DNA of 64,000 nucleotides, taken from an uncultured Chitinophagaceae bacterium (GTDB lineage: Bacteria; Bacteroidota; Bacteroidia; Chitinophagales; Chitinophagaceae). The notes below the pieces were generated by a model, which did no database searches, was not told the DNA's origin, and worked only from the letters and a program-made list of their open reading frames with translations. Shown here piece by piece: positions 1 through 64,000 of the stretch (positions are counted from its first letter, which is position 1; each line of letters starts with the position of its first letter). The translations under genes and the position numbers were made by a program. The DNA lies in contig CAZXBE010000001.1 of assembly GCA_964638565.1 (NCBI GenBank), positions 388-64,387 of the forward strand, in the 5' to 3' direction.

Positions 1-978
1 AAGTACACAAGGTAAATTACCTCCCTTAAATAAAGCCTCAGTGGCTAAAACTAAATTTCGAAATGTTTTAGTATCTGGTTCCTCAAATACTAATTGGCTA
101 ACTTTTCGAAAATCTAATCTTGGATAATTGTTGGTTATTCGATGAGGAAATCCCAATGCATATTGAATAGGCAGTTTCATGTCTGGTAAACCCAATTGAG
201 CTTTTATGCTTCCATCTGAAAATTGAACCATAGAATGCACAATGCTTTGAGGATGTACCAATACTTGAATTTGTTTTGGTTGCAAATTAAATAACCATTT
301 TGCTTCAATCATTTCGAGTCCTTTATTCATTAACGTAGCGGAATCTATACTGATTTTTGCCCCCATTTTCCAAGTAGGATGTTGCAATGCATGATCGCGA
401 CGCACATTTAAAAGAAAATTGGGCTTTTTGCCTAAAAAAGGCCCTCCTGATGCGGTAAGGATAACCTTTTCAATAGGATTGTATGATTCTCCAACAAGGC
501 ACTGAAAAATAGCGGAGTGTTCTGAATCAACTGGAATAATAGGTACTTTTTTTTCTGCAGCCATACGAAACGCAATATCGCCAGCTACAACTAACGTTTC
601 TTTGTTGGCTAATGCAATTGTTTTACCTGTTTCAATAGCCTTCAAGGTGGGTTGAAGACCAGCAAAGCCTACAATAGCTGCCAGTATTATATCATATACA
701 TCTAATGCAGCAACGTCTTCTAATGCTTTTGCGCCAGCAAATACTTTTATATTATGTGGAATAAGTGCTTCTTTTACGAGAAGATATTTTTTTTCATCAC
801 CAATAACAACAATATTGGGATTAAAATGCAACGCTTGTTGTATCAGTAATTCATGGTTATTTTGCGCAGTCAAAACTTCTACGCTAAAACGATCTGTATT
901 AGCGGTAATAACTTCTAGTGTTTGTGTTCCTATAGAACCCGTGGAGCCAAATATAGCAATACGTCGTTTAGTAGTCAT
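1..978 (-). CDS. dxr: 1-deoxy-D-xylulose-5-phosphate reductoisomerase (C-terminus outside window)
   Basis: Absent from ORF track because it runs off the left edge. Own translation from ATG (complement of 976-978): MTTKRRIAIFGSTGSIGTQTLEVI (GSTGSIG NADPH loop), later ALANKETL and IIPVDSEHSAIFQCL, all Dxr hallmarks. Confidence 0.9.
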   Translation of the reverse strand, partial: MTTKRRIAIFGSTGSIGTQTLEVITANTDRFSVEVLTAQNNHELLIQQALHFNPNIVVIGDEKKYLLVKEALIPHNIKVFAGAKALEDVAALDVYDIILAAIVGFAGLQPTLKAIETGKTIALANKETLVVAGDIAFRMAAEKKVPIIPVDSEHSAIFQCLVGESYNPIEKVILTASGGPFLGKKPNFLLNVRRDHALQHPTWKMGAKISIDSATLMNKGLEMIEAKWLFNLQPKQIQVLVHPQSIVHSMVQFSDGSIKAQLGLPDMKLPIQYALGFPHRITNNYPRLDFRKVSQLVFEEPDTKTFRNLVLATEALFKGGNLPCVL

Positions 979-1341
979 TTAAAATTAAAGTTAAGCGTTA
1001 TGAATTAAAAAATAAACAATCTTATATTCTAGTTAAGAAGATATGCTTAAAAATTCATAAAGCAAATTCCGTATGCGTACCTATTTTTTTGCCATTTTTG
1101 CTGCTCATCTGACCGCCATTGCTGCATTTACAATTCCACCGCCTTTACACAAAGTTGACATCAAAGCCTGTTTTTTTGAAAGTATAAAAAATAGATTTAT
1201 ACGCTTTTAATCTACTGTATATGTCGTTCTTTTAATGTTGCTCCATATCTGCCACATCTGTAGGGCAGACGTGTCCAAGCTGCCCATGTGCATTTGAGCC
1301 CGTTATTTGCATCAATAATGAAGCATGTTAATAGTTCATTA

Positions 1342-2073
1342 TCATTGATTCCATATTTTCCAACTCTCTTCGGCTTGTATACATAACATATCATACCCAT
1401 TTTGTGTAATAGCTCCTTGTCTTTTTGCACACTGTAAAAACAGTGTTTCTATAGGGTTATAAACAAGATCAAAACAATAATGTTGTGGCGTTAATGCTTT
1501 ATAAGGTATATCGGGTAACTCATTCGTTTTTGGGAAAGTACCTAAGGGCGTAGTTTGAATAATAATAGTAAATAGTTGAAGCGTTTCTGGTGTAATATTT
1601 TCGTAGGCAATAGTACACGCCGTTTTATTTCGAGATACCAATTGATAAGCAATATTCAATTCTTTTAATACATATTGAACGGCTTGAGAAGCACCACCAG
1701 TACCTAATATGAGCGCTTTTGTATGATGTGATTGTTTTTTTTGAAGAAAAGATGTTTTAAATCCTACCACATCTGTATTATAGGCTATCGTTTTTTTATT
1801 TTTAAAATGAATACAATTGCATGCTCCTATTTGTTGAACCAACGGAGAATGTTCATCAACGTAAAATAGAATGGATTCCTTATAAGGAATTGTAACATTA
1901 CAACCTATTAAATCAACATATTCCGTTTGAAGCGTAGTAAATTGTTGAACATTTGGTAGGGTAAAGTTGACATATATACAATCTGTAACTTTTTCTTTTT
2001 CGAATTTAGTATTAAAATATGTTTCTGAAAAAGAGTGTGTTAATGGATAACCAATCAACCCAAACAATCGCAT
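1342..2073 (-). CDS. aroE: shikimate dehydrogenase
   Basis: 243 aa, N-terminus MRLFGLIGYPLTHSFS typical of AroE; GTGGASQAV nucleotide-binding loop. Confidence 0.85.
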   Translation of the reverse strand: MRLFGLIGYPLTHSFSETYFNTKFEKEKVTDCIYVNFTLPNVQQFTTLQTEYVDLIGCNVTIPYKESILFYVDEHSPLVQQIGACNCIHFKNKKTIAYNTDVVGFKTSFLQKKQSHHTKALILGTGGASQAVQYVLKELNIAYQLVSRNKTACTIAYENITPETLQLFTIIIQTTPLGTFPKTNELPDIPYKALTPQHYCFDLVYNPIETLFLQCAKRQGAITQNGYDMLCIQAEESWKIWNQ

Positions 2074-2843
2074 TACAATTTTTCTTTTTTTAAATATAAA
2101 TGAAACGTGTCTCCTCGTAAACCTATGCGCATAGCTTCCAAAGGAATAACTTCCGAGGGGGCAATATTTCCTAAATTCACATTACAGCCTAATAGTTCTA
2201 AGAAGTATAGCTGTTGAGCTTTTTGAGGTGCTTCCCAAATAATACGCTCACCAGGTATTTGTGTTAAGATTTCTTGCACTAAGCCCTCTCTTACTTCGCC
2301 ACTGCCTCTATAAATACCCACATTGCCTGCTTCTCTGGCTTCTGCTATTACATACGATGCTCCGGCATTTAATTCTGCCTTCATCAGCTCTATCCATTTA
2401 TAAGGAGGAATAATATGAGCAGCATCTTTACTACCCACCTCGCTTAATACGGTGCCATATTGTTTTAATTTTTCAATATGACCGCATTTTTCCGTATGCG
2501 GAATGCTTATAGAACCATCACTTACTTCCATATACGTTATATTATACTCTTTGCAAAGGGTTCTATAATCTTCAAATTGATTTCGTATAAGAAATGCCTC
2601 AAACAATGTTCCTCCAAAATATACAGGAATATTAAATGATTGGTAGACTTCTATTTTTTCTCGTAGATTCGGTGTCACAAAAGCTGTTCCAAAACCAAAT
2701 TTTACGATGTCTACATGAGGATGTGATACATTTAAAAAATTTTTTACTTCTTGCACACTTAATCCTTTATCCATAACCATTGTTAAGCCCGACTGACGAG
2801 GTTTTTGACTTCTTTCGGGAATTTGGGAGAGTTTAAAATGCAT
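2073..2843 (-). CDS. phosphosulfolactate synthase (ComA family)
   Basis: 256 aa; ERSQKPRQSGLTMVMDKGL N-terminal signature of the (2R)-phospho-3-sulfolactate synthase family. Stop overlaps the aroE start by 1 nt (TAATG). Confidence 0.75.
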   Translation of the reverse strand: MHFKLSQIPERSQKPRQSGLTMVMDKGLSVQEVKNFLNVSHPHVDIVKFGFGTAFVTPNLREKIEVYQSFNIPVYFGGTLFEAFLIRNQFEDYRTLCKEYNITYMEVSDGSISIPHTEKCGHIEKLKQYGTVLSEVGSKDAAHIIPPYKWIELMKAELNAGASYVIAEAREAGNVGIYRGSGEVREGLVQEILTQIPGERIIWEAPQKAQQLYFLELLGCNVNLGNIAPSEVIPLEAMRIGLRGDTFHLYLKKEKL

Positions 2844-3009
2844 ACTATTTCATTTAAGAGAGCGGTAAAAGTACGGAACAAAATGAATTTTGAATAAAAT
2901 AAGCTATAAGCAGCAAGCTATTATCCACAAGTAAAAAATAATTGCATTTGCTCTAATCTTGTATTTAAAAGCTTGTAGCTTTTTTTTACTTTTGATTCAA
3001 TACGGCATC

Positions 3010-3834
3010 ATGTCTATAATAACGATCACATCCGATATTGGGGAACAAGACTACCTTGTAGGAGCTATAAAAGGGAAACTATTGCAAGTGAATCAGGCAT
3101 TTCAATTGATAGACATTGCACATGCACTACCACCATTTAACTATTCGCAGGCAGCTTACATATGTAGAAATGCTATTCAACATTTTCCTAAACATACGTT
3201 CCATATCGTATGGGTTAGCTTGTTTGATACTCTATCAAAACAACTGCTGCTTTCATACCATAAAGGTCAGTATATTATTTGCGCTGATAATGGACTGCTA
3301 ATGATGATACTAGAAGAAAAGCCGGAACAAGTGATAGGAATTCCCTTGCCTGATACCATTAAAAAAACAGCATTGCATTATAGCGTGGTTATAGGAAAAG
3401 CAATACAACAAATTTGCGACGGTGTTGCATTAGATAAAATTGGAAATGTAGATACATCAATTATAGAAAAAAATCCACTAAAACCTTTGTTTGGTAAAGA
3501 TTGGATAGAAGGACAAATTATTTTTATCGATCATTTTGAAAATGTAATTATCAACATTACAAAGAAAATGTTTGAAAAACATAGAAAAGGTCGTCGATTT
3601 TCTATTGTATTTAAACGAAATGAAGTAATTGATACCATAGCAGAAACGTATATGCATGTAGAAGAAGGAGAGAAACTAGCTATGTTTAATGCTGCTGGGT
3701 ATTTAGAAATTGCTATCAATAAAGGTAATGCTGCCGGGCTTTTTGGATTAAAGGGATACAATGAATTGCAAGCTAAAAATCAATATTTACAGAACCAATT
3801 ATTTTATCAAACAGTAAAAATTTATTTCGAGTAA
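3010..3834 (+). CDS. SAM hydroxide adenosyltransferase / SAM hydrolase family (DUF62)
   Basis: MSIITITSDIGEQDYLVGAIKGKL N-terminus typical of the family. The ORF-track start 2959 is a TTG; the ATG at 3010 gives the conserved N-terminus. Confidence 0.7.
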   Translation: MSIITITSDIGEQDYLVGAIKGKLLQVNQAFQLIDIAHALPPFNYSQAAYICRNAIQHFPKHTFHIVWVSLFDTLSKQLLLSYHKGQYIICADNGLLMMILEEKPEQVIGIPLPDTIKKTALHYSVVIGKAIQQICDGVALDKIGNVDTSIIEKNPLKPLFGKDWIEGQIIFIDHFENVIINITKKMFEKHRKGRRFSIVFKRNEVIDTIAETYMHVEEGEKLAMFNAAGYLEIAINKGNAAGLFGLKGYNELQAKNQYLQNQLFYQTVKIYFE

Positions 3835-3890
3835 AAAAATGTTGGTTGAGGGCATATTGGATTAACATGGATCATTGATTACTCCTTTTG

Positions 3891-4679
3891 ATGGATGGCG
3901 TTTTGAATAGAAAAAAATGGATTATGAAATGGATTATTCGATTTCTTCAAATACTATATGCTATCTACGCTTTTATATGGTTTGTAGCATTAATGTTGAT
4001 TGTTTTTATAATAAGCTTGGCCTTACCGATATGTAGTCCAACAAAAAGATCTAACATCCTGTATGTATTATGTAGAATATGGGCTACAATATGGTTAGCC
4101 GTTGTAGGGATACGACATAAACGAATATATGTCTCTCCTCATAACAAAAAAAAATCATACATTTTTGTGGCTAATCATAGTTCTTATATAGATATTGTAC
4201 AAATTATGATGGCTCTTCGACAACCAGTACGAATATTGGCAAAATCTGAAATGGCTCGTATTCCTATATTTGGAAATATCTATAAAAACGCTACCATAAT
4301 GGTTGATCGTAAAAATGCTGAAACCAGAGCCCATAGCATAAAAAGACTTGTTCAGGTTTTGAAAATGGGAATATCCATTTTTATTTTTCCGGAAGGAACA
4401 TTTAATGAAGATGCTGCGAAACCATTAAAGCATTTTTATGATGGTGCTTTTAAAATAGCTATCGAAACGCAAACGCCCATCAAACCTGTTATTTTTCCGG
4501 ATGCGGTTGATAGGTTGCATTATCGACATATTACAGCACTTACTCCTGGTAAACTAAGAACTATTTATTTAGAAGAAATACCAGTTAATAACTATACTAT
4601 AAACGATATTGCTGCATTAAAACAACATTTAAAAGATGTAATGGAAAAAGGGCTACGTACACATAGGATGTATAAATAA
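3891..4679 (+). CDS. plsC: 1-acyl-sn-glycerol-3-phosphate acyltransferase
   Basis: N-terminal TM helix, acyltransferase motifs NHSSYID (HX4D) and FPEGT. Start uncertain (TTG 3888, ATG 3891 or ATG 3924). Confidence 0.8.
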   Translation: MDGVLNRKKWIMKWIIRFLQILYAIYAFIWFVALMLIVFIISLALPICSPTKRSNILYVLCRIWATIWLAVVGIRHKRIYVSPHNKKKSYIFVANHSSYIDIVQIMMALRQPVRILAKSEMARIPIFGNIYKNATIMVDRKNAETRAHSIKRLVQVLKMGISIFIFPEGTFNEDAAKPLKHFYDGAFKIAIETQTPIKPVIFPDAVDRLHYRHITALTPGKLRTIYLEEIPVNNYTINDIAALKQHLKDVMEKGLRTHRMYK

Positions 4680-4708
4680 TGCGTACATTTGGAGAGGGAA
4701 TTTTTTAT

Positions 4709-5116
4709 ATGAAACACATATTATTTTTAAGTTTTTTATTCATTATTGTTGCTTGCAAAAAAGAATATTCAGTAGAGAATCCCCCAGCACCAATACCTCT
4801 TCCGGATATAACAGGCATTTGGGTTGGCAAGCTCTATTCTGTAAACACGCCTGATTCTATGGATTATTGCTGGCGAGTTAATAAAGACAGTATTTTTGTT
4901 TATGATCATGCAATAGCACCAAAGCTAATACCATCTTTAAAAGGTGTATGGAGTTTGAATGGAACTGCATTCAAGTATACTGCTTTTACTACTTTTGGTG
5001 AATCTAGATTTAACGATTCAGCAATTTTATCGGATAAATTTACAAAAATGATAGGAACAGAAGGACTAAATTTATCATATAGGGGCTGGGGAACATTTGT
5101 TATGAATAAAAAGTAA
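4709..5116 (+). CDS. small lipoprotein, unknown function (paralog of 31001..31420)
   Basis: Start moved to ATG 4709 giving signal peptide plus lipobox (FLFIIVAC). Shares ITGIWVGK / DSIFVYD / KGVWSL motifs with the ORF at 31001. Confidence 0.55.
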   Translation: MKHILFLSFLFIIVACKKEYSVENPPAPIPLPDITGIWVGKLYSVNTPDSMDYCWRVNKDSIFVYDHAIAPKLIPSLKGVWSLNGTAFKYTAFTTFGESRFNDSAILSDKFTKMIGTEGLNLSYRGWGTFVMNKK

Positions 5117-5205
5117 CAATTATACTTTTGAAGATTTAAGTACTAATATTTTAAATATTTCTAAAGATTGCCTCATTATCAAATTGGCATATTTTCACGC
5201 TAATT

Positions 5206-7653
5206 ATGTTGTTATATGCTGATATCATCATACCCCTTGCACTGCCCCAAAATTTTACTTGGTCAATTCCAGAGGCATGGGCTGATAAACAACTTATCGG
5301 TTGTCGAGTAGAAGTATTGTTAGGTAAAAGTAAGCGCTATGCTGGTATTGTTAAACGGTTACACCATAATACTCCAAATACATTTCAACCTAAACCTATC
5401 ATAAGCATTATAGATGAAAAACCGTTAGTGTATGAAAAACAATTACAGTTATGGGAATGGATAGCACAATATTATATGTGCACAGAAGGAGAGGTTATGC
5501 AAGCTGCTCTGCCAGCCCATTTTAGATTATCTAGCGAAACCATACTATTCTATAATGAAGACATTGGAATAGACGCACAACACCTAAATGATCATGCTTT
5601 TTTAGTAGCAGAAGCGCTTCATGTAAAAAAAGAATTAAAGCTAACAGAAGTACAACAAATACTGGATAATAAAAATGTATATGCTACTATAAAAAAGTTA
5701 ATCGATGCACAAATATGCTTTGCATACGAATCTTTAAACAAAAAATATAAAGAGAAAAAAGACATCTTTATAAGGTTACAACCTAAGTATAATAATGAAA
5801 CAGCATTAGCCTCCTTGCTCAACGCCAATTGGAGTAAGGCTCCCAAACAATTAGAACTATTACTTGCTTTTATTCATTTACATACTATAAAATCTAATAT
5901 CACTCAAAAACAATTGCTTACCAAAGCTGGTGCTACAGCGGCTCAACTAAAATCCTTAATAGATAAAAATATATTAATAGCTGAAAAGCGTTCTGTTGAT
6001 CGGTTACCCAATCTTCCTCCATTATCCATTATTAATTATCAACTATCAAGTGCCCAACAATTAGCCTATCAACAAATACAAGAAGCATTCAAAACAAAAA
6101 TGGTGTGTTTGTTACATGGCATAACTGCTAGTGGTAAAACACAACTATATATTAAATTAATAGAAGAACAACTAGCCCAAGGAAACCAAGTAGTATATAT
6201 GTTGCCTGAAATAGCACTTACAGGTCAAATTATACGACGCTTACAAAAACATTTTGGCGGAAATATTGCAGTATATCATTCTAAATTTAACCTTAATGAA
6301 CGGGTAGAGTTATGGGATAAAGTAAAAACGGGAGAAATAAAAATTATACTAGGAGCTCGTTCTTCATTATTTCTTCCATTTCAAAACATATCACTTATTA
6401 TTATTGATGAAGAGCACGATTCGTCTTTTAAGCAGCAAGACCCTTCCCCACGTTATCATGCAAGAGATGCGGCTATTTATTATGCATCATTACACAATGC
6501 AAAAGTATTATTGGGAAGTGCTACACCATCTATAGAAAGTTATTATAATGCACAACAAGGAAAATATGGCTTAGTAGAATTGGCAGAACGATTTGGTGAT
6601 GCACAATTACCAGAAATAGAAATTGTTGATACCAAAATATTTACGACCAAACAACAACCCAAGGTAATATTATCACCTCCGTTGCTTGATAATATTGCAA
6701 CTATGTTGCAAAAAAAACAACAAATTATTTTATTCCAAAATCGTCGTGGATATACATTACATCAAATATGTAGCATTTGTGGTTGGATACCTCATTGCGA
6801 ACATTGCGATGTAACGCTTACGTACCACAAAACTAAAAATCAATTACAATGCCACTATTGTGGTACTTCGTATAAATTAATATACACCTGTGCTGCATGT
6901 GGTAGCCATAAATTTGTACAGCACAGTTTTGGTACAGAAAAAATAGAAGAATCATTAACAGAACATTTTCCACAAGCTCGTATTGCTCGTATGGATATAG
7001 ATAGTGTACGAGGGAAATATGATCATGAAAAACTAATACAACTATTCGAACAACATCGTATTGATATTTTGGTGGGTACACAAATGGTTGTTAAAGGCTT
7101 TGATTTTGAAAAGGTAGGCCTAGTAGGTATTATAGATGCAGATGCGTTACTGAGTTTTGCTAATTTTAGAGTAAATGAACGAGCGTTTCAATTAATACAG
7201 CAGGTAAGTGGTAGGGCTGGTAGAAAAGATACTCATGGAAAAGTATTGATACAAACAGCTCGCCCAACAAACCCTATATTAATATTTGCACAGCAGCATC
7301 AGTATAATGCTTTTATAGAAGAAGAACTGACCAATAGAAAACAATTTAATTATCCACCATTTACAAGAATAATAATGTTGCATTGCAAACATAAACATCA
7401 AACAATGGCAGAGCAAGCGGCACACTTAATGGCTCAGTTTTTATCAACATATAAGGAGTATATTGCGGGGCCGGCAGAGCCTGTAGTGAACCGCATTCAA
7501 AACAATTATATTTATGAATTGATGATTAAGCTTCCAAAAAATGCAACATTGTTGCAAAAAATTAGACAAGATATACAAAATGCTATAGTGTTCGTACACA
7601 ACCAACAGGGATTTTCTACCGTGCATATAGTGCCGGATATGGATGCTTATTAA
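5206..7653 (+). CDS. priA: primosomal protein N-prime (replication restart helicase)
   Basis: 815 aa; Walker A GITASGKT, DEEHD box, Cys-rich zinc-binding insert (CSICGWIPHCEHCDV...CHYCG...CAACGS). Confidence 0.9.
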   Translation: MLLYADIIIPLALPQNFTWSIPEAWADKQLIGCRVEVLLGKSKRYAGIVKRLHHNTPNTFQPKPIISIIDEKPLVYEKQLQLWEWIAQYYMCTEGEVMQAALPAHFRLSSETILFYNEDIGIDAQHLNDHAFLVAEALHVKKELKLTEVQQILDNKNVYATIKKLIDAQICFAYESLNKKYKEKKDIFIRLQPKYNNETALASLLNANWSKAPKQLELLLAFIHLHTIKSNITQKQLLTKAGATAAQLKSLIDKNILIAEKRSVDRLPNLPPLSIINYQLSSAQQLAYQQIQEAFKTKMVCLLHGITASGKTQLYIKLIEEQLAQGNQVVYMLPEIALTGQIIRRLQKHFGGNIAVYHSKFNLNERVELWDKVKTGEIKIILGARSSLFLPFQNISLIIIDEEHDSSFKQQDPSPRYHARDAAIYYASLHNAKVLLGSATPSIESYYNAQQGKYGLVELAERFGDAQLPEIEIVDTKIFTTKQQPKVILSPPLLDNIATMLQKKQQIILFQNRRGYTLHQICSICGWIPHCEHCDVTLTYHKTKNQLQCHYCGTSYKLIYTCAACGSHKFVQHSFGTEKIEESLTEHFPQARIARMDIDSVRGKYDHEKLIQLFEQHRIDILVGTQMVVKGFDFEKVGLVGIIDADALLSFANFRVNERAFQLIQQVSGRAGRKDTHGKVLIQTARPTNPILIFAQQHQYNAFIEEELTNRKQFNYPPFTRIIMLHCKHKHQTMAEQAAHLMAQFLSTYKEYIAGPAEPVVNRIQNNYIYELMIKLPKNATLLQKIRQDIQNAIVFVHNQQGFSTVHIVPDMDAY

Positions 7654-7857
7654 TAGATTAAGAAATAACAAATATCTTTTACATTATAATCATATAATAG
7701 CATGTCAAAAGCTTTTTTTATGTACTTTTTATTTTCAACTCAAAGAATGTGAATTTAGATACAATTATAGAAAGGAATATATATAAACTCATACTTAATA
7801 TCTTAAGAAAATATCTTCTTAACTTATTTTGACCCAAAACTTATTTAAAATTGTATA

Positions 7858-8859
7858 ATGGAAAGTAGTAAGGGAGAAATCGTAATATATCAAACTAATA
7901 ATGGCACTGAAGTAAAAGTGCAGTTTGAAAAAGAAACAGTTTGGCTATCTCAACGATTAATGGCAGAACTATTTGAAAAAGATAGCGATACTATTGGGTT
8001 TCATATTAAAAGTATTTTTAAGGAAGAAGAATTGAGTGAAGAAGAAACTACCGAGTATTTTTCGGTAGTTCAAAAAGAGGGTAAAAAACAGGTAAATAGA
8101 AAGATTAAATTTTATAACCTCGATGTAATCCTTTCTGTTGGTTATCGTGTTAATTCTAAACGCGGTACTCAATTTCGAAAGTGGGCTACTCAGAGACTTA
8201 AAGACCATTTAGTAAAAGGATATACTATAAATAAACAGAGATTGCAGCAGCTTTCCATTAATATGCAAGATTTACAAAAAGCAGTACAACTAATACAGCA
8301 ATCAAGTAATAGTAGCAACATCAAACTTAAAGAAGCAAAAGGTTTATTATACGTTTTAAGCCAATATACACAGTCCTTTATTTTACTAAATCAGTATGAT
8401 AGCCAGACATTAAAATTAGAACAGCTTAGTGAAAATATTACCTATGAAATAAAATATACTGAGGCAAAAGCTGCTATCTTAGAACTTAAAAGACGACTAA
8501 TAAATAAAAAAGAAGCATCTAATCTATTCGGAAATGAAAAGGATGAAAGTTTTTCTGGTATTTTGAATAGTGTTATTCAAACTTTTGATGGAAAATACCT
8601 TTATCCTTCAATTGAAGAACAAGCTGCTCATTTACTTTATTTTCTTATAAAAAGCCACCCTTTCTCCGATGGTAATAAACGCATTGGGGCATTTTTATTT
8701 GTATGGTTTCTAGAAAAAAATAAACATCGATTTAAAAAAAATGGAGAATTAAAAATTAATGCTAATACGCTAACAGCATTAGCACTTTTAGTAGCCCAAA
8801 GTAATCCAATAGAAAAGGAAGTGATGATAAAATTAATTATCAATCTTATAAAAAATTAG
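7858..8859 (+). CDS. RhuM-family protein with C-terminal Fic/Doc-like domain
   Basis: N-terminal GEIVIYQTNNGTEVKVQFEKETVWLSQRLMAELF...FYNLDVILSVGYRVNSKRGTQFRKWAT matches the RhuM virulence-protein family. C-terminal AAHLLYFLIKSHPFSDGNKRIGAFLF is a Fic/Doc active-site motif (HxFxDGNKR, Doc-type K). Confidence 0.75.
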   Translation: MESSKGEIVIYQTNNGTEVKVQFEKETVWLSQRLMAELFEKDSDTIGFHIKSIFKEEELSEEETTEYFSVVQKEGKKQVNRKIKFYNLDVILSVGYRVNSKRGTQFRKWATQRLKDHLVKGYTINKQRLQQLSINMQDLQKAVQLIQQSSNSSNIKLKEAKGLLYVLSQYTQSFILLNQYDSQTLKLEQLSENITYEIKYTEAKAAILELKRRLINKKEASNLFGNEKDESFSGILNSVIQTFDGKYLYPSIEEQAAHLLYFLIKSHPFSDGNKRIGAFLFVWFLEKNKHRFKKNGELKINANTLTALALLVAQSNPIEKEVMIKLIINLIKN

Positions 8860-8861
8860 AA

Positions 8862-9878
8862 GTGTTTTTACAACAAAATATTTCCTTACAACCATTTAAC
8901 ACATTTCATATAAGCCAAAATGCACCATGGTTTGGGCGTTTTAATAGCATAGAGGAATTACAACAATTATTAAATAATTCATCTATACAATATTTACCTA
9001 AACTGATATTGGGTGGTGGAAGTAATATTCTTTTTACCAAACAATTTGAAGGGGTTATATTAAAAAATGAAATAAAAGGAATACAAAAACTAAAAGAAGA
9101 TGAAGACTATGTATATCTACAAGTAGGCGCAGGAGAGAACTGGCATCAATTTGTACAATACTGTGTGCAACATAATTATGGAGGAGTAGAAAATGTATCT
9201 TTAATACCTGGTTGTGTAGGAGCAGCTCCTATACAAAATATTGGAGCCTATGGTGTAGAAGTAAAAGATGTTATTGAATCGGTAGAAGCTTATGATATGA
9301 ATAAAAAAAAGGTTGTAAGCATATCTAACAAAGAATGCATTTTTGACTATAGAGATAGTATTTTTAAACATCAATTTAAACATACGCATATTATTACTTC
9401 AGTAATATTTCGCTTATATAAAAAACCCGTTTTTAATATTCAATATGGAGCTATTAAAGCTGAATTAGAGAAAATGCAAGTGCAGCATTTATCTATACAG
9501 GCTATTAGTGATGCTATTATTCATATTCGACAAAGTAAACTTCCAGATCCTGCTGTATTGGGTAATGCAGGCAGTTTTTTTAAAAATCCAACTATTGATA
9601 CAATTTATTTTGAAATGCTTAAACAACAACACCCAACTATTGTTGGATATATACAATCCAATAATAAAATAAAACTGGCAGCAGGTTGGTTAATAGAGCA
9701 ATGTGGATTTAAAGGTTTCCGAAAAGGCAACGTGGGGTGTCACGAAAAACAAGCTTTAGTTATCGTAAATTATGGACAGGCTAGTGGACGAGAGATATAT
9801 GATTTTTCACAAAACATTATACAAACTGTTCAACAAAAATTCGGAGTATTATTGGAAGGAGAAGTGAATATAGTGTAG
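8862..9878 (+). CDS. murB: UDP-N-acetylenolpyruvoylglucosamine reductase
   Basis: 338 aa, GTG start 2 nt after the preceding stop; NTFHI...LGGGSNILF FAD-binding signature. Confidence 0.9.
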   Translation: MFLQQNISLQPFNTFHISQNAPWFGRFNSIEELQQLLNNSSIQYLPKLILGGGSNILFTKQFEGVILKNEIKGIQKLKEDEDYVYLQVGAGENWHQFVQYCVQHNYGGVENVSLIPGCVGAAPIQNIGAYGVEVKDVIESVEAYDMNKKKVVSISNKECIFDYRDSIFKHQFKHTHIITSVIFRLYKKPVFNIQYGAIKAELEKMQVQHLSIQAISDAIIHIRQSKLPDPAVLGNAGSFFKNPTIDTIYFEMLKQQHPTIVGYIQSNNKIKLAAGWLIEQCGFKGFRKGNVGCHEKQALVIVNYGQASGREIYDFSQNIIQTVQQKFGVLLEGEVNIV

Positions 9879-9933
9879 CAAAAGATAACATATGATCTTT
9901 TAATTTTTATTTTTACATTTGCCCTTATCAATT

Positions 9934-10584
9934 ATGGTTATCAATTTAGGCGAAAAACATTCCTTAGTCACCAATTGGGTAAGTGAATTACGAGATACAC
10001 AAGTACAAAAAGACCGAATGCGTTTTCGTAAAAACATAGAACGCATAGGTGAAGTAATTGCTTATGAAATAAGCAAACAATTACCTTCAAAAACAGTAGA
10101 TGTTCAAACTCCACTTGGTATAGCCCCAAGTGCTGTCTTACAACAACAACCTGTTTTGGCAACTATTTTACGTGCTGGATTGCCGCTGCATCAGGGATTG
10201 CTTAATTATTTTGATAAGGCAGATAATGCCTTTATATCAGCTTATCGCAAACACCATGCAGATGGGACCTTTGACATAAGCTTAGAGTATCTTTCTTGCC
10301 CTTCTATCAAAGATCGGGTATTAATTATTTCTGATCCTATGTTAGCTACCGGCGCGTCTTTGGTTAAAACATTAGAGCATATACGTCAAGAAGAACCCCC
10401 ATCAGCTATTCATATTGTAACAGTGATTGCTTGCAAAGTAGGTATTGAATTTGTTCAACGCCATGAGCCGAAAGCTACCATTTGGTGTGGCTCAATGGAT
10501 GAAGAACTTACCGCAAAAGGCTATATCGTACCAGGGTTAGGCGATGCAGGAGATTTAGCTTTTGGAAGCAAACTTCAACAATAA
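9934..10584 (+). CDS. upp: uracil phosphoribosyltransferase
   Basis: PRPP-binding DPMLATGAS motif and C-terminal YIVPGLGDAGD. ATG 9934 preferred over the TTG at 9919. Confidence 0.88.
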   Translation: MVINLGEKHSLVTNWVSELRDTQVQKDRMRFRKNIERIGEVIAYEISKQLPSKTVDVQTPLGIAPSAVLQQQPVLATILRAGLPLHQGLLNYFDKADNAFISAYRKHHADGTFDISLEYLSCPSIKDRVLIISDPMLATGASLVKTLEHIRQEEPPSAIHIVTVIACKVGIEFVQRHEPKATIWCGSMDEELTAKGYIVPGLGDAGDLAFGSKLQQ

Positions 10585-10699
10585 TGTATAAAATTATTAA
10601 CTGTTGTTATAATCTACAGATGAATATATTTAATTTTCTTTGTGATTGATAGCTTGAAGCTTTTGACTGTTCACTTTTCTACTTTTGCTCCTAATATTT

Positions 10700-12037
10700 A
10701 TGAAACGGGTATTCCCTCTCATTATTGTATTGATTACTCTTTCACTTGTAGGCATTATTGCATTGCAGTTTTCTTGGTTTAAGAACATGCTCGAATTAAA
10801 AAAAGAACAGTTGTTAGAGCGTGTAGATAAAGCTTTGTCTGATGTTTCTAGGCAAATTGCATACAAAGAAAGGTTGTCTTCTACTTATCCAAAAGATGAA
10901 TTTGATAAACTATTGCGAAGCGGTATGTCTATGTTTGGCTTGTATAAGCCTCCTTCTATCGTACAACGGTTTAATATTTCTGAGTTAAATGAGAAAATAC
11001 AAAAAGTGCTTCAAGAGCATGACTTAAAAAATTTAAAGTATGAATTTGCTATTATAAACAACACACATTTAATGACATTTGAATTACAAACAAATGCATT
11101 TAACAAAGTATCAAATGATACGATCAATAATAAAATTCGAGTGATTCCTATTGAGCCTGTTGCAAACGAGTGGGAGGGGCTAGCTTCAACAGAGCAAATC
11201 GTATTTGTTATACCTAATTTTACAAGGCAAGTATATAGATCTCTTTTTTGGATGATTTGTATGGCTATTGTATTTACTATTATTATTATTGCAGCTTTCT
11301 TTTTAACGGTGCGTACTATGTTGCGTCAAAAGAAAATAAGTGAAATAAAAACAGACTTCATCAATAATATGACCCATGAATTTAAAACACCTTTAGCAAC
11401 CATATCTTTAGCAATTGACGCTTTGAGGAACGAAAAAGTATTACAAAATAAAGAGCAACTACAATATTTTGGAAATATTATTAAGGAAGAAAATAAACGA
11501 ATGAACAACCATGTAGAAACTATTTTACAAGCCGCTCTTTTAGAAAAAGGAGAACTAGAATTTAATCTTAAACCACATCATGCACATGTGTTTATACAAC
11601 GTGCGTTAGATAATTTTGATCTTCAATTACAACAAAAAAAAGCAATAGTGAATGTTCATTTTTCTGCTAAGAATGATTGGATAGAAGCGGATGAAGTACA
11701 TATGATTAATGTTATTAACAATATCATTGATAATGCCATCAAATATTCTAAAAAGCAATTGACGTTTAATATAGAAACCAAAAACATTGGTAAACAATTC
11801 ATTATATGTATGGAAGACAATGGTATAGGCATGAGTCGAGAAACAATTAAACGCATTTTTGAAAAATTTTATCGAGCACATACAGGCAACGTACATAATG
11901 TAAAAGGTTTTGGCTTGGGAATGAACTATGTTAAAACCATAGTACAAGCACATAAGGGACATATTAAAGTAGAAAGCTTATTAGACAAGGGAAGTACTTT
12001 TATTATAGAAATACCAATAGCAATAAACCATACATGA
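10700..12037 (+). CDS. sensor histidine kinase (no adjacent response regulator)
   Basis: Two TM segments, H-box MTHEFKTPLATI, N-box NIIDNAIKYS, G-boxes DNGIGM and GFGLGM. Confidence 0.85.
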   Translation: MKRVFPLIIVLITLSLVGIIALQFSWFKNMLELKKEQLLERVDKALSDVSRQIAYKERLSSTYPKDEFDKLLRSGMSMFGLYKPPSIVQRFNISELNEKIQKVLQEHDLKNLKYEFAIINNTHLMTFELQTNAFNKVSNDTINNKIRVIPIEPVANEWEGLASTEQIVFVIPNFTRQVYRSLFWMICMAIVFTIIIIAAFFLTVRTMLRQKKISEIKTDFINNMTHEFKTPLATISLAIDALRNEKVLQNKEQLQYFGNIIKEENKRMNNHVETILQAALLEKGELEFNLKPHHAHVFIQRALDNFDLQLQQKKAIVNVHFSAKNDWIEADEVHMINVINNIIDNAIKYSKKQLTFNIETKNIGKQFIICMEDNGIGMSRETIKRIFEKFYRAHTGNVHNVKGFGLGMNYVKTIVQAHKGHIKVESLLDKGSTFIIEIPIAINHT

Positions 12038-12080
12038 TTTAGAAAAATGGTGCATAGTTTGCATCATCAACACGGTGCTT

Positions 12081-13316
12081 CTAGTTACGCATCAATAAGC
12101 AACCATCACCATAACTTAAGAATCTAAAATGGTTCCTTAAAGCATGATTATATATTTTTCTCCAACCCTCCCCTACAAAAGCTGCTACCAATAATAAAAG
12201 TGTTGATTGTGGTTGATGAAAATTAGTAATCAATCCTTTAATCAATTTAAAAGTATAACCCGGAGCAATTAAAATTTGTGTTCTGGTAACTAATCTATCC
12301 ATATCTTTTTCTACTAAATACCTCAAAATATTTAGCAATGCCTTGGTTATTGTAAATTTTTTAGATATGCTATTTTCATAAGGAAACCATTGATGTAATA
12401 TAAAACGTTGCATATCTATATTAGGATCGTTTTCTATAATCCACCCGAACCAATACAAACTTTCTAACGTACGTAAAGATGTGGTGCCTACAGCAATAAT
12501 TACTTTTCCATTCACTACATTGTCTATTAATAATTCAATAGTTGCTTTAGAAATATCTATATACTCTGCATGCATAACATGATCTTCCATGTATGTAGCC
12601 TTTACAGGTTTAAAAGTACCTGCACCAACATGTAACGTTACTTCTAATAATTGAATATTTTTTTTAGCTAATGTGTTAAGTATGTCAGCTGTAAAATGTA
12701 GTCCAGCCGTAGGCGTGGCTACAGAGCCTTTGTTAGAAGCATAAACGGTTTGATATCGTTCTACATCAATTATTTCAGCTTGCCTGTTTAAATAAGGCGG
12801 CAAAGGAATATTTCCTATCAATTCTAAAACTTCTGCAAATGTTTTTGTTTGTGGCATCCAACTAAAGCAAATAGTGTAACTATCTTTTTCCTGAGCTATT
12901 TTTTCTGCATATAATGTTATAGACGAAATATTATTTACAGCCTGTAATATTCCTGTTTTCCATTTAGAAGCACCGCCAATTAAACATTTCCAATATACCT
13001 TGTCCTGTTGCAACATAGCAGTAGTAATATCTCCATATCGATCATCTGGTTCTAAACAAAAAATTTCTATGAGTGTTCCAGTAGATTTTTTAAAATAAAG
13101 TCTAGCCTGAATTACATGTGTATTGTTAAAAACCAATACACTACCACTTGGTAATTCAGTATCAATGTACTGATAACTATTTTCTGTTATTATTCCATTT
13201 CGATATACGAGCAATTTAGAATCATGCCGATTAGACAATGGGTATTGAGCAATACAATCCTCAGGTAAATGATACGTATAATCCTTTATGGAAAGATGTT
13301 TGGGATGAATAAACAT
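12081..13316 (-). CDS. queA: S-adenosylmethionine:tRNA ribosyltransferase-isomerase
   Basis: DYTYHLPEDCIAQYPLSNRHDSKLLVY N-terminus, TPTAGLHFT and NFHQPQSTLLLLV motifs. Confidence 0.88.
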   Translation of the reverse strand: MFIHPKHLSIKDYTYHLPEDCIAQYPLSNRHDSKLLVYRNGIITENSYQYIDTELPSGSVLVFNNTHVIQARLYFKKSTGTLIEIFCLEPDDRYGDITTAMLQQDKVYWKCLIGGASKWKTGILQAVNNISSITLYAEKIAQEKDSYTICFSWMPQTKTFAEVLELIGNIPLPPYLNRQAEIIDVERYQTVYASNKGSVATPTAGLHFTADILNTLAKKNIQLLEVTLHVGAGTFKPVKATYMEDHVMHAEYIDISKATIELLIDNVVNGKVIIAVGTTSLRTLESLYWFGWIIENDPNIDMQRFILHQWFPYENSISKKFTITKALLNILRYLVEKDMDRLVTRTQILIAPGYTFKLIKGLITNFHQPQSTLLLLVAAFVGEGWRKIYNHALRNHFRFLSYGDGCLLMRN

Positions 13317-13408
13317 GATTACAATAAGAGATATTTTTCACAACAAAGCGCTTAAATCCAAAATAATGCGAAAATAGTGTTTAGTATTTTATATCCTATT
13401 TTTAATCT

Positions 13409-13437
13409 ATTTCCACAGCAATCCACAGTTATTCACA
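13409..13437 (-). promoter_or_regulatory. three 10-bp-phased CCAC/TCAC boxes (GTGG/GTGA on the minus strand), distal set in the queA-mraZ spacer
   Basis: atttCCACAg caatCCACAg ttatTCACAt with cores at 13413, 13423 and 13433. Could be a second MraZ-type operator facing queA, or DnaA-box-like 9-mers (TTATTCACA is 8/9 to TTATCCACA). Confidence 0.35.
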
Positions 13438-13535
13438 TTAACTTCTTTTAATTCAAGATCTAAAATTCATTTAATCCTTATCTATACAGCTATTTAAGGT
13501 TGTGCATAAATTGCTTATTCTATTTTTACGTATTT

Positions 13536-13564
13536 AAGTGGGAAAAAGTGTTATTTTGTGGTGA
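13536..13564 (+). promoter_or_regulatory. probable MraZ operator (three direct GTGG/GTGT repeats, 10-bp period)
   Basis: aaGTGGGaaaaaGTGTTattttGTGGTg with cores at 13538, 13548 and 13558, ending 30 nt upstream of the mraZ ATG. This matches the known architecture of MraZ sites (three direct TGGGN/GTG-type repeats at 10-bp spacing). Confidence 0.55.
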
Positions 13565-13591
13565 AAATAATAAAATCAATACAGCGTTGTA

Positions 13592-14047
13592 ATGAACGAT
13601 TTTCTGGGAGAATATGAATCAACCTTGGATGCAAAGGGACGTTTTCTTTTACCTGTAGGTTTTAAAAAGCAGTTATTGGGTAAAAAGGGAAGCTCCCAGT
13701 TTATCATTAATAGAGGATTTGAAAAATGTTTGTCTTTATACCCAATACACAGTTGGGAACCTATTTTTAATAAAATAAATACCCTCAATGACTTTGATCC
13801 TGAGGTAAGGGCATTTAGGCGTTACTTCTTAAATGGAGCAACATCGTTGGGATTGGATACAGCAGGCCGGTTGCTCATCCCAAAAAGTTTAATGGAATAT
13901 GCCAATTTATCAAAAGATATTGTTTTAAGCGCTGCTATCAATAAAATAGAAATTTGGGGTAAACAACAATATCAACAGCTCTTTGAAAATTTTTCACCAA
14001 GTGTATTTAGCGATTTAGCAAAGAATGTCATGAATAATAAGGACTAA
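13592..14047 (+). CDS. mraZ: division/cell wall cluster transcriptional regulator MraZ
   Basis: 151 aa with duplicated SpoVT/AbrB-like motifs LDAKGRFLLP and LDTAGRLLIP; first gene of the dcw cluster. Confidence 0.92.
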   Translation: MNDFLGEYESTLDAKGRFLLPVGFKKQLLGKKGSSQFIINRGFEKCLSLYPIHSWEPIFNKINTLNDFDPEVRAFRRYFLNGATSLGLDTAGRLLIPKSLMEYANLSKDIVLSAAINKIEIWGKQQYQQLFENFSPSVFSDLAKNVMNNKD

Positions 14048-14051
14048 AATA

Positions 14052-14978
14052 ATGGCGTACCACATTCCTGTTTTATTGAAAGAAACCATTGAGGCGTTAC
14101 AAATAAAACCTGATGGCATCTATGTGGATTGCACCATGGGAGGAGCTGGACATACAAAGGCTATATTAAATAAGTTGGGACCAAAGGGAAAACTAATCGT
14201 ATTTGATCAAGATAAAGATTCGGCTAAAAACGTACCAGACGATGATCGGGTAATTTTCATTGATCATAATTTTAAACATATAAAACGATTTTTAAAATTA
14301 TATAAAGTGACAGAAGTTGACGGTCTTTTGGCAGATTTGGGAGTTTCAAGCCATCAATTTGATGAAGCATCCAGAGGCTTTTCTATTCGGTATGATGCGA
14401 TGTTAGATATGCGTATGGATCAAAGACAAACAACAACTGCTTATGATATTGTACAAACGTATACCGAACAACAATTGCATAAATTATTTGAACAATATGG
14501 AGAAGTTACCAATGCCAAAACACTAGCTAAAACAATTGTACAAATAAGACATACACAATCTTTAAAAACCATAAACAATTTTAAACAAGCCATTAATGCC
14601 ATAGTAAAAGGGAATCCAAATAAATACTTTGCACAGGTTTTTCAAGCGTTGCGTATAGAAGTTAATAATGAAATGGAATCGTTAGAAGCTTTGCTAAAAG
14701 AACTTCCTAGCATATTAAAATTAGGGGGAAGAGTTGTATTTATAACCTTTCACTCCATAGAAGATAGAATAGTAAAAAATTATTTTAAGCAAGGAAAAAT
14801 ACAAAAAAATAACGAAAGTGATTGGATACAAAATGAAAAGGAAAAACATTTTTTAAAAGTAATTACCAAAAAGCCCATTGAGGCAAGCGAAGCAGAATTA
14901 AAATACAATACAAGGGCAAGAAGTGCAAAATTGAGAGTAGCAGAAAAAATAGGGAAGATTTTAAATATACGTAATTAA
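14052..14978 (+). CDS. rsmH: 16S rRNA (cytosine1402-N4)-methyltransferase
   Basis: HIPVLLKE...YVDCTMGGAGH and DLGVSSHQFD motifs. Confidence 0.92.
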   Translation: MAYHIPVLLKETIEALQIKPDGIYVDCTMGGAGHTKAILNKLGPKGKLIVFDQDKDSAKNVPDDDRVIFIDHNFKHIKRFLKLYKVTEVDGLLADLGVSSHQFDEASRGFSIRYDAMLDMRMDQRQTTTAYDIVQTYTEQQLHKLFEQYGEVTNAKTLAKTIVQIRHTQSLKTINNFKQAINAIVKGNPNKYFAQVFQALRIEVNNEMESLEALLKELPSILKLGGRVVFITFHSIEDRIVKNYFKQGKIQKNNESDWIQNEKEKHFLKVITKKPIEASEAELKYNTRARSAKLRVAEKIGKILNIRN

Positions 14979-14981
14979 CAG

Positions 14982-15281
14982 ATGACTAATACAAGAGACT
15001 GGCGTAAGCTATTCAAATATCAATGGATTGCAAAAAATACATCCTACTTTTTATTCTTAGCGATACTAGCTATTATATATATAGCAAACGGGCATTGGGC
15101 AGATAAAACCATTCGCAATATAAATGCCAATGCACGAGACTTAAAAAACATGCAGCACGAATATAAAAGTTTAAAAACTGAATTAATGTTTCAAAGTAAA
15201 GAAAGCGAATTAGCTAAAGCTGTACAGCCACTGGGTTTAAAACCATTAATGCAACCAGCGGTTAAATTAATACATAAATGA
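14982..15281 (+). CDS. ftsL: FtsL-like bitopic cell division protein
   Basis: 99 aa, single TM helix followed by a coiled-coil-like stretch, in the canonical position between rsmH and ftsI. Confidence 0.6.
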   Translation: MTNTRDWRKLFKYQWIAKNTSYFLFLAILAIIYIANGHWADKTIRNINANARDLKNMQHEYKSLKTELMFQSKESELAKAVQPLGLKPLMQPAVKLIHK

Positions 15282-15290
15282 TGAATTGAA

Positions 15291-15368
15291 GTTGTATGCT
15301 AAATGTTGCATGTTGAATGAAGGAAATTATAGCATTAATAAATAATCATACAACATTTAACATACAAC
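15291..15368. repeat. long imperfect palindrome built from GTTGNATG / CATACAAC 8-mers
   Basis: Left arm 15291-15312 gttgtatgctaaatgttgcatg pairs with right arm 15347-15368 catacaacatttaacatacaac at 20/22 positions, with a 34-nt AT-rich loop. Lies between the ftsL stop and the ftsI start. Confidence 0.6.
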
Positions 15369-15418
15369 ACATAACATAATTTTTTCATTCGCACACCAAA
15401 AATACGCACATTTAAAAA

Positions 15419-17524
15419 GTGGATATTAAAAAGGACATATTGTGGCGGGTATATCTAATATTTTTAACACTATTAGTATTCGGTTGTATAGTATTAGGCA
15501 AAGCCATTTATATACAACAAGTACAGGGAAAATATTGGCGCAGCATGTCCGACAGCCTTCATGTACGGTACGAAGCGCTGCATGCAGAAAGAGGAACTAT
15601 ATACAGTGAAGATGGTAATATGCTCAGCACATCCATACCCGAATTTGATGTGTATATAGATTTTGCGGCCGATGGCTTACGAGAAAAAAATGGTAAGCGA
15701 TTTACAGAAAATCTAGATTCCTTATCCATCAATTTGGCTAATCTTTTTAAAGATAAAAAAACGGATGACTATAAAAAAGAATTGCAAAATGCGTATAACA
15801 AAGAAGATCGATATTATCTATTACAACGCAAAATTAACTTTCAACAATACATAACATTATCAAACTTCCCGCTAGTACGAATGGGTAGGAATAAAAGTGG
15901 TTTTATTATAAGCATGCACACCAAACGGCTCAATCCATTTAAACTATTGGCTAACAGAACCATTGGCTTATCTAGAGAAAATGCACAAAATGTAGGCCTC
16001 GAACAAACGTACGATAGCCTATTAAAAGGCAGTACAGGAAAGCGTTTGGTGAGATATATGGCAGGTGGCTCATTGGTGCCTGTAGAAGGATCAGAAATAG
16101 ATCCAGAAGATGGAAAAGACATCGTAACCACCATTGATGTAAACATTCAAGACATAGCAGAAAATGCATTAATGCGTATGATGCAAGACAATCAAGCCGA
16201 ACACGGCACTTGTATAGTAATGGAAGTAAAAACAGGAAAAATAAAAGCTATTGCCAATTTAGGTAGAATATCCGATGGAAATTATTGGGAAAATTATAAC
16301 TATGCTATTACTGCATCAGAGCCCGGATCTACATTTAAATTAGCCACATTACTTGCTGTATTAGAAGATAAGCATGCCCAATTAAACAGCTCTGTAAACC
16401 TAGAAGGTGGTGTGTGGCATGTTGCAGGCAGAACGGTGTACGATAGTGAAAAACATGGTCGCTATGACGTAACCGTACAGCAAGCATTTGAACTAAGCTC
16501 TAACGTAGGCATGGCCAAATTAGCATGGATGTATTATAATGACCATCCTTCAAAATTTATTGATCATTTAAAACATTTACACCTCAATCAGTTGTCTGGA
16601 TTAGGTTTGAGAGGTGAAACACATCCTATTATATTTACACCAGAAAGTAAATATTGGAGTAAAACCACTTTGCCTTGGATGGCTTTTGGCTACAACGTAA
16701 TGGTAAGTCCCTTGCAAACTTTAATGTTATATAATGCTGTAGCCAACAATGGTAAAATGATGAAACCCTATCTAGTAAACACTATTATGCAAGATGGAAA
16801 AATTATTCGCCAGTTCAATCCAGAAATAATAGAAGAAAAAATTTGCAGCAGCGAAACCTTACAGCAACTTAAAACTTGTTTAGAAGGGGTTGTACTGCAT
16901 GGCACGGCAAAAAATTTAAAAGATTCCAATTATAGTATTGCCGGAAAAACAGGAACAGCACTTGTAGCCAATGGCAAACGTGGATATGCAGATCATATTT
17001 ATCAATCCTCGTTCGCAGGATATTTTCCTGCAGATAATCCGCAGTATAGCTGTATTGTAGTTATAAAAAATAAATCTCATGCAGCTAAATTTTATGGTGC
17101 ATTAGTAGCAGGTCCTGTATTTAAAGCCATCGCCGATCGGCTATATGCTACACAAGTAAATAGCCCGGCATCAAACATAGCAACGGCAATAAAAGATAGC
17201 AGCAATAACTATAATTATGTAAGTATAGCGTCTAATCTTAAAAAGATATTACAACAAATGCATATTGTTTACCGTGATTCTGCAAAAGCTTCAAACATAG
17301 CACAGTTAAGCTATACAGGTCAGCAATATGCAATTAAAAAAATCCATAACAATACTAACACCATGCCTTCCTTACAGGGTATGGGTTTTAAAGATGCTTT
17401 GTATGTATTAGAAAATATGGGGGTAAAAATAATGGCAAGAGGAAGAGGAAAAGTATCTGCGCAATCCATAACAGCAGGTACAGTAGTTCGTAAGAATGAA
17501 GTGGTATATGTGCAGCTGAATTAA
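15419..17524 (+). CDS. ftsI: penicillin-binding protein 3-type transpeptidase with C-terminal PASTA-like domain
   Basis: GTG start; N-terminal TM anchor; SxxK (GSTFKL), SxN (LSSNVG) and KTG (GKTGTA) motifs. Confidence 0.88.
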   Translation: MDIKKDILWRVYLIFLTLLVFGCIVLGKAIYIQQVQGKYWRSMSDSLHVRYEALHAERGTIYSEDGNMLSTSIPEFDVYIDFAADGLREKNGKRFTENLDSLSINLANLFKDKKTDDYKKELQNAYNKEDRYYLLQRKINFQQYITLSNFPLVRMGRNKSGFIISMHTKRLNPFKLLANRTIGLSRENAQNVGLEQTYDSLLKGSTGKRLVRYMAGGSLVPVEGSEIDPEDGKDIVTTIDVNIQDIAENALMRMMQDNQAEHGTCIVMEVKTGKIKAIANLGRISDGNYWENYNYAITASEPGSTFKLATLLAVLEDKHAQLNSSVNLEGGVWHVAGRTVYDSEKHGRYDVTVQQAFELSSNVGMAKLAWMYYNDHPSKFIDHLKHLHLNQLSGLGLRGETHPIIFTPESKYWSKTTLPWMAFGYNVMVSPLQTLMLYNAVANNGKMMKPYLVNTIMQDGKIIRQFNPEIIEEKICSSETLQQLKTCLEGVVLHGTAKNLKDSNYSIAGKTGTALVANGKRGYADHIYQSSFAGYFPADNPQYSCIVVIKNKSHAAKFYGALVAGPVFKAIADRLYATQVNSPASNIATAIKDSSNNYNYVSIASNLKKILQQMHIVYRDSAKASNIAQLSYTGQQYAIKKIHNNTNTMPSLQGMGFKDALYVLENMGVKIMARGRGKVSAQSITAGTVVRKNEVVYVQLN

Positions 17525-17567
17525 ATAATGGGTAAAAGAAAATATTTATAGTCTTGTCAAAAAAAGA

Positions 17568-17593
17568 TGTCAGGGTGAGCGTAGTCGAACCCG
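17568..17593. repeat. short GAGCRTAGTCGAA-core element (degenerate copy)
   Basis: tgtcagGGTGAGCGTAGTCGAACCcg shares an 18-nt core (3 mismatches) with the hairpin at 35328-35357. Confidence 0.4.
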
Positions 17594-17814
17594 TTTAAAT
17601 AGAAAGAAGAAAAAATATGGAATCAACTTATTGCCACTATTAAACTTCATTGCAATGAAGGGCACGCTGCGTTTGTTGTAGCAATATTAAGCTTAAGGTT
17701 TAGAACTAAATAGATACAAAATGGATATAATGAATTATACAGAATCAAATAATAAAAATGAATTCAATAACGACTCAAACACAATTTTTTTATTAACTAT
17801 TAAACCAAATAATA

Positions 17815-19587
17815 ATGAAATATACATTTATTAGTCTGTTATTTTTATTATTTACTACCACTGTAATTTCGCAAACTATTTCTCCAGCTGAAGATTCTGA
17901 AAGATGCCCAGATCTAGGCTATCCTAACGGCGCAGGATATTTCTACACAATTACATTCCCAGATACTGCAAAATTTTATTCGCTATCTAATTTTAAACAT
18001 TGCAAAATAGATTGGTATACAAACGAAATTAGTAAAAAGCCATTTGAAGCCACAGTATACATTCAGTTCGAAGACCAAAGTGCGGAGAAAACAACAATTC
18101 AAATTTTTAAATTAGGTAGCTCATCGCCTGTAAAAACGCTAGACTTTACCCACATCAAATCTATAGCAGATCGCACTATAGAAAATAATCTGCCTATTTT
18201 AAATGCTAGTAATTGCAGCAAGAACTACCTTTTCTTGATTTTTACTCAAATGCGCTTTCGTACGACAGGAAGTAGGGATATATTTGATGACTATGGAGCA
18301 TATCTACCCGTTTATGAATACCAACTGCCTAAAGGTTGGAAAATAACTAGTGGATATCTTGAACCTAGTACTATACCAGGGTTAGTATGGGGTTCTAATA
18401 ATATTGTTTTAGAGACGAGTTTACTAGGCATAAATGAAGTGGTAAAAGTAAGAGTTGTAAATGCCCATTGTGGAGAGCCATACAAAAGGAGTCAGTGGAA
18501 AACTATTCCTATAATCCGCCCTGCTCTAAAACCAGTTATCAACGGCAGTAACAGTGTAACCATAAACTGTGGAGATATTAGCACAAGAACCGTCAGCATT
18601 ACCAACGCCACCGGTTTAACCTGTGCCACTTACGAATGGAATCTTATAGGCCGCAACTGGTCAGATACTAACGGAAACCCTATTACCACAATTATTACAA
18701 CCACCGAACCCAAACTAAACATCAAACCAACTTTTAACGGAACAGAACCTAAAAATATTGTGGTAAAAATAAAAGCAGGAACAGAAGAGTTGGTGGATAG
18801 TGTACTAGTTGTAAATACCAACATAACACCCACTATTTCTGGAGATGGTGTAATTTGTAGTTCTGCCACATACAATATTGCAACTACTTCAACAATAAAC
18901 TGGTCTGTAAGCCCTTCGGGTATCGTTAACCTATCCACTATTGGCAATCAAGCCACGCTTACAAGAATAGGAACCAGCAACAATCAAATAAAACTTACAG
19001 GAACGTTTATTAAATGCGGTTCCACAACACCTATTACAATAAATAAAGATATTTATATTGGTGCTCCTGCAATAACAACAGACTACAAGCCAAATTACAA
19101 TTACCTTAACGTTGATTTAATTGGTGATAAAGGAATAAACATAGATATTCAAGGCATCACCTCAACTCTTTGGGAAAGGATATCTTCTACCAATGGTGGA
19201 ACTTTTGGTGGAAGTGGTTTTTCTGGATTTGGGCATGGACCAAATTATATTTGGACAGTAACTTGCAAAATTGATGCTACGAACCAATGCGGTACTACCA
19301 CTATTGAAAGACTTTTTTGTGTTCCTGCTCCACTACCCTGCGATGATAAGCCGATACTACAAAAAAAAGCTACCAACATATATTCTAAAGTTACTCTTCC
19401 ATGCCTAACTAAAAACAAAGAAATAACAGCATACAAAAGTGCTGTACTGTTCGATTACCAAGGCAATATTATCAAACAATTTAATAGCGGTTACGACATT
19501 GATGTAAATGGTATAAAACCAGGTATCTATATTTTACAAATGGATTTAGGGAAGGAAAAAGTTGTAGATAAAATTATCGTAGAATAA
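17815..19587 (+). CDS. secreted protein with T9SS C-terminal sorting domain, unknown function
   Basis: Signal peptide MKYTFISLLFLLFTTTVISQ. C-terminal ~80 aa ending GIKPGIYILQMDLGKEKVVDKIIVE resembles the T9SS type A sorting domain. Confidence 0.7.
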   Translation: MKYTFISLLFLLFTTTVISQTISPAEDSERCPDLGYPNGAGYFYTITFPDTAKFYSLSNFKHCKIDWYTNEISKKPFEATVYIQFEDQSAEKTTIQIFKLGSSSPVKTLDFTHIKSIADRTIENNLPILNASNCSKNYLFLIFTQMRFRTTGSRDIFDDYGAYLPVYEYQLPKGWKITSGYLEPSTIPGLVWGSNNIVLETSLLGINEVVKVRVVNAHCGEPYKRSQWKTIPIIRPALKPVINGSNSVTINCGDISTRTVSITNATGLTCATYEWNLIGRNWSDTNGNPITTIITTTEPKLNIKPTFNGTEPKNIVVKIKAGTEELVDSVLVVNTNITPTISGDGVICSSATYNIATTSTINWSVSPSGIVNLSTIGNQATLTRIGTSNNQIKLTGTFIKCGSTTPITINKDIYIGAPAITTDYKPNYNYLNVDLIGDKGINIDIQGITSTLWERISSTNGGTFGGSGFSGFGHGPNYIWTVTCKIDATNQCGTTTIERLFCVPAPLPCDDKPILQKKATNIYSKVTLPCLTKNKEITAYKSAVLFDYQGNIIKQFNSGYDIDVNGIKPGIYILQMDLGKEKVVDKIIVE

Positions 19588-19599
19588 GCATCTTACAAT

Positions 19600-19620
19600 C
19601 CTATTCTGCAGCAGAATAGG
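19600..19620 (+). terminator. hairpin after the T9SS cargo gene (possible terminator)
   Basis: cctattctg-cag-cagaatagg, a perfect 9-bp stem 13 nt after the stop. No clean T-run follows, so the call is tentative. Confidence 0.35.
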
Positions 19621-19786
19621 TTAAAAAATAAGGTTAAGGTTATCTTTTATGAAGTTGCGATAAAGTTTACTTAAAAACAACATTGCCTATTCAAACATAT
19701 AAAAAGTATAAAAAATTGTACATCTAGCTATACAAAAAATACAAGAAACTGTATAGCTGAGTATATAAAATAAAAACAAATTATAA

Positions 19787-20494
19787 ATGACAACAGCTTC
19801 TCCACAACAACAATTAAAAAAACTTGCCAACCCCAAAAAAGCAATTGGTGTAGCTCGCTTTTTTAAAACGGGCAAGGGGGAGTATGGAGAAGGAGATGTA
19901 TTCTTAGGCATTACCGTTCCACAAATTCGATTAATAGCGAAAAAATGTGCAGACTTAACATTAAAGGAAATACAAAAATTATTACAATCTAAAATACACG
20001 AAGAGCGATTATTAGCATTAATCATTTTAGTAAATCAGTTTAAAAAAGCAGATGAGGGTAATCAGAAACAAATTTTTGATTTGTATTTAAGCAACACAAA
20101 ATATATAAACAATTGGGACTTGGTAGATTGCTCAGCCGAATATATTGTAGGAGGATATTTGATGAATCGATCCAAAAATATTTTAAAACTATTAGCACAA
20201 TCAAACTTGCTATGGGAACGTCGGATAGCCATTATGGCCACTTTTCATTTTATCAAACAAAAACAACATGAACATACATTTACTATAGCTAAAATATTAG
20301 TAAAAGATGAGCACGATTTAATACATAAAGCAGTTGGCTGGATGTTGAGAGAAGTAGGCAAAAGAATTTCTGAAGCTATTGAAGAAGCGTTCCTACAACA
20401 ACACTATCAACAAATGCCCAGAACGATGTTGCGTTATGCAATAGAAAGGTTTGATGAAAAAAAGAGAAAAAAGTATTTAAACGGTTCAATATAA
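19787..20494 (+). CDS. DNA alkylation repair protein (AlkD-like HEAT-repeat family)
   Basis: LANPKKAIGVARFFKTGKGEYGEGDVFLGITVPQIRLIAKK and WDLVDCSAEYIVG / HKAVGWMLRE motifs typical of the DNA_alkylation family. Confidence 0.75.
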   Translation: MTTASPQQQLKKLANPKKAIGVARFFKTGKGEYGEGDVFLGITVPQIRLIAKKCADLTLKEIQKLLQSKIHEERLLALIILVNQFKKADEGNQKQIFDLYLSNTKYINNWDLVDCSAEYIVGGYLMNRSKNILKLLAQSNLLWERRIAIMATFHFIKQKQHEHTFTIAKILVKDEHDLIHKAVGWMLREVGKRISEAIEEAFLQQHYQQMPRTMLRYAIERFDEKKRKKYLNGSI

Positions 20495-20576
20495 AAATGG
20501 ATACAATTGGATACAAAATAGATATATCCAAAAAATAATAAATTACTAATGACCAGTTACCAATAACTAATTACAA

Positions 20577-22043
20577 TTGACCACCCTTCAAATCATATTA
20601 TATAAAGTAAAACTACTTGCAGTAAAAGGTAATACCAACTTGCCTGTAAGTAGCATACATATTGACTCTCGAGAAGTTCAAGCAGGTAGTGTATTTGTAG
20701 CTATTAAAGGTGTTGCAACAGATAGACATCAATTTATTGAAACGGCTATACAAAAAGGAGCCATCGTCATTGTATGTGAGCAATTCCCTGCTACCATACA
20801 TAATAATATTACGTATATAAAAGTAGCCAACGCGCAAGAAGCGGTTGCATATATGGCGCATCAATTTTATGGTGAGCCTTCTACAAAAATAAAATTAGTG
20901 GGTGTCACCGGCACCAATGGTAAAACCACTATTGCTACACTATTATACCAATTGTTTACAGCGTTAGGATATACTTGCGGATTAATATCAACCGTACAAA
21001 ATCATGTTGGTAAAAAAATAGTGCCATCAACCCATACTACACCAGATGCTATTCAACTCAATGCTTTGCTACAACAAATGCTACAAGCCGGTTGTACGCA
21101 CGTATTTATGGAATGCAGCTCACATGCTATACATCAACATCGTATAACAGCACTACAATTTATAGGTGCATTGTTTAGCAACATCACACACGATCATTTA
21201 GATTATCACAAAACATTTAATGAATACATACGAGTAAAAAAATCATTTTTTGATCACTTGCCTTCAACTGCTTTTGCTATTTCGAATGTAGATGATAAAC
21301 GTGGAGCAGTAATGTTACAAAATACAGCAGCAAAAAAATATTATTACAGTTTAAAAACGGTAGCTGATTTTAAAGGAAAAATATTAGATAATAGTTTACA
21401 TGGTTTGAGTATGACGGTCAGTGATGCAGAAGTGCATTTTAGAATGATTGGAGATTTTAATGCGTATAATTTATTAGCCGTTTATGGAGCTGCTGTTTGT
21501 TTGGGGGAAGATAAGAAAGAAGTATTGCGTATACTTAGTACGCTTACCGGTGCAGAAGGGCGTTTCGATTATATCCTATCATCTAAACAAAAAATAATAG
21601 CGATTATAGATTATGCACATACACCTGATGCATTAAAGAACGTGTTATCTACCATCCAAACATTACGTAAAAATGCAGAACGTATTATAACAGTGGTAGG
21701 TTGTGGTGGAGATAGAGATACAACTAAACGGCCTATTATGGCTGAGGTTGCTACTGCGTTAAGCGATCAAGTTTTTATTACGTCTGATAATCCACGAAGT
21801 GAAAACCCACAGGTGATTATACAAAATATGCAAGCAGGGTTAAATAGTGCAGGCAAGCGTAAAGCCATTGCTATTACAGATCGTAAAGAAGCCATTAAAG
21901 CAGCTGTACAATTTGCACAAACTGGGGATATTATATTGATAGCAGGTAAGGGTCACGAAAAATATCAAGAAATAAAAGGCGTAAAATATGCTTTTGATGA
22001 TAAAGAAGTAGTTAGAGAAATGTTTGCATTGATGGACAAATAA
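20577..22043 (+). CDS. murE: UDP-N-acetylmuramoyl-L-alanyl-D-glutamate--2,6-diaminopimelate ligase
   Basis: TTG start; GVTGTNGKTT P-loop; DNPR motif (TSDNPRSENP) typical of meso-DAP-adding MurE. Confidence 0.9.
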   Translation: MTTLQIILYKVKLLAVKGNTNLPVSSIHIDSREVQAGSVFVAIKGVATDRHQFIETAIQKGAIVIVCEQFPATIHNNITYIKVANAQEAVAYMAHQFYGEPSTKIKLVGVTGTNGKTTIATLLYQLFTALGYTCGLISTVQNHVGKKIVPSTHTTPDAIQLNALLQQMLQAGCTHVFMECSSHAIHQHRITALQFIGALFSNITHDHLDYHKTFNEYIRVKKSFFDHLPSTAFAISNVDDKRGAVMLQNTAAKKYYYSLKTVADFKGKILDNSLHGLSMTVSDAEVHFRMIGDFNAYNLLAVYGAAVCLGEDKKEVLRILSTLTGAEGRFDYILSSKQKIIAIIDYAHTPDALKNVLSTIQTLRKNAERIITVVGCGGDRDTTKRPIMAEVATALSDQVFITSDNPRSENPQVIIQNMQAGLNSAGKRKAIAITDRKEAIKAAVQFAQTGDIILIAGKGHEKYQEIKGVKYAFDDKEVVREMFALMDK

Positions 22044-22148
22044 ATACGTCTATTATAGATGTTAATAAACAATACCATATTAAAAGAAATGCAAACAGTA
22101 ATTCAAAATAATTATTCATTAGCGCATTCATAATTCGCACATTAAAAT

Positions 22149-23390
22149 ATGTTCTATCATTTATTCACCTGGCTAAAACAAGAATTCAATATCAGCGGTG
22201 CTGGATTGTTTCAATTCATTACGTTTAGAGCAGCGTTGTCAGTAATACTATCATTAATAATATCAGCTGTTATTGGCAAACGCATTATTCGTTATTTACA
22301 AAAAAAGCAAATTGGCGAAACGGTTAGAGATTTGGGTTTGGCAGGGGAACAAATCAAAAAAGGAACACCAACCATGGGTGGTATCATTATTTTATTAGCC
22401 ATTCTAATTCCTACTTTATTATTAACCAATCTTACCAATACCTACGTGTTGCTAATGATTATAGCAACCGTTTGGTTAGGCACTATTGGTTTTATTGATG
22501 ATTATATAAAAGTGTTCAAAAAAAATAAAGAAGGCTTAGCCGGAAGATTTAAAATATTAGGTCAAGTAGGTCTAGGAATTATTGTAGGCGCCACATTATA
22601 TTTTAATAAAAATGTAGTTGTGCAAAGAGAGTTAATAGGTAATCTTAAACCTAATGAAAGAGTAGTAAATGAAGTAATAAAAAAAATTGATGGAAAAGAA
22701 AAACGATATGTAAATGTAAAAACACCTATTACTACTATCCCGTTTAGTAAAAATCATGAATTTAATTATGCAAAACTGTTACCTAAAAGTTGGGAAGATT
22801 ATACCTACATCTTATACATTGTTGTTGTAATATTTATTATAACAGCAGTTTCTAATGGCGCTAATATTACAGATGGTTTAGATGGTTTAGCAACGGGGGT
22901 GTCAGCTATTATTGGTATTTGTTTAGCCATCTTTGCCTATGCAAGTGGTAATATAATTTTTGCAGATTACCTCAATGTAATGTACATACCTAATTTAGGA
23001 GAAGTCTCCATTTTTATTGCTGCATTTATTGGAGCTTGCGTAGGCTTTTTATGGTATAATGCTTATCCGGCACAAGTTTTTATGGGTGATACAGGAAGTT
23101 TAGCATTGGGAGGAATTATTGGTGCATTGGCTATTATTGTACGTAAAGAATTATTAATTCCTATTTTTTGTGGCGTGTTTTTGGTAGAAAATTTAAGTGT
23201 AATGATACAAGTAGCTTATTTCAAATACACCAAACGAAAATTTGGAGAAGGGCGTCGTATTTTTTTAATGAGTCCTTTGCATCATCATTATCAAAAATTG
23301 GGATATCATGAAAGTAAAATTGCCGTGCGTTTTTGGATCGTAAGCATTTTATGTATGGTGATGGCGATTATAACCCTAAAAATTAGATAA
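22149..23390 (+). CDS. mraY: phospho-N-acetylmuramoyl-pentapeptide transferase
   Basis: Polytopic membrane protein with Kx[20 protein letters not shown] and [13 protein letters not shown] motifs. Confidence 0.92.
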
Positions 23391-23478
23391 CAACACGTTT
23401 TATGTTCAATTTTAAATAAAGAAAAATAATACAACATATAGCGTTTAACATTCAATATAGATTTAGAAAACAATAAAA

Positions 23479-24816
23479 ATGAAAAGACTAGTTATACTCG
23501 GAGCAGGCGAAAGCGGAATAGGCGCAGCTTTGCTGGCCAAACAGCAAGGGTATGATGTATTTGTATCTGATGGAAGCGCTATAAAAGATCATTATAAAAA
23601 GAAATTAATAGATCATAGTATTCCATTTGAAGACAACAAACACACCGAAGAAAAAATTTTGCAAGCTGATGAAATTGTAAAAAGCCCGGGCATCCCAGAA
23701 AAAAATGAATTGATTAAAAAAATAAGACTAAAAAAGATTCCCATAATTAGCGAAATAGAATTAGCCTACCGATATAAAAGAGAGAGTAAAATAATAGCCA
23801 TAACAGGAAGTAATGGAAAAAGCACTACCACAGCATTAATTTATCATATCTGCAAAACAGCAGCATTGGATTGCGCTTTGGTAGGAAATATAGGCTACTC
23901 TTTTGCGAAACAAGTAGCTGAAAATCCAAAACCATTTTATGTTTTAGAAGTTAGTAGTTTTCAGTTAGATGACATTCAAACGTTTAAACCGGATGTTGCT
24001 GTTCTATTAAATATTACAGAAGATCACCTAGATAGATATGAATATCAATTTGAAAAATATATAGAATCTAAATTTAAAATTACGCAATGCCAAACAAGCG
24101 AAGATGTTTTTATTTATTGCATGGACGATGATATTACAATACAAAATATTTCAAAGCATTTTATTAGAGCTATTCAATATCCCCTTACTATGAAACAGGA
24201 AGTTTCATGGGGTGGATATATAAACAATCATAACATGAAGATCATAACTCCTACAGAAAAATTTGAGATGAGTATCAATGATTTTGCTTTACAAGGAAAG
24301 CACAATCAATACAATGCTATGGCAGCAAGTGTTGCAGCCAGTTCTATTGGTGTTCGAAAAGAAAAAATAAGAGAAGCAATCTCTACATTTCAAAGCCTTG
24401 AACATCGCATGGAACAAGTTGCTACGATTAGAGGAGTAGAATTTATAAATGATAGCAAGGCTACAAACATTAATAGTACTTGGTATGCATTGGAAAGTAT
24501 TAAAAAGCCTACCATTCTTATTTTAGGAGGAGTTGATAAAGGAAATGATTACACCTTAATAAAAAACTTAGTACAAGAAAAAGTAAAAGCAATTGTATGC
24601 TTAGGAATCGATAATGCCAAAATTTATGCCGCCTTTAAAGATATAGTACTAAACATTGTAGATACTAAAAATGCTGTAGATGCTGTACAACAGGCTTTTC
24701 AATTTGCTACTAAAGGAGATATTGTTTTATTGTCTCCTGCTTGTTCCAGCTTCGATTTATTTAAGAATTATGAAGACAGAGGAAGGCAATTTAAAAAAGC
24801 AGTTAAAGAATTGTAA
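23479..24816 (+). CDS. murD: UDP-N-acetylmuramoylalanine--D-glutamate ligase
   Basis: ILGAGESG Rossmann N-terminus, ITGSNGKSTT P-loop, dcw position. Confidence 0.9.
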   Translation: MKRLVILGAGESGIGAALLAKQQGYDVFVSDGSAIKDHYKKKLIDHSIPFEDNKHTEEKILQADEIVKSPGIPEKNELIKKIRLKKIPIISEIELAYRYKRESKIIAITGSNGKSTTTALIYHICKTAALDCALVGNIGYSFAKQVAENPKPFYVLEVSSFQLDDIQTFKPDVAVLLNITEDHLDRYEYQFEKYIESKFKITQCQTSEDVFIYCMDDDITIQNISKHFIRAIQYPLTMKQEVSWGGYINNHNMKIITPTEKFEMSINDFALQGKHNQYNAMAASVAASSIGVRKEKIREAISTFQSLEHRMEQVATIRGVEFINDSKATNINSTWYALESIKKPTILILGGVDKGNDYTLIKNLVQEKVKAIVCLGIDNAKIYAAFKDIVLNIVDTKNAVDAVQQAFQFATKGDIVLLSPACSSFDLFKNYEDRGRQFKKAVKEL

Positions 24817-24898
24817 GAAAGCAGGTCCTCCGAACCTCCCCTTTGGGGATGTCTCAAGAGTCGCCTAACATCAAAATGAAAAAGTTTATCATTAAATA

Positions 24899-26182
24899 AT
24901 GAACCACACTCAAAACATAAATACTGTTTCTAATTTCCCCCCTTTGGGGAAGTTAAGGAGCGCTGCCAAAGGAGATAAAGTCATTTGGGCTATTGTTGTG
25001 CTATTGGTTTTAATGTCTTTATTAGTAGTATACAGCGCCACCAGTTCATTGGCCTATAAAATGTATAAGGGCAATACATCCGTTTATTTATTTAAACAAG
25101 TTGCATTTACTATAGTTGGTGTATGCATTATTTATTTTGCCCATCGGGTAAACTATGCGGTATATTCTAAAGTATCCTTAATTCTTTTCTTACTCGCTAT
25201 TCCATTATTGATTTATACGTTATTTTTTGGCACTAATTTAAATGAAGCCAATCGATGGATAAAACTACCAGTAATACATATGACTTTCCAAACATCTGAT
25301 ATGGCTAAGTTGGCATTGTTCATGTATTTATCTAGACAATTAAGCAAAAAGCAGCACGTTATAAAAGATTTTAAAAAAGGGTTTTTACCTGTCATAATTC
25401 CTGTAGCTATTGTGTGCTTGTTAATTGCCCCAGCAAACTTATCTACTGCGTTATTAGTGGGTGCAATTAGTTTATTATTATTATTTATTGGTAGGGTTAG
25501 TGTGAAGCATATTTTACTTACAATAGTTATAGCAGCCATTCCTATTATTATATTAGTAAGTATTGCCATGGCTACATATAAAGGCAATAATAATGCTGCT
25601 ACGCAAAATCAATCTGTTTCAACCAATGTAAAATCAGTTGGCCGTATAGGTACATGGATTAAACGAGTGCAAGATTTTATATACGCTAAAAATGATGCAG
25701 CTCCATATCAAATACAACAAGCAAAAATAGCTATTGCTAAAGGAGGAGTGCTAGGAAAAGGTCCAGGGAACAGCGAACAACGTAATTTTTTACCACATCC
25801 TTACTCAGATTTTATTTATGCTATTATTATTGAAGAATATGGCTTAGCAGGAGCTGCTTTTATTTTATTTATATATATGATTTTTTTATTTAGATGCATT
25901 CAAATTTTTAGAAAATGCCCGTACGCATTTGGCGCATTCTTAGCATTGGGATTAAGTTTTACATTGGTTATCCAAGCTTTAGCTAATATGGCTGTAAATG
26001 TAAATTTATTTCCGGTTACAGGCGTAACACTCCCATTATTAAGTATGGGCGGAAGTTCGTTTATGTTTACTTGTTTAGCTATTGGTATTATATTAAGTGT
26101 ATCTAAAAATGTGGAAGAGGAAAGGAATTTTTCAGCTTCTTCATTGCAAGCAAAAGAAATTGAAAAAATGAATAATGATTGA
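24899..26182 (+). CDS. ftsW: peptidoglycan glycosyltransferase FtsW (SEDS family)
   Basis: KGDKVIWAIVVLL...VYSATSS N-terminal region, multi-TM, PVTGVTLPLLSMGGSS C-terminal SEDS motif. Confidence 0.88.
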   Translation: MNHTQNINTVSNFPPLGKLRSAAKGDKVIWAIVVLLVLMSLLVVYSATSSLAYKMYKGNTSVYLFKQVAFTIVGVCIIYFAHRVNYAVYSKVSLILFLLAIPLLIYTLFFGTNLNEANRWIKLPVIHMTFQTSDMAKLALFMYLSRQLSKKQHVIKDFKKGFLPVIIPVAIVCLLIAPANLSTALLVGAISLLLLFIGRVSVKHILLTIVIAAIPIIILVSIAMATYKGNNNAATQNQSVSTNVKSVGRIGTWIKRVQDFIYAKNDAAPYQIQQAKIAIAKGGVLGKGPGNSEQRNFLPHPYSDFIYAIIIEEYGLAGAAFILFIYMIFLFRCIQIFRKCPYAFGAFLALGLSFTLVIQALANMAVNVNLFPVTGVTLPLLSMGGSSFMFTCLAIGIILSVSKNVEEERNFSASSLQAKEIEKMNND

Positions 26183-27039
26183 TGAAAGAAATTTATTATA
26201 AAACGTTTATGTTAAAGTATTATATACATACCATAGTGATTGTTTTTTGTGCAGGTGCTTGTGGGCAGCAAACAACAAGCTATACAAACAAAAACGTACA
26301 CAAATCCGGAAGTATGGTTTGTACAAGATTTAATTCCCCCAAAGGATTCGTAAGATTAAAATATGAATCGAATAGCTTTGAATCATTTTTGCAAAACTTC
26401 CCATTAAAATCAATAAATGCACAAGTACATTTATACAATGGTGCAGTAAAGAAAAATCAAAATGTACACGAAGCTGTATTAGATATTGATGTTGGAAAGC
26501 AAGATTTACAACAATGTGCAGATGCTGTAATGCGTTTACGAGCAGAATATTTATATAAAACAAAAAACTATACGGACTTGCATTTCAATTTTGTAGATGG
26601 CTTTAAAGCAGAATATGCTAAATGGATACAAGGCAACACCATTGCCTTTAATAATGGAAAGCCCTATTGGAAAACATCTAGTAACGCATCCAATACATAC
26701 GAAAGCTTTAGAAAATTTATGGATATAGTATTTGGTTATGCAGGAACATTATCCTTAGCACAAGAATTAAAACAACAAGAATTGAAAAATATAAAACCAG
26801 GAGATGTATTTATACGTGGTGGAAGTCCTGGCCATGCTGTAATTGTTGTGGATGTTGCTCAAAATAAAAAAGGAAAAAAATGTTTTATGCTTGCACAAAG
26901 CTATATGCCAGCCCAGGAAATTCATATTTTAAAAAATTATAATGATGAAAATATAAGCCCTTGGTATGGAGAAGATTTTGGAGAAATTTTATTAACACCA
27001 GAATATACTTTTAAAAAAGGAGAATTGAAAAAGTTTTGA
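26182..27039 (+). CDS. secreted/lipoprotein, DUF4846-like (family assignment from memory)
   Basis: Signal/lipobox VIVFCAGAC; conserved-looking blocks DLQQCADAVMRLRAEYLY and PGDVFIRGGSPGHAVIVVD. The ATG overlaps the ftsW TGA (TGATG). Confidence 0.45.
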   Translation: MKEIYYKTFMLKYYIHTIVIVFCAGACGQQTTSYTNKNVHKSGSMVCTRFNSPKGFVRLKYESNSFESFLQNFPLKSINAQVHLYNGAVKKNQNVHEAVLDIDVGKQDLQQCADAVMRLRAEYLYKTKNYTDLHFNFVDGFKAEYAKWIQGNTIAFNNGKPYWKTSSNASNTYESFRKFMDIVFGYAGTLSLAQELKQQELKNIKPGDVFIRGGSPGHAVIVVDVAQNKKGKKCFMLAQSYMPAQEIHILKNYNDENISPWYGEDFGEILLTPEYTFKKGELKKF

Positions 27040-27046
27040 ATTTTTG

Positions 27047-28150
27047 ATGAATAACAACAAATCATATCGAATAATCATTGCTGGCGGTGGCACAGGTGGA
27101 CATATATTTCCAGCCATAGCCATAGCCAATGCTATTAAACGGTTACAGCATGATATAGAAATTTTATTTATAGGTGCAAAAGGTAAAATGGAAATGGAAA
27201 AAATTCCTCAAGCAGGATATAATATAAGAGGAATAGATATTGTAGGGTTTAACAGAAGTTCCTTGCTAAAAAATATTGCGCTACCATTTAAGTTGATTAA
27301 AAGCTTTTTTCAAGTAAAAAAAATAATAAAAGAATTTAAACCCAATGCTGTTATAGGTGTAGGAGGATACTCAAGCTTTCCTGTATTGCGCTATGCACAA
27401 AGCAAAAGCATTCCAACATTTATACATGAGAGTAATTCCTTTGCAGGCAAAAGCAATATTTTATTAGGAAAAAAAGCTACCAAAATTTTTGTAGCTAGTG
27501 ATGGTATGGAAAAATTCTTTCCTGCAAAGAAAATTATAAAAACAGGAAATCCAGTACGAGCAAGCATTATAGAAAGCAAAATAACAAAAAATGAAGCAGT
27601 AGATTTTTTTAGATTAACCAATAATAAACCTGTTGTATTAATTGTAGGTGGAAGCTTGGGTGCTAAATCTATTAACGAAGCCCTTAACAATAGAATAGAT
27701 GATTTGTTAAAAAACAATATTCAATTGATTTGGCAAACGGGTAAAAGTTTTTCAGAAGAAGCACAACAACAAATCAAACAAAAAAAAGATATTTGGATAG
27801 GAACATTTATTGATAAAATGGAATATGCCTACACCGCTGCAGATATAGTAGTATCAAGAGCTGGAGCTATGGCTGTTGCTGAATTATGCATAATAGGCAA
27901 ACCGGTGATATTTGTACCCTTTCCTTTTGCAGCAGAAGATCATCAAACGGTAAATGCAACAACACTAGTAAATAAAAATGCAGCAATAATGATTGCAAAT
28001 AAAGATGTACAAACAAAATTGATAGACGAGATATTGAATTTGATAAGTCAACCAATAGTACAAAAAACATTAAGTGAACATATACGTAAACTAGCTATAA
28101 CAAGTGCAGATGAGCGTATTGCAAAAGAAGTATTACAACTAATAAAATAA
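27047..28150 (+). CDS. murG: undecaprenyldiphospho-muramoylpentapeptide beta-N-acetylglucosaminyltransferase
   Basis: IIIAGGGTGGHIFPAIAIA N-terminus and VSRAGAMAVAEL C-terminal motif. Confidence 0.92.
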   Translation: MNNNKSYRIIIAGGGTGGHIFPAIAIANAIKRLQHDIEILFIGAKGKMEMEKIPQAGYNIRGIDIVGFNRSSLLKNIALPFKLIKSFFQVKKIIKEFKPNAVIGVGGYSSFPVLRYAQSKSIPTFIHESNSFAGKSNILLGKKATKIFVASDGMEKFFPAKKIIKTGNPVRASIIESKITKNEAVDFFRLTNNKPVVLIVGGSLGAKSINEALNNRIDDLLKNNIQLIWQTGKSFSEEAQQQIKQKKDIWIGTFIDKMEYAYTAADIVVSRAGAMAVAELCIIGKPVIFVPFPFAAEDHQTVNATTLVNKNAAIMIANKDVQTKLIDEILNLISQPIVQKTLSEHIRKLAITSADERIAKEVLQLIK

Positions 28151-29547
28151 TGCATTCAACCAAACAACATATCAACATGTCAACCATACACAGCGTATAC
28201 TTCATCGGTATTGGTGGAATAGGTATGAGCGCTATTGCTCGATATTTTTTACTAAAAGAAGTGCAAGTATTTGGATATGACAAAACAGAAACTTCATTCA
28301 CACAACAATTAGTAAAAGAAGGAATTAAAATACAATACCAAGATGATATTAATAGTATCCCAAAAGAAATAGATGTAGTAATATATACACCTGCTATTCC
28401 AGCAGATAATAACATCTTACAATATTATAAAACCAATAACTATACTTTAGTAAAACGTAGTGATGTGTTACAAGCCATCACAGCCGATACGTATAATATT
28501 TGTGTTGCAGGAACACATGGAAAAACAACTATAACCACTATGGTTGCGCATATATTAAGAGATACAGAATATGGCTGTACTGCTTTTCTCGGAGGAATTT
28601 CCAGCAATTACCAAACTAACTTTTGGTCAACTACGCAAAAGCATTGCGTAGTTGAAGCAGATGAATACGATCGTTCATTTTTTAAACTAAATCCTGATAT
28701 AGCTGTTATAACTGCCATGGATCCAGATCATTTGGATATTTATGGTACAACAGAAAATATGGAACAAGCGTTTATTGATTTTACTAAATGTATAAAACCT
28801 AATGGATTATTAATCAACAAATATGGTTTACACAGAAACAATGATTTTCAAACTAAAAATCATATCACTTATAGCTTACAAAATGAGGCAGCTGATGTAT
28901 ATGCCAAAAATATTATTATTCATAACGGATCATATCAGTACGATGTAGTTGTAAATCTTGAAAAACTAGGTAAGTCAAAAATAATGGTAGAAAATATGAT
29001 TCTACACATGGGTGGCATGCATAATGTTGAAAATACAATAGCAGCCATAGCTGTAGCTTTATATTTAGGTATTGATGAAGAAAAAATAAAAAATGCCATT
29101 GCCAATTTTAAAGGAGTAAAACGGCGCTTTGAGTATGTATTAAAAAACAATCAGCATATATTAATTGATGATTATGCGCATCATCCAGCAGAATTAAAAG
29201 CTTTAATAAAAGGCGCTAAAACATTATATCCTAACAAACAATGCACTATTGTATTTCAACCACATTTATTTACACGTACTCGAGATTTAGCTGATGCATT
29301 TGCAGAAAGTTTATCTCTTGCAGATGAAATAATTTTATTGCCGATTTATCCGGCAAGAGAATTGCCTATATCAGGTGTAACGAGTCAATTAATATTGGAT
29401 AAAATACAACAGGATAATAAGAAATTATTAATCAAAGAAGAATTCATAGATTGGGTAAAAAAGCAAAAGCCAGAACTATTGCTCATGGCTGGTGCTGGCG
29501 ATATTGATGCATTGGTAGAACCAGTTAAAGAACAATTAATAAAATGA
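28150..29547 (+). CDS. murC: UDP-N-acetylmuramate--L-alanine ligase
   Basis: VYFIGIGGIGMSAIA and AGTHGKTTIT motifs. Start overlaps the murG stop (TAATG); an alternative ATG lies at 28177. Confidence 0.9.
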   Translation: MHSTKQHINMSTIHSVYFIGIGGIGMSAIARYFLLKEVQVFGYDKTETSFTQQLVKEGIKIQYQDDINSIPKEIDVVIYTPAIPADNNILQYYKTNNYTLVKRSDVLQAITADTYNICVAGTHGKTTITTMVAHILRDTEYGCTAFLGGISSNYQTNFWSTTQKHCVVEADEYDRSFFKLNPDIAVITAMDPDHLDIYGTTENMEQAFIDFTKCIKPNGLLINKYGLHRNNDFQTKNHITYSLQNEAADVYAKNIIIHNGSYQYDVVVNLEKLGKSKIMVENMILHMGGMHNVENTIAAIAVALYLGIDEEKIKNAIANFKGVKRRFEYVLKNNQHILIDDYAHHPAELKALIKGAKTLYPNKQCTIVFQPHLFTRTRDLADAFAESLSLADEIILLPIYPARELPISGVTSQLILDKIQQDNKKLLIKEEFIDWVKKQKPELLLMAGAGDIDALVEPVKEQLIK

Positions 29548-29879
29548 GGAAGATTGCATTAGTAAAAAATAAGGAGGTAGATATAAAACGAGTAATGTTG
29601 TACCAAGACGAAGATGGTATATATTTATTTGGGTATGATAAATTAGAAGATTGTGGTGGCTTATGGGATCAATGGTATGAGACAATAGAAGAAGTATATA
29701 AAGTGTGTGAGGAAGAATATGGAATACAATTTCAAGATTGGGTATTGATTGATGATCCTTTGAAAGATTGTCAGCATGATTGGATTGAGCCAGTTAGAAT
29801 AAAAGGTCGTGATAAGGGAATCCCAGAATGGGGGAAACTCGAAAAATTAGTAAATGGAGTTTGGGTAGAAATTAATTAA
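29544..29879 (+). CDS. hypothetical acidic Trp-rich cytoplasmic protein (111 aa)
   Basis: ATGA overlap with the murC stop; ends 7 nt before the ftsQ GTG. No signal peptide and no motif I recognise. Confidence 0.5.
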   Translation: MRKIALVKNKEVDIKRVMLYQDEDGIYLFGYDKLEDCGGLWDQWYETIEEVYKVCEEEYGIQFQDWVLIDDPLKDCQHDWIEPVRIKGRDKGIPEWGKLEKLVNGVWVEIN

Positions 29880-29886
29880 TATATAA

Positions 29887-30786
29887 GTGCATAACTGGAT
29901 AAAAAAAATAACATTCGTTTTATGGCTCCTGTTTGGAGTAGCTATAACTATTACATTAGTAGCAGCTATACGTAAAAAAGATCAATCCATCTGCAAAACC
30001 ATCACTATACAAATAGAACAAACAAATGGACATATTTTTTTAAGCGAAAAGGAAATAGAACAATTATTAGTAGGGAACAGTGCATCCACCATTATAAACA
30101 AACCCTTACAGCATATTGATTTGCGAGCATTAGAAAATATACTCTTAGCCAATATATGGATTCAAAAAGCCAATTTGTTCTTTGATAATAATAATGTATT
30201 AAACATACACGTTACAGAACGTACACCTATAGCCAGAGTGTTTGATATGTGGGGAAAATCGTTTTACATAGACAGTAGCTCTACGCAGTTGCCATTAGTG
30301 CAAAACATACATATACAATTACCTGTATTTACCAATTTTCCATTCAATAGTAACAAGCTCACAAAACAAGATAGCATGCTCTTACATCAAATAAAAGATA
30401 TAAGTGCTTGCATACTCGCAGACTCATTTTGGATGGCTCAAATACAACAAATTGATATAACCCCAGAGCGCAATTTTGAAATGATACCTACCATAGGCAA
30501 TCATCTAATTGTATTTGGTGATGCCATCAATTATAAAAATAAATTTACAAGATTGAAAACATTTTACGAAAAAGCTTGGGCTAAAGTAGGCTTAGAAAAG
30601 TATGTAATATTAGATCTTAGATTTGATAGGCAAATTATAGCAACTCGTAAAGGCGCTGGTACTATTGGTATCGATACTGCCCAAGCCAAATTATGGATGC
30701 AAGAGTTAATGAAGAAAAATACTCAACAAACAGATAGTGTAGGTTTTAGCTTCCCCCACCTTAGGCGCAGAACCAGATGGGGCTGA
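29887..30786 (+). CDS. ftsQ: cell division protein FtsQ (POTRA-containing), possibly frameshifted at the 3-prime end
   Basis: GTG start, N-terminal TM anchor, POTRA-like region, canonical position. See the finding on the C5 tract at 30753-30757. Confidence 0.75.
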   Translation: MHNWIKKITFVLWLLFGVAITITLVAAIRKKDQSICKTITIQIEQTNGHIFLSEKEIEQLLVGNSASTIINKPLQHIDLRALENILLANIWIQKANLFFDNNNVLNIHVTERTPIARVFDMWGKSFYIDSSSTQLPLVQNIHIQLPVFTNFPFNSNKLTKQDSMLLHQIKDISACILADSFWMAQIQQIDITPERNFEMIPTIGNHLIVFGDAINYKNKFTRLKTFYEKAWAKVGLEKYVILDLRFDRQIIATRKGAGTIGIDTAQAKLWMQELMKKNTQQTDSVGFSFPHLRRRTRWG

Positions 30787-31000
30787 TAGTACACACATTG
30801 CAACCATTATAGATCACCCTCCAACAGATAGTATAAAACTAGATAGTGACAGCATAACTAAAAAAATATCCATAACAAATAAAAAAAATAATATGAACAA
30901 ACAAAAAATAGCAAATAATAAACCAGTAATCAAGAAACCTAAAGTACCTTTGTAAGATGTTATGAGCCATTATTTTTTTTTCACCACTTAATTATTTTTT

Positions 31001-31420
31001 ATGAAACAATTATTTAGCATTTCCATCGTTTTAACAATACTTATCGCTTGTAACAAAAAAGTCTCCCCTAGTCCTGCAACCATTAAAGACAGTATAGTAG
31101 GTATATGGTCGGGTAGATACGGCACAAACAGAAACAATCCTACTGCAGGGAGTATATGGTGTGCAGAAATAAAAGCTAATGATTCTATTATTGTTTATGA
31201 TCTCGACTCCCTCCCAAATTCTAGTAGTATGTATATCGCAAGAGGGAAATGGTCAATTACAGAAAAGAATCTATTAGCTTCTTGGCAATATGCAAATGGT
31301 GATAAATACAGCTCTAGAGCATCAGTTAGTAATCAAAACAAAAGCATGGATGGAAATTTTTTTTTAACTAATAATTCTACGAGAAAAGATTCATTTTTCT
31401 TCAACAAACTACCAAAATAA
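31001..31420 (+). CDS. small lipoprotein, unknown function (paralog of 4709..5116)
   Basis: Lipobox LTILIAC; IVGIWSGR / DSIIVYD / RGKWSI motifs shared with the ORF at 4709. Confidence 0.55.
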   Translation: MKQLFSISIVLTILIACNKKVSPSPATIKDSIVGIWSGRYGTNRNNPTAGSIWCAEIKANDSIIVYDLDSLPNSSSMYIARGKWSITEKNLLASWQYANGDKYSSRASVSNQNKSMDGNFFLTNNSTRKDSFFFNKLPK

Positions 31421-31432
31421 CTACACCCAATT

Positions 31433-32803
31433 ATGCATAACAACGAAATGCCCATTATTGTAGGGCTCGATATCGGAACTACTAAAATAGCGGCTATTGC
31501 TGGTCGTAAAAACGAATATGGAAAACTAGAGATATTGGGTTTTGGAAAAGCAAGCTCTAGCGGTGTGCAGCATGGTCAAGTATTAAATATTGATCAAACC
31601 ATTAAAGCCATACAACAGGCTTTAGAAAACTGTTATGCCTCCAACCCAAACCTTGAAATAAAAGAAGTATATGTAGGTATTGCAGGCCATCATATTAAAA
31701 GCTTACAAACCCGTGGAGATATAGTTAGACAAAACACTGAAGAAGAAATTTGCCAGTTAGAAATTGATCAATTAATTAATGATCAATACAAAACCTATAT
31801 CCCTGCAGGAGATCAAATTATTGATGTTATTGCACAAGAATTTACTGTTGATAATTTTCAAAACATTCCAAACCCTATTGGATACAGCGGTGTAAAAGTG
31901 GGCGCTAACTTTCACATCATCACTGGCGATAGAAATGCTATTCGCAATATTAACCGTGCAGTTGAAAAAAGTGGCTTACACACCAAAGATTTAGTATTAC
32001 AACCTTTAGCATCTGCCGCAGCAGTAATGTGCGAACATGATATGGAAGCAGGTGTTGCTATTGTAGATATTGGTGGTGGAACATCTGATTTAGCCGTATT
32101 CTATGAAGGTATATTAAAACATACGGCCGTTATTCCTTTTGGTGGAGAAAATATTACCAACGATATTAAAAATGGTTTAGGCGTATTAAAAACACAAGCA
32201 GAACAAATGAAGGTGCAATTTGGTAGTGCTTTATCCGATGAAGCAAAAGCAAATGCATTTATTACTATACCGGGTTTACGTGGTTTACCAGCTAAAGAAA
32301 TTAGTGCAAAAAATTTATCTCATATCATACAAGCTCGTATGAGTGAAATTTTAGATTTTGTAAGCTATCATTTAAAACAAGTAGGACTGGATAATAAAAT
32401 GTTGAATGGAGGCATTGTACTTACTGGTGGAGGAGCACAACTAAAACACCTTATACAATTAACCGAATATGCAACGGGTTTAAATGCACGTATTGGTTAT
32501 CCGAATGAACACTTAGCTTCTGGGCATATTGAAGAACTAGCAAAACCGGTGTATGCAACTTGTATTGGTTTAATATTGAAAGGATACAGCGATTATGAAC
32601 ACAATCGAAAAGCATTTGAAAAAAACCATATCACATTAGATGTGCCAGAAGGCTTAAAAAAACTTGTAGAAAATAATGCTGAAACTGAACGAAGAACTAT
32701 TGCAGACCGTACTCGTAATAAAAAAGGAGTAAAAGATTTTTGGGGTAAATTTAAAGACGGCATTGTGGATTTATTTAAAGAAGAAGAGGATGTGAAGTTG
32801 TAA
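31433..32803 (+). CDS. ftsA: cell division protein FtsA
   Basis: Actin-fold motifs VGLDIGTTKI and VDIGGGTSD; C-terminal amphipathic tail. Confidence 0.92.
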   Translation: MHNNEMPIIVGLDIGTTKIAAIAGRKNEYGKLEILGFGKASSSGVQHGQVLNIDQTIKAIQQALENCYASNPNLEIKEVYVGIAGHHIKSLQTRGDIVRQNTEEEICQLEIDQLINDQYKTYIPAGDQIIDVIAQEFTVDNFQNIPNPIGYSGVKVGANFHIITGDRNAIRNINRAVEKSGLHTKDLVLQPLASAAAVMCEHDMEAGVAIVDIGGGTSDLAVFYEGILKHTAVIPFGGENITNDIKNGLGVLKTQAEQMKVQFGSALSDEAKANAFITIPGLRGLPAKEISAKNLSHIIQARMSEILDFVSYHLKQVGLDNKMLNGGIVLTGGGAQLKHLIQLTEYATGLNARIGYPNEHLASGHIEELAKPVYATCIGLILKGYSDYEHNRKAFEKNHITLDVPEGLKKLVENNAETERRTIADRTRNKKGVKDFWGKFKDGIVDLFKEEEDVKL

Positions 32804-32843
32804 TTAGAAATTTTAAATTAGGAATTAGAAATGACCAAAGCTC

Positions 32844-32865
32844 TGGTTCGTGTCCCCACGAACCA
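32844..32865. repeat. REP-like GC-rich hairpin (left of RAYT)
   Basis: tGGTTCGTG-TCCC-CACGAACCa; the 8-bp core stem is identical to the hairpin at 33453-33476. Ends 19 nt before the RAYT ATG. Confidence 0.7.
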
Positions 32866-32884
32866 ACAATAAGATGATATAAAA

Positions 32885-33445
32885 ATGAATGAAGCATTAT
32901 TTACATATAAAAGAAAATCGCATATTGAAATAGGTGAAATATATTTTTGGACAGCCACTATTAATCAATGGCAACAACTGTTACGGGAAGAAGCATATAA
33001 AAAAGTTATTATAAACTCTTTAGAATATTTGAGCAATGCAGAAAAAGTAAATGTGTTTGCATTTGTCATCATGCCCAATCATATTCATTTAATATGGAGG
33101 ATTAATGCAATGAATGGTAAAGAACAATCACAACATTCGTTTTTAAAAAACACGGCACATGAATTTAAAAAAATGTTGTGTAGTGATGATGAAAACAAAT
33201 TGAAAACGTATGCAGTAGTAGCTGATAACAAAAGGTATGAATTTTGGCAAAGAGATGCATTAGCCATTCCTTTGTACACAAAAAATATTGCCTTGCAAAA
33301 ATTAAATTATATCCATAACAATCCACTGGCAGAGCGTTGGCAGTTAGCCAAAGATCCATGTGCATATGCATACTCATCAGCAAAATATTATGAAATGGAT
33401 ATAAAAGAGTATACTTTTTTAAAAGATTTAAGAGATGAATTTTAA
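32885..33445 (+). CDS. REP-associated tyrosine transposase (RAYT, Y1/HUH IS200-like transposase family)
   Basis: 186 aa; HUH motif in FVIMPNHIHLIW; C-terminal catalytic Tyr context LNYIHNNPL. Single gene without tnpB, bracketed by inverted hairpins. Confidence 0.8.
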   Translation: MNEALFTYKRKSHIEIGEIYFWTATINQWQQLLREEAYKKVIINSLEYLSNAEKVNVFAFVIMPNHIHLIWRINAMNGKEQSQHSFLKNTAHEFKKMLCSDDENKLKTYAVVADNKRYEFWQRDALAIPLYTKNIALQKLNYIHNNPLAERWQLAKDPCAYAYSSAKYYEMDIKEYTFLKDLRDEF

Positions 33446-33452
33446 AATACAA

Positions 33453-33476
33453 TTGGTTCGTGAGGACACGAACCAA
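33453..33476. repeat. REP-like GC-rich hairpin (right of RAYT, inverted relative to the left copy)
   Basis: ttGGTTCGTG-AGGA-CACGAACCaa. The reverse complement of the left copy has loop GGGA, so the two are inverted copies with one loop difference. Starts 7 nt after the RAYT stop. Confidence 0.7.
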
Positions 33477-33624
33477 GTCAATAGCAAGGATTTGAACTCA
33501 TCAAAAATATAGCTTAAGTGATGCAAATAATTATTTACATAGTAAATATACTTAGCATGAATAATACTCATAATTTTAATTACTAATTCTCCTTTTACTA
33601 ATAACTCCATTAAATTCTCTCATT

Positions 33625-35304
33625 ATGATTCATTTCGATTTACCCAAACAACAATCCTCCATCATAAAAGTAATTGGTGTAGGTGGTGGCGGCAGCAATG
33701 CTGTCAACTTCATGTTTAGTGATAATATTGACGGCGTTGATTTTATTATTTGTAATACTGATGCGCAAGCCCTTGCCCAAAGCCCTGTGCCTAATAAAAT
33801 TCAGTTAGGGCCACACTTAACACAAGGTTTAGGCGCCGGCGCCAATCCTGAAATTGGTAAACAAGCCACCGAAGAATCATTAGATGAGATAAAAAGAATT
33901 TTAGAAGTCAATACCAAAATGGCGTTTATTACTGCAGGTATGGGCGGTGGCACAGGCACGGGCGGAGCGCCCATTATGGCACAAATTTGCCGCGACTTAG
34001 GTATTTTAACTGTAGGCATTGTTACCACTCCCTTTGGCTTTGAAGGCCCTAAACGCCATGCACAAGCAGAAGCGGGAATCAATATCTTAAAAGAATATGT
34101 AGATACTTTATTAGTTATTAGTAATGATAAATTACGAGTACAATTTGGTAACCTCAAAATGAAAGAGGCTTTTTCGAAAGCAGATAATGTATTAGCTACA
34201 GCCGCAAAATGTATTACCGATGTAATTAGTAGTCAAGGACAAATTAATGTAGACTTTGCCGATGTATGCACTGTAATGCGCAATGGTGGAGTAGCCATTT
34301 TAGGTAGCGCTGCTATAAGTGGCGAAAACCGTGCACATCGTGCTATTGAAGAAGCTTTAAACTCTCCATTACTAAACGACAATGATATTCGGGGCGCTCG
34401 TTGGATATTAATTAACATTAATTCTGCCGAAGGCGAACATGAGTTTACAATGGATGAAGTAGATATTATCCAAAGTTATTTACGTAATCAGGCAGGTGAA
34501 GATACCGATGTAATATTGGGCATGGGGTATGATAATAATTTAGAAGATAAAATTAGTATAACCCTTGTTGCAACAGGATTTCAATATAAAGACCCCTTTG
34601 CAAAAAAATTAACCCAAACAGTAGTTAAAGATAAAAAAGAGGAAAAAATAGTAATGACTTTGGGCATAGAAGGAGAAGAAAAAAAATTATATAATCAATC
34701 TACACTACCTTTTGTTGAAAAAAATAAGGAAGAAACTTTGGAAACGAAAATAGTTTCCTTTATTTCCGAACAGAAACAACATGTAACGGATGCTACAGAC
34801 GAACAGAAGCCAATAAAAATGATTATAGAAGAAGAGATAGATCATCAGGCTTCCATTACTTCTGGAGGCTATCTTACACGTCCTGTTCAAATTTATGAAG
34901 AAGTGAAGAGGCAGGAAGATAAAATAGTACAACCTGTTAAAGAAGAAATGCCTTCCATAGAAATGACAATGGTTATTAAAGAAGACGTAGAAGTAAACCA
35001 AACGACTACAACCATTCAAGTAGTACCAGAAGAAATTATTATTAATGATGAAATAGAAGAACAAAAAAGAAAAGCTGCTGAACGCATTCAAAAACTTCGA
35101 AACTTATCATTCAATATTAATGGCAACGATCCAAACAATGAGTTTGAAACGGTTCCAGCATACATTCGTAAAAACTTAGAGTTATATAATACTACTAATA
35201 GTGTAGAAAATTTTTACAGTAATTATCAAGTTAAAACAGATGAAAACAATCAAACACAAATTAGCACATTGAATTCTTTTTTAGATGGAAAAAAGCCAGA
35301 TTAA
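33625..35304 (+). CDS. ftsZ: cell division GTPase FtsZ with long E/K/I-rich C-terminal linker
   Basis: IKVIGVGGGGSNAVN and tubulin signature GMGGGTGTGGAP; 559 aa. Confidence 0.95.
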   Translation: MIHFDLPKQQSSIIKVIGVGGGGSNAVNFMFSDNIDGVDFIICNTDAQALAQSPVPNKIQLGPHLTQGLGAGANPEIGKQATEESLDEIKRILEVNTKMAFITAGMGGGTGTGGAPIMAQICRDLGILTVGIVTTPFGFEGPKRHAQAEAGINILKEYVDTLLVISNDKLRVQFGNLKMKEAFSKADNVLATAAKCITDVISSQGQINVDFADVCTVMRNGGVAILGSAAISGENRAHRAIEEALNSPLLNDNDIRGARWILININSAEGEHEFTMDEVDIIQSYLRNQAGEDTDVILGMGYDNNLEDKISITLVATGFQYKDPFAKKLTQTVVKDKKEEKIVMTLGIEGEEKKLYNQSTLPFVEKNKEETLETKIVSFISEQKQHVTDATDEQKPIKMIIEEEIDHQASITSGGYLTRPVQIYEEVKRQEDKIVQPVKEEMPSIEMTMVIKEDVEVNQTTTTIQVVPEEIIINDEIEEQKRKAAERIQKLRNLSFNINGNDPNNEFETVPAYIRKNLELYNTTNSVENFYSNYQVKTDENNQTQISTLNSFLDGKKPD

Positions 35305-35327
35305 GTAATGTGCTAAAGTAAAATACT

Positions 35328-35362
35328 TGTCATGCTGAGCATAGTCGAAGCATGACATTTTT
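35328..35362 (+). terminator. GAGCRTAGTCGAA-core hairpin followed by T5; probable ftsZ terminator
   Basis: tgtcatgc-tgagcatagtcgaa-gcatgaca (8-bp stem) then ttttt, 24 nt after the ftsZ stop. Confidence 0.55.
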
Positions 35363-35384
35363 ATTAAAAGTTATACTATATTTC

Positions 35385-36164
35385 ATGCCAACTATTTCTC
35401 AGTCTTTCGACACATTAATCCAAATAATGGATGAGTTACGAGAAAAATGTCCTTGGGATAAAAAACAAACTATACAAACGCTTAGAAGCCTTACTATAGA
35501 AGAAACCTATGAATTAGTAGATGCCATCACACAAAAAAATTGGCAACATATAAAAGAAGAATTAGGTGATGTTTTATTACATATTGTATTTTATGCTTGC
35601 ATAGCAAAAGAGGAAAGACAATTTACTATTAATGAAGTTATACAAACCCTTTGCAATAAATTAATCCATCGCCATCCTCATATTTATGGTAATGTTGAGG
35701 CCAATACAGAAGAAGAAGTAAAACGCAATTGGGAAAAGTTAAAATTAAAAGAAGGTAAAACTTCCATATTGGGCGGTGTTCCAAAAGCTTTACCTGCTAT
35801 GGTAAAAGCTACTCGTATTCAAGAAAAAGTAAAACAAGTAGGGTTTGAATGGAGCAATACTAAAGAGGTATGGAATAAAGTAGAAGAAGAAATAAAAGAA
35901 CTACAAGAAGCTATTATCGAAAATGATCAAACACATATAGAAGAAGAGTGGGGTGATGTAGTATTTAGTCTAATTAATTACGCTCGATTTCTAAAAGTAG
36001 ATCCGGAAATGGCGCTGGAAAAAATCAATCAAAAATTTATACAGCGATTTACAGCTATGGAAAATTTGGCAAAGCAGCAAAATAAACGGTTAGAAAATAT
36101 GTCCCTCGCAGAAATGGATGCTCTGTGGGTAGAGATTAAAAATAGCATAGCCCATAGTCATTAA
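35385..36164 (+). CDS. mazG: nucleoside triphosphate pyrophosphohydrolase MazG
   Basis: LREKCPWDKKQT, EETYELVDAI and EELGDVLL motifs. ATG 35385 chosen because the ORF-track start 35352 lies inside the upstream hairpin. Confidence 0.85.
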   Translation: MPTISQSFDTLIQIMDELREKCPWDKKQTIQTLRSLTIEETYELVDAITQKNWQHIKEELGDVLLHIVFYACIAKEERQFTINEVIQTLCNKLIHRHPHIYGNVEANTEEEVKRNWEKLKLKEGKTSILGGVPKALPAMVKATRIQEKVKQVGFEWSNTKEVWNKVEEEIKELQEAIIENDQTHIEEEWGDVVFSLINYARFLKVDPEMALEKINQKFIQRFTAMENLAKQQNKRLENMSLAEMDALWVEIKNSIAHSH

Positions 36165-36658
36165 AATTGAATAAATGCATCTACTTGATCATACATGTCT
36201 TGTAGGGTTAGTGTATTTATAATTTGCATATGTTCGTTCATCAAATTTTCCACCTTTGATAAATAAATATTTTGAGGCAATATGGTTAAACCTATATAAT
36301 GTAAAACACTCATTAGATGTTCTATACCCCGCAAATTGCCTGCTCGGCCAGAAGCTACGCCTACTAAAGCTGCTTTTTTATTTTTCCAAACTTCTCTAGG
36401 TAGTAAATCTATTAATACCTTAAGCACACCCGGAAAGCTTCCATTATATTCAGGAACAATGAAAAGTAATTTTAACGAGGGTAATAAAATATTCTCCCCA
36501 AGTTGAATAATGATTTCTTTATCGCTTAAAGGATCAAATTTTTCTAACGACACGAGTTGGGCTTCAATACCTCTTTCTTGTAAAATTTTTTTGTATTGAT
36601 GAGCAACATGTAGAGATTTACTACCTTTTCTATTGGTTGCAGAAATAATGGTGTACAT
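36161..36658 (-). CDS. NAD(P)H-dependent FMN reductase family oxidoreductase
   Basis: 165 aa flavodoxin-like; MYTIISATNRKGSKS N-terminus and PEYNGSFPG motif. Confidence 0.7.
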   Translation of the reverse strand: MYTIISATNRKGSKSLHVAHQYKKILQERGIEAQLVSLEKFDPLSDKEIIIQLGENILLPSLKLLFIVPEYNGSFPGVLKVLIDLLPREVWKNKKAALVGVASGRAGNLRGIEHLMSVLHYIGLTILPQNIYLSKVENLMNEHMQIINTLTLQDMYDQVDAFIQF

Positions 36659-36794
36659 AATGTAATTTATAAAATCTGCTAATATAGAATAGTTATGTGG
36701 ATACCATGCATTTTAATGTGGAATAATAAGTATCTTCATCCCAGATGATTAAGTTAATTTTGCAGGCTAGTTATATAGTTAAATATCAAATTAA

Positions 36795-37601
36795 ATGGCA
36801 AGGATAATTGGTGTAACAAATCAAAAAGGAGGAGTAGGTAAAACAACAACAGCTATCAACCTAGCCGCAAGCTTTGCTGTGTTGGAATACAAAACGTTAC
36901 TAGTTGATGCAGATCCTCAAGCAAATAGTACTACCGGCGTTGGCTTTGATTTACATAATATTAATATCAGCTTATACGATGTGATGATTAACAAAGCTGC
37001 TGTTGGAGATGTTGTTTTAAAATCGGCAATCCCCAATTTAGATATTATTCCATCACACATCGATTTGGTAGGGGCAGAGATTGAGATGATTAATTATCCC
37101 AACCGTGAAATGGTTTTGAAAAATATACTAGATCCTATTCGAGATAAATATGATTTTATTGTGGTGGACTGCTTACCCTCTTTAGGATTAATTACAGTGA
37201 ATGTGCTTACTGCGGCAGATGCGGTGGTTGTACCTGTACAGTGCGAATTTTTTGCTCTTGAGGGGTTAGGAAAGCTTTTAAATACAATTAAAATAGTACA
37301 AAACAGATTAAATCCGCAGTTGTTGGTAGAAGGCATTTTGATGACAATGTATGATGGTCGGTTACGCCTATGTAATCAAGTAGTAAATGAGGTTAGGCGA
37401 CATTTTGAAGAAATGGTTTTCAATACAGTCATTCATCGAAATACTCGCCTAAGTGAGGCTCCAAGTTTTGGTAAACCAGCTATCTTATATGATGCAGAAA
37501 GTAAAGGAGCTATCAATTATTTAAATCTTGCTAAAGAAATTTTACAAAAAAATAATCTCACTAAAATAAAGCAACAAAAACGTATTTTAACTCATAAGTA
37601 A
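36795..37601 (+). CDS. parA: chromosome partitioning ATPase ParA/Soj
   Basis: Deviant Walker [12 protein letters not shown]; followed directly by parB. Confidence 0.92.
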
Positions 37602-37603
37602 AT

Positions 37604-38515
37604 ATGACAACGTCTCATAAAAAAGATGCTATAGGAAAAGGTATTCGATCATTACTTCAAAATATTGATACTGATTTACAAACCACAACAAATACATTAA
37701 AATCAACGGGCGATGTGTTCGTAGATGTGAATCATATCCCCATTCATAAAATTCGAATCAATCCCAAACAGCCTCGCAAAGATTTTGATATCAAAGCTTT
37801 GCAAGAATTGGCTGATTCTATTAAGTTGCATGGAATTATACAACCCATTACCGTTAGTATTTTACCCAATGGTACATATCAGCTTATTTCCGGAGAGCGT
37901 CGCTGGAGAGCGTCCAAAATTGCTAATTTAAAGGATATACCTGTTTATATTCGTAAAGCTAATGATCAAGAATTGTTAGAACTAGCGTTATTAGAAAATG
38001 TGCAGCGAGAAAATTTAAATGCTATAGAAATTGCATTAAGTTATAAACGATTAATGGATGAATTACATTTTAATCAAGAACAAGTAGCAGAGAGAATGGG
38101 TAAGGAGCGTACAACAGTTGCTAATTATATTCGGTTGCTGAAACTCCCTCCAGATATACAAATAGCTGTTCGTAATGGAGAGATAAGTATGGGTCATGCA
38201 AGAGCACTTATCAATATAGAGGCCGTAGATCAACAATTGTTTATTTTTAAAGAAATTATACAAAAAAAATTATCTGTTCGTCAAACAGAGGTTTTAGCAC
38301 GTACGCTAAGCAAAAAAAAGAATACAGTTCAAAAACACACACCCCATTCCCTTCCTGCTGCATATAAACGAATAGAAGATAATTTAGCCTCTTACTTTGG
38401 TACTAAAGTAAAATTAAAACATGCTAAAAACGGAAATGGAGATATTACTATAGAGTATTATTCCATTGAGGAGTTAAATAATATTTTGAGTCTAATGAAT
38501 ATTCAATGTGATTAA
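37604..38515 (+). CDS. parB: chromosome partitioning protein ParB/Spo0J
   Basis: NPKQPRK and ISGERRWRAS ParB box motifs plus an HTH region. Confidence 0.92.
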   Translation: MTTSHKKDAIGKGIRSLLQNIDTDLQTTTNTLKSTGDVFVDVNHIPIHKIRINPKQPRKDFDIKALQELADSIKLHGIIQPITVSILPNGTYQLISGERRWRASKIANLKDIPVYIRKANDQELLELALLENVQRENLNAIEIALSYKRLMDELHFNQEQVAERMGKERTTVANYIRLLKLPPDIQIAVRNGEISMGHARALINIEAVDQQLFIFKEIIQKKLSVRQTEVLARTLSKKKNTVQKHTPHSLPAAYKRIEDNLASYFGTKVKLKHAKNGNGDITIEYYSIEELNNILSLMNIQCD

Positions 38516-38523
38516 AAAAATTG

Positions 38524-39171
38524 ATGCAAAAGATCATATATTATATTGGATGTGTAATGTTCTTTTTATGCTGCAAACAAGTAAGCGCACAGCAGGATAG
38601 TGGTACTGTTCAAAAAAATTCTGTTTTTGTGAGCATTGATTCATCTAGCACGCCATCTTCTAGCGCTATAAAAAATACTTCTTTTATAACCATGTATAAT
38701 CCGCGAAAAGCGACTATGCACTCCCTTATATTACCGGGATGGGGGCAGGCGTATAATCATCAGTATTGGAAAATACCCTTTGTATATGCAGCCATAGGAA
38801 CAACAGTAGGTCTTTTTATATATAATTTTAAAAACTATAAAAGAACTAAGTATGCTTACACGGTGGCATATAATATCCAAAATAGAACAGATATGATAGG
38901 ATCGCCAACCTATAATGCTGTGGACGATAATTTAAAACCTTTTTTAGCTTTTCCGGAGGCTTTACGTGCTTATAGAAATAGCTTTAGACAAAGTATGGAC
39001 TATTCTGTTTTATTTTTTTTATTGGCTTGGGGATTAAATGTACTTGATGCTACGGTATCAGCACATTTAAAAACGTTTGATGTTAGTGATGATTTAAGTC
39101 TACAAATTGTGCCGGGTTACAGCAATACTGCGAATACGACAGGGGTGAGCTTAGTAGTAAATATTAAATAG
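38524..39171 (+). CDS. DUF5683-like membrane protein (usual Bacteroidota neighbour of parAB)
   Basis: SLILPGWGQAYNHQYWKIPFVYAAIG motif; position immediately after parB. Confidence 0.6.
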   Translation: MQKIIYYIGCVMFFLCCKQVSAQQDSGTVQKNSVFVSIDSSSTPSSSAIKNTSFITMYNPRKATMHSLILPGWGQAYNHQYWKIPFVYAAIGTTVGLFIYNFKNYKRTKYAYTVAYNIQNRTDMIGSPTYNAVDDNLKPFLAFPEALRAYRNSFRQSMDYSVLFFLLAWGLNVLDATVSAHLKTFDVSDDLSLQIVPGYSNTANTTGVSLVVNIK

Positions 39172-39198
39172 AAAAACGCATTCAAATTAAGTAATTTA

Positions 39199-40677
39199 CT
39201 ATTTCAACGAACTATAATGATACAACTGTAAACGACCGGTATTTTTTACTTGTATAATAGTGGAATCTTTTACACCGTAAGAATTAGATAACGATAACGT
39301 AATTTTATTTTCTCCTGGTTGTAATGGAATACGAGCCACATGTATTTCGGCTGGTAATGATTGCCAATTTCTCGTATCTGCTTGCTCAGACAAAAAATTA
39401 TACAATTGCAAAGCAGTTGCAGCAACTGAACGCCAGTTCTCACTCTTTTTGTTTATTGTACTATCAGGGGATGTTTTTTTTGATGTTGAAGTAGTATTAT
39501 TTTTTTCTTCTTTTCCTCTAACTAACTCTTCCACTAATTTTTTTACAACCAATCTTGATAATGCCGAAGATAATTCTTTTAAAAACCTTTGTCGTAATGT
39601 TTCTGTGGCTAATACATTAATATCCTGGGCTTTTTCAATAGCAATACTTTTACCATTGATCGTAATTTGCTGATTAGTATAGTATGCATGCTGAGTAATA
39701 TACTTTGGAAGAGCAATGCGAAATGTTCTTAAATTGCTGGAAGAAAGCTGCTCTGCGGTTATACCTGCGCTAAAATCAAATGGAATGTTCATCGAATTCG
39801 TTTCATCTGTAAAAAAGAAATTACCTCCTAATCCTTTAGAAAGAAAAAAGGAAAGGTCTTGTTGTTTTTTAATAGGCACTCTTCCTTTTTCTACAAATAC
39901 AAGCAGCTCACCTCCTTTTGCTGTATCTGAAGGTTGATAAGTGGTATTAAATAATTTTTCAAAGCGAGTTACTTCATCCGTAAATCCATTTATATGTGCT
40001 GTTCGCAATACATCATATTCTAATTGTTTGGGAATAGATACGCCATACCAACTTTTGTTAGGAACACTTAGATAGGTTTCTGCTGCGTTGCGATAAGCAA
40101 TAAACGCATTATTCATATCCCCTGCACTTTCATAAATAATGCCTTGCAGCATAAAGGAAAATGCATCTTTTGAATAACGATTTATTTTATCACCATATTT
40201 ATTTTCTTGTTCATTGGCTTGTATGGTTATACGACGGGCTTCTACTAAAGCGTCTTCCGTTTTTCCTAATTGCAAGTAGTTAATAGCTTTGTAATAATGC
40301 AACATAAACTTTTCAAAAGCTTCGGGTTGGTATTGTTGCATCATGGGATTGGTGATGGTTCCAATAGCAATATCGCCTATGTTACTTTTAGTATCTTCTG
40401 CTAAATTATCTGCTTCGTTAAAAAAACTATTACTTGTATCATATTGATGTAGAAGTTGTGCTATACGACCTTTTTCAACCAAGTATAAAAAATGGTTGCG
40501 TTTTTTTTGTAATAAACGTACATTGTCTAAAGCTTTATCAGCCATGGTATAATTACCACTGGTCATATAATCATAATAGCCCGAAATACGTGCATTATAT
40601 GAAGCACAGCTTAATAAAAAAGGCATTAACACGAATACTGCTAATGCCCTTTTAAACATATTAATAGGTATCCCCAT
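39199..40677 (-). CDS. large lipoprotein with TPR-like N-terminal half (COG3014-like, tentative)
   Basis: Lipobox FLLSCAS (possible start at M7, 40659); helical-repeat N-terminal half. Sits immediately downstream of the LpoB-like gene. Confidence 0.45.
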   Translation of the reverse strand: MGIPINMFKRALAVFVLMPFLLSCASYNARISGYYDYMTSGNYTMADKALDNVRLLQKKRNHFLYLVEKGRIAQLLHQYDTSNSFFNEADNLAEDTKSNIGDIAIGTITNPMMQQYQPEAFEKFMLHYYKAINYLQLGKTEDALVEARRITIQANEQENKYGDKINRYSKDAFSFMLQGIIYESAGDMNNAFIAYRNAAETYLSVPNKSWYGVSIPKQLEYDVLRTAHINGFTDEVTRFEKLFNTTYQPSDTAKGGELLVFVEKGRVPIKKQQDLSFFLSKGLGGNFFFTDETNSMNIPFDFSAGITAEQLSSSNLRTFRIALPKYITQHAYYTNQQITINGKSIAIEKAQDINVLATETLRQRFLKELSSALSRLVVKKLVEELVRGKEEKNNTTSTSKKTSPDSTINKKSENWRSVAATALQLYNFLSEQADTRNWQSLPAEIHVARIPLQPGENKITLSLSNSYGVKDSTIIQVKNTGRLQLYHYSSLK

Positions 40678-40715
40678 ATCGTTTATTCAGTACGTATTAA
40701 AAAATAAGAGTAGTA

Positions 40716-41309
40716 CTAATTTTTAATGTATTTAGCAATTTTTTTATCTCCTATCCAAACTACCTCATTGGTTTCAATATTAGTTAACTCTAAATTTATT
40801 TGATAGTAAACTATTTTTTTACGCCCTTGAGAATCTACTATTGAATTAATATCGCCTTGTAAAATGTAATCGGCACCGTTTTCTAAACCAAATTTTTTCA
40901 TACTGCTGGTAGATGCGTTGGTTTGTTGATCTGCTTTTTCAGCTCTTAGTTCTTCTCTTTTTTTACCTCCTTGTACTAGCCTCACCTTGCTTGTTTTTAT
41001 AAAAGATTGTTCTACATCTTTCATAAATGTTTCTGCTTCAATATGTTCATGACTTTTATTTTGAACAAATCCTACAATAACAGTAGGTTTTTGGCTGTTA
41101 TTTTTTTCTAAATAATCTCCAAGCCATTTAGCTTTTAGGATATCGCCAATCATATCTTCGGCTACAAAACGAGAATCTGTATTGTTCCAACGGCCACTAA
41201 GATCTACTTGTTCGCTAGGATCGATACGAGTTACTTTGTGTGCGCAAGAGGTTAAAATAAGAACAAAGGCAAAAAGAGATGTGCTTGTAAGCATTTTGAT
41301 CGATTTCAT
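40716..41309 (-). CDS. penicillin-binding protein activator LpoB-like lipoprotein
   Basis: Lipobox LILTSCA; DLSGRWNNTDSRFVAEDMIGDIL and GADYILQGDINSI...VWIGDKKI follow the LpoB-family pattern. Confidence 0.65.
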   Translation of the reverse strand: MKSIKMLTSTSLFAFVLILTSCAHKVTRIDPSEQVDLSGRWNNTDSRFVAEDMIGDILKAKWLGDYLEKNNSQKPTVIVGFVQNKSHEHIEAETFMKDVEQSFIKTSKVRLVQGGKKREELRAEKADQQTNASTSSMKKFGLENGADYILQGDINSIVDSQGRKKIVYYQINLELTNIETNEVVWIGDKKIAKYIKN

Positions 41310-41358
41310 GTGAACTTTTTTGATGATTGTTAGTAAAAAGATGTTGCAAATTTAAGTG

Positions 41359-41736
41359 TTAATACCAGAATGTCCAATTGCCCGTACGATAACCCATATC
41401 TGGTGTAAAGGAATTCCAATTATTATAGTAAGGAGAATTCCAGTTGCTGTTTCCTCCCCAATTGTTCCAATAGTAAGGGTTTCGAGCCCTTTCTAAACGT
41501 AATTGCTGACGAAAATTTTTACGGGCTTCTTTTCGATCTTGTTTGGCCTGCATGTAATCAATTGCTTTATAAGTGTTTTGAATAGTTGTTCCTTGAAATT
41601 TTAGTAAGGAATCTGCCAATCGAGTGTAATGATCTTGACTGATTTTGTAATTTATATTTTGATTGGGTACTTCTTGCGCTTTGCTAGAGGTTTTTATAAT
41701 CGTTGTAGCGATTAAAACAATGAATAATTTTTTCAT
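41359..41736 (-). CDS. secreted protein with N/W/Y-rich C-terminus, unknown function
   Basis: Start moved to MKKLFIVLIATTIIKTSSKAQ (signal peptide); the longer ORF-track version overlaps msrB. C-terminus: NPYYWNNWGGNSNWNSPYYNNWNS. Confidence 0.5.
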   Translation of the reverse strand: MKKLFIVLIATTIIKTSSKAQEVPNQNINYKISQDHYTRLADSLLKFQGTTIQNTYKAIDYMQAKQDRKEARKNFRQQLRLERARNPYYWNNWGGNSNWNSPYYNNWNSFTPDMGYRTGNWTFWY

Positions 41737-41818
41737 AACTATATGTATTTTGTTGCTTTGACAAGGTTTCGATAGCAAATGTTTATTAATTTTTCTTAAT
41801 TTTTTGTTAAAGAGAGCA

Positions 41819-42367
41819 CTATTTTTTAGTATGCTTTCTTTCAATTGTTTGGGCTTTCTCAAAATCTAGTATTACTCCATTAAGGCAATAACGCAAGCCA
41901 GTTGGTGGCGGACCATCATTAAATACATGACCAAGGTGTGCATTGCACCGCCCACATTGTATTTCTGTGCGCTTCATTCCGTGAGAGTGGTCTGGGGTAT
42001 ATAGAATACTTGTTTTGCTAATAGGTTCATAAAAGCTTGGCCAACCGCATCCACTTTCGAATTTGGTATTACTTGTAAATAAAGCATTTCCGCAGGCCAA
42101 ACAGTAATAAGTGCCTACTTCTTTAAAATTTTCGTATTTACTGCTCCAGGCAGGCTCTGTTCCTTTTTCTCGAGCTATGGTGTATACTTCTGTAGGAAGT
42201 ATTTTTTTCCATTCCTGGTTGCTTAGGTTTACCTTTTCTGTGGCTGTTTTGGAATAGATGGTATTCTTTTTTTGGGTAGGCATAGTGTCTGTATTGGTAT
42301 TTTTTTGCGAAAAACTACATACATTATTTAACAGTATAACGAGGGTAACATATAATAGCTTTGGCAT
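41819..42367 (-). CDS. msrB: peptide-methionine (R)-S-oxide reductase with signal peptide
   Basis: CxxC pairs (YYCLACG, QCGRCNAHLGHVFNDGP) and catalytic RYCLN motif. Confidence 0.88.
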   Translation of the reverse strand: MPKLLYVTLVILLNNVCSFSQKNTNTDTMPTQKKNTIYSKTATEKVNLSNQEWKKILPTEVYTIAREKGTEPAWSSKYENFKEVGTYYCLACGNALFTSNTKFESGCGWPSFYEPISKTSILYTPDHSHGMKRTEIQCGRCNAHLGHVFNDGPPPTGLRYCLNGVILDFEKAQTIERKHTKK

Positions 42368-42457
42368 AAAATATTTATTTGACTTAAATTACTCTTTGAT
42401 TTATTGTACTATAAAAAGTATGATGAATAAAAAGCAGTAGAATGTTAATTTTATAAA

Positions 42458-42913
42458 ATGATAATAGAAAAACAAATTAGCTGCTCCCATTGCTGGAGCA
42501 TAAAGGTAGTAAAGAATGACAAAAAGGATAATCGTACACGAAATATATTATGCAAAAGATGTGGTAAACAATTCCAATATGCGTATCTATATTGGGATGT
42601 TGATAAATATAATAGAGATAAAGTAATTAGGCTGCTTTTAAGAGGTTCTGGTGTCAGGGATTATGCTATAAGTATTTAGGGATAAGCACCCATACTGTTT
42701 TGAATACCTTGTCTAAAGAAGCAGATAAGCTTTGTGTAAAGGCTAAGTATCAGCACTATCATAAAGTACAAATTGATGCACAATGGAGTTATGTTGGATT
42801 AAAAAACGAAAATATAGTTAATTTATGCTTGTAGCTACGAAAATCAAGCAATCATAAGCTTTACTTTAGGTAAGCGTAATAATCAAACTATTTATTTATC
42901 ACAGAAATTTTAA
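42458..42913 (+). pseudogene. decayed IS1-family transposase (InsA-like zinc finger plus start of the DDE part; two frame breaks, 3-prime truncated)
   Basis: Frame 1, 42458-42679: CSHCWS...CKRCGKQF zinc finger and LLRGSGVRDYA HTH. Frame shift to 42679-42834: GISTHTVLNTL...VQIDAQWSYVGLKNEN. Second shift to 42827-42913: ACSYENQAIISFTLGKRNNQT. These follow the order of IS1-type transposases, but the catalytic domain is missing. Confidence 0.65.
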
Positions 42914-42949
42914 CCCATCATACATTTTATAACACAACCCAACTTTTTT

Positions 42950-43543
42950 ATGATTTATTCGTTTAAAGATTTTATTCCGGTTATTAACCCAACTGCGTTT
43001 ATACACCCACAGGCTGCTGTAACAGGCAATGTAATTATTGGGAAAAATGTGTATGTTGGTCCAGGAGCAGCTATTAGAGGAGATTGGGGGAGTATTGTTA
43101 TTGAAGATGGATGCAACGTGCAAGAAAACTGTACTATCCATATGTTTCCTGGCATAACTGTATTGTTGAAAGAAAATGCGCATATTGGGCATGGCGCTAT
43201 CATACACGGCGCTACTATTGGAAGAAATTGTTTAATAGGTATGAATAGTGTCATTATGGATAATGTAGACATTGGTGATGAATGTATTATAGGTGCATTA
43301 ACACTTATAGTTGCAGAAGAAAAAATTCCGAACCGAAGTGTGGTAGTTGGAAATCCTGGAAAAATTATTAAGCAAGTGAGTGAGGATATGCTAGTATGGA
43401 AAACAGAAGGCACAAAATTATATCAATCACTACCTGAAACAATGCAAGCGGGCTGGAGACTTTGTGAGGCATTACACGAAATGCCTCACAATAGGCCATT
43501 TCAAGATACCGTATATAAAACCTGGAAAGAAAAAAAAGACTAA
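42950..43543 (+). CDS. hexapeptide-repeat protein, gamma-carbonic anhydrase / PaaY-CaiE family
   Basis: Left-handed beta-helix repeats (VIIGKNVYVGPGAAIRGD, IGHGAIIHGATIGRNCLIGMNSVI). Confidence 0.72.
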   Translation: MIYSFKDFIPVINPTAFIHPQAAVTGNVIIGKNVYVGPGAAIRGDWGSIVIEDGCNVQENCTIHMFPGITVLLKENAHIGHGAIIHGATIGRNCLIGMNSVIMDNVDIGDECIIGALTLIVAEEKIPNRSVVVGNPGKIIKQVSEDMLVWKTEGTKLYQSLPETMQAGWRLCEALHEMPHNRPFQDTVYKTWKEKKD

Positions 43544-44235
43544 TTTGTGTGTTGTATAAACCGTTGAATCATAAAACCCAACACATCTATTTGAACTTGC
43601 TCAATAGGATGGCGTGTATTAGGTAAAATAGCCATTTGAGCATTCGGAAGTTTTTCATAAACACCGACTGTTTCTCGTAGTGTAACCATTTTGTCCCTAT
43701 CTCCCAATATAATAAGCACAGGTGTTACAATAGAGGTATAATCATTCGAATGAAGGGGGTTAATCTCTCCCATATTCAATAACATATCTGCTGTTTTATT
43801 AAGAACAAGACCCCATTTATGTGAAGTATGCCTGTTTTGTAGCACCTGAGCAAAAGCAGGAATTTTTTGCTCGATAATGGCCGGTTGCAATTGTTTTACT
43901 TCTTTGGTGGCTATATCATTATCCCAATAAAATTTTGTGCCCAGTGTAATTATTTTTTTTACCAAATGAGGATAGTATTTTGCCATGTATAATGCAACAT
44001 ATCCTCCCATACTATATCCAAAAATATTTACCTGATTTAACTCTACACTCTGCACGTAATTCACTACTTGCTCTGCAAACAACGATATAGAAAAAGGCTC
44101 TTCTGGAAAATCGTCTCCTCCATGTCCATAAAAATTAAATGCATGAACATGAAAGTGTTTGCTAAGTATATTTTGTAAAGATAAAAACTGATCTTTCGAA
44201 CCAATAGCACCATGCAATAAAACAAGATGTTCCAT
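43540..44235 (-). CDS. alpha/beta fold hydrolase
   Basis: LLHGAIGS oxyanion region and nucleophile elbow GYSMGG. Confidence 0.72.
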   Translation of the reverse strand: MEHLVLLHGAIGSKDQFLSLQNILSKHFHVHAFNFYGHGGDDFPEEPFSISLFAEQVVNYVQSVELNQVNIFGYSMGGYVALYMAKYYPHLVKKIITLGTKFYWDNDIATKEVKQLQPAIIEQKIPAFAQVLQNRHTSHKWGLVLNKTADMLLNMGEINPLHSNDYTSIVTPVLIILGDRDKMVTLRETVGVYEKLPNAQMAILPNTRHPIEQVQIDVLGFMIQRFIQHTN

Positions 44236-44266
44236 ATTTGCCGATCTTAAAAAGATTCTATTATTT

Positions 44267-44824
44267 TTATTTAGCTCTTTCTACAACAGGCTGCTGTTTC
44301 GAGTGAGTAAGCCCATACATAATGCCAAAAAAAACAGCACTAAATGCAAGTGTAGCTAATACACTGGTTTTATAAAAAGGAAGGCCATCCACATAACATT
44401 CCAACAATGTAGATCTTTGATATCCCCAACCTGTAAACCATACTATTGCGTTAGATAATAAAAAATATGCAGTGGGTGCAGCAAGAGCTCCAATAAAAAT
44501 GCGAGATATTTTATAATTTTTAATGAAAAAACCAAATATGGTTAATGAAGTGAACAGCACATAATACATCCACTGATCTTCATAAAATCCGGGTGTGTTG
44601 TTGTATCCCATTTTATATAAGCCTTCATAAAAAACATCCGATAAAAACATCGACAACAACGGTAAGGCAAAAGCCCATGCTTTACGACGTATCATAGCGC
44701 CTGCCAATAATGCAATAGCAAATTGAGGAGCAAACCCATCTGGACGATTCGGTATAACACGGTATATAATGGAAGCTGCTAACATTAATACAAAAGCAAC
44801 AATGATTGATTTTTTATAATTCAT
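44267..44824 (-). CDS. polytopic membrane protein (DUF6580-like putative transporter component, tentative)
   Basis: About 5 TM helices; the N-terminal YRVIPNRPDGFAPQFAIALLAGA pattern resembles that family. Confidence 0.4.
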   Translation of the reverse strand: MNYKKSIIVAFVLMLAASIIYRVIPNRPDGFAPQFAIALLAGAMIRRKAWAFALPLLSMFLSDVFYEGLYKMGYNNTPGFYEDQWMYYVLFTSLTIFGFFIKNYKISRIFIGALAAPTAYFLLSNAIVWFTGWGYQRSTLLECYVDGLPFYKTSVLATLAFSAVFFGIMYGLTHSKQQPVVERAK

Positions 44825-44889
44825 ACATCAAAATTTTATATTGCGAATATAATAAAGTCTTTTTTACTATGATGTAATAACAGCTACAA

Positions 44890-46110
44890 TTATTCCTTAG
44901 GTACAAAGGCCTTGTATACTACGCAATGGCTTTGCGTAGTTATGTTATAGTTTGTATCAGCAGCAATAGCAAAACTGTCGCCTTTAGTAAATATTTGTTT
45001 CTCTTCAACTTCTATTTGAAGGCTTCCATCTATGACAATGCCTATCTCAAACGATTGACTGTATTGAGTTATAGAAGAACCGGCAGATAATAAAATAGCA
45101 GACAAGCAAAAATCGGGCACAGGGCAATGGTATATTTTTTCTTGTGTATGTCCATTACCAATAAAAATATGTGGTGTTATACCTTCAAATATAATATGTT
45201 GGATAAGTTCTTTTACATCAACATATTTTGGTGTAAGCCCGCCTCTAAGTACATTGTCTGAATTGGCCATCAATTCTACATTTACACCTTCTAAATACGC
45301 ATGTGGCAATCCCGCCCCTTGAAAAATAGCTTCGCCGGGTTTTAATTGTAGTAAATTAAAAAAGTAAATAGAAAATATACCTCTATCTACATTTTGATAT
45401 GGATGCGTGTTATTGATTATTGCACGAGCTGCCCAAAAATCAGGATTATGTTTATTTAATTTTTGTTGTTGATATAGTGGAACGATTTTTTGCAAAAGAG
45501 GCTGTAACATTTTATCTACTTCATCTTGGTGCATTTCCATTATGTATGTATATAATGTTTTATAATCATTCTTTTTAAAAATGGATATAAGCGGATGAAA
45601 TGCTTCTATCTTTTGCAACGTTTGTTGCAATAATGATGGAGTTTTAAAACCATGCAGTAAACAAAATGGTGATAATGCTACCATCATTTCGGGTTTGTGA
45701 TTTTTATCTTTATAATTTCTGTTAGATGCATTTATAGGTATGCCTAATTTTTCTTCTCTTTCAAAACCCTCTTGAGCAGCGGTTTTAGTAGGATGTACTT
45801 GAATAGACAACATCTCTCTAACATCCAATATTTTAAATAAATAAGGTAGTTGGTTGGTTGATGGGTTGAGTAGTTGATTGGGTGACTTGCTCAATGCTGT
45901 AGGATTTTGTTGTAAAAAATGAGTTAGCAATTCCCATTGACCATTTACTTCTATTTGCGAAATAGCGCTAGGATGTATGCCCATCCAGTATTCTGCAAAA
46001 GGTTGATGGTTTGTGTTGTTAATGTTGAGCAATGATGGAATGTATGTGTAACCACCCCAAGCATAATGTTGTACTTGTCCTTTTAAACGGTAAATTTTTT
46101 GATTACTCAC
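44890..46110 (-). CDS. manA: mannose-6-phosphate isomerase, class I
   Basis: GTG start; YRLKGQVQHYAWGG N-terminus and LSIQVHP / PHAYLEG metal-site motifs. Confidence 0.82.
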   Translation of the reverse strand: MSNQKIYRLKGQVQHYAWGGYTYIPSLLNINNTNHQPFAEYWMGIHPSAISQIEVNGQWELLTHFLQQNPTALSKSPNQLLNPSTNQLPYLFKILDVREMLSIQVHPTKTAAQEGFEREEKLGIPINASNRNYKDKNHKPEMMVALSPFCLLHGFKTPSLLQQTLQKIEAFHPLISIFKKNDYKTLYTYIMEMHQDEVDKMLQPLLQKIVPLYQQQKLNKHNPDFWAARAIINNTHPYQNVDRGIFSIYFFNLLQLKPGEAIFQGAGLPHAYLEGVNVELMANSDNVLRGGLTPKYVDVKELIQHIIFEGITPHIFIGNGHTQEKIYHCPVPDFCLSAILLSAGSSITQYSQSFEIGIVIDGSLQIEVEEKQIFTKGDSFAIAADTNYNITTQSHCVVYKAFVPKE

Positions 46111-46165
46111 GTTGCAATGTTAAAATAAAATATACATTAGCAATATAGTTTATAAATTTATATTT

Positions 46166-46522
46166 GTGCATACCCATTTAACCACAGGTATTGTTGGAGA
46201 AAAATTAGCGTGTACTTTTTTTGAACAAAAAGAATTTGTAATACTGCATACCAACTGGCGGTACGGACGTTGCGAGGTAGATATTATTGCTTCTAAAAAG
46301 AACGTACTTCATTTTATTGAAGTAAAAACAAGATCCAATAAAGATTTTGGATTACCAGAAGAAAGCATACACGAAAAAAAAATGAATAATCTTAAACAAG
46401 CTGCAGAGGCATTTTTACATAAATATTCCGAATGGAAATATATTCAGTTTGATGTTTTGTCTATTATTATTGATGCCAATAATAACCATGAGTATTACTG
46501 GATAGAAGATATATATATTTAA
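46166..46522 (+). CDS. yraN: YraN-family endonuclease (UPF0102)
   Basis: 118 aa; GEKLACTFFEQKEFVILHTNWRYGRCEVDIIA...HFIEVKTR pattern of the family. Confidence 0.8.
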   Translation: MHTHLTTGIVGEKLACTFFEQKEFVILHTNWRYGRCEVDIIASKKNVLHFIEVKTRSNKDFGLPEESIHEKKMNNLKQAAEAFLHKYSEWKYIQFDVLSIIIDANNNHEYYWIEDIYI

Positions 46523-46529
46523 TACCCTC

Positions 46530-48680
46530 TTACAGATGCTCTATAAAATATTGACTAATTTTTTCCATTAAATGCGCTCGATCTTCTCCCTGTACATTAT
46601 GTTCATGGCCTGGGTAAATAAAATAATCGAGCTGCACGCCTTTTTCAACCGCTTTTTTAAGATACATAATAGAATGCTGCCAAACTACTGTGTTATCATC
46701 TGTTCCGTGTATCAACAATAATTTGCCTTTTAAGTTTTGAACATAATTCAACAAATTATTATTGTTATATCCTTCTGGATTTTGTTGTGGAGTATCCATA
46801 TATCTTTCTGTGTACATTGCTTCATAATATGACCAATCTATTACTGGCCCACCAGCAACAGCAACTTTAAAAACGCCTGGATGTCTGGTCATTAATGAAG
46901 TAGTCATAAAACCACCAAAGCTCCATCCATGAATGCCCATTCTTGCAGTATCTACGTATGGTAATGTTTTTAAGTAATTAACACCAACCAACTGATCTTC
47001 CATTTCTGCTGTTCCCAATTGCCTAAAAGTAGCTTGTTCAAAATTTTTACCTCTGTTTTCACTTCCTCTATTATCCAATGTAAATACTATAAAACCTTTC
47101 TGTGCCATATAATGGAACCAAAGATTAGCGCCACCTAACCAATTATTAAGAACCATTTGAGCATGTGAACCTCCATATAAATAAACTAAAACTGGGTATT
47201 TTTTAGTGGGGTCGAATTGCGGTGGCGTAATCATTCTACAATACAAATTAGTTCCCTGATTATTTTTTATACTGAATAGTTTTAATTGTCCAATATTATA
47301 GTCTTGTAATGGATTAGCAGAATACAACAATGTTGATTGTTTTTGTTTTTTTAAATCAAGTATAAATATATTTCTGGGTATAGTGGTGTTAGAAAAATAA
47401 TCTATAACTGCGGTTCCCTCTTCGTTTATACGGCAAGTATGATATCCATTTCCATTGGTAAGTTTTGTTATTTTGGCTGATTTTACATTCACTTCATAAA
47501 AATCTTTATTCATAGGGTTTTCTGCATTAGCATGAAAAAATACATTTTCGCTTGTAGCATCAAACCCATTATAATCCAATACTTCCCATGCGCCTTTGGT
47601 TAGTTGCCGAATCATTTTTCCACTTACATCATGCAAATACAAATGATTATGTCCATCTCTCATGCTTTGCCAAATAAATTGCGTTGGATTATTTTTTACA
47701 AACATCATAGGATGTTGTGGTTCAACATATTTTTCATCTTTTTCTTCAAATAAAGTTTTAATAAACGATCCGGTTAAGGCATCATATTGGTTAAGCTTCA
47801 TGTGATTTTGATCTCTATTCAATACGGCGATATACATAAATTTTTCGTCGGGACTCCATGCAATATTGGTAAGGTATTGCTCTTTAGGTTCTCCCGTTTG
47901 CATATAAACGGTTTTGCCTGAGATCATGTCATAAACGCCCAGTGTTACTTCATGACTTTTTTCTCCTGCAAAAGGATATTTAATATTGTTGTTTGCTGCG
48001 GGTTTTTCCGACCAATTAATAATAGGATAAGAAGTTACCATGGTTTGATCCATTTTATAAAAAGCAAGTTTATTATTATTGGGTGACCAGAAAAGGCCTT
48101 TTACAATACCGAATTCATTTCGATGTACTACAGTTCCACAAACTATATCTTTATTGCTTTCATTAGTTACCTCAATTTCTTTACCATTGTTATAAATAAA
48201 TACATTGTTTTGTTTGGTAAAAGCATACAAATTAGGACGATTCGTTTTTTCTATATTTTCTGCATCATTAGGTATATGATTTATACCTAATTTAAAAATT
48301 TTTTTTGTTATGATATTATATTCATAAAGCATTGAATCAATAGCAAACGCTAGTATATCTTTATTTTTCCAATTCATTGTTTGCATCGGTGTTTCTTTTT
48401 GTATATCAGCTTTTTGCAATGCTTCTTTAAGTTGATGCTGCGTAAAAATTATTTTTTTATTTCCATTAGCCATTGAAAAAGATTGAAGTACCACTTCATT
48501 GTTTACGGTATCTACATAACTCACATCATTTGTACCTTTGATAAATTTTAATCCAGATAAATTTTTAGGGGCTAAACTGGTTTGTGCTTTAAGTACTGCA
48601 TCTTCTATAGTAAGTTGTTTGTTTTGACTTAACGCAGTAAATGAAATGATTATGAATAGAGATGAAAATATTTTTTTCAT
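46530..48680 (-). CDS. dipeptidyl peptidase IV-type S9B serine peptidase
   Basis: Signal peptide, DPP-IV N-terminal propeller region, catalytic GWSFGG, and C-terminal HGTDDNTV and GHEH. Confidence 0.85.
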   Translation of the reverse strand: MKKIFSSLFIIISFTALSQNKQLTIEDAVLKAQTSLAPKNLSGLKFIKGTNDVSYVDTVNNEVVLQSFSMANGNKKIIFTQHQLKEALQKADIQKETPMQTMNWKNKDILAFAIDSMLYEYNIITKKIFKLGINHIPNDAENIEKTNRPNLYAFTKQNNVFIYNNGKEIEVTNESNKDIVCGTVVHRNEFGIVKGLFWSPNNNKLAFYKMDQTMVTSYPIINWSEKPAANNNIKYPFAGEKSHEVTLGVYDMISGKTVYMQTGEPKEQYLTNIAWSPDEKFMYIAVLNRDQNHMKLNQYDALTGSFIKTLFEEKDEKYVEPQHPMMFVKNNPTQFIWQSMRDGHNHLYLHDVSGKMIRQLTKGAWEVLDYNGFDATSENVFFHANAENPMNKDFYEVNVKSAKITKLTNGNGYHTCRINEEGTAVIDYFSNTTIPRNIFILDLKKQKQSTLLYSANPLQDYNIGQLKLFSIKNNQGTNLYCRMITPPQFDPTKKYPVLVYLYGGSHAQMVLNNWLGGANLWFHYMAQKGFIVFTLDNRGSENRGKNFEQATFRQLGTAEMEDQLVGVNYLKTLPYVDTARMGIHGWSFGGFMTTSLMTRHPGVFKVAVAGGPVIDWSYYEAMYTERYMDTPQQNPEGYNNNNLLNYVQNLKGKLLLIHGTDDNTVVWQHSIMYLKKAVEKGVQLDYFIYPGHEHNVQGEDRAHLMEKISQYFIEHL

Positions 48681-48692
48681 ATTGAATAAAAA

Positions 48693-49433
48693 TTAATGCT
48701 TTGCCAAAACATCCGCTATATGTAACGTTTGTAAAGGATATTTTTTATGTTGAATATAACCGTTTAAATGCATTAAACAACTCATATCCGTAGATATAAT
48801 ATATTCAGCACCTGTTGCTAAAGCATGGTTTATTTTTTGATCGGCCATAGCAATAGATATAGGTTCAAACTTAACAGCAAAAGTTCCTCCAAATCCGCAG
48901 CATACGCTGGTTTCTTCCATTTCAATCAATTCCAATCCTTTTACCTGTTGCAACAATGTACGAGGGGCTTCTTTAATATTACATTCTCTCAATGCTGCAC
49001 AACTATCGTGATATGTGGCTTTCCCATTTAACGTAGCGCCCACATCTGTTACGTTTAATACTTCAGTTAAAAATTCAGAAAATTCATATATACGTCCGGA
49101 AATATTTTGTATGCCTTCTAAAAAAAGATTCTCCTTCCCTTTTGAGGAAGGCTGGGATGAGGCTAGTTTTTTATAATAATTTTTTACAAATCCCACACAA
49201 GAAGCGCTAGGTGCTACGATATAATCACTACCCTCAAAATCTTGTAAAAATTTTTCACAAACTTTTTTGGCATCTTTCCAATAACCTGCATTGAAAGCAG
49301 GCTGTCCACAGCAGGTTTGCTTTTCATTATATTGAACAGTGCATCCAACTTTTTTTAATACTTTAATCATGTTAAAACCTGTTTGTGGAAACAGCTGATC
49401 AATAAAGCAAGGTATGAAGAGTTGGATAGTCAT
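48693..49433 (-). CDS. (Fe-S)-binding CCG-domain protein, LutA/GlcF-like
   Basis: Two CCG-domain motifs (CCGQPAF, CCGFGGTF). No lutB/lutC adjacent. Confidence 0.7.
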   Translation of the reverse strand: MTIQLFIPCFIDQLFPQTGFNMIKVLKKVGCTVQYNEKQTCCGQPAFNAGYWKDAKKVCEKFLQDFEGSDYIVAPSASCVGFVKNYYKKLASSQPSSKGKENLFLEGIQNISGRIYEFSEFLTEVLNVTDVGATLNGKATYHDSCAALRECNIKEAPRTLLQQVKGLELIEMEETSVCCGFGGTFAVKFEPISIAMADQKINHALATGAEYIISTDMSCLMHLNGYIQHKKYPLQTLHIADVLAKH

Positions 49434-49441
49434 TTAATAAA

Positions 49442-49933
49442 TTATTGGTTCAACAATTGTTTTAACGCCATCATCTTCAAAGTCGTTATAGCAGCTTCTT
49501 CACCTTTATGGCCATGTTTGCCACCGATACGATTTAAGGCTTGCTGTTCATTGTTTACCGTCAATACACCAAAAATAGTAGGTATAGGTAATGCTAAATT
49601 TAATTGCACAATACCATCTGTTACTGCTTTACATACATAATCGAAGTGAGGGGTATCTCCTTTTATAACGGCACCTAATGCTATAAATGCATGAGGTGTG
49701 TTTTGTTGTTGATGCATTTCCCAATAACAACGTATGCCAAAAGCTATTTCAAATGCACCAGGAACAGTTATTGTTTTTATACTTCCTATCTTATGTTGTT
49801 GTAAAATAGTTTTTGCTCCTTCTTCTAATTGATTTACTATATTGGCATTCCATTCTGTTTTTACTATAACAACACAGGCATCCTGTGGTTGTAAGATGCC
49901 TGTAGTGTTGTTGGATATTTTGTTTTCACTCAT
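49442..49933 (-). CDS. ribH: 6,7-dimethyl-8-ribityllumazine synthase
   Basis: VVIVKTEWNANIV, VPGAFEI and GAVIKGDTPHFDYV motifs. Confidence 0.9.
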   Translation of the reverse strand: MSENKISNNTTGILQPQDACVVIVKTEWNANIVNQLEEGAKTILQQHKIGSIKTITVPGAFEIAFGIRCYWEMHQQQNTPHAFIALGAVIKGDTPHFDYVCKAVTDGIVQLNLALPIPTIFGVLTVNNEQQALNRIGGKHGHKGEEAAITTLKMMALKQLLNQ

Positions 49934-49945
49934 GTTAATTAATGG

Positions 49946-50014
49946 ATAATGAATGGTTGATAATGGATAAAAGAAATAAAAAATATTAATTGTTCATTAT
50001 CAATTATTCATTAT
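49946..50014. repeat. AT-rich imperfect palindrome between the TPR gene and ribH
   Basis: Left arm 49946-49967 ataatgaatggttgataatgga versus right arm 49993-50014 ttcattatcaattattcattat: 19/22 complementary; the three mismatches are G opposite T. Confidence 0.5.
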
Positions 50015-50685
50015 AAGACTCCCAATCGCGCTAAATATTTATCTACTTGAAATCCTTTTTCTGATTTAGGATATTTTGTTTTCACTTCTTGATACAACTC
50101 AACAGCTTCTTTATTCTTGTTCATTGTTTCTAATAATTGAGCAGCTCTAAATAAATATTCGGAAGCATTGTATTCATCTTTTTCAAAATGATGGGCTGCT
50201 TTTTTATAATAGTCTACTGCTTTATCTTTTTTATTTAATTCTGAATAGGCATCTGCTAATCTAGCGTAGGCCAAAGCTTGTACTTGTTGGGCATCTGTAT
50301 CAAAATCTTCTAATTGTTTAACAGCATTATTAAAATCGCCTAATTGTAAATAGCAAATGCCTGCATATAGTTTAGCATTGTTTGCTGCATTGGTTCCGCT
50401 ATATTTTTTAATAATATCTTTAAATCCAGGTTCTCCAGATCGACCGTCTAAAGCCAGTTTAAAAGAATCTTTTCTAAAATAATTTTCAGCCTTAAATATA
50501 GCTTCAGCAGCCTTTGTTTCTTTAGGTTCTACTACCCATTTTTTATATAGCAAAAACCCTCCAAATACTACTATAATAGCTGTACTCACATATATAATAG
50601 GTTTGCTATACCGTGTTAAAAAAGGAATAGAAGTTGTTGAAGTAGGCGTACTTATTGTATTTTGTGTTTGCGTATCGGAGGACAT
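50011..50685 (-). CDS. membrane-anchored tetratricopeptide repeat protein
   Basis: One TM helix followed by TPR-like repeats (LYAGICYLQLGDFNNAVKQL, AYARLADAYSELNKKDKAVDYYKKA). Confidence 0.65.
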   Translation of the reverse strand: MSSDTQTQNTISTPTSTTSIPFLTRYSKPIIYVSTAIIVVFGGFLLYKKWVVEPKETKAAEAIFKAENYFRKDSFKLALDGRSGEPGFKDIIKKYSGTNAANNAKLYAGICYLQLGDFNNAVKQLEDFDTDAQQVQALAYARLADAYSELNKKDKAVDYYKKAAHHFEKDEYNASEYLFRAAQLLETMNKNKEAVELYQEVKTKYPKSEKGFQVDKYLARLGVL

Positions 50686-50716
50686 ATTATGGTGATTATT
50701 GTAATGTAGTATAAAT

Positions 50717-51736
50717 TTAATCGGTTATAAACGGATATCCCTCTTCTGCATACACATCTTTCAGTAATTCACTTTCATCAGGGAAAGAAGAGGTTTCTGC
50801 AAATTGTACAGCAGCTTCTATAGTTGTGCTTACCCTTTTTTTAATGACTTGTATATCTGCCTCTGTTGCATAATTATTTTGCTGTATGGTATGCAATACC
50901 GTTTCTATAGGATCTTTTTCTTTGTATTCTTCTAATTCTTCTTTGGTTCTATACTTTTGCGGATCGGATACGGAATGTCCTTTGTACCGATACGTTTTTA
51001 TTTCTAATAAAGTAGGGCCATCTCCCTCTCTAGCCCGTTTTACTGAACGGGCAATGGCTTCATGAACTGCTTCAGGACTCATACCATCTACACTATCAGC
51101 AGGCATTTCATAAGCATCAGCCAATTTATAAATGTCTACTACATTAGAACTACGAGCCACTGATGTACCCATAGCATAATAATTATTTTCACAAATAAAT
51201 ATTACTGGTAATTTCCAAAGCATAGCTAGGTTGAAAACCTCATGTAGTATACCTTGGCGAGCAGCACCATCACCAAAAAAGGTAAGCGTTACATGGTCTG
51301 TTCCTTTATATTTTTCTGCAAAGGCCAAACCAGCTCCTGTTCCTATTTGTGCACCCACTATACCATGTCCACCGTAAAAATTCACCTCTTTACCAAAAAA
51401 ATGCATACTCCCTCCTTTGCCTTTAGCACAGCCAGTTGCCTTTCCATATAACTCTGCCATACAAGCATTGGCGGAAATACCTTTAGCCAATGCTAGCCCA
51501 TGATCTCTATAACCGGTTATAAAAATATCTTCTGGTTTAGTAGCCGTCATACAGCCTGCAGCAATGGCTTCTTGGCCAATATATGCATGAAAAAAGCCTC
51601 GAATTTTTCCAGCCATTTTATACATTTCTTCGGCTTTTAGTTCGAAACTGCGTATGAGAAGCATTAATTCATACCAGTATAAGTAAGTCTCTTTTGAAAA
51701 TTTAGATGCCACGTAAAAAATACTTTTGATCGGCAA
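50717..51736 (-). CDS. pdhA: pyruvate dehydrogenase E1 component, alpha subunit
   Basis: ThDP-binding region GDGAARQG...NNYYAMGT. Start uncertain (TTG 51736 or GTG 51712). Confidence 0.85.
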   Translation of the reverse strand: MPIKSIFYVASKFSKETYLYWYELMLLIRSFELKAEEMYKMAGKIRGFFHAYIGQEAIAAGCMTATKPEDIFITGYRDHGLALAKGISANACMAELYGKATGCAKGKGGSMHFFGKEVNFYGGHGIVGAQIGTGAGLAFAEKYKGTDHVTLTFFGDGAARQGILHEVFNLAMLWKLPVIFICENNYYAMGTSVARSSNVVDIYKLADAYEMPADSVDGMSPEAVHEAIARSVKRAREGDGPTLLEIKTYRYKGHSVSDPQKYRTKEELEEYKEKDPIETVLHTIQQNNYATEADIQVIKKRVSTTIEAAVQFAETSSFPDESELLKDVYAEEGYPFITD

Positions 51737-51805
51737 AGATAATAGTAATTTTGAATGTGGATGTTTCCTAAAAAAATACGTTTATTTCTGTTCTAACTAA
51801 TTACA

Positions 51806-52894
51806 TTGTTACATCTTAGCCATATATCACTTACAAATTTTAAAAATTATACAAACTATACCTTAAACTTCAACGCAAGTATAATGGGTATTTGCGGGCC
51901 AAATGGTATTGGAAAAACGAATTTATTGGATAGTATTTATTACCTATGTTTTGCTAAAAGTTATTTTAGCAATGTAGATACCTGGAATATACAACAAGGC
52001 AAAACAGGATTTAGGATTGATGGGCATTTTAACCAATTAGACGCTACATATCAAGTAAGTTGTGTGTTGCGTGAAAATGGTAAAAAAGAAATAGAAGTAA
52101 ATAATGAGTGTTATGGTAAAATGTCTCAACACCTAGGTCGCTTTCCATGTATTATGATTGTGCCGGATGATATTGCTCTCATCAATGACCACAGTGATAT
52201 ACGAAGAAAGTTTTTAGATAACTTGCTATCACAGTTAGATAATAATTATTTACACCAACTTATTGCCTACAATAAATATTTGCAGCAGCGAAATGGGTTA
52301 CTAAAAAAATCAGGAAATAACGCTCCTGTCAATATAGAACTTTTGACTATTTATAACCATCAATTGGCACATCATGGGCAACCTATTTATGAGAGGAGGA
52401 AGCTTTTTTTAGATCAATTCATACCATTGGTAATAAAAACATATAACGATATAACAGATTTTCGTGAAGAAAAATCGATAGCGTTAACGTATGAAAGCGA
52501 TTTGCACATACATCCCATATTAACATTGCTTGAACAACGCTTCTCTAAAGATTTGCTTTTACAACGTACCACAGTGGGTGTGCATAGAGACGATATATTG
52601 TTATCTTTCAATGACCAACCCTTTAAAACAGTGGCTTCTCAAGGGCAAAAAAAGAGCTTGCTCTTTGCACTAAAGTTAGCCGCTTTTGAAATGTTAAAAA
52701 CAATTAAAGGATTTGCTCCTATATTGTTATTGGATGATGTATTTGAGAAATTAGATGAGCAACGTATACAAAATTTATTACGATGTGTTTTCTTACGTAA
52801 TGCGCAACTTTTTATTACAGATACGCATGTTGAGCGATTACAAAAAATATCAGACACCTTGCAAAAACCTTTACAACTAGTACCATTAGCTTAA
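51806..52894 (+). CDS. recF: DNA replication and repair protein RecF
   Basis: TTG start; Walker A GPNGIGKTNLLD, signature SQGQKKS, Walker B LLLDDV. Confidence 0.9.
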   Translation: MLHLSHISLTNFKNYTNYTLNFNASIMGICGPNGIGKTNLLDSIYYLCFAKSYFSNVDTWNIQQGKTGFRIDGHFNQLDATYQVSCVLRENGKKEIEVNNECYGKMSQHLGRFPCIMIVPDDIALINDHSDIRRKFLDNLLSQLDNNYLHQLIAYNKYLQQRNGLLKKSGNNAPVNIELLTIYNHQLAHHGQPIYERRKLFLDQFIPLVIKTYNDITDFREEKSIALTYESDLHIHPILTLLEQRFSKDLLLQRTTVGVHRDDILLSFNDQPFKTVASQGQKKSLLFALKLAAFEMLKTIKGFAPILLLDDVFEKLDEQRIQNLLRCVFLRNAQLFITDTHVERLQKISDTLQKPLQLVPLA

Positions 52895-52903
52895 AAACCA
52901 CAT

Positions 52904-53185
52904 ATGGCAGAAATATCTCTTGCAGAAGCGCTTAAACAATTTTTAGAACAACGTAAGTTACAAGGTAAAGTATATGCTTTGCAAATTGAAGAAATATGGG
53001 AAACGCTTATGGGTAAAACCATTGCACAATATACCAGCGAGATTAAAATTTTGGGTCATACGTTATTCATTATAACACATATAGCTCCATTGAAACAAGA
53101 ATTACTGTATCAAAAAAACCTTATTATAAAAAGAGTAAATGAGGCTTTGGGGAGAGACGTAATAAAGGATTTGATTATTCAATAA
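52904..53185 (+). CDS. DUF721-domain protein (usual recF neighbour)
   Basis: 93 aa; position directly after recF and the typical W..(i)(v)G..i...t....i..g.L.i pattern. Confidence 0.6.
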   Translation: MAEISLAEALKQFLEQRKLQGKVYALQIEEIWETLMGKTIAQYTSEIKILGHTLFIITHIAPLKQELLYQKNLIIKRVNEALGRDVIKDLIIQ

Positions 53186-53193
53186 AAAAGCAA

Positions 53194-53222
53194 AGGAAGC
53201 CTTAGAAAAGGCCTCCTTTTTC
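53194..53222 (+). terminator. rho-independent terminator after the recF/DUF721 genes
   Basis: ggaagcctt-agaa-aaggcctcc (one mismatch in the stem) followed by ttttt. Confidence 0.6.
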
Positions 53223-53425
53223 AACCCTAAACTCTTAAAAAAAAATTAAATGAGTGCGCAATATTACCACATTTTTTTAAAAAAAATTAATGTTTTGAGA
53301 TTTGATTAAATTATGACGGTTTAATGACAATTTGATCAAATTCAACATAAAGAGTAAAGGGAAGTTTTGCCTATTTTATTTAAGGGACATGCACCAAAAC
53401 GTCTATTTTCTATAATAAACGATTG

Positions 53426-55663
53426 TTATTCAATGTCTTCTGCATCGAATCGATCAATTGAGTGAAGACCATTTAACAACTTTAATCTATTCACAAGTTC
53501 ATCTAATTCATCTTTATCGTGCACAAAAATTTTTATTAATCCTTCGAACAAGCCATCTTTTGATTCAATAGTTAGAGCTGCAATATTTAATCGAAGTTCT
53601 CCGGATATAATATTTGTTATTTTATTTACAATGCCCACATCATCTATGCCAATAATACGTAAGCCCGTTAGAAAAGAAATTTCTTTGTTTTTAGCCCATT
53701 TTGTTTTGACTATTTTATGTTCATAATTTGCTAACAATTGAGTTGCATTAGGGCAGTTTGTTCTATGTATTTTCAATCCATCCGTAGCGGTTATAAAGCC
53801 AAAAACATCATCGCCTGGTATAGGTTTACAGCATTGTGCCAAGGTATACACGATCTTATCACTGCTTTCTCCAAAAATAATGAGCTCTGCATCTTTCCCA
53901 ATTAAAGATTTTTGTTGATCTATTGTTTTTACGTCGGTAACTATTTTTTGAGGCTTGGGGGCATCAATTTTATCTCCAACAACTACAAAAGTTTTTAATT
54001 CTTTCAAATCGATGCGCTTTACCGCAATATTGTACAATAAATCTAATTGAGATGAAACCTTATAAAAGGCGGTAAGCTCATCTATATTATGTTGATTGAG
54101 TTTGGCATTAATTGCTTCTAATTTTCTTTGTAATATATATTTCCCTTCTTCCGCTACTAAACGTTTTTGTTCTTTAAGCGCATCCTTAATTTTATTTCGT
54201 GCTCTTGCTGTAACTGCAATGCTTAACCAATCTTCTGTTGGCTTCTGTTTATTGGAGGTTATTATTTCTATCTGATCTCCACTATTTAATTTATGATTTA
54301 ATGGAACAAGTTTATGATTCACTTTAGCACCAATACATTTAGCACCAACAGCACTATGAATATAAAAAGCAAAATCAATGGCCGTAGATCCAATGGGTAG
54401 CATTTTTACATCTCCTTTAGGGGTGTATACATAAATTTCTTCAGTTAAAAAATTAGTTTTAAAGTCATGTAAAAAATCGATGGAATCTGTATCCTGATTG
54501 GCCAATATTTCTCGTATTTGATGAAACCATTTATCAAAACGACTTTCATCCTGTGTATCTTCTTTGTATTTCCAATGTGCAGCCAGGCCTTTTTCTGCAA
54601 TCTCATTCATGCGATGTGTTCGAATTTGTACTTCTACCCATTTGCCTTGAGGTCCCATTACAGTAGTATGCAGTGCCTCATAACCATTACTCTTAGGATT
54701 ACTAAGCCAATCTCTTAATCGTTTAGGAGAGGGGTTATACATATCTGTAATGATAGAATACACTTTCCAACAATCTTCTTTTTCACGTTCAATAGGGGAT
54801 TTTAAAATAATTCGAATAGCAAATAAATCATACACTTCTTCAAAACTCACTCCTTTTTTTCTCATCTTATTCCAAATGGAATGTATGGACTTAGGCCTTC
54901 CGTATATGTCAGCTTGAAAATCAGATTTTTCAATCTTCTCCTTAATAGGCCTAATAAATTCGTTGATATATTTATTTCTTTCTCGTTTAGTCTCAGCCAG
55001 TTTTTTAGCTATTTCTTTATATGGATCTGGTTCTAAATATTTCATAGCCAAATCTTCCATCTCTGTTTTTATGGAATATAAGCCCATACGATGAGCTAAA
55101 GGGGCATACACATACACTGTTTCCGAGGCAACCTTAAGTTTTTTATCTGAACGCATGCTGTCTAACGTGCGCATGTTATGCAATCGATCAGCCAATTTAA
55201 TTAATATTACCCGAGGATCATCGGTTAACGTAAGTAACATTTTTTTAAAATTCTCTGCTTGTTGAGACAGATTGGAATCCATTATAGTGGCTATTTTGGT
55301 AAGGCCATCTACAATACGACCTATTTCATTTCCAAACTCTCTTTGAATATCCTCTAGGGTTATCTCCGTATCTTCTACTGTATCATGTAACAAGGCACAA
55401 ATAGTAGAACGTATGCCAAGACCTACTTCTTCTACACAAATACGAGCTACTGCTAATGGGTGTAAAATATAGGGTTCTCCGCTTTTGCGTCGCATTGTTT
55501 TATGCGCATCTGCAGCCATTTCAAATGCGTGACGTATTAGTGCTTTATCTTTCTTATTTAATTTATTTTTTAACGCTCTTAGTAAAGCTCGATATTGACG
55601 AAGAATTTCTTTTTTTTCCTGCTCTTCGCTTGCAGTATACTTGATATTTTCTATGGCATTCAT
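53426..55663 (-). CDS. bifunctional (p)ppGpp synthetase/hydrolase RelA/SpoT homolog
   Basis: HD domain (HPLAVA...ALLHDTVEDT), synthetase motif GRPKSIHSIWNKMRKK, TGS and C-terminal ACT regions. Start set to ATG 55663 because the longer ORF-track version reads through the opposite-strand tRNA. Confidence 0.9.
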   Translation of the reverse strand: MNAIENIKYTASEEQEKKEILRQYRALLRALKNKLNKKDKALIRHAFEMAADAHKTMRRKSGEPYILHPLAVARICVEEVGLGIRSTICALLHDTVEDTEITLEDIQREFGNEIGRIVDGLTKIATIMDSNLSQQAENFKKMLLTLTDDPRVILIKLADRLHNMRTLDSMRSDKKLKVASETVYVYAPLAHRMGLYSIKTEMEDLAMKYLEPDPYKEIAKKLAETKRERNKYINEFIRPIKEKIEKSDFQADIYGRPKSIHSIWNKMRKKGVSFEEVYDLFAIRIILKSPIEREKEDCWKVYSIITDMYNPSPKRLRDWLSNPKSNGYEALHTTVMGPQGKWVEVQIRTHRMNEIAEKGLAAHWKYKEDTQDESRFDKWFHQIREILANQDTDSIDFLHDFKTNFLTEEIYVYTPKGDVKMLPIGSTAIDFAFYIHSAVGAKCIGAKVNHKLVPLNHKLNSGDQIEIITSNKQKPTEDWLSIAVTARARNKIKDALKEQKRLVAEEGKYILQRKLEAINAKLNQHNIDELTAFYKVSSQLDLLYNIAVKRIDLKELKTFVVVGDKIDAPKPQKIVTDVKTIDQQKSLIGKDAELIIFGESSDKIVYTLAQCCKPIPGDDVFGFITATDGLKIHRTNCPNATQLLANYEHKIVKTKWAKNKEISFLTGLRIIGIDDVGIVNKITNIISGELRLNIAALTIESKDGLFEGLIKIFVHDKDELDELVNRLKLLNGLHSIDRFDAEDIE

Positions 55664-55748
55664 ACTATACGAATGTACAAAAATGTAAAACCATTCCTTT
55701 TTTGCAATAAAAAAATTACTTTTGCGCTTGTCTTTGTAAAATTTAGTT

Positions 55749-55830
55749 GCGGATGTGGCGAAATTGGTAGACGCATTAGACTTAGGATCTAACGCCGCAA
55801 GGCATGGGGGTTCGAGTCCCTCCATCCGCA
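55749..55830 (+). tRNA. tRNA-Leu, anticodon UAG
   Basis: Manual cloverleaf: acceptor GCGGATG/CATCCGC, D-arm GCG..AATTGGTAGA..CGC, anticodon stem TTAGA/TCTAA with loop CTTAGGA, long variable arm CGCCGCAAGGCATG, T-arm GGGGG-TTCGAGT-CCCTC, discriminator A. CCA is not encoded. Confidence 0.9.
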
Positions 55831-55920
55831 CAAAAGCTGGTTCGTAGTAGTGTATGCACTAGATGTATCATAGAAAAATAGAAATGCTCTGTTAGCAGCT
55901 ATTGGATTACAATTTTTTAT

Positions 55921-56793
55921 ATGACTCTATTAAGAAGAACATCCATGGGAAAATCAAAGCCATCCTATTTTATGGCCATTTTAGGAGTCACCCTTGTGCT
56001 TGTGATTGTTGGTGTGTTAGGTTGGTTGGTAATGAATGCGCAAAAGTTAGGGCAATACTTCAAAGAAAATATTGAGGTACGTGTATATCTACGAGAAAAT
56101 ATACCTAGTAAAGATAGTGCTACGTTGTTAAGTTATATAAAAACTAGACCTTATGTAAAAGAGTATCAATATGTAACAAAGGAATTGGCTAAAAAGAAAT
56201 TCTTGTCTGACGGGAACGGCGATTGGAACAATGTTTTGGAAGCCAACCCACTACCTGCAAGTATAGATTTTAAATTGAAAAATCAATATGTAACCGATGA
56301 GTTTTTATCTGAGATCAAAAAAAATTTGGAAAAAAATACTGCCGTAAATGATGTGCAATATCCACAATCGTTGGTAACCCAAGTGAACAATAATGTAAAC
56401 AAAATAGGATTGATATTATTAGGTATAGCTATTATATTGTGTATTTTGGTAATATTTTTAATTGATAATACCATTCGCTTAGCAATGTTTAGTAATCGTT
56501 TTTTAATTAAGACCATGCAAATGGTAGGCGCTACTCGATGGTTTATTGCAAAACCAATGGATGTTAGAGCCATTATAAATGGAGCCATATCTGCTGTTAT
56601 TGCTATTGCATGTATATTGGGGTTAATGATGGTGGCAGAAAATCAGTTACCTGAATTGAAAGCTTTACATGATATGACTATGTTCATCTTATTATGTATA
56701 GGATTATTGTTATTTGGAATTTTTATTTCCCTATTTAGTACTCATCGAAGCATTATGAAATATTTGAAAATGAAATTGGATGATTTATATTAA
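55921..56793 (+). CDS. ftsX: cell division ABC-transporter-like permease FtsX
   Basis: Four TM helices with a large first periplasmic loop; KSKPSYFMAILGVTLVL N-terminus. An alternative ATG lies at 55945. Confidence 0.8.
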   Translation: MTLLRRTSMGKSKPSYFMAILGVTLVLVIVGVLGWLVMNAQKLGQYFKENIEVRVYLRENIPSKDSATLLSYIKTRPYVKEYQYVTKELAKKKFLSDGNGDWNNVLEANPLPASIDFKLKNQYVTDEFLSEIKKNLEKNTAVNDVQYPQSLVTQVNNNVNKIGLILLGIAIILCILVIFLIDNTIRLAMFSNRFLIKTMQMVGATRWFIAKPMDVRAIINGAISAVIAIACILGLMMVAENQLPELKALHDMTMFILLCIGLLLFGIFISLFSTHRSIMKYLKMKLDDLY

Positions 56794-56807
56794 AATATAA
56801 AAATAAC

Positions 56808-57071
56808 ATGGATACAAACTCTTCTTCATCATTATTTGCAAAACGAAATTATATTTGGATGTTGATAGGCTTCATCACCATAGCGATAGGAATGCTGTTA
56901 ATGGCAGGAGGTAAAAGCAATGATCCGAATATATTTGACGCCAATAAAATATACAGTACTACTCGTATAACCATTGCACCTATTGTTATTTTAATTGGAT
57001 TATGTATCGAAGTATATGCTATTTTTACAAGACCAAAAAGTATAACTCAGCAAATCCTTATAAAAAAGTAG
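56808..57071 (+). CDS. DUF3098-like small membrane protein (usual ftsX neighbour in Bacteroidota)
   Basis: 87 aa, two TM helices, FAKRNYIWMLIGFITIAIGMLLMAGG motif. Confidence 0.6.
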   Translation: MDTNSSSSLFAKRNYIWMLIGFITIAIGMLLMAGGKSNDPNIFDANKIYSTTRITIAPIVILIGLCIEVYAIFTRPKSITQQILIKK

Positions 57072-57101
57072 TATCTATCTTTTAACTAAAACCACACTTA
57101 T

Positions 57102-57497
57102 ATGAACATTCAAAAAGCATTAAAAAAATCACTGCTTCTAACTGCTACCATTACTTTTTTTGTAGCATGTACGAATCCAGGAAAAGAAATAAAGATTAAT
57201 GGAAATAATAAAGTGTACATAAAAGAAGGCGCTACGGATGAAAATGCAAAACAACTGGGCGATTATTTAATGAAAGTAAATTATTTCCCAAATGATGGTA
57301 AAGAACGTGCAGTACAAATACGAAAGGAGAGTAATAAATATATAGTTAGTTTTGTTGTGGATACGGCTTATTATAAACAACATTCTGAAGTGGCAGAAGT
57401 TTTCAAATCTTATGAAGCAGACATTTCTAATGTATTTGGAGGAACCCCAGTTGAAGTAAAAGCTGTTGACCCAGCACTAAAAGAAATTAAACATTAA
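57102..57497 (+). CDS. lipoprotein, unknown function
   Basis: Lipobox ITFFVAC; no recognisable domain. Confidence 0.5.
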   Translation: MNIQKALKKSLLLTATITFFVACTNPGKEIKINGNNKVYIKEGATDENAKQLGDYLMKVNYFPNDGKERAVQIRKESNKYIVSFVVDTAYYKQHSEVAEVFKSYEADISNVFGGTPVEVKAVDPALKEIKH

Positions 57498-57538
57498 TAC
57501 GTAATATTCGTATAATTATTTTCACACTATCGCAAAAA

Positions 57539-57570
57539 GCATTCTCTTTTATTATAGAGAATGCTTTTTT
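57539..57570 (+). terminator. rho-independent terminator
   Basis: gcattctct-tttattat-agagaatgc (perfect 9-bp stem) followed by tttttt. Confidence 0.7.
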
Positions 57571-57588
57571 ATTACTCAAATAATTATT

Positions 57589-58944
57589 ATGCCAGTTACA
57601 CCAAAGCGTGTTGTAAATGCTTGGGCCATGTATGATTGGGCTAATAGTGCTTATAACTTGGTTATTACATCAACCATCTTTCCAATGTATTATGTTGCTA
57701 TTACCACAAAAAAAAATACAGATAGCAATGTATATTTTTTTGGACATCAATTTATAAATACTAGTCTATCTAACTATTGTGTGGCAGCAGCTTATTTAAT
57801 TATTGTTATTCTTTCTCCTATTCTTTCATCAATTGCAGATTATAAGGGAAATAAGAAAGCATTTATGCAATTTTTCTGTTATATAGGAGGCCTCTCTTGC
57901 TGTGGATTATATTTTTTAGCTCCTCAGCTAGGTATATATGGACATTCAAATGGCTTTGATTATGGTGTAATGGAAATGGGTATGATATGTTTTATGCTAG
58001 CTGCCATTGGATATTGTGGAAGTTTAGTATTTTATAATGCCTATTTACCCGAAATTGCCGAAAAAGCTGATCAAGATAAAATAAGTGCAAAAGGATTTGC
58101 TTATGGATATGTTGGTAGTGTTGTTGCTCAATTAATATGTTTGGTAGTAGTACTAAAACCAACTCTATTTGGCATAACAGATCCTTTTTTACCTTCACGC
58201 ATTTCATTTATAATAGTAGGAGTATGGTGGATAGGGTTTGCTCAAATTCCGTTTAAAATATTACCTAAAGGAATACCAGTAAAACAAACGAATCAATATT
58301 CTATTTGGAAAATTGGTTTTGTGAAGCTAAAGCAAGTATGGAAACAAGTTAAACAAATGCCTGTGCTTAAAAGATACTTACGTTCGTTCTTCTTTTATAG
58401 CATGGGCTTACAAACAGTTATGCTTGTAGCCGCTATTTATGGTTCAAAAGAACTAGAATTATCTTCACAAACACTTATCGTTACCATACTTATTATACAA
58501 CTAGTAGCTATACTAGGCTCCTACCTTATGTCTAAACTGTCATCAACGTATGGCAATTTATATGTACTAGCATCATGCATTCTTATTTGGATAATTATTT
58601 GTATTGCTGGATATTTTATTCAAAAAAAATCAGATGTACAGTTTTATATATTAGGGGGAGTAGTCGGTTTGGTAATGGGTGGAATTCAATCATTAAGTAG
58701 ATCTACTTATTCAAAATTAATGCCTGTTACCAAGGATACTGCATCCTTTTTTAGTTATTACGATGTAACAGAAAAATTAGCTATCGTAATAGGTATGTTT
58801 AGTTTTGGATTTATAGAAGAAATAGCTAAAACGATGCGTAATTCCGTATTAATATTAGCAATTTATTTTTTTATCGCTTTTATTTTAATGATACCAACTA
58901 TTGTAAAACATAACAATTACTCTACTGGTAGTGTCCAAAACTAA
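57589..58944 (+). CDS. MFS transporter, UMF1/Atg22-like family
   Basis: About 12 TM helices; N-terminal VVNAWAMYDWANSAYNLVITSTIFPMYY is typical of the UMF1 family. Confidence 0.75.
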   Translation: MPVTPKRVVNAWAMYDWANSAYNLVITSTIFPMYYVAITTKKNTDSNVYFFGHQFINTSLSNYCVAAAYLIIVILSPILSSIADYKGNKKAFMQFFCYIGGLSCCGLYFLAPQLGIYGHSNGFDYGVMEMGMICFMLAAIGYCGSLVFYNAYLPEIAEKADQDKISAKGFAYGYVGSVVAQLICLVVVLKPTLFGITDPFLPSRISFIIVGVWWIGFAQIPFKILPKGIPVKQTNQYSIWKIGFVKLKQVWKQVKQMPVLKRYLRSFFFYSMGLQTVMLVAAIYGSKELELSSQTLIVTILIIQLVAILGSYLMSKLSSTYGNLYVLASCILIWIIICIAGYFIQKKSDVQFYILGGVVGLVMGGIQSLSRSTYSKLMPVTKDTASFFSYYDVTEKLAIVIGMFSFGFIEEIAKTMRNSVLILAIYFFIAFILMIPTIVKHNNYSTGSVQN

Positions 58945-59004
58945 TTTTTAAATTCTTCGTTTTTTAACCAATTCATTAACACTATTGTTTATTTTTAACG
59001 CAAC

Positions 59005-59859
59005 ATGAAACTCTATACAATCAATACTGGCTACTTTAAACTTGATGGTGGCGCTATGTTTGGCGTAGTTCCAAAAACGATGTGGAATAAACTCAATCCA
59101 GCAGATGAACATAATTTGTGTACTTGGGCTATGCGTTGTTTATTAATTGAAGATGGAAATAAATTAATATTGATCGATAACGGCATTGGGGATAAACAAG
59201 ATGAAAAATTTTTTGGTCATTACCATTTACATGGAGAAGATACGCTGGATAAATCTTTAGCAAAACATGGTTTTTCAAAAGCAGATATCACAGATGTATT
59301 TCTCACTCATTTACATTTTGATCATTGTGGTGGAAGTATTATTAGGAAAGAAGATAAATTAATCCCTGCTTTTCCTAATGCTATTTACTGGAGTAATGAA
59401 CAACACTGGAAATGGGCTACTGAACCTAATGATAGAGAGAAAGCCTCTTTTCTAAAAGAAAATATTTTACCTATACAAGAAAGTGGGCAATTAAAATTTA
59501 TTGATATAAAAAAAGAAGCAATCATAAATAACACTTCTATTGTAGATTCGCTAAAAACTAGGTCTGTTTATGGCCATACCGATGCAATGATGCTTCCACA
59601 AATTAACTACAAAGAACACACTATTGTATATATGGCTGACTTACTACCTTCTACAGCTCATATCCCTATACCTTATGTAATGGCCTATGATATGTTTCCA
59701 TTAACCACACTCCACGAAAAAAAATCATTTTTACAAGAGGCGCAACAAAATAATTACGTCTTATTTTTTGAACACGATCCTAAAATAGAATGTTGCACAT
59801 TACAACAAACCGATAAAGGAATACGGGTGAACGACAGTATGAAACTTACGGAAATATAA
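59005..59859 (+). CDS. MBL-fold metallo-hydrolase
   Basis: HxHxDH motif THLHFDHCGG. Confidence 0.8.
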   Translation: MKLYTINTGYFKLDGGAMFGVVPKTMWNKLNPADEHNLCTWAMRCLLIEDGNKLILIDNGIGDKQDEKFFGHYHLHGEDTLDKSLAKHGFSKADITDVFLTHLHFDHCGGSIIRKEDKLIPAFPNAIYWSNEQHWKWATEPNDREKASFLKENILPIQESGQLKFIDIKKEAIINNTSIVDSLKTRSVYGHTDAMMLPQINYKEHTIVYMADLLPSTAHIPIPYVMAYDMFPLTTLHEKKSFLQEAQQNNYVLFFEHDPKIECCTLQQTDKGIRVNDSMKLTEI

Positions 59860-60019
59860 ATTTGTTCTATAGATTAACTATTAAACGACCATGCCTGAAA
59901 TTTTGAGTTTAATACCTCCATTTTCTCAATGTCAAGAGGAAATTTTTTCTAAAGAAAAGGATACGTGTGCTATTTCTAAAATCTCACCTTATTAAATCTC
60001 TTTGGGAAATACCATTCAA

Positions 60020-60170
60020 CCACCGCCTTTGGCGGGATAGGAAAGCCACTACAGCCTGCCGTGGCGAGTGTTTACAAGCTCTACTACCATGTTGTGCATA
60101 TTAGAGTAGGTGAAAAGCATATCAAACGAGCGTCTTGGCGATCACGCCAACGGCGTGAGAAGACATCTGC
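60020..60170. other. GC-richer hairpin-dense non-coding segment (candidate structured RNA, class and strand unassigned)
   Basis: Hairpins ccgcc-ttt-ggcgg (60023-60035), gccac-N11-gtggc (60045-60065), and gtctt..tcacgcc-aac-ggcgtga..aagac (60132-60164), inside a 576-bp gene-free gap. Confidence 0.25.
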
Positions 60171-60435
60171 ATTTAGAATAAGAACCATTATGGATTTGTA
60201 TACCTGTATTCAATACAAGAAAATTAAAATTATATTAAACCAATTCCCTATATTTGCTTATCCTTAATAAAAACTTAAGGAGGCTGTACCTACAAAAAAC
60301 ACCAGTGTTAAGCGTTTAGCAAGTAAAAAAAGATCAGATAATCATTGCGTTGTATTTGTTCTTTTATAAGAACATGTTGTTGTTTACTCTAGTTAAGTAT
60401 TTTATTTTCTGATTTTAAAAAAAGTATTTAAACCG

Positions 60436-60942
60436 ATGTTACAAAAAACTACACGGCTGTTCACAGCCACCGTTTTACTGGGTATGGTTACTATTGTGGC
60501 TTGCCAAAAGCAAGGAGATGTACAAACACAGCAACCTAAAAACATATCCTTAAATACTATTACAGCAAGCAGGGTAGATGGTATAGATTATAAAATACCC
60601 AAAGATACTGCTGTAAAATGGGGCGAACGGTTTAGAGCATTAAATGCAAGAGCGTTTAACAACCAAATGCCAACAGCGCTTACCTTGCCCATAGGCGGTA
60701 TACAGCAATTATTAGACGAGGCAGCAGCCCATAATACGGAACTAGGCGGTATACGGTTATATTTAAGCGTGAATGGTAAAGGCGGCATTACAGCCATGTA
60801 TGTACCGGTAGATAAAGACAAAAAAGAAGATATTCTCTATTATAATAATGAGGCGAATACCGCTGAATTCGATGCTCCTGGTACTAAAATACAAGCTTAT
60901 GATAGTGTTGATCCTTCTAGTATTAAGTTGGAGATAAAATAA
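60436..60942 (+). CDS. lipoprotein, unknown function
   Basis: Lipobox VTIVACQ. Visibly more G+C than neighbouring genes. No recognisable domain. Confidence 0.55.
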   Translation: MLQKTTRLFTATVLLGMVTIVACQKQGDVQTQQPKNISLNTITASRVDGIDYKIPKDTAVKWGERFRALNARAFNNQMPTALTLPIGGIQQLLDEAAAHNTELGGIRLYLSVNGKGGITAMYVPVDKDKKEDILYYNNEANTAEFDAPGTKIQAYDSVDPSSIKLEIK

Positions 60943-61270
60943 TTTCAAACTAATTGTATTATCCAAATGTATCAGTTAATAAAACTTACACAATGCATCC
61001 TATAACAATATCCATTCTATCTTGGGCGGGTCAGTTTGTTGTAATTTTTTCTCTCTTTACTTCACTTACAACTAGGGGTAGGCTTCCTACCCCACTCAAA
61101 ATAATGAGGCTGCACTTGTTATTTGCATTTTTACTTCAAGCAAGCATAACAACTTGTTATCTATTATATTTTATCCAACGTTTCCAAATACTCTGTAATG
61201 CCTATTAATATTGCCTTTTAATTTTTTCTGTGGATAAATCAAAGCAAATAAAAGTAACCAAAACACACAT

Positions 61271-61382
61271 TTGTTGTACCAATTGTTGTACCTTTGTATC
61301 AAGTTGCACCCCTTTGAAATAGCAGTGTTTACAATACTTTCATCGGTTTGCACCACTTTGTAAATATAGTACAACAACAATT
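61271..61382. promoter_or_regulatory. TTGTTGTAC repeat set upstream of the integrase (candidate arm-type, operator or att-proximal sites)
   Basis: ttgttgtacc at 61271-61280 and 61283-61292 (direct), gtacaacaacaa at 61369-61380 (inverted). Also two ttgcaccNctttgNaaat repeats at 61304 and 61348. Confidence 0.35.
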
Positions 61383-61395
61383 AAAAAATACTTTT

Positions 61396-62613
61396 ATGGC
61401 TTCAGTTAAATTGGTACTTCGTACACACCAAGAAGATGCAACAGGTCACAGCCCTTTATACATCAGGGTTATTAAAGACAGAAAAACAAAATTTATCACA
61501 GCTGGCGTAAAGCTCAAGCAAAACGAATGGGATGATGAAAAGCAAAGAGTAAAAAAGAACCATCCCAATAGTGCCAGAATGAATGCAGCTTTAATGCAAA
61601 AGTTAGCAGATGCAGAAGGGCAAGTAGCAGACCTTGAACGCAAAAGAAAATCGGTTTCTATCAAAAAATTAAAAGATGCCATCAAAGGAAAAGAAATACC
61701 AAACTTCTTTGAATATGCTTATGCAAGAATTGAAAAAACAAAAGGCAATGTTTCATATCGTACCTATGATAGCTACTTCAATTATGTAAAAAAGTTTGAA
61801 ACATTCCTGGGCAGCAAGGATGTTTATTTTGATGATATTACAGTTACCAAGCTAAATGATTATGTGGCTTATATGGGCAATGTTTCAAAGAATGGTGCAA
61901 CCACACAACACTACTCACTCAAAATACTTTCTATTATCTTCAAAGATGCTCAAAGAGAAGATGTAATTCCCGAAACCTTATATCCTTTCAGTAAAGTAAA
62001 AATCAAGAAAGACAAGGGCAAAAGATTGTTTTTGAATAAAGACCAAGTTGAGCAATTAAGCAACTTAGAAATCAATGAAAGCAGCAAGGGCAAAGTGTAT
62101 AGGGATATGTTTATTTTCTCAATTTATGCAGGTGGTTTAAGGTTTAGTGATGTGATAACCTTGCAGGTAAAACACTTCAATAAAGATGAACACAGAATTA
62201 AAAAACTCATTCGCAAAACCAATAGAGTACACCAGTTTAAAATTGGTGCAACAGCTTTGAATATTTTAGATCAATACATAAAGCCAAATGCCAGCCCAGA
62301 TGATTTTGTGTTCCCTATTATTGATGATAAAGATTTTGAGAAGAAAACAGAAGAGTATCAATTCAATGTTATTAGCAAAGCCAATCAAAATTCTACATTC
62401 TATTTAAGAAGCTATGGCAAAAAAATGGGTTTACAGTTCAACTTATCGTTTCACTTGTCAAGGCACACATTCGCAACCAATGCTTTAAATAATGGAATGA
62501 GAATAGAACACGTTAGCAAATTACTTGACCACACAGACATCAGCACCACTCAAATTTATGCAAAGATTATCAGTGAAGAATTAGACAAAGCAGTGGAGGC
62601 TTTTGTAAATTAA
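61396..62613 (+). CDS. tyrosine site-specific integrase (Bacteroidota type, with N-terminal arm-binding domain)
   Basis: MASVKLVLRTHQEDATGHSPLYIRVIKDRKTKFITAGVKLKQNEWD arm-domain pattern; catalytic region GGLRFSDV, HLSRHTFAT, LLDHTDISTTQIYAKI (R..HxxR..H..Y). Start moved to ATG 61396. Confidence 0.85.
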   Translation: MASVKLVLRTHQEDATGHSPLYIRVIKDRKTKFITAGVKLKQNEWDDEKQRVKKNHPNSARMNAALMQKLADAEGQVADLERKRKSVSIKKLKDAIKGKEIPNFFEYAYARIEKTKGNVSYRTYDSYFNYVKKFETFLGSKDVYFDDITVTKLNDYVAYMGNVSKNGATTQHYSLKILSIIFKDAQREDVIPETLYPFSKVKIKKDKGKRLFLNKDQVEQLSNLEINESSKGKVYRDMFIFSIYAGGLRFSDVITLQVKHFNKDEHRIKKLIRKTNRVHQFKIGATALNILDQYIKPNASPDDFVFPIIDDKDFEKKTEEYQFNVISKANQNSTFYLRSYGKKMGLQFNLSFHLSRHTFATNALNNGMRIEHVSKLLDHTDISTTQIYAKIISEELDKAVEAFVN

Positions 62614-62623
62614 TTTCAGTTTT

Positions 62624-62650
62624 AAAGCACTCAAAAAGGTGCTTTTTTTT
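62624..62650 (+). terminator. rho-independent terminator after the integrase
   Basis: aaagcac-tcaaaaag-gtgcttt followed by a T-run (tttttttt). Confidence 0.65.
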
Positions 62651-62895
62651 GTGTGGAAAAATCATAAAATCCATTACTGGCTTATGTTTCTAGCAGTTTT
62701 GGTAAAATATTTAGTTTTTAAAATCAAATTTTAAATTGATTGCTTTTATTTTAGCAATTGATTAATATGTATCACTTTAGAAAACAAAATTGAATTTTAA
62801 CAGATTGGTAAATGAACTCAAAACCTACCAAAACAAAATAATGCAACACACAAGTTCAATAATGTCTAATGTAATAAACAGTAACAACATTTTTA

Positions 62896-63804
62896 ATGTC
62901 GTTAAAATATCAAATAAAGGAAACAGCCCCATTCGTGGAGTTCACAGCTTTGTCTATTGACAATGCTGGCGGTAATCCTTTTGATATAATCATCACAACA
63001 GAAATCAATCTACACACATATTGCCAAGCCATTATTGATAAGGTTTTTGAGTTAAAACATTCAGACCTTGAAGCATTTATTATTTATCAAATATCAATTG
63101 CAAAACATCCTGAAAAGTGGCTCAATAAGTTTGAGAAATTAATTACACTCAACGAGCATTTATTCGATAATACCAGGAACAAAACAAAGCTTATAAAGTT
63201 GTTTGCAATTTTAGAATTGCAACGCCAAAAAATGCAATCTTCAAGCGTAATAACAACACCAAAAAAACCTGCAAAAAAGCATATCAATGCAGAAAGTGAA
63301 GAAAGATATTTTTCATTTTATGAAGTACGAAAGCAAATTGAATTATTTAAAGACGACAAAGAAAAAATCTTGTTTTTAACGAAAGAAAAATTTGAGTTTG
63401 AATCTGCTAATATTGATTTCATAAACCAACACCAACCTGATTTTGGTTTACAATGCCAAAAAGAAATTGACCATATATATCACTTGAAAAAATTAAGTGA
63501 TGAATTAGAGAAAACAAACACCTCAAACAATAACAAAGCTTTGCCATTTTCTAAACTTAAAATCAACATTCAAATAAATCAGTTAGTAGATATTTTCTAC
63601 CAATTCACAAGAGAACACTTTGTAGATGGCAAACCAATTATTGATGGTAATACAAACGACATCATTGCTTTCATTGCAAATTCATTCGTTGATAAAGATG
63701 GCAGGGAAATAAGTCCTCAAACTATTAAAACAATGCTATCCCCTTCAAAAACAGAAAAACGCCCCAAACCCCACAAGCGTATAGACATTGAAGATATGCT
63801 ATAA
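62896..63804 (+). CDS. hypothetical protein of the element (weak RteC-like C-terminal resemblance)
   Basis: 302 aa and helical. The C-terminal QLVDIFYQFTREHFVDGKPIIDGNTNDIIAFIANSF region recalls the winged-helix end of RteC-type regulators, but I cannot verify this by eye. Confidence 0.4.
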   Translation: MSLKYQIKETAPFVEFTALSIDNAGGNPFDIIITTEINLHTYCQAIIDKVFELKHSDLEAFIIYQISIAKHPEKWLNKFEKLITLNEHLFDNTRNKTKLIKLFAILELQRQKMQSSSVITTPKKPAKKHINAESEERYFSFYEVRKQIELFKDDKEKILFLTKEKFEFESANIDFINQHQPDFGLQCQKEIDHIYHLKKLSDELEKTNTSNNNKALPFSKLKINIQINQLVDIFYQFTREHFVDGKPIIDGNTNDIIAFIANSFVDKDGREISPQTIKTMLSPSKTEKRPKPHKRIDIEDML

Positions 63805-63808
63805 AACA

Positions 63809-63830
63809 AAATAGTCCTTGAGGACTATTT
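63809..63830 (+). terminator. hairpin after ORF 62896-63804 (possible terminator)
   Basis: aaatagtcc-ttga-ggactattt, a perfect 9-bp stem 5 nt after the stop. Only a short T stretch follows. Confidence 0.4.
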
Positions 63831-63893
63831 GTGGACTAAAAGACTTTTTTCATTTGCCAAGTTTTGCTTCATTAATTACTAAAAATAATAAAA

Positions 63894-64000
63894 ATGGAAG
63901 CAGTAATCTTAACCAAAGACCAATACACAGATTTATTGGCAAAAATTGACAACATCAATGCACAGCTTAATAGCAAAGCAGATGCTAAGAAAGAAACTTT
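63894..64000 (+). CDS. N-terminal part of a small element-borne protein, probably excisionase-type HTH protein (runs off the window)
   Basis: Own translation MEAVILTKDQYTDLLAKIDNINAQLNSKADAKKET resembles the coiled N-terminus preceding the HTH in Bacteroidota excisionase-family proteins. Confidence 0.35.
   Translation, partial: MEAVILTKDQYTDLLAKIDNINAQLNSKADAKKET

Follow-up and report, generated by a model that had tools for sequence, protein, structure and literature searches.

A probable REPtron of the Bacteroidota RAYT group at the ftsA–ftsZ junction of a Chitinophagaceae bacterium

Introduction

RAYTs are textbook examples of domesticated bacterial transposases; to our knowledge, experiments on them have been carried out only with members of the proteobacterial groups 2 and 3. 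Elements of the related IS200/IS605 type occur as multiple near-identical copies in one genome, and often carry tnpB. The ends of such elements are, as is well established, processed on one and the same strand (PMC8266576), and their transposases (class 1.1, including those of IS200, IS608 and ISDra2) carry the motifs DH[VI]H and Y[IV]ENQ (PMC6006769). They share the Y1 HUH fold of the protein described here and, as in the unit described here, their coding sequence is bordered by hairpins with 5' guide-like nucleotides.

The E. coli REPtron comprises a gene for TnpAREP (YafM/RayT; PDB 4ER8) that is bracketed by a REP and an inverted REP (iREP), an arrangement also found in the unit reported below. 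E. coli REPs are long and bulged, and are preceded by a GTAG tetranucleotide that is essential for activity (PMC8266576). According to the same 2021 study of TnpAREP, mobility of REPtrons has not been observed (PMC8266576). A further branch of the family, TnpAREP subclass 2.6 (Quentin et al. 2018, PMC6006769), which is the same as RAYT group 5 (Bertels et al. 2017, PMC5581495), is found in Bacteroidetes and is exemplified by proteins of Cytophaga hutchinsonii (ABG60443) and Aequorivita sublithincola (AFL81591). Its signature consists of NH[LIV]H, WQ, YIH[QN]NP and SS in proteins with a mean length of 179 aa (Table 1, PMC6006769). The hairpins of this subclass form a published exception in lacking GTAG, and have more copies elsewhere in the genome (PMC6006769).

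Here we describe a unit of about 640 bp (positions 32840–33479) in the ftsA–ftsZ spacer of a Chitinophagaceae bacterium, located within a 64-kb stretch of DNA (hereafter 'the window'). We conclude with considerable confidence that it is a compact REPtron, consisting of a TnpAREP/RAYT gene of subclass 2.6 (group 5) with its cognate REP on the left and an iREP on the right. It belongs to an already described Bacteroidota family, and only its location is unusual.

Results

Organization of the locus and its flanking hairpins

The features of the locus are as follows.

31433–32803, plus strand: ftsA, next gene upstream and in the same direction as the RAYT gene (Pfam SHS2_FTSA, FtsA)
32840–32844, plus strand: 5' foot (tag) of the left REP, GCTCT (consensus GCCnT; T instead of C at position −3)
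32844–32865, plus strand: left REP hairpin, TGGTTCGTG-TCCC-CACGAACCA, with a 9-bp stem and a 4-nt loop
32885–33445, plus strand: predicted RAYT/TnpAREP-type Y1 HUH endonuclease gene, 186 aa, with HUH motif H66-I-H68, W121-Q122, tyrosine Y142 in YIHNNP, and tail S163-S164
33453–33476, minus strand: right iREP (inverted REP) hairpin, reading TTGGTTCGTG-AGGA-CACGAACCAA on the top strand, with a 10-bp stem
33475–33479, minus strand: 5' foot of the right iREP, GACTT (consensus GCCnT; A at position −4)
33477–33624, plus strand: AT-rich leader of 148 nt that separates the unit from the ATG of ftsZ
33625–35304, plus strand: ftsZ, next gene downstream and in the same direction as the RAYT gene (Pfam Tubulin, FtsZ_C)

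An earlier note on this DNA had described a spacer grown to 821 bp, with hairpins bracketing the open reading frame at distances of 19 and 7 nt. Recalculation from the end of ftsA (32803) and the start of ftsZ (33625) returned the same 821 bp, and the hairpin coordinates also agree: the left REP begins 40 nt past the ftsA stop and ends 19 nt ahead of the RAYT ATG, and the right iREP begins 7 nt past the RAYT stop. Both hairpins contain the identical 8-bp core GGTTCGTG-N4-CACGAACC and are inverted relative to each other. The right loop (TCCT on the minus strand) is the reverse complement of the top-strand form of the left one except for a single base (TCCT versus TCCC), exactly as previously noted, and complementarity between the two 23-nt arms reaches 96%. 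A search of the 64 kb with the pattern GGTTCGTGNNNNCACGAACC, allowing up to two mismatches, returned only these two matches, where shuffled sequences lead one to expect 0.00; the window thus holds no hairpin copy beyond the flanking pair, even at two mismatches.

The REP of this locus lacks the canonical GTAG and is instead built from a GCCnT foot, an 8–10 bp stem (GGTTCGTG/CACGAACC) and a TCYY loop. The GT[AG]G tetranucleotide of canonical REPs does not occur at the hairpin foot, where GCCnT is found in its place, and the short stem is perfectly paired, in contrast to the long, bulged REPs of E. coli. The feet point outward from the gene on either side of the unit. Folded as single-stranded DNA, the left hairpin has a predicted energy of −9.6 kcal/mol (z of −7.5 versus shuffles) and the right hairpin −11.3 (plus strand) and −10.9 kcal/mol (minus strand), with z of about −7 versus shuffles. 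None of the other GC-rich hairpin families scanned for in the window is repeated. Searches with Rfam (at gathering thresholds) and a tRNA scan gave no matches in or near the locus, and the hairpins therefore do not correspond to a known RNA family.

The G+C content is 29.6% for the RAYT gene, 30.8% for the unit and 32.8% for the 64-kb window. We considered a recent foreign origin of the unit and rejected it, given the proximity of the latter two values.

The encoded protein resembles TnpAREP of subclass 2.6

Searches identified 1938 homologues of the 186-aa protein, most of them also of about 186 aa. The PNHIHLIW (HUH) and YIHNNP segments that the earlier note had picked out are both present and are invariant among 31 homologues, in which N65, H66, H68, W121, Y142, H144, N146, P147 and S164 do not vary. 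The search with Y1_Tnp and RAYT models suggested in that note gave a divided result: the similarity to NCBIfam NF047646 (REP_Tyr_transpos) is significant and full-length (E = 1.7e-19, model positions 5–146 of 146), but its score of 70.2 bits lies below the curated cut-off of 80, as does that of Pfam Y1_Tnp (PF01797; 19.1 against a cut-off of 23). In our assessment, both models were built mainly from proteobacterial members. Because the protein falls under these cut-offs, annotation pipelines will label it 'hypothetical' or 'transposase'.

A search of the PDB with the single sequence gave a weak match (E = 0.25). When a profile of the 31 homologues was used, the sole significant match was TnpAREP 4ER8 (E = 1.5e-4); the HUH segments were aligned, and Y142 was placed on the tyrosine of dYIyiNP, which supports the proposed homology of both segments with the RAYT catalytic residues. 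The AlphaFold model of the protein (pLDDT 90.1) had 4ER8_A as its best Foldseek match (E = 2.7e-8, TM 0.58/0.65, 161 columns), followed by the IS608, ISDra2 and IS200 transposases at E = 7e-6 or worse. The E. coli enzyme is thus closest by both profile and fold, although identity to it is only about 16%; the published description of subclass 2.6 further gives a longer segment than in E. coli TnpAREP from helix C to strand 4.

The protein agrees with the subclass 2.6 signature in its NHIH, WQ, YIHNNP and SS motifs, its length of 186 aa, its origin in Bacteroidota (a host assignment drawn from the names of homologues and from the genomes in which the hairpin occurs) and its non-GTAG hairpins. 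Placement in subclass 2.6 (group 5) therefore fits, as judged from motifs, length and hairpins against the published table. Comparison with the RAYT of a sister species (locus L003) gave a dN/dS of 0.085, which places the gene under purifying selection.

The same hairpin is dispersed in other Bacteroidota genomes

Outside the window, the same hairpin flanks homologues of the gene (46–94% identity) in unrelated gene neighbourhoods. It is present on both flanks in loci L005, L006–L009, L033, L078 and L084, and also in L010 as the compensatory variant GGTGCGTG/CACGCACC; in L037 the downstream copy has a mismatch, L013 and L121 have it upstream only, and in L003 it is known only downstream of the RAYT gene. 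The geometry elsewhere is mostly one of ~19–21 nt before the ATG (58 nt in L005) and 4–40 nt after the stop, with the foot outward. Two paralogues, L005b and L010b, have their own, different hairpins. Eleven alternative stems were seen, all of them fully paired.

A scan of reference genomes recovered at least 120 stretches with the hairpin, almost all from Bacteroidota and spread over Chitinophagales, Sphingobacteriales and Cytophagales; several of these other genomes contain at least 3–6 copies each. The family has the form GCCnT-GGTTCGTG-TCYY-CACGAACC. Among the matches listed, about 100 of ~150 have a TCYY/RRGA loop (about 3% expected), and the GCCnT foot consensus is supported by 97 oriented hairpins (G 71%, C 87%, C 78%, n, T 67%). 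Copies occur solo, as doublets or in tandem, and most are solo or short doublets without a gene nearby, a RAYT being present in only about 7 stretches among the matches listed. About 90% of the hairpin copies among these matches are extragenic, with 10% falling inside ORFs of at least 150 aa compared to 76% of random positions. This dispersal is seen in other genomes only, and not within the 64-kb source window.

Of the published subclass 2.6 hairpins, the C. hutchinsonii REP (GGTCTGTG...CACAGACC) has the same stem length as the window hairpin, as does the A. sublithincola REP (GCTAG-CGCGAGCG-TCC-CGCTCGTG), which alone of the two also shares the G-C foot and a TCY loop. The GGTCTGTG variant occurs beside GGTTCGTG copies in the loci retrieved. 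The hairpin GGTTCGTG/CACGAACC itself is absent from the supplementary REP table of PMC6006769, and full-text literature searches for its sequence returned unrelated primers only. The GCCnT/TCYY consensus, the 90% extragenic bias and the three-order spread of this hairpin were derived in the present analysis.

Model similarity, the profile and fold matches to 4ER8, the architecture shared by homologues, the dispersal of hairpins elsewhere and the lineage-specific insertion together support the reading made in the earlier note, that of a RAYT/TnpAREP gene inserted between ftsA and ftsZ. That the reading frame and palindromes are a chance association, or the functionless remnant of a dead element, might be argued from the Pfam and NCBIfam scores under their curated cut-offs and from a 64-kb window without extra hairpins. 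It is contradicted, to the point where we give it practically no weight, by the chance statistics (no matches expected), the 1938 homologues of mostly about 186 aa, an architecture conserved across orders, the invariant residues, the confidently predicted fold and the purifying selection on the gene (dN/dS 0.085).

A second alternative would make the unit an autonomous insertion sequence of IS200 type, with tnpA as its only gene, that moves whole; the hairpins would then be its left and right ends instead of genomic REPs. Its compact, hairpin-bounded 640 bp recur in unrelated neighbourhoods of different genomes, it is present here and missing from 76 related ftsA–ftsZ spacers, and IS200/IS605 transposases are its next-best structural matches. 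The hairpins, however, are inverted, whereas IS200/IS605 ends are processed on one same strand (PMC8266576); NHIH and YIHNNP belong to class 2, whereas class 1.1 has DH[VI]H and Y[IV]ENQ; TnpAREP is the top fold match; and among the matches listed the hairpins are mostly solo or in short doublets with no gene nearby. Each exact protein was also seen at just one locus: the window protein occurs on 5 contigs and P0066 on 10, always in the same context. The 64-kb window contains one copy of the RAYT gene. No tnpB-like gene adjoins the window gene or any homologue examined, in agreement with the earlier note. We consider an insertion sequence very improbable and retain the REPtron as the better description.

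Insertion of the unit at the ftsA–ftsZ junction

Among the operon junctions of the cell-division cluster, that between ftsA and ftsZ is the most conserved. As had been supposed, it is normally short: in 76 related genomes (FtsA 82–85% identical) the spacer measures 10–311 bp and contains a RAYT gene in none, and the insertion is therefore lineage-specific. In the sister species (L003), the RAYT is 94% identical and the unit likewise lies directly upstream of ftsZ; the right hairpin and the 7 nt preceding it are identical to those of the window. Since the arrangement is common to both species, the locus shows that a 640-bp unit with two stable hairpins can be accommodated at this junction over a long period. 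The unit probably entered the spacer in an ancestor of this lineage, and purifying selection has since kept it intact, reading in the direction of the dcw operon. Exact insertion junctions were sought by aligning the flanks to empty sites, but the spacers of the nearest relatives lacking the unit, with 82–85% identical FtsA, do not align. No transposase between ftsA and ftsZ in Bacteroidetes came up in a literature search, and the papers searched do not mention a position within the dcw cluster.

These comparisons raise the tentative possibility, which we hold to be rather doubtful at present, that the whole REP-tnpAREP-iREP module was moved or transferred as a unit during Bacteroidota evolution, in this case into the ftsA–ftsZ junction. 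Three observations suggest it: the tight geometry shared in unrelated gene neighbourhoods, the near-invariance of the hairpin while the protein falls to 46–70% identity across three orders, and the absence of the unit from the 76 related spacers. If true, this would be evidence for REPtron mobility. The location is in any case a natural experiment, supplying a dated insertion event for a type of gene said to lack mobility.

Transcription of ftsZ

The earlier note had proposed that ftsZ is either read through the hairpins or served by a new promoter in the leader. No T-run follows either hairpin on the sense (plus) strand, so neither looks like an intrinsic terminator. A Bacteroidetes-type promoter (TTG-N17-23-TAnnTTTG, searched as a regular expression with up to one mismatch) was not found in 33477–33624, the same search turning up no more than weak candidates within the ftsA and RAYT genes, and a scan for sigma-70 promoters found fewer sites than in shuffles; neither scan can prove that a promoter is absent. 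The shortest ftsA–ftsZ spacers of close relatives, at 10–11 nt, are too short to hold a promoter of their own, which argues for read-through into ftsZ from upstream. We infer that transcription most likely still reads into ftsZ from promoters further upstream, passing through the RAYT gene, in preference to starting at a new promoter. If so, ftsA, ftsZ and the nuclease would be expressed together, which would tie the processing of REPs to the programme of division and replication.

The hairpins might alternatively be mainly host regulators of the ftsA–ftsZ transcript, fixing the ratio of FtsA to FtsZ as mRNA stabilizers, attenuators or processing sites, with the RAYT as an inactive or incidental passenger. 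REPs do affect mRNA stability (PMC8266576), the right hairpin and its preceding 7 nt are preserved in L003, and related ftsA–ftsZ spacers often contain unrelated GC-rich palindromes, with 13 perfect hairpins in 5.7 kb of spacer versus 0.16 per kb of adjacent coding DNA; such enrichment of palindromes is, however, general to intergenic DNA, and the comparison here is with adjacent coding DNA. Hairpins also accompany RAYT genes in loci unrelated to cell division, and the intact gene, its invariant catalytic residues and its dN/dS of 0.085 argue that the RAYT is not a decaying passenger. We therefore regard a primarily regulatory role as very improbable, and favour the hairpins as cognate REP and iREP of the RAYT. 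In the alignment with L003, about 66 nt of the leader are absent from the sister species, including a palindrome (TATTTACATAGTAAATA) at 33532–33548.

Discussion

By homology with E. coli TnpAREP, for which the presumed mechanism of single-stranded hairpin recognition, cleavage and strand transfer may apply equally here, the enzyme would bind the hairpin in folded single-stranded DNA, a form available chiefly at replication. A metal ion would be held by H66 and H68, and Y142 would cut near the hairpin to form a 5'-phosphotyrosine link. Rejoining of the strands could then spread or rearrange REP copies in intergenic DNA over evolutionary time.

The locus offers a clean, minimal example of a little-studied RAYT group of Bacteroidota. 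Its perfect short hairpin, GCCnT foot and TCYY loop, together with the natural compensatory stem variants, are suited to tests of DNA recognition. The practical consequence, which concerns how annotation pipelines label this protein, is small.

Both flanking feet, GCTCT and GACTT, deviate from consensus, and should the foot direct cleavage in the manner of GTAG, the flanking pair may be poor substrates. An A at foot position −4, as in the right iREP, was seen in 2 of the 97 copies among the matches listed; the corresponding foot in the sister species L003 is the consensus GCCTT.

Locus and flanking hairpins

The dcw cluster of the window is arranged as is typical of Bacteroidota, with mraY, murD, ftsW, murG, murC, ftsQ, ftsA and ftsZ all on the plus strand of AT-rich DNA (32.8% G+C). 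Since ftsA runs to 32803 and ftsZ begins at 33625, the spacer between them measures 821 bp, and within it lie the following features:

32844-32865: left hairpin, TGGTTCGTG-TCCC-CACGAACCA, 19 nt 5' of the RAYT ATG
32885-33445, plus strand: RAYT ORF, 186 aa, the sole intact ORF of the spacer
33453-33476: right hairpin, TTGGTTCGTG-AGGA-CACGAACCAA, 7 nt 3' of the RAYT stop

The asymmetry of the loops identifies the right hairpin as the left in reverse complement, save for a single loop base, and the 23-nt arms of the two are 96% complementary. Both hairpins form stable folds as single-stranded DNA on either strand (-9.6 to -11.3 kcal/mol, z about -6 to -7.5). The earlier note's description of this locus (ORF, spacer length, hairpin offsets, loops and inverted copy) was correct in every checkable detail. 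No third copy of the hairpin pattern, allowing up to two mismatches, was found within the 64-kb window. Shuffled sequence never produced the pattern, which excludes a chance origin of the ORF and its palindromes. Public ENA and JGI gene calls also contain a 60-aa antisense ORF (33428-33610, minus strand) that overlaps the last part of the RAYT gene and the right hairpin; it lacks a Pfam hit and is likely a spurious call.

Assignment of the RAYT protein

A search with profile models, as the earlier note had proposed, gave an end-to-end match to NCBIfam REP_Tyr_transpos (NF047646; E 1.7e-19) and a weak match to Pfam Y1_Tnp (E 1.4e-3), with the first score (70.2 bits) short of the model's 80-bit cut-off and the second under its gathering threshold. 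Relatives in a large protein database numbered 1938; the best 120 of these are nearly all 181-190 aa long and 64-74% identical, with a single exception at 94%, and where named they come from Chitinophagaceae, Ginsengibacter and Flammeovirgaceae. Their JGI annotation reads 'REP element-mobilizing transposase RayT' or 'putative transposase'. An alignment of 31 homologues showed N65, H66 and H68 (the HUH motif), W121, Y142, H144, N146 and P147 (YIHNNP) and S164 to be invariant. The only significant match of the resulting profile in the PDB was E. coli TnpAREP (4ER8, E 1.5e-4), in an alignment that covers both the HUH and the tyrosine segments. The same protein (4ER8_A, E 2.7e-8) is the nearest structure to a confident AlphaFold model (pLDDT 90.1), followed by the IS608, ISDra2 and IS200 transposases. 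The identification as a RAYT is thereby upheld by residues, profile and predicted fold alike.

TnpAREP-like proteins have been divided into subclasses, of which subclass 2.6, equivalent to Bertels' RAYT group 5, is mostly found in Bacteroidetes, has a mean length of 179 aa, and carries the motifs NH[LIV]H, WQ and YIH[QN]NP and an SS tail motif (Quentin et al. 2018, PMC6006769). The window protein contains NHIH, WQ, YIHNNP and SS, and because these motifs match, we file it in subclass 2.6, a placement made by motifs and not by the authors' models. The hairpins listed for this subclass in the supplementary table of PMC6006769 have a similar stem length (Cytophaga hutchinsonii, GGTCTGTG...CACAGACC; Aequorivita, GCTAG-CGCGAGCG-TCC-CGCTCGTG), and those of Aequorivita additionally resemble the window hairpin in a G-C foot (the short 5' tag before the stem) and a TCY loop. 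The exact GGTTCGTG hairpin is absent from that table. This kind of unit is already known and published, Bacteroidetes included.

The hairpin beside homologous genes and as a dispersed repeat

When RAYT homologues were inspected within their own contigs, the gene-plus-inverted-hairpin layout recurred: the GGTTCGTG hairpin stands inverted on both sides of the gene in Ginsengibacter hankyongi (L005), in a Flammeovirgaceae bacterium (L006-L009), and at loci L033, L078 and L084, the last of which keeps both copies although its protein is just 46% identical. The hairpin is found upstream only at L013 and L121, has a mismatch in its downstream copy at L037, and is known from the downstream side only in the sister species (L003), whose RAYT, P0001, is the 94%-identical one. 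At L010 (protein 68% identical) it reads GGTGCGTG/CACGCACC, a compensatory double change. Upstream copies lie about 19-21 nt before the ATG, or 58 nt in the case of L005, and downstream copies 4-40 nt past the stop; in the window and at all RAYT loci both feet point outward from the gene.

Several further features were seen at these loci. In L006 (5564-5750) and L033 (1741-1880), the final 30-35 RAYT codons and the right hairpin are duplicated in tandem, once or twice. L005 and L010 each carry, within 0.4-2 kb of the main gene, a second, distant RAYT paralogue (30-40% identical; 1073-1633 and 2768-3286, respectively) with its own, quite different palindromes (GCAACGTCTCCCC..GGGGACGTTGC and GGCGGGTGTT..AACACCCGCC). 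Two independent sister-species assemblies (L003, L004) both end 12 nt before the RAYT ATG, just within the expected left hairpin, which fits, without proving, an assembly break at a hairpin repeated in that genome.

Scanning one genome per species for the 16 specified bases of the hairpin gave at least 120 stretches, nearly all of them Bacteroidota (Pedobacter, Chitinophagaceae, Cyclobacteriaceae, Cytophagales, Terrimonas). Among the matches listed, a RAYT homologue is present in only about seven stretches, and the loop is TCYY or its complement RRGA in about 100 of about 150 hairpins (expected, about 3%). In loop-oriented copies of this set the 5' foot reads G(71%) C(87%) C(78%) n T(67%), and the base following the stem is A; only 10% of copies fall inside ORFs (stop to stop) of 150 aa or more, compared with 76% of positions picked at random from the same sequences. 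The listed copies occur alone, in inverted doublets with short spacers (feet outward in L023, L093, L096 and L115; feet inward in L091 and L126) and in tandem arrays (L027, L095, L101, L114). Eleven alternative stems among them, such as GGTCTGTG, GGTACGTG and GGCGCGTG, are fully paired under a conserved GTG-TCYY-CAC top. Selection acts on stem pairing, and the hairpin is dispersed through the extragenic DNA of related genomes. From the conserved loop and foot, the extragenic bias, the solo, doublet and tandem copies and the paired stem variants, we conclude that the hairpin is a repeat family tied to the RAYT protein and behaves as a REP/BIME/REPIN family does. The REP consensus of the GGTTCGTG hairpin, its breadth and the compensatory stem variants are new.

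These data also bear on whether the unit might be an autonomous element of the IS200 type. The inverted orientation of the hairpins speaks against this reading, as do the class 2 motifs, a predicted fold like that of TnpAREP, the surplus of solo hairpins and the single locus seen per organism.

One or two tandem 5' half-copies with a foot (GCCTTGGTTCGTGTCYY...) precede a complete hairpin at L074 (~3310-3375) and L100 (~3265-3330), and also in L025, L051, L061 and L068; they could stem from abortive RAYT cleavage and rejoining, or from slippage.

Entry of the unit between ftsA and ftsZ

We compared the junction with 80 metagenomic loci whose FtsA is 82-85% identical to that of the window, 76 of which keep ftsA and ftsZ together. 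As the earlier note had expected, the relatives' spacers are short (10-311 bp, median about 83, n = 76, versus 821 bp in the window), and none of the 76 contains a RAYT. The unit occupies the same site in one other organism only, the sister species ('Chitinophagaceae bacterium', GCA_035397785.1; L003, L004), where ftsZ begins 113 nt after RAYT (114 counting the stop codon); its right hairpin, together with the 7 nt preceding it, is identical to that of the window. Between the two species the RAYT gene is under purifying selection (dS 0.29, dN 0.024, dN/dS 0.085). Because the unit is common to both species, is found in none of the 76 relatives and shows this low ratio, we conclude that it entered the spacer before the two diverged and has been functional since. 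Its G+C content (30.8%) is near that of the window. This datable entry of a whole module at the ftsA-ftsZ junction is new. For specialists the locus as a whole would be a tidy example, not a surprise.

Synonymous divergence is smaller in RAYT (32885-33445; 24 changes over 100 sites) than in the N-terminal two-thirds of ftsZ (33625-34614; dS 0.55, dN 0.04), possibly through sampling, extra constraint or a more recent exchange of the module. Separately, about 66 nt of the leader before ftsZ (33494-33590, in two blocks) are missing from the sister species, and an AT-rich palindrome, TATTTACATAGTAAATA, lies within this missing sequence at 33532-33548.

Elsewhere the module adjoins dnaE2/imuB (L006), lies near an integrase fragment (L005) or sits among unrelated genes (L010), so its genomic position is not conserved across the family. 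Identical-protein contigs within a species all share one context and thus give no sign of recent movement. A previous study reported 'no evidence of tnpAREP mobility' (PMC8266576); the insertion bears on that question without settling it.

Transcription of ftsZ

RAYT is oriented as ftsA and ftsZ are. No T-run follows either hairpin on the plus strand, and the right hairpin is terminator-like for antisense transcripts only. In several relatives the ftsA-ftsZ spacer is just 10-11 nt, too short for an intergenic promoter, which implies that ftsZ transcription in this family starts within or upstream of ftsA. A search of low power found no Bacteroidetes-type promoter motif in 33477-33624. The most economical reading is that ftsZ is transcribed by read-through across the unit, and RAYT would then be co-transcribed with the division genes.

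The hairpins might instead be purely regulatory, with RAYT a passenger gene. This is disfavoured, since they accompany RAYT at unrelated loci and the gene itself is under selection; a secondary effect of the hairpins on ftsA-ftsZ mRNA may nonetheless exist. Other palindromes are frequent in related spacers.

Proposed mechanism

The catalytic motifs and gene-hairpin architecture are established, as is the fold to the extent of its AlphaFold model; the steps below are drawn from TnpAREP of E. coli, S. maltophilia and Marinomonas (PMC8266576). By analogy, the enzyme would bind the folded single-stranded REP and not the inverted copy (iREP), with nucleotides of the 5' foot positioning cleavage. 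Y142 would form a 5'-phosphotyrosine intermediate while H66 and H68 hold the metal, and strand transfer would make or reshuffle REP copies. Each foot in the window is one base off consensus: the left shows T for C at position -3, and in the right the C at position -4 is replaced by A, as in only 2 of 97 copies among the matches listed; the sister species' right foot is the consensus GCCTT. If the foot acts like GTAG, the window's flanking copies may, speculatively, be poor substrates.

Other features of the dcw cluster

In related Chitinophagaceae, the longer of the ftsA-ftsZ spacers are full of other GC-rich palindromic repeats (L147 4374-4564, L154 4371-4565, L171 1591-1903, L189 4377-4525), including three tandem copies of a ~90-nt unit in L171. 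The density of perfect GC-rich hairpins is 2.3 per kb in relatives' spacers versus 0.16 per kb in adjacent coding DNA, and the junction seems to be permissive for palindromic elements, or to use them. Between ftsQ and ftsA lies a 139-aa ORF (31001-31420) with a lipoprotein-like signal (MKQLFSISIVLTILIAC...), which left no trace by tblastn in 72 related loci containing ftsQ and has no Pfam hit on record; this makes two lineage-specific insertions in the cluster. A DUF4846-family gene (26179-27039; L001 3298-4155) is located between ftsW and murG.
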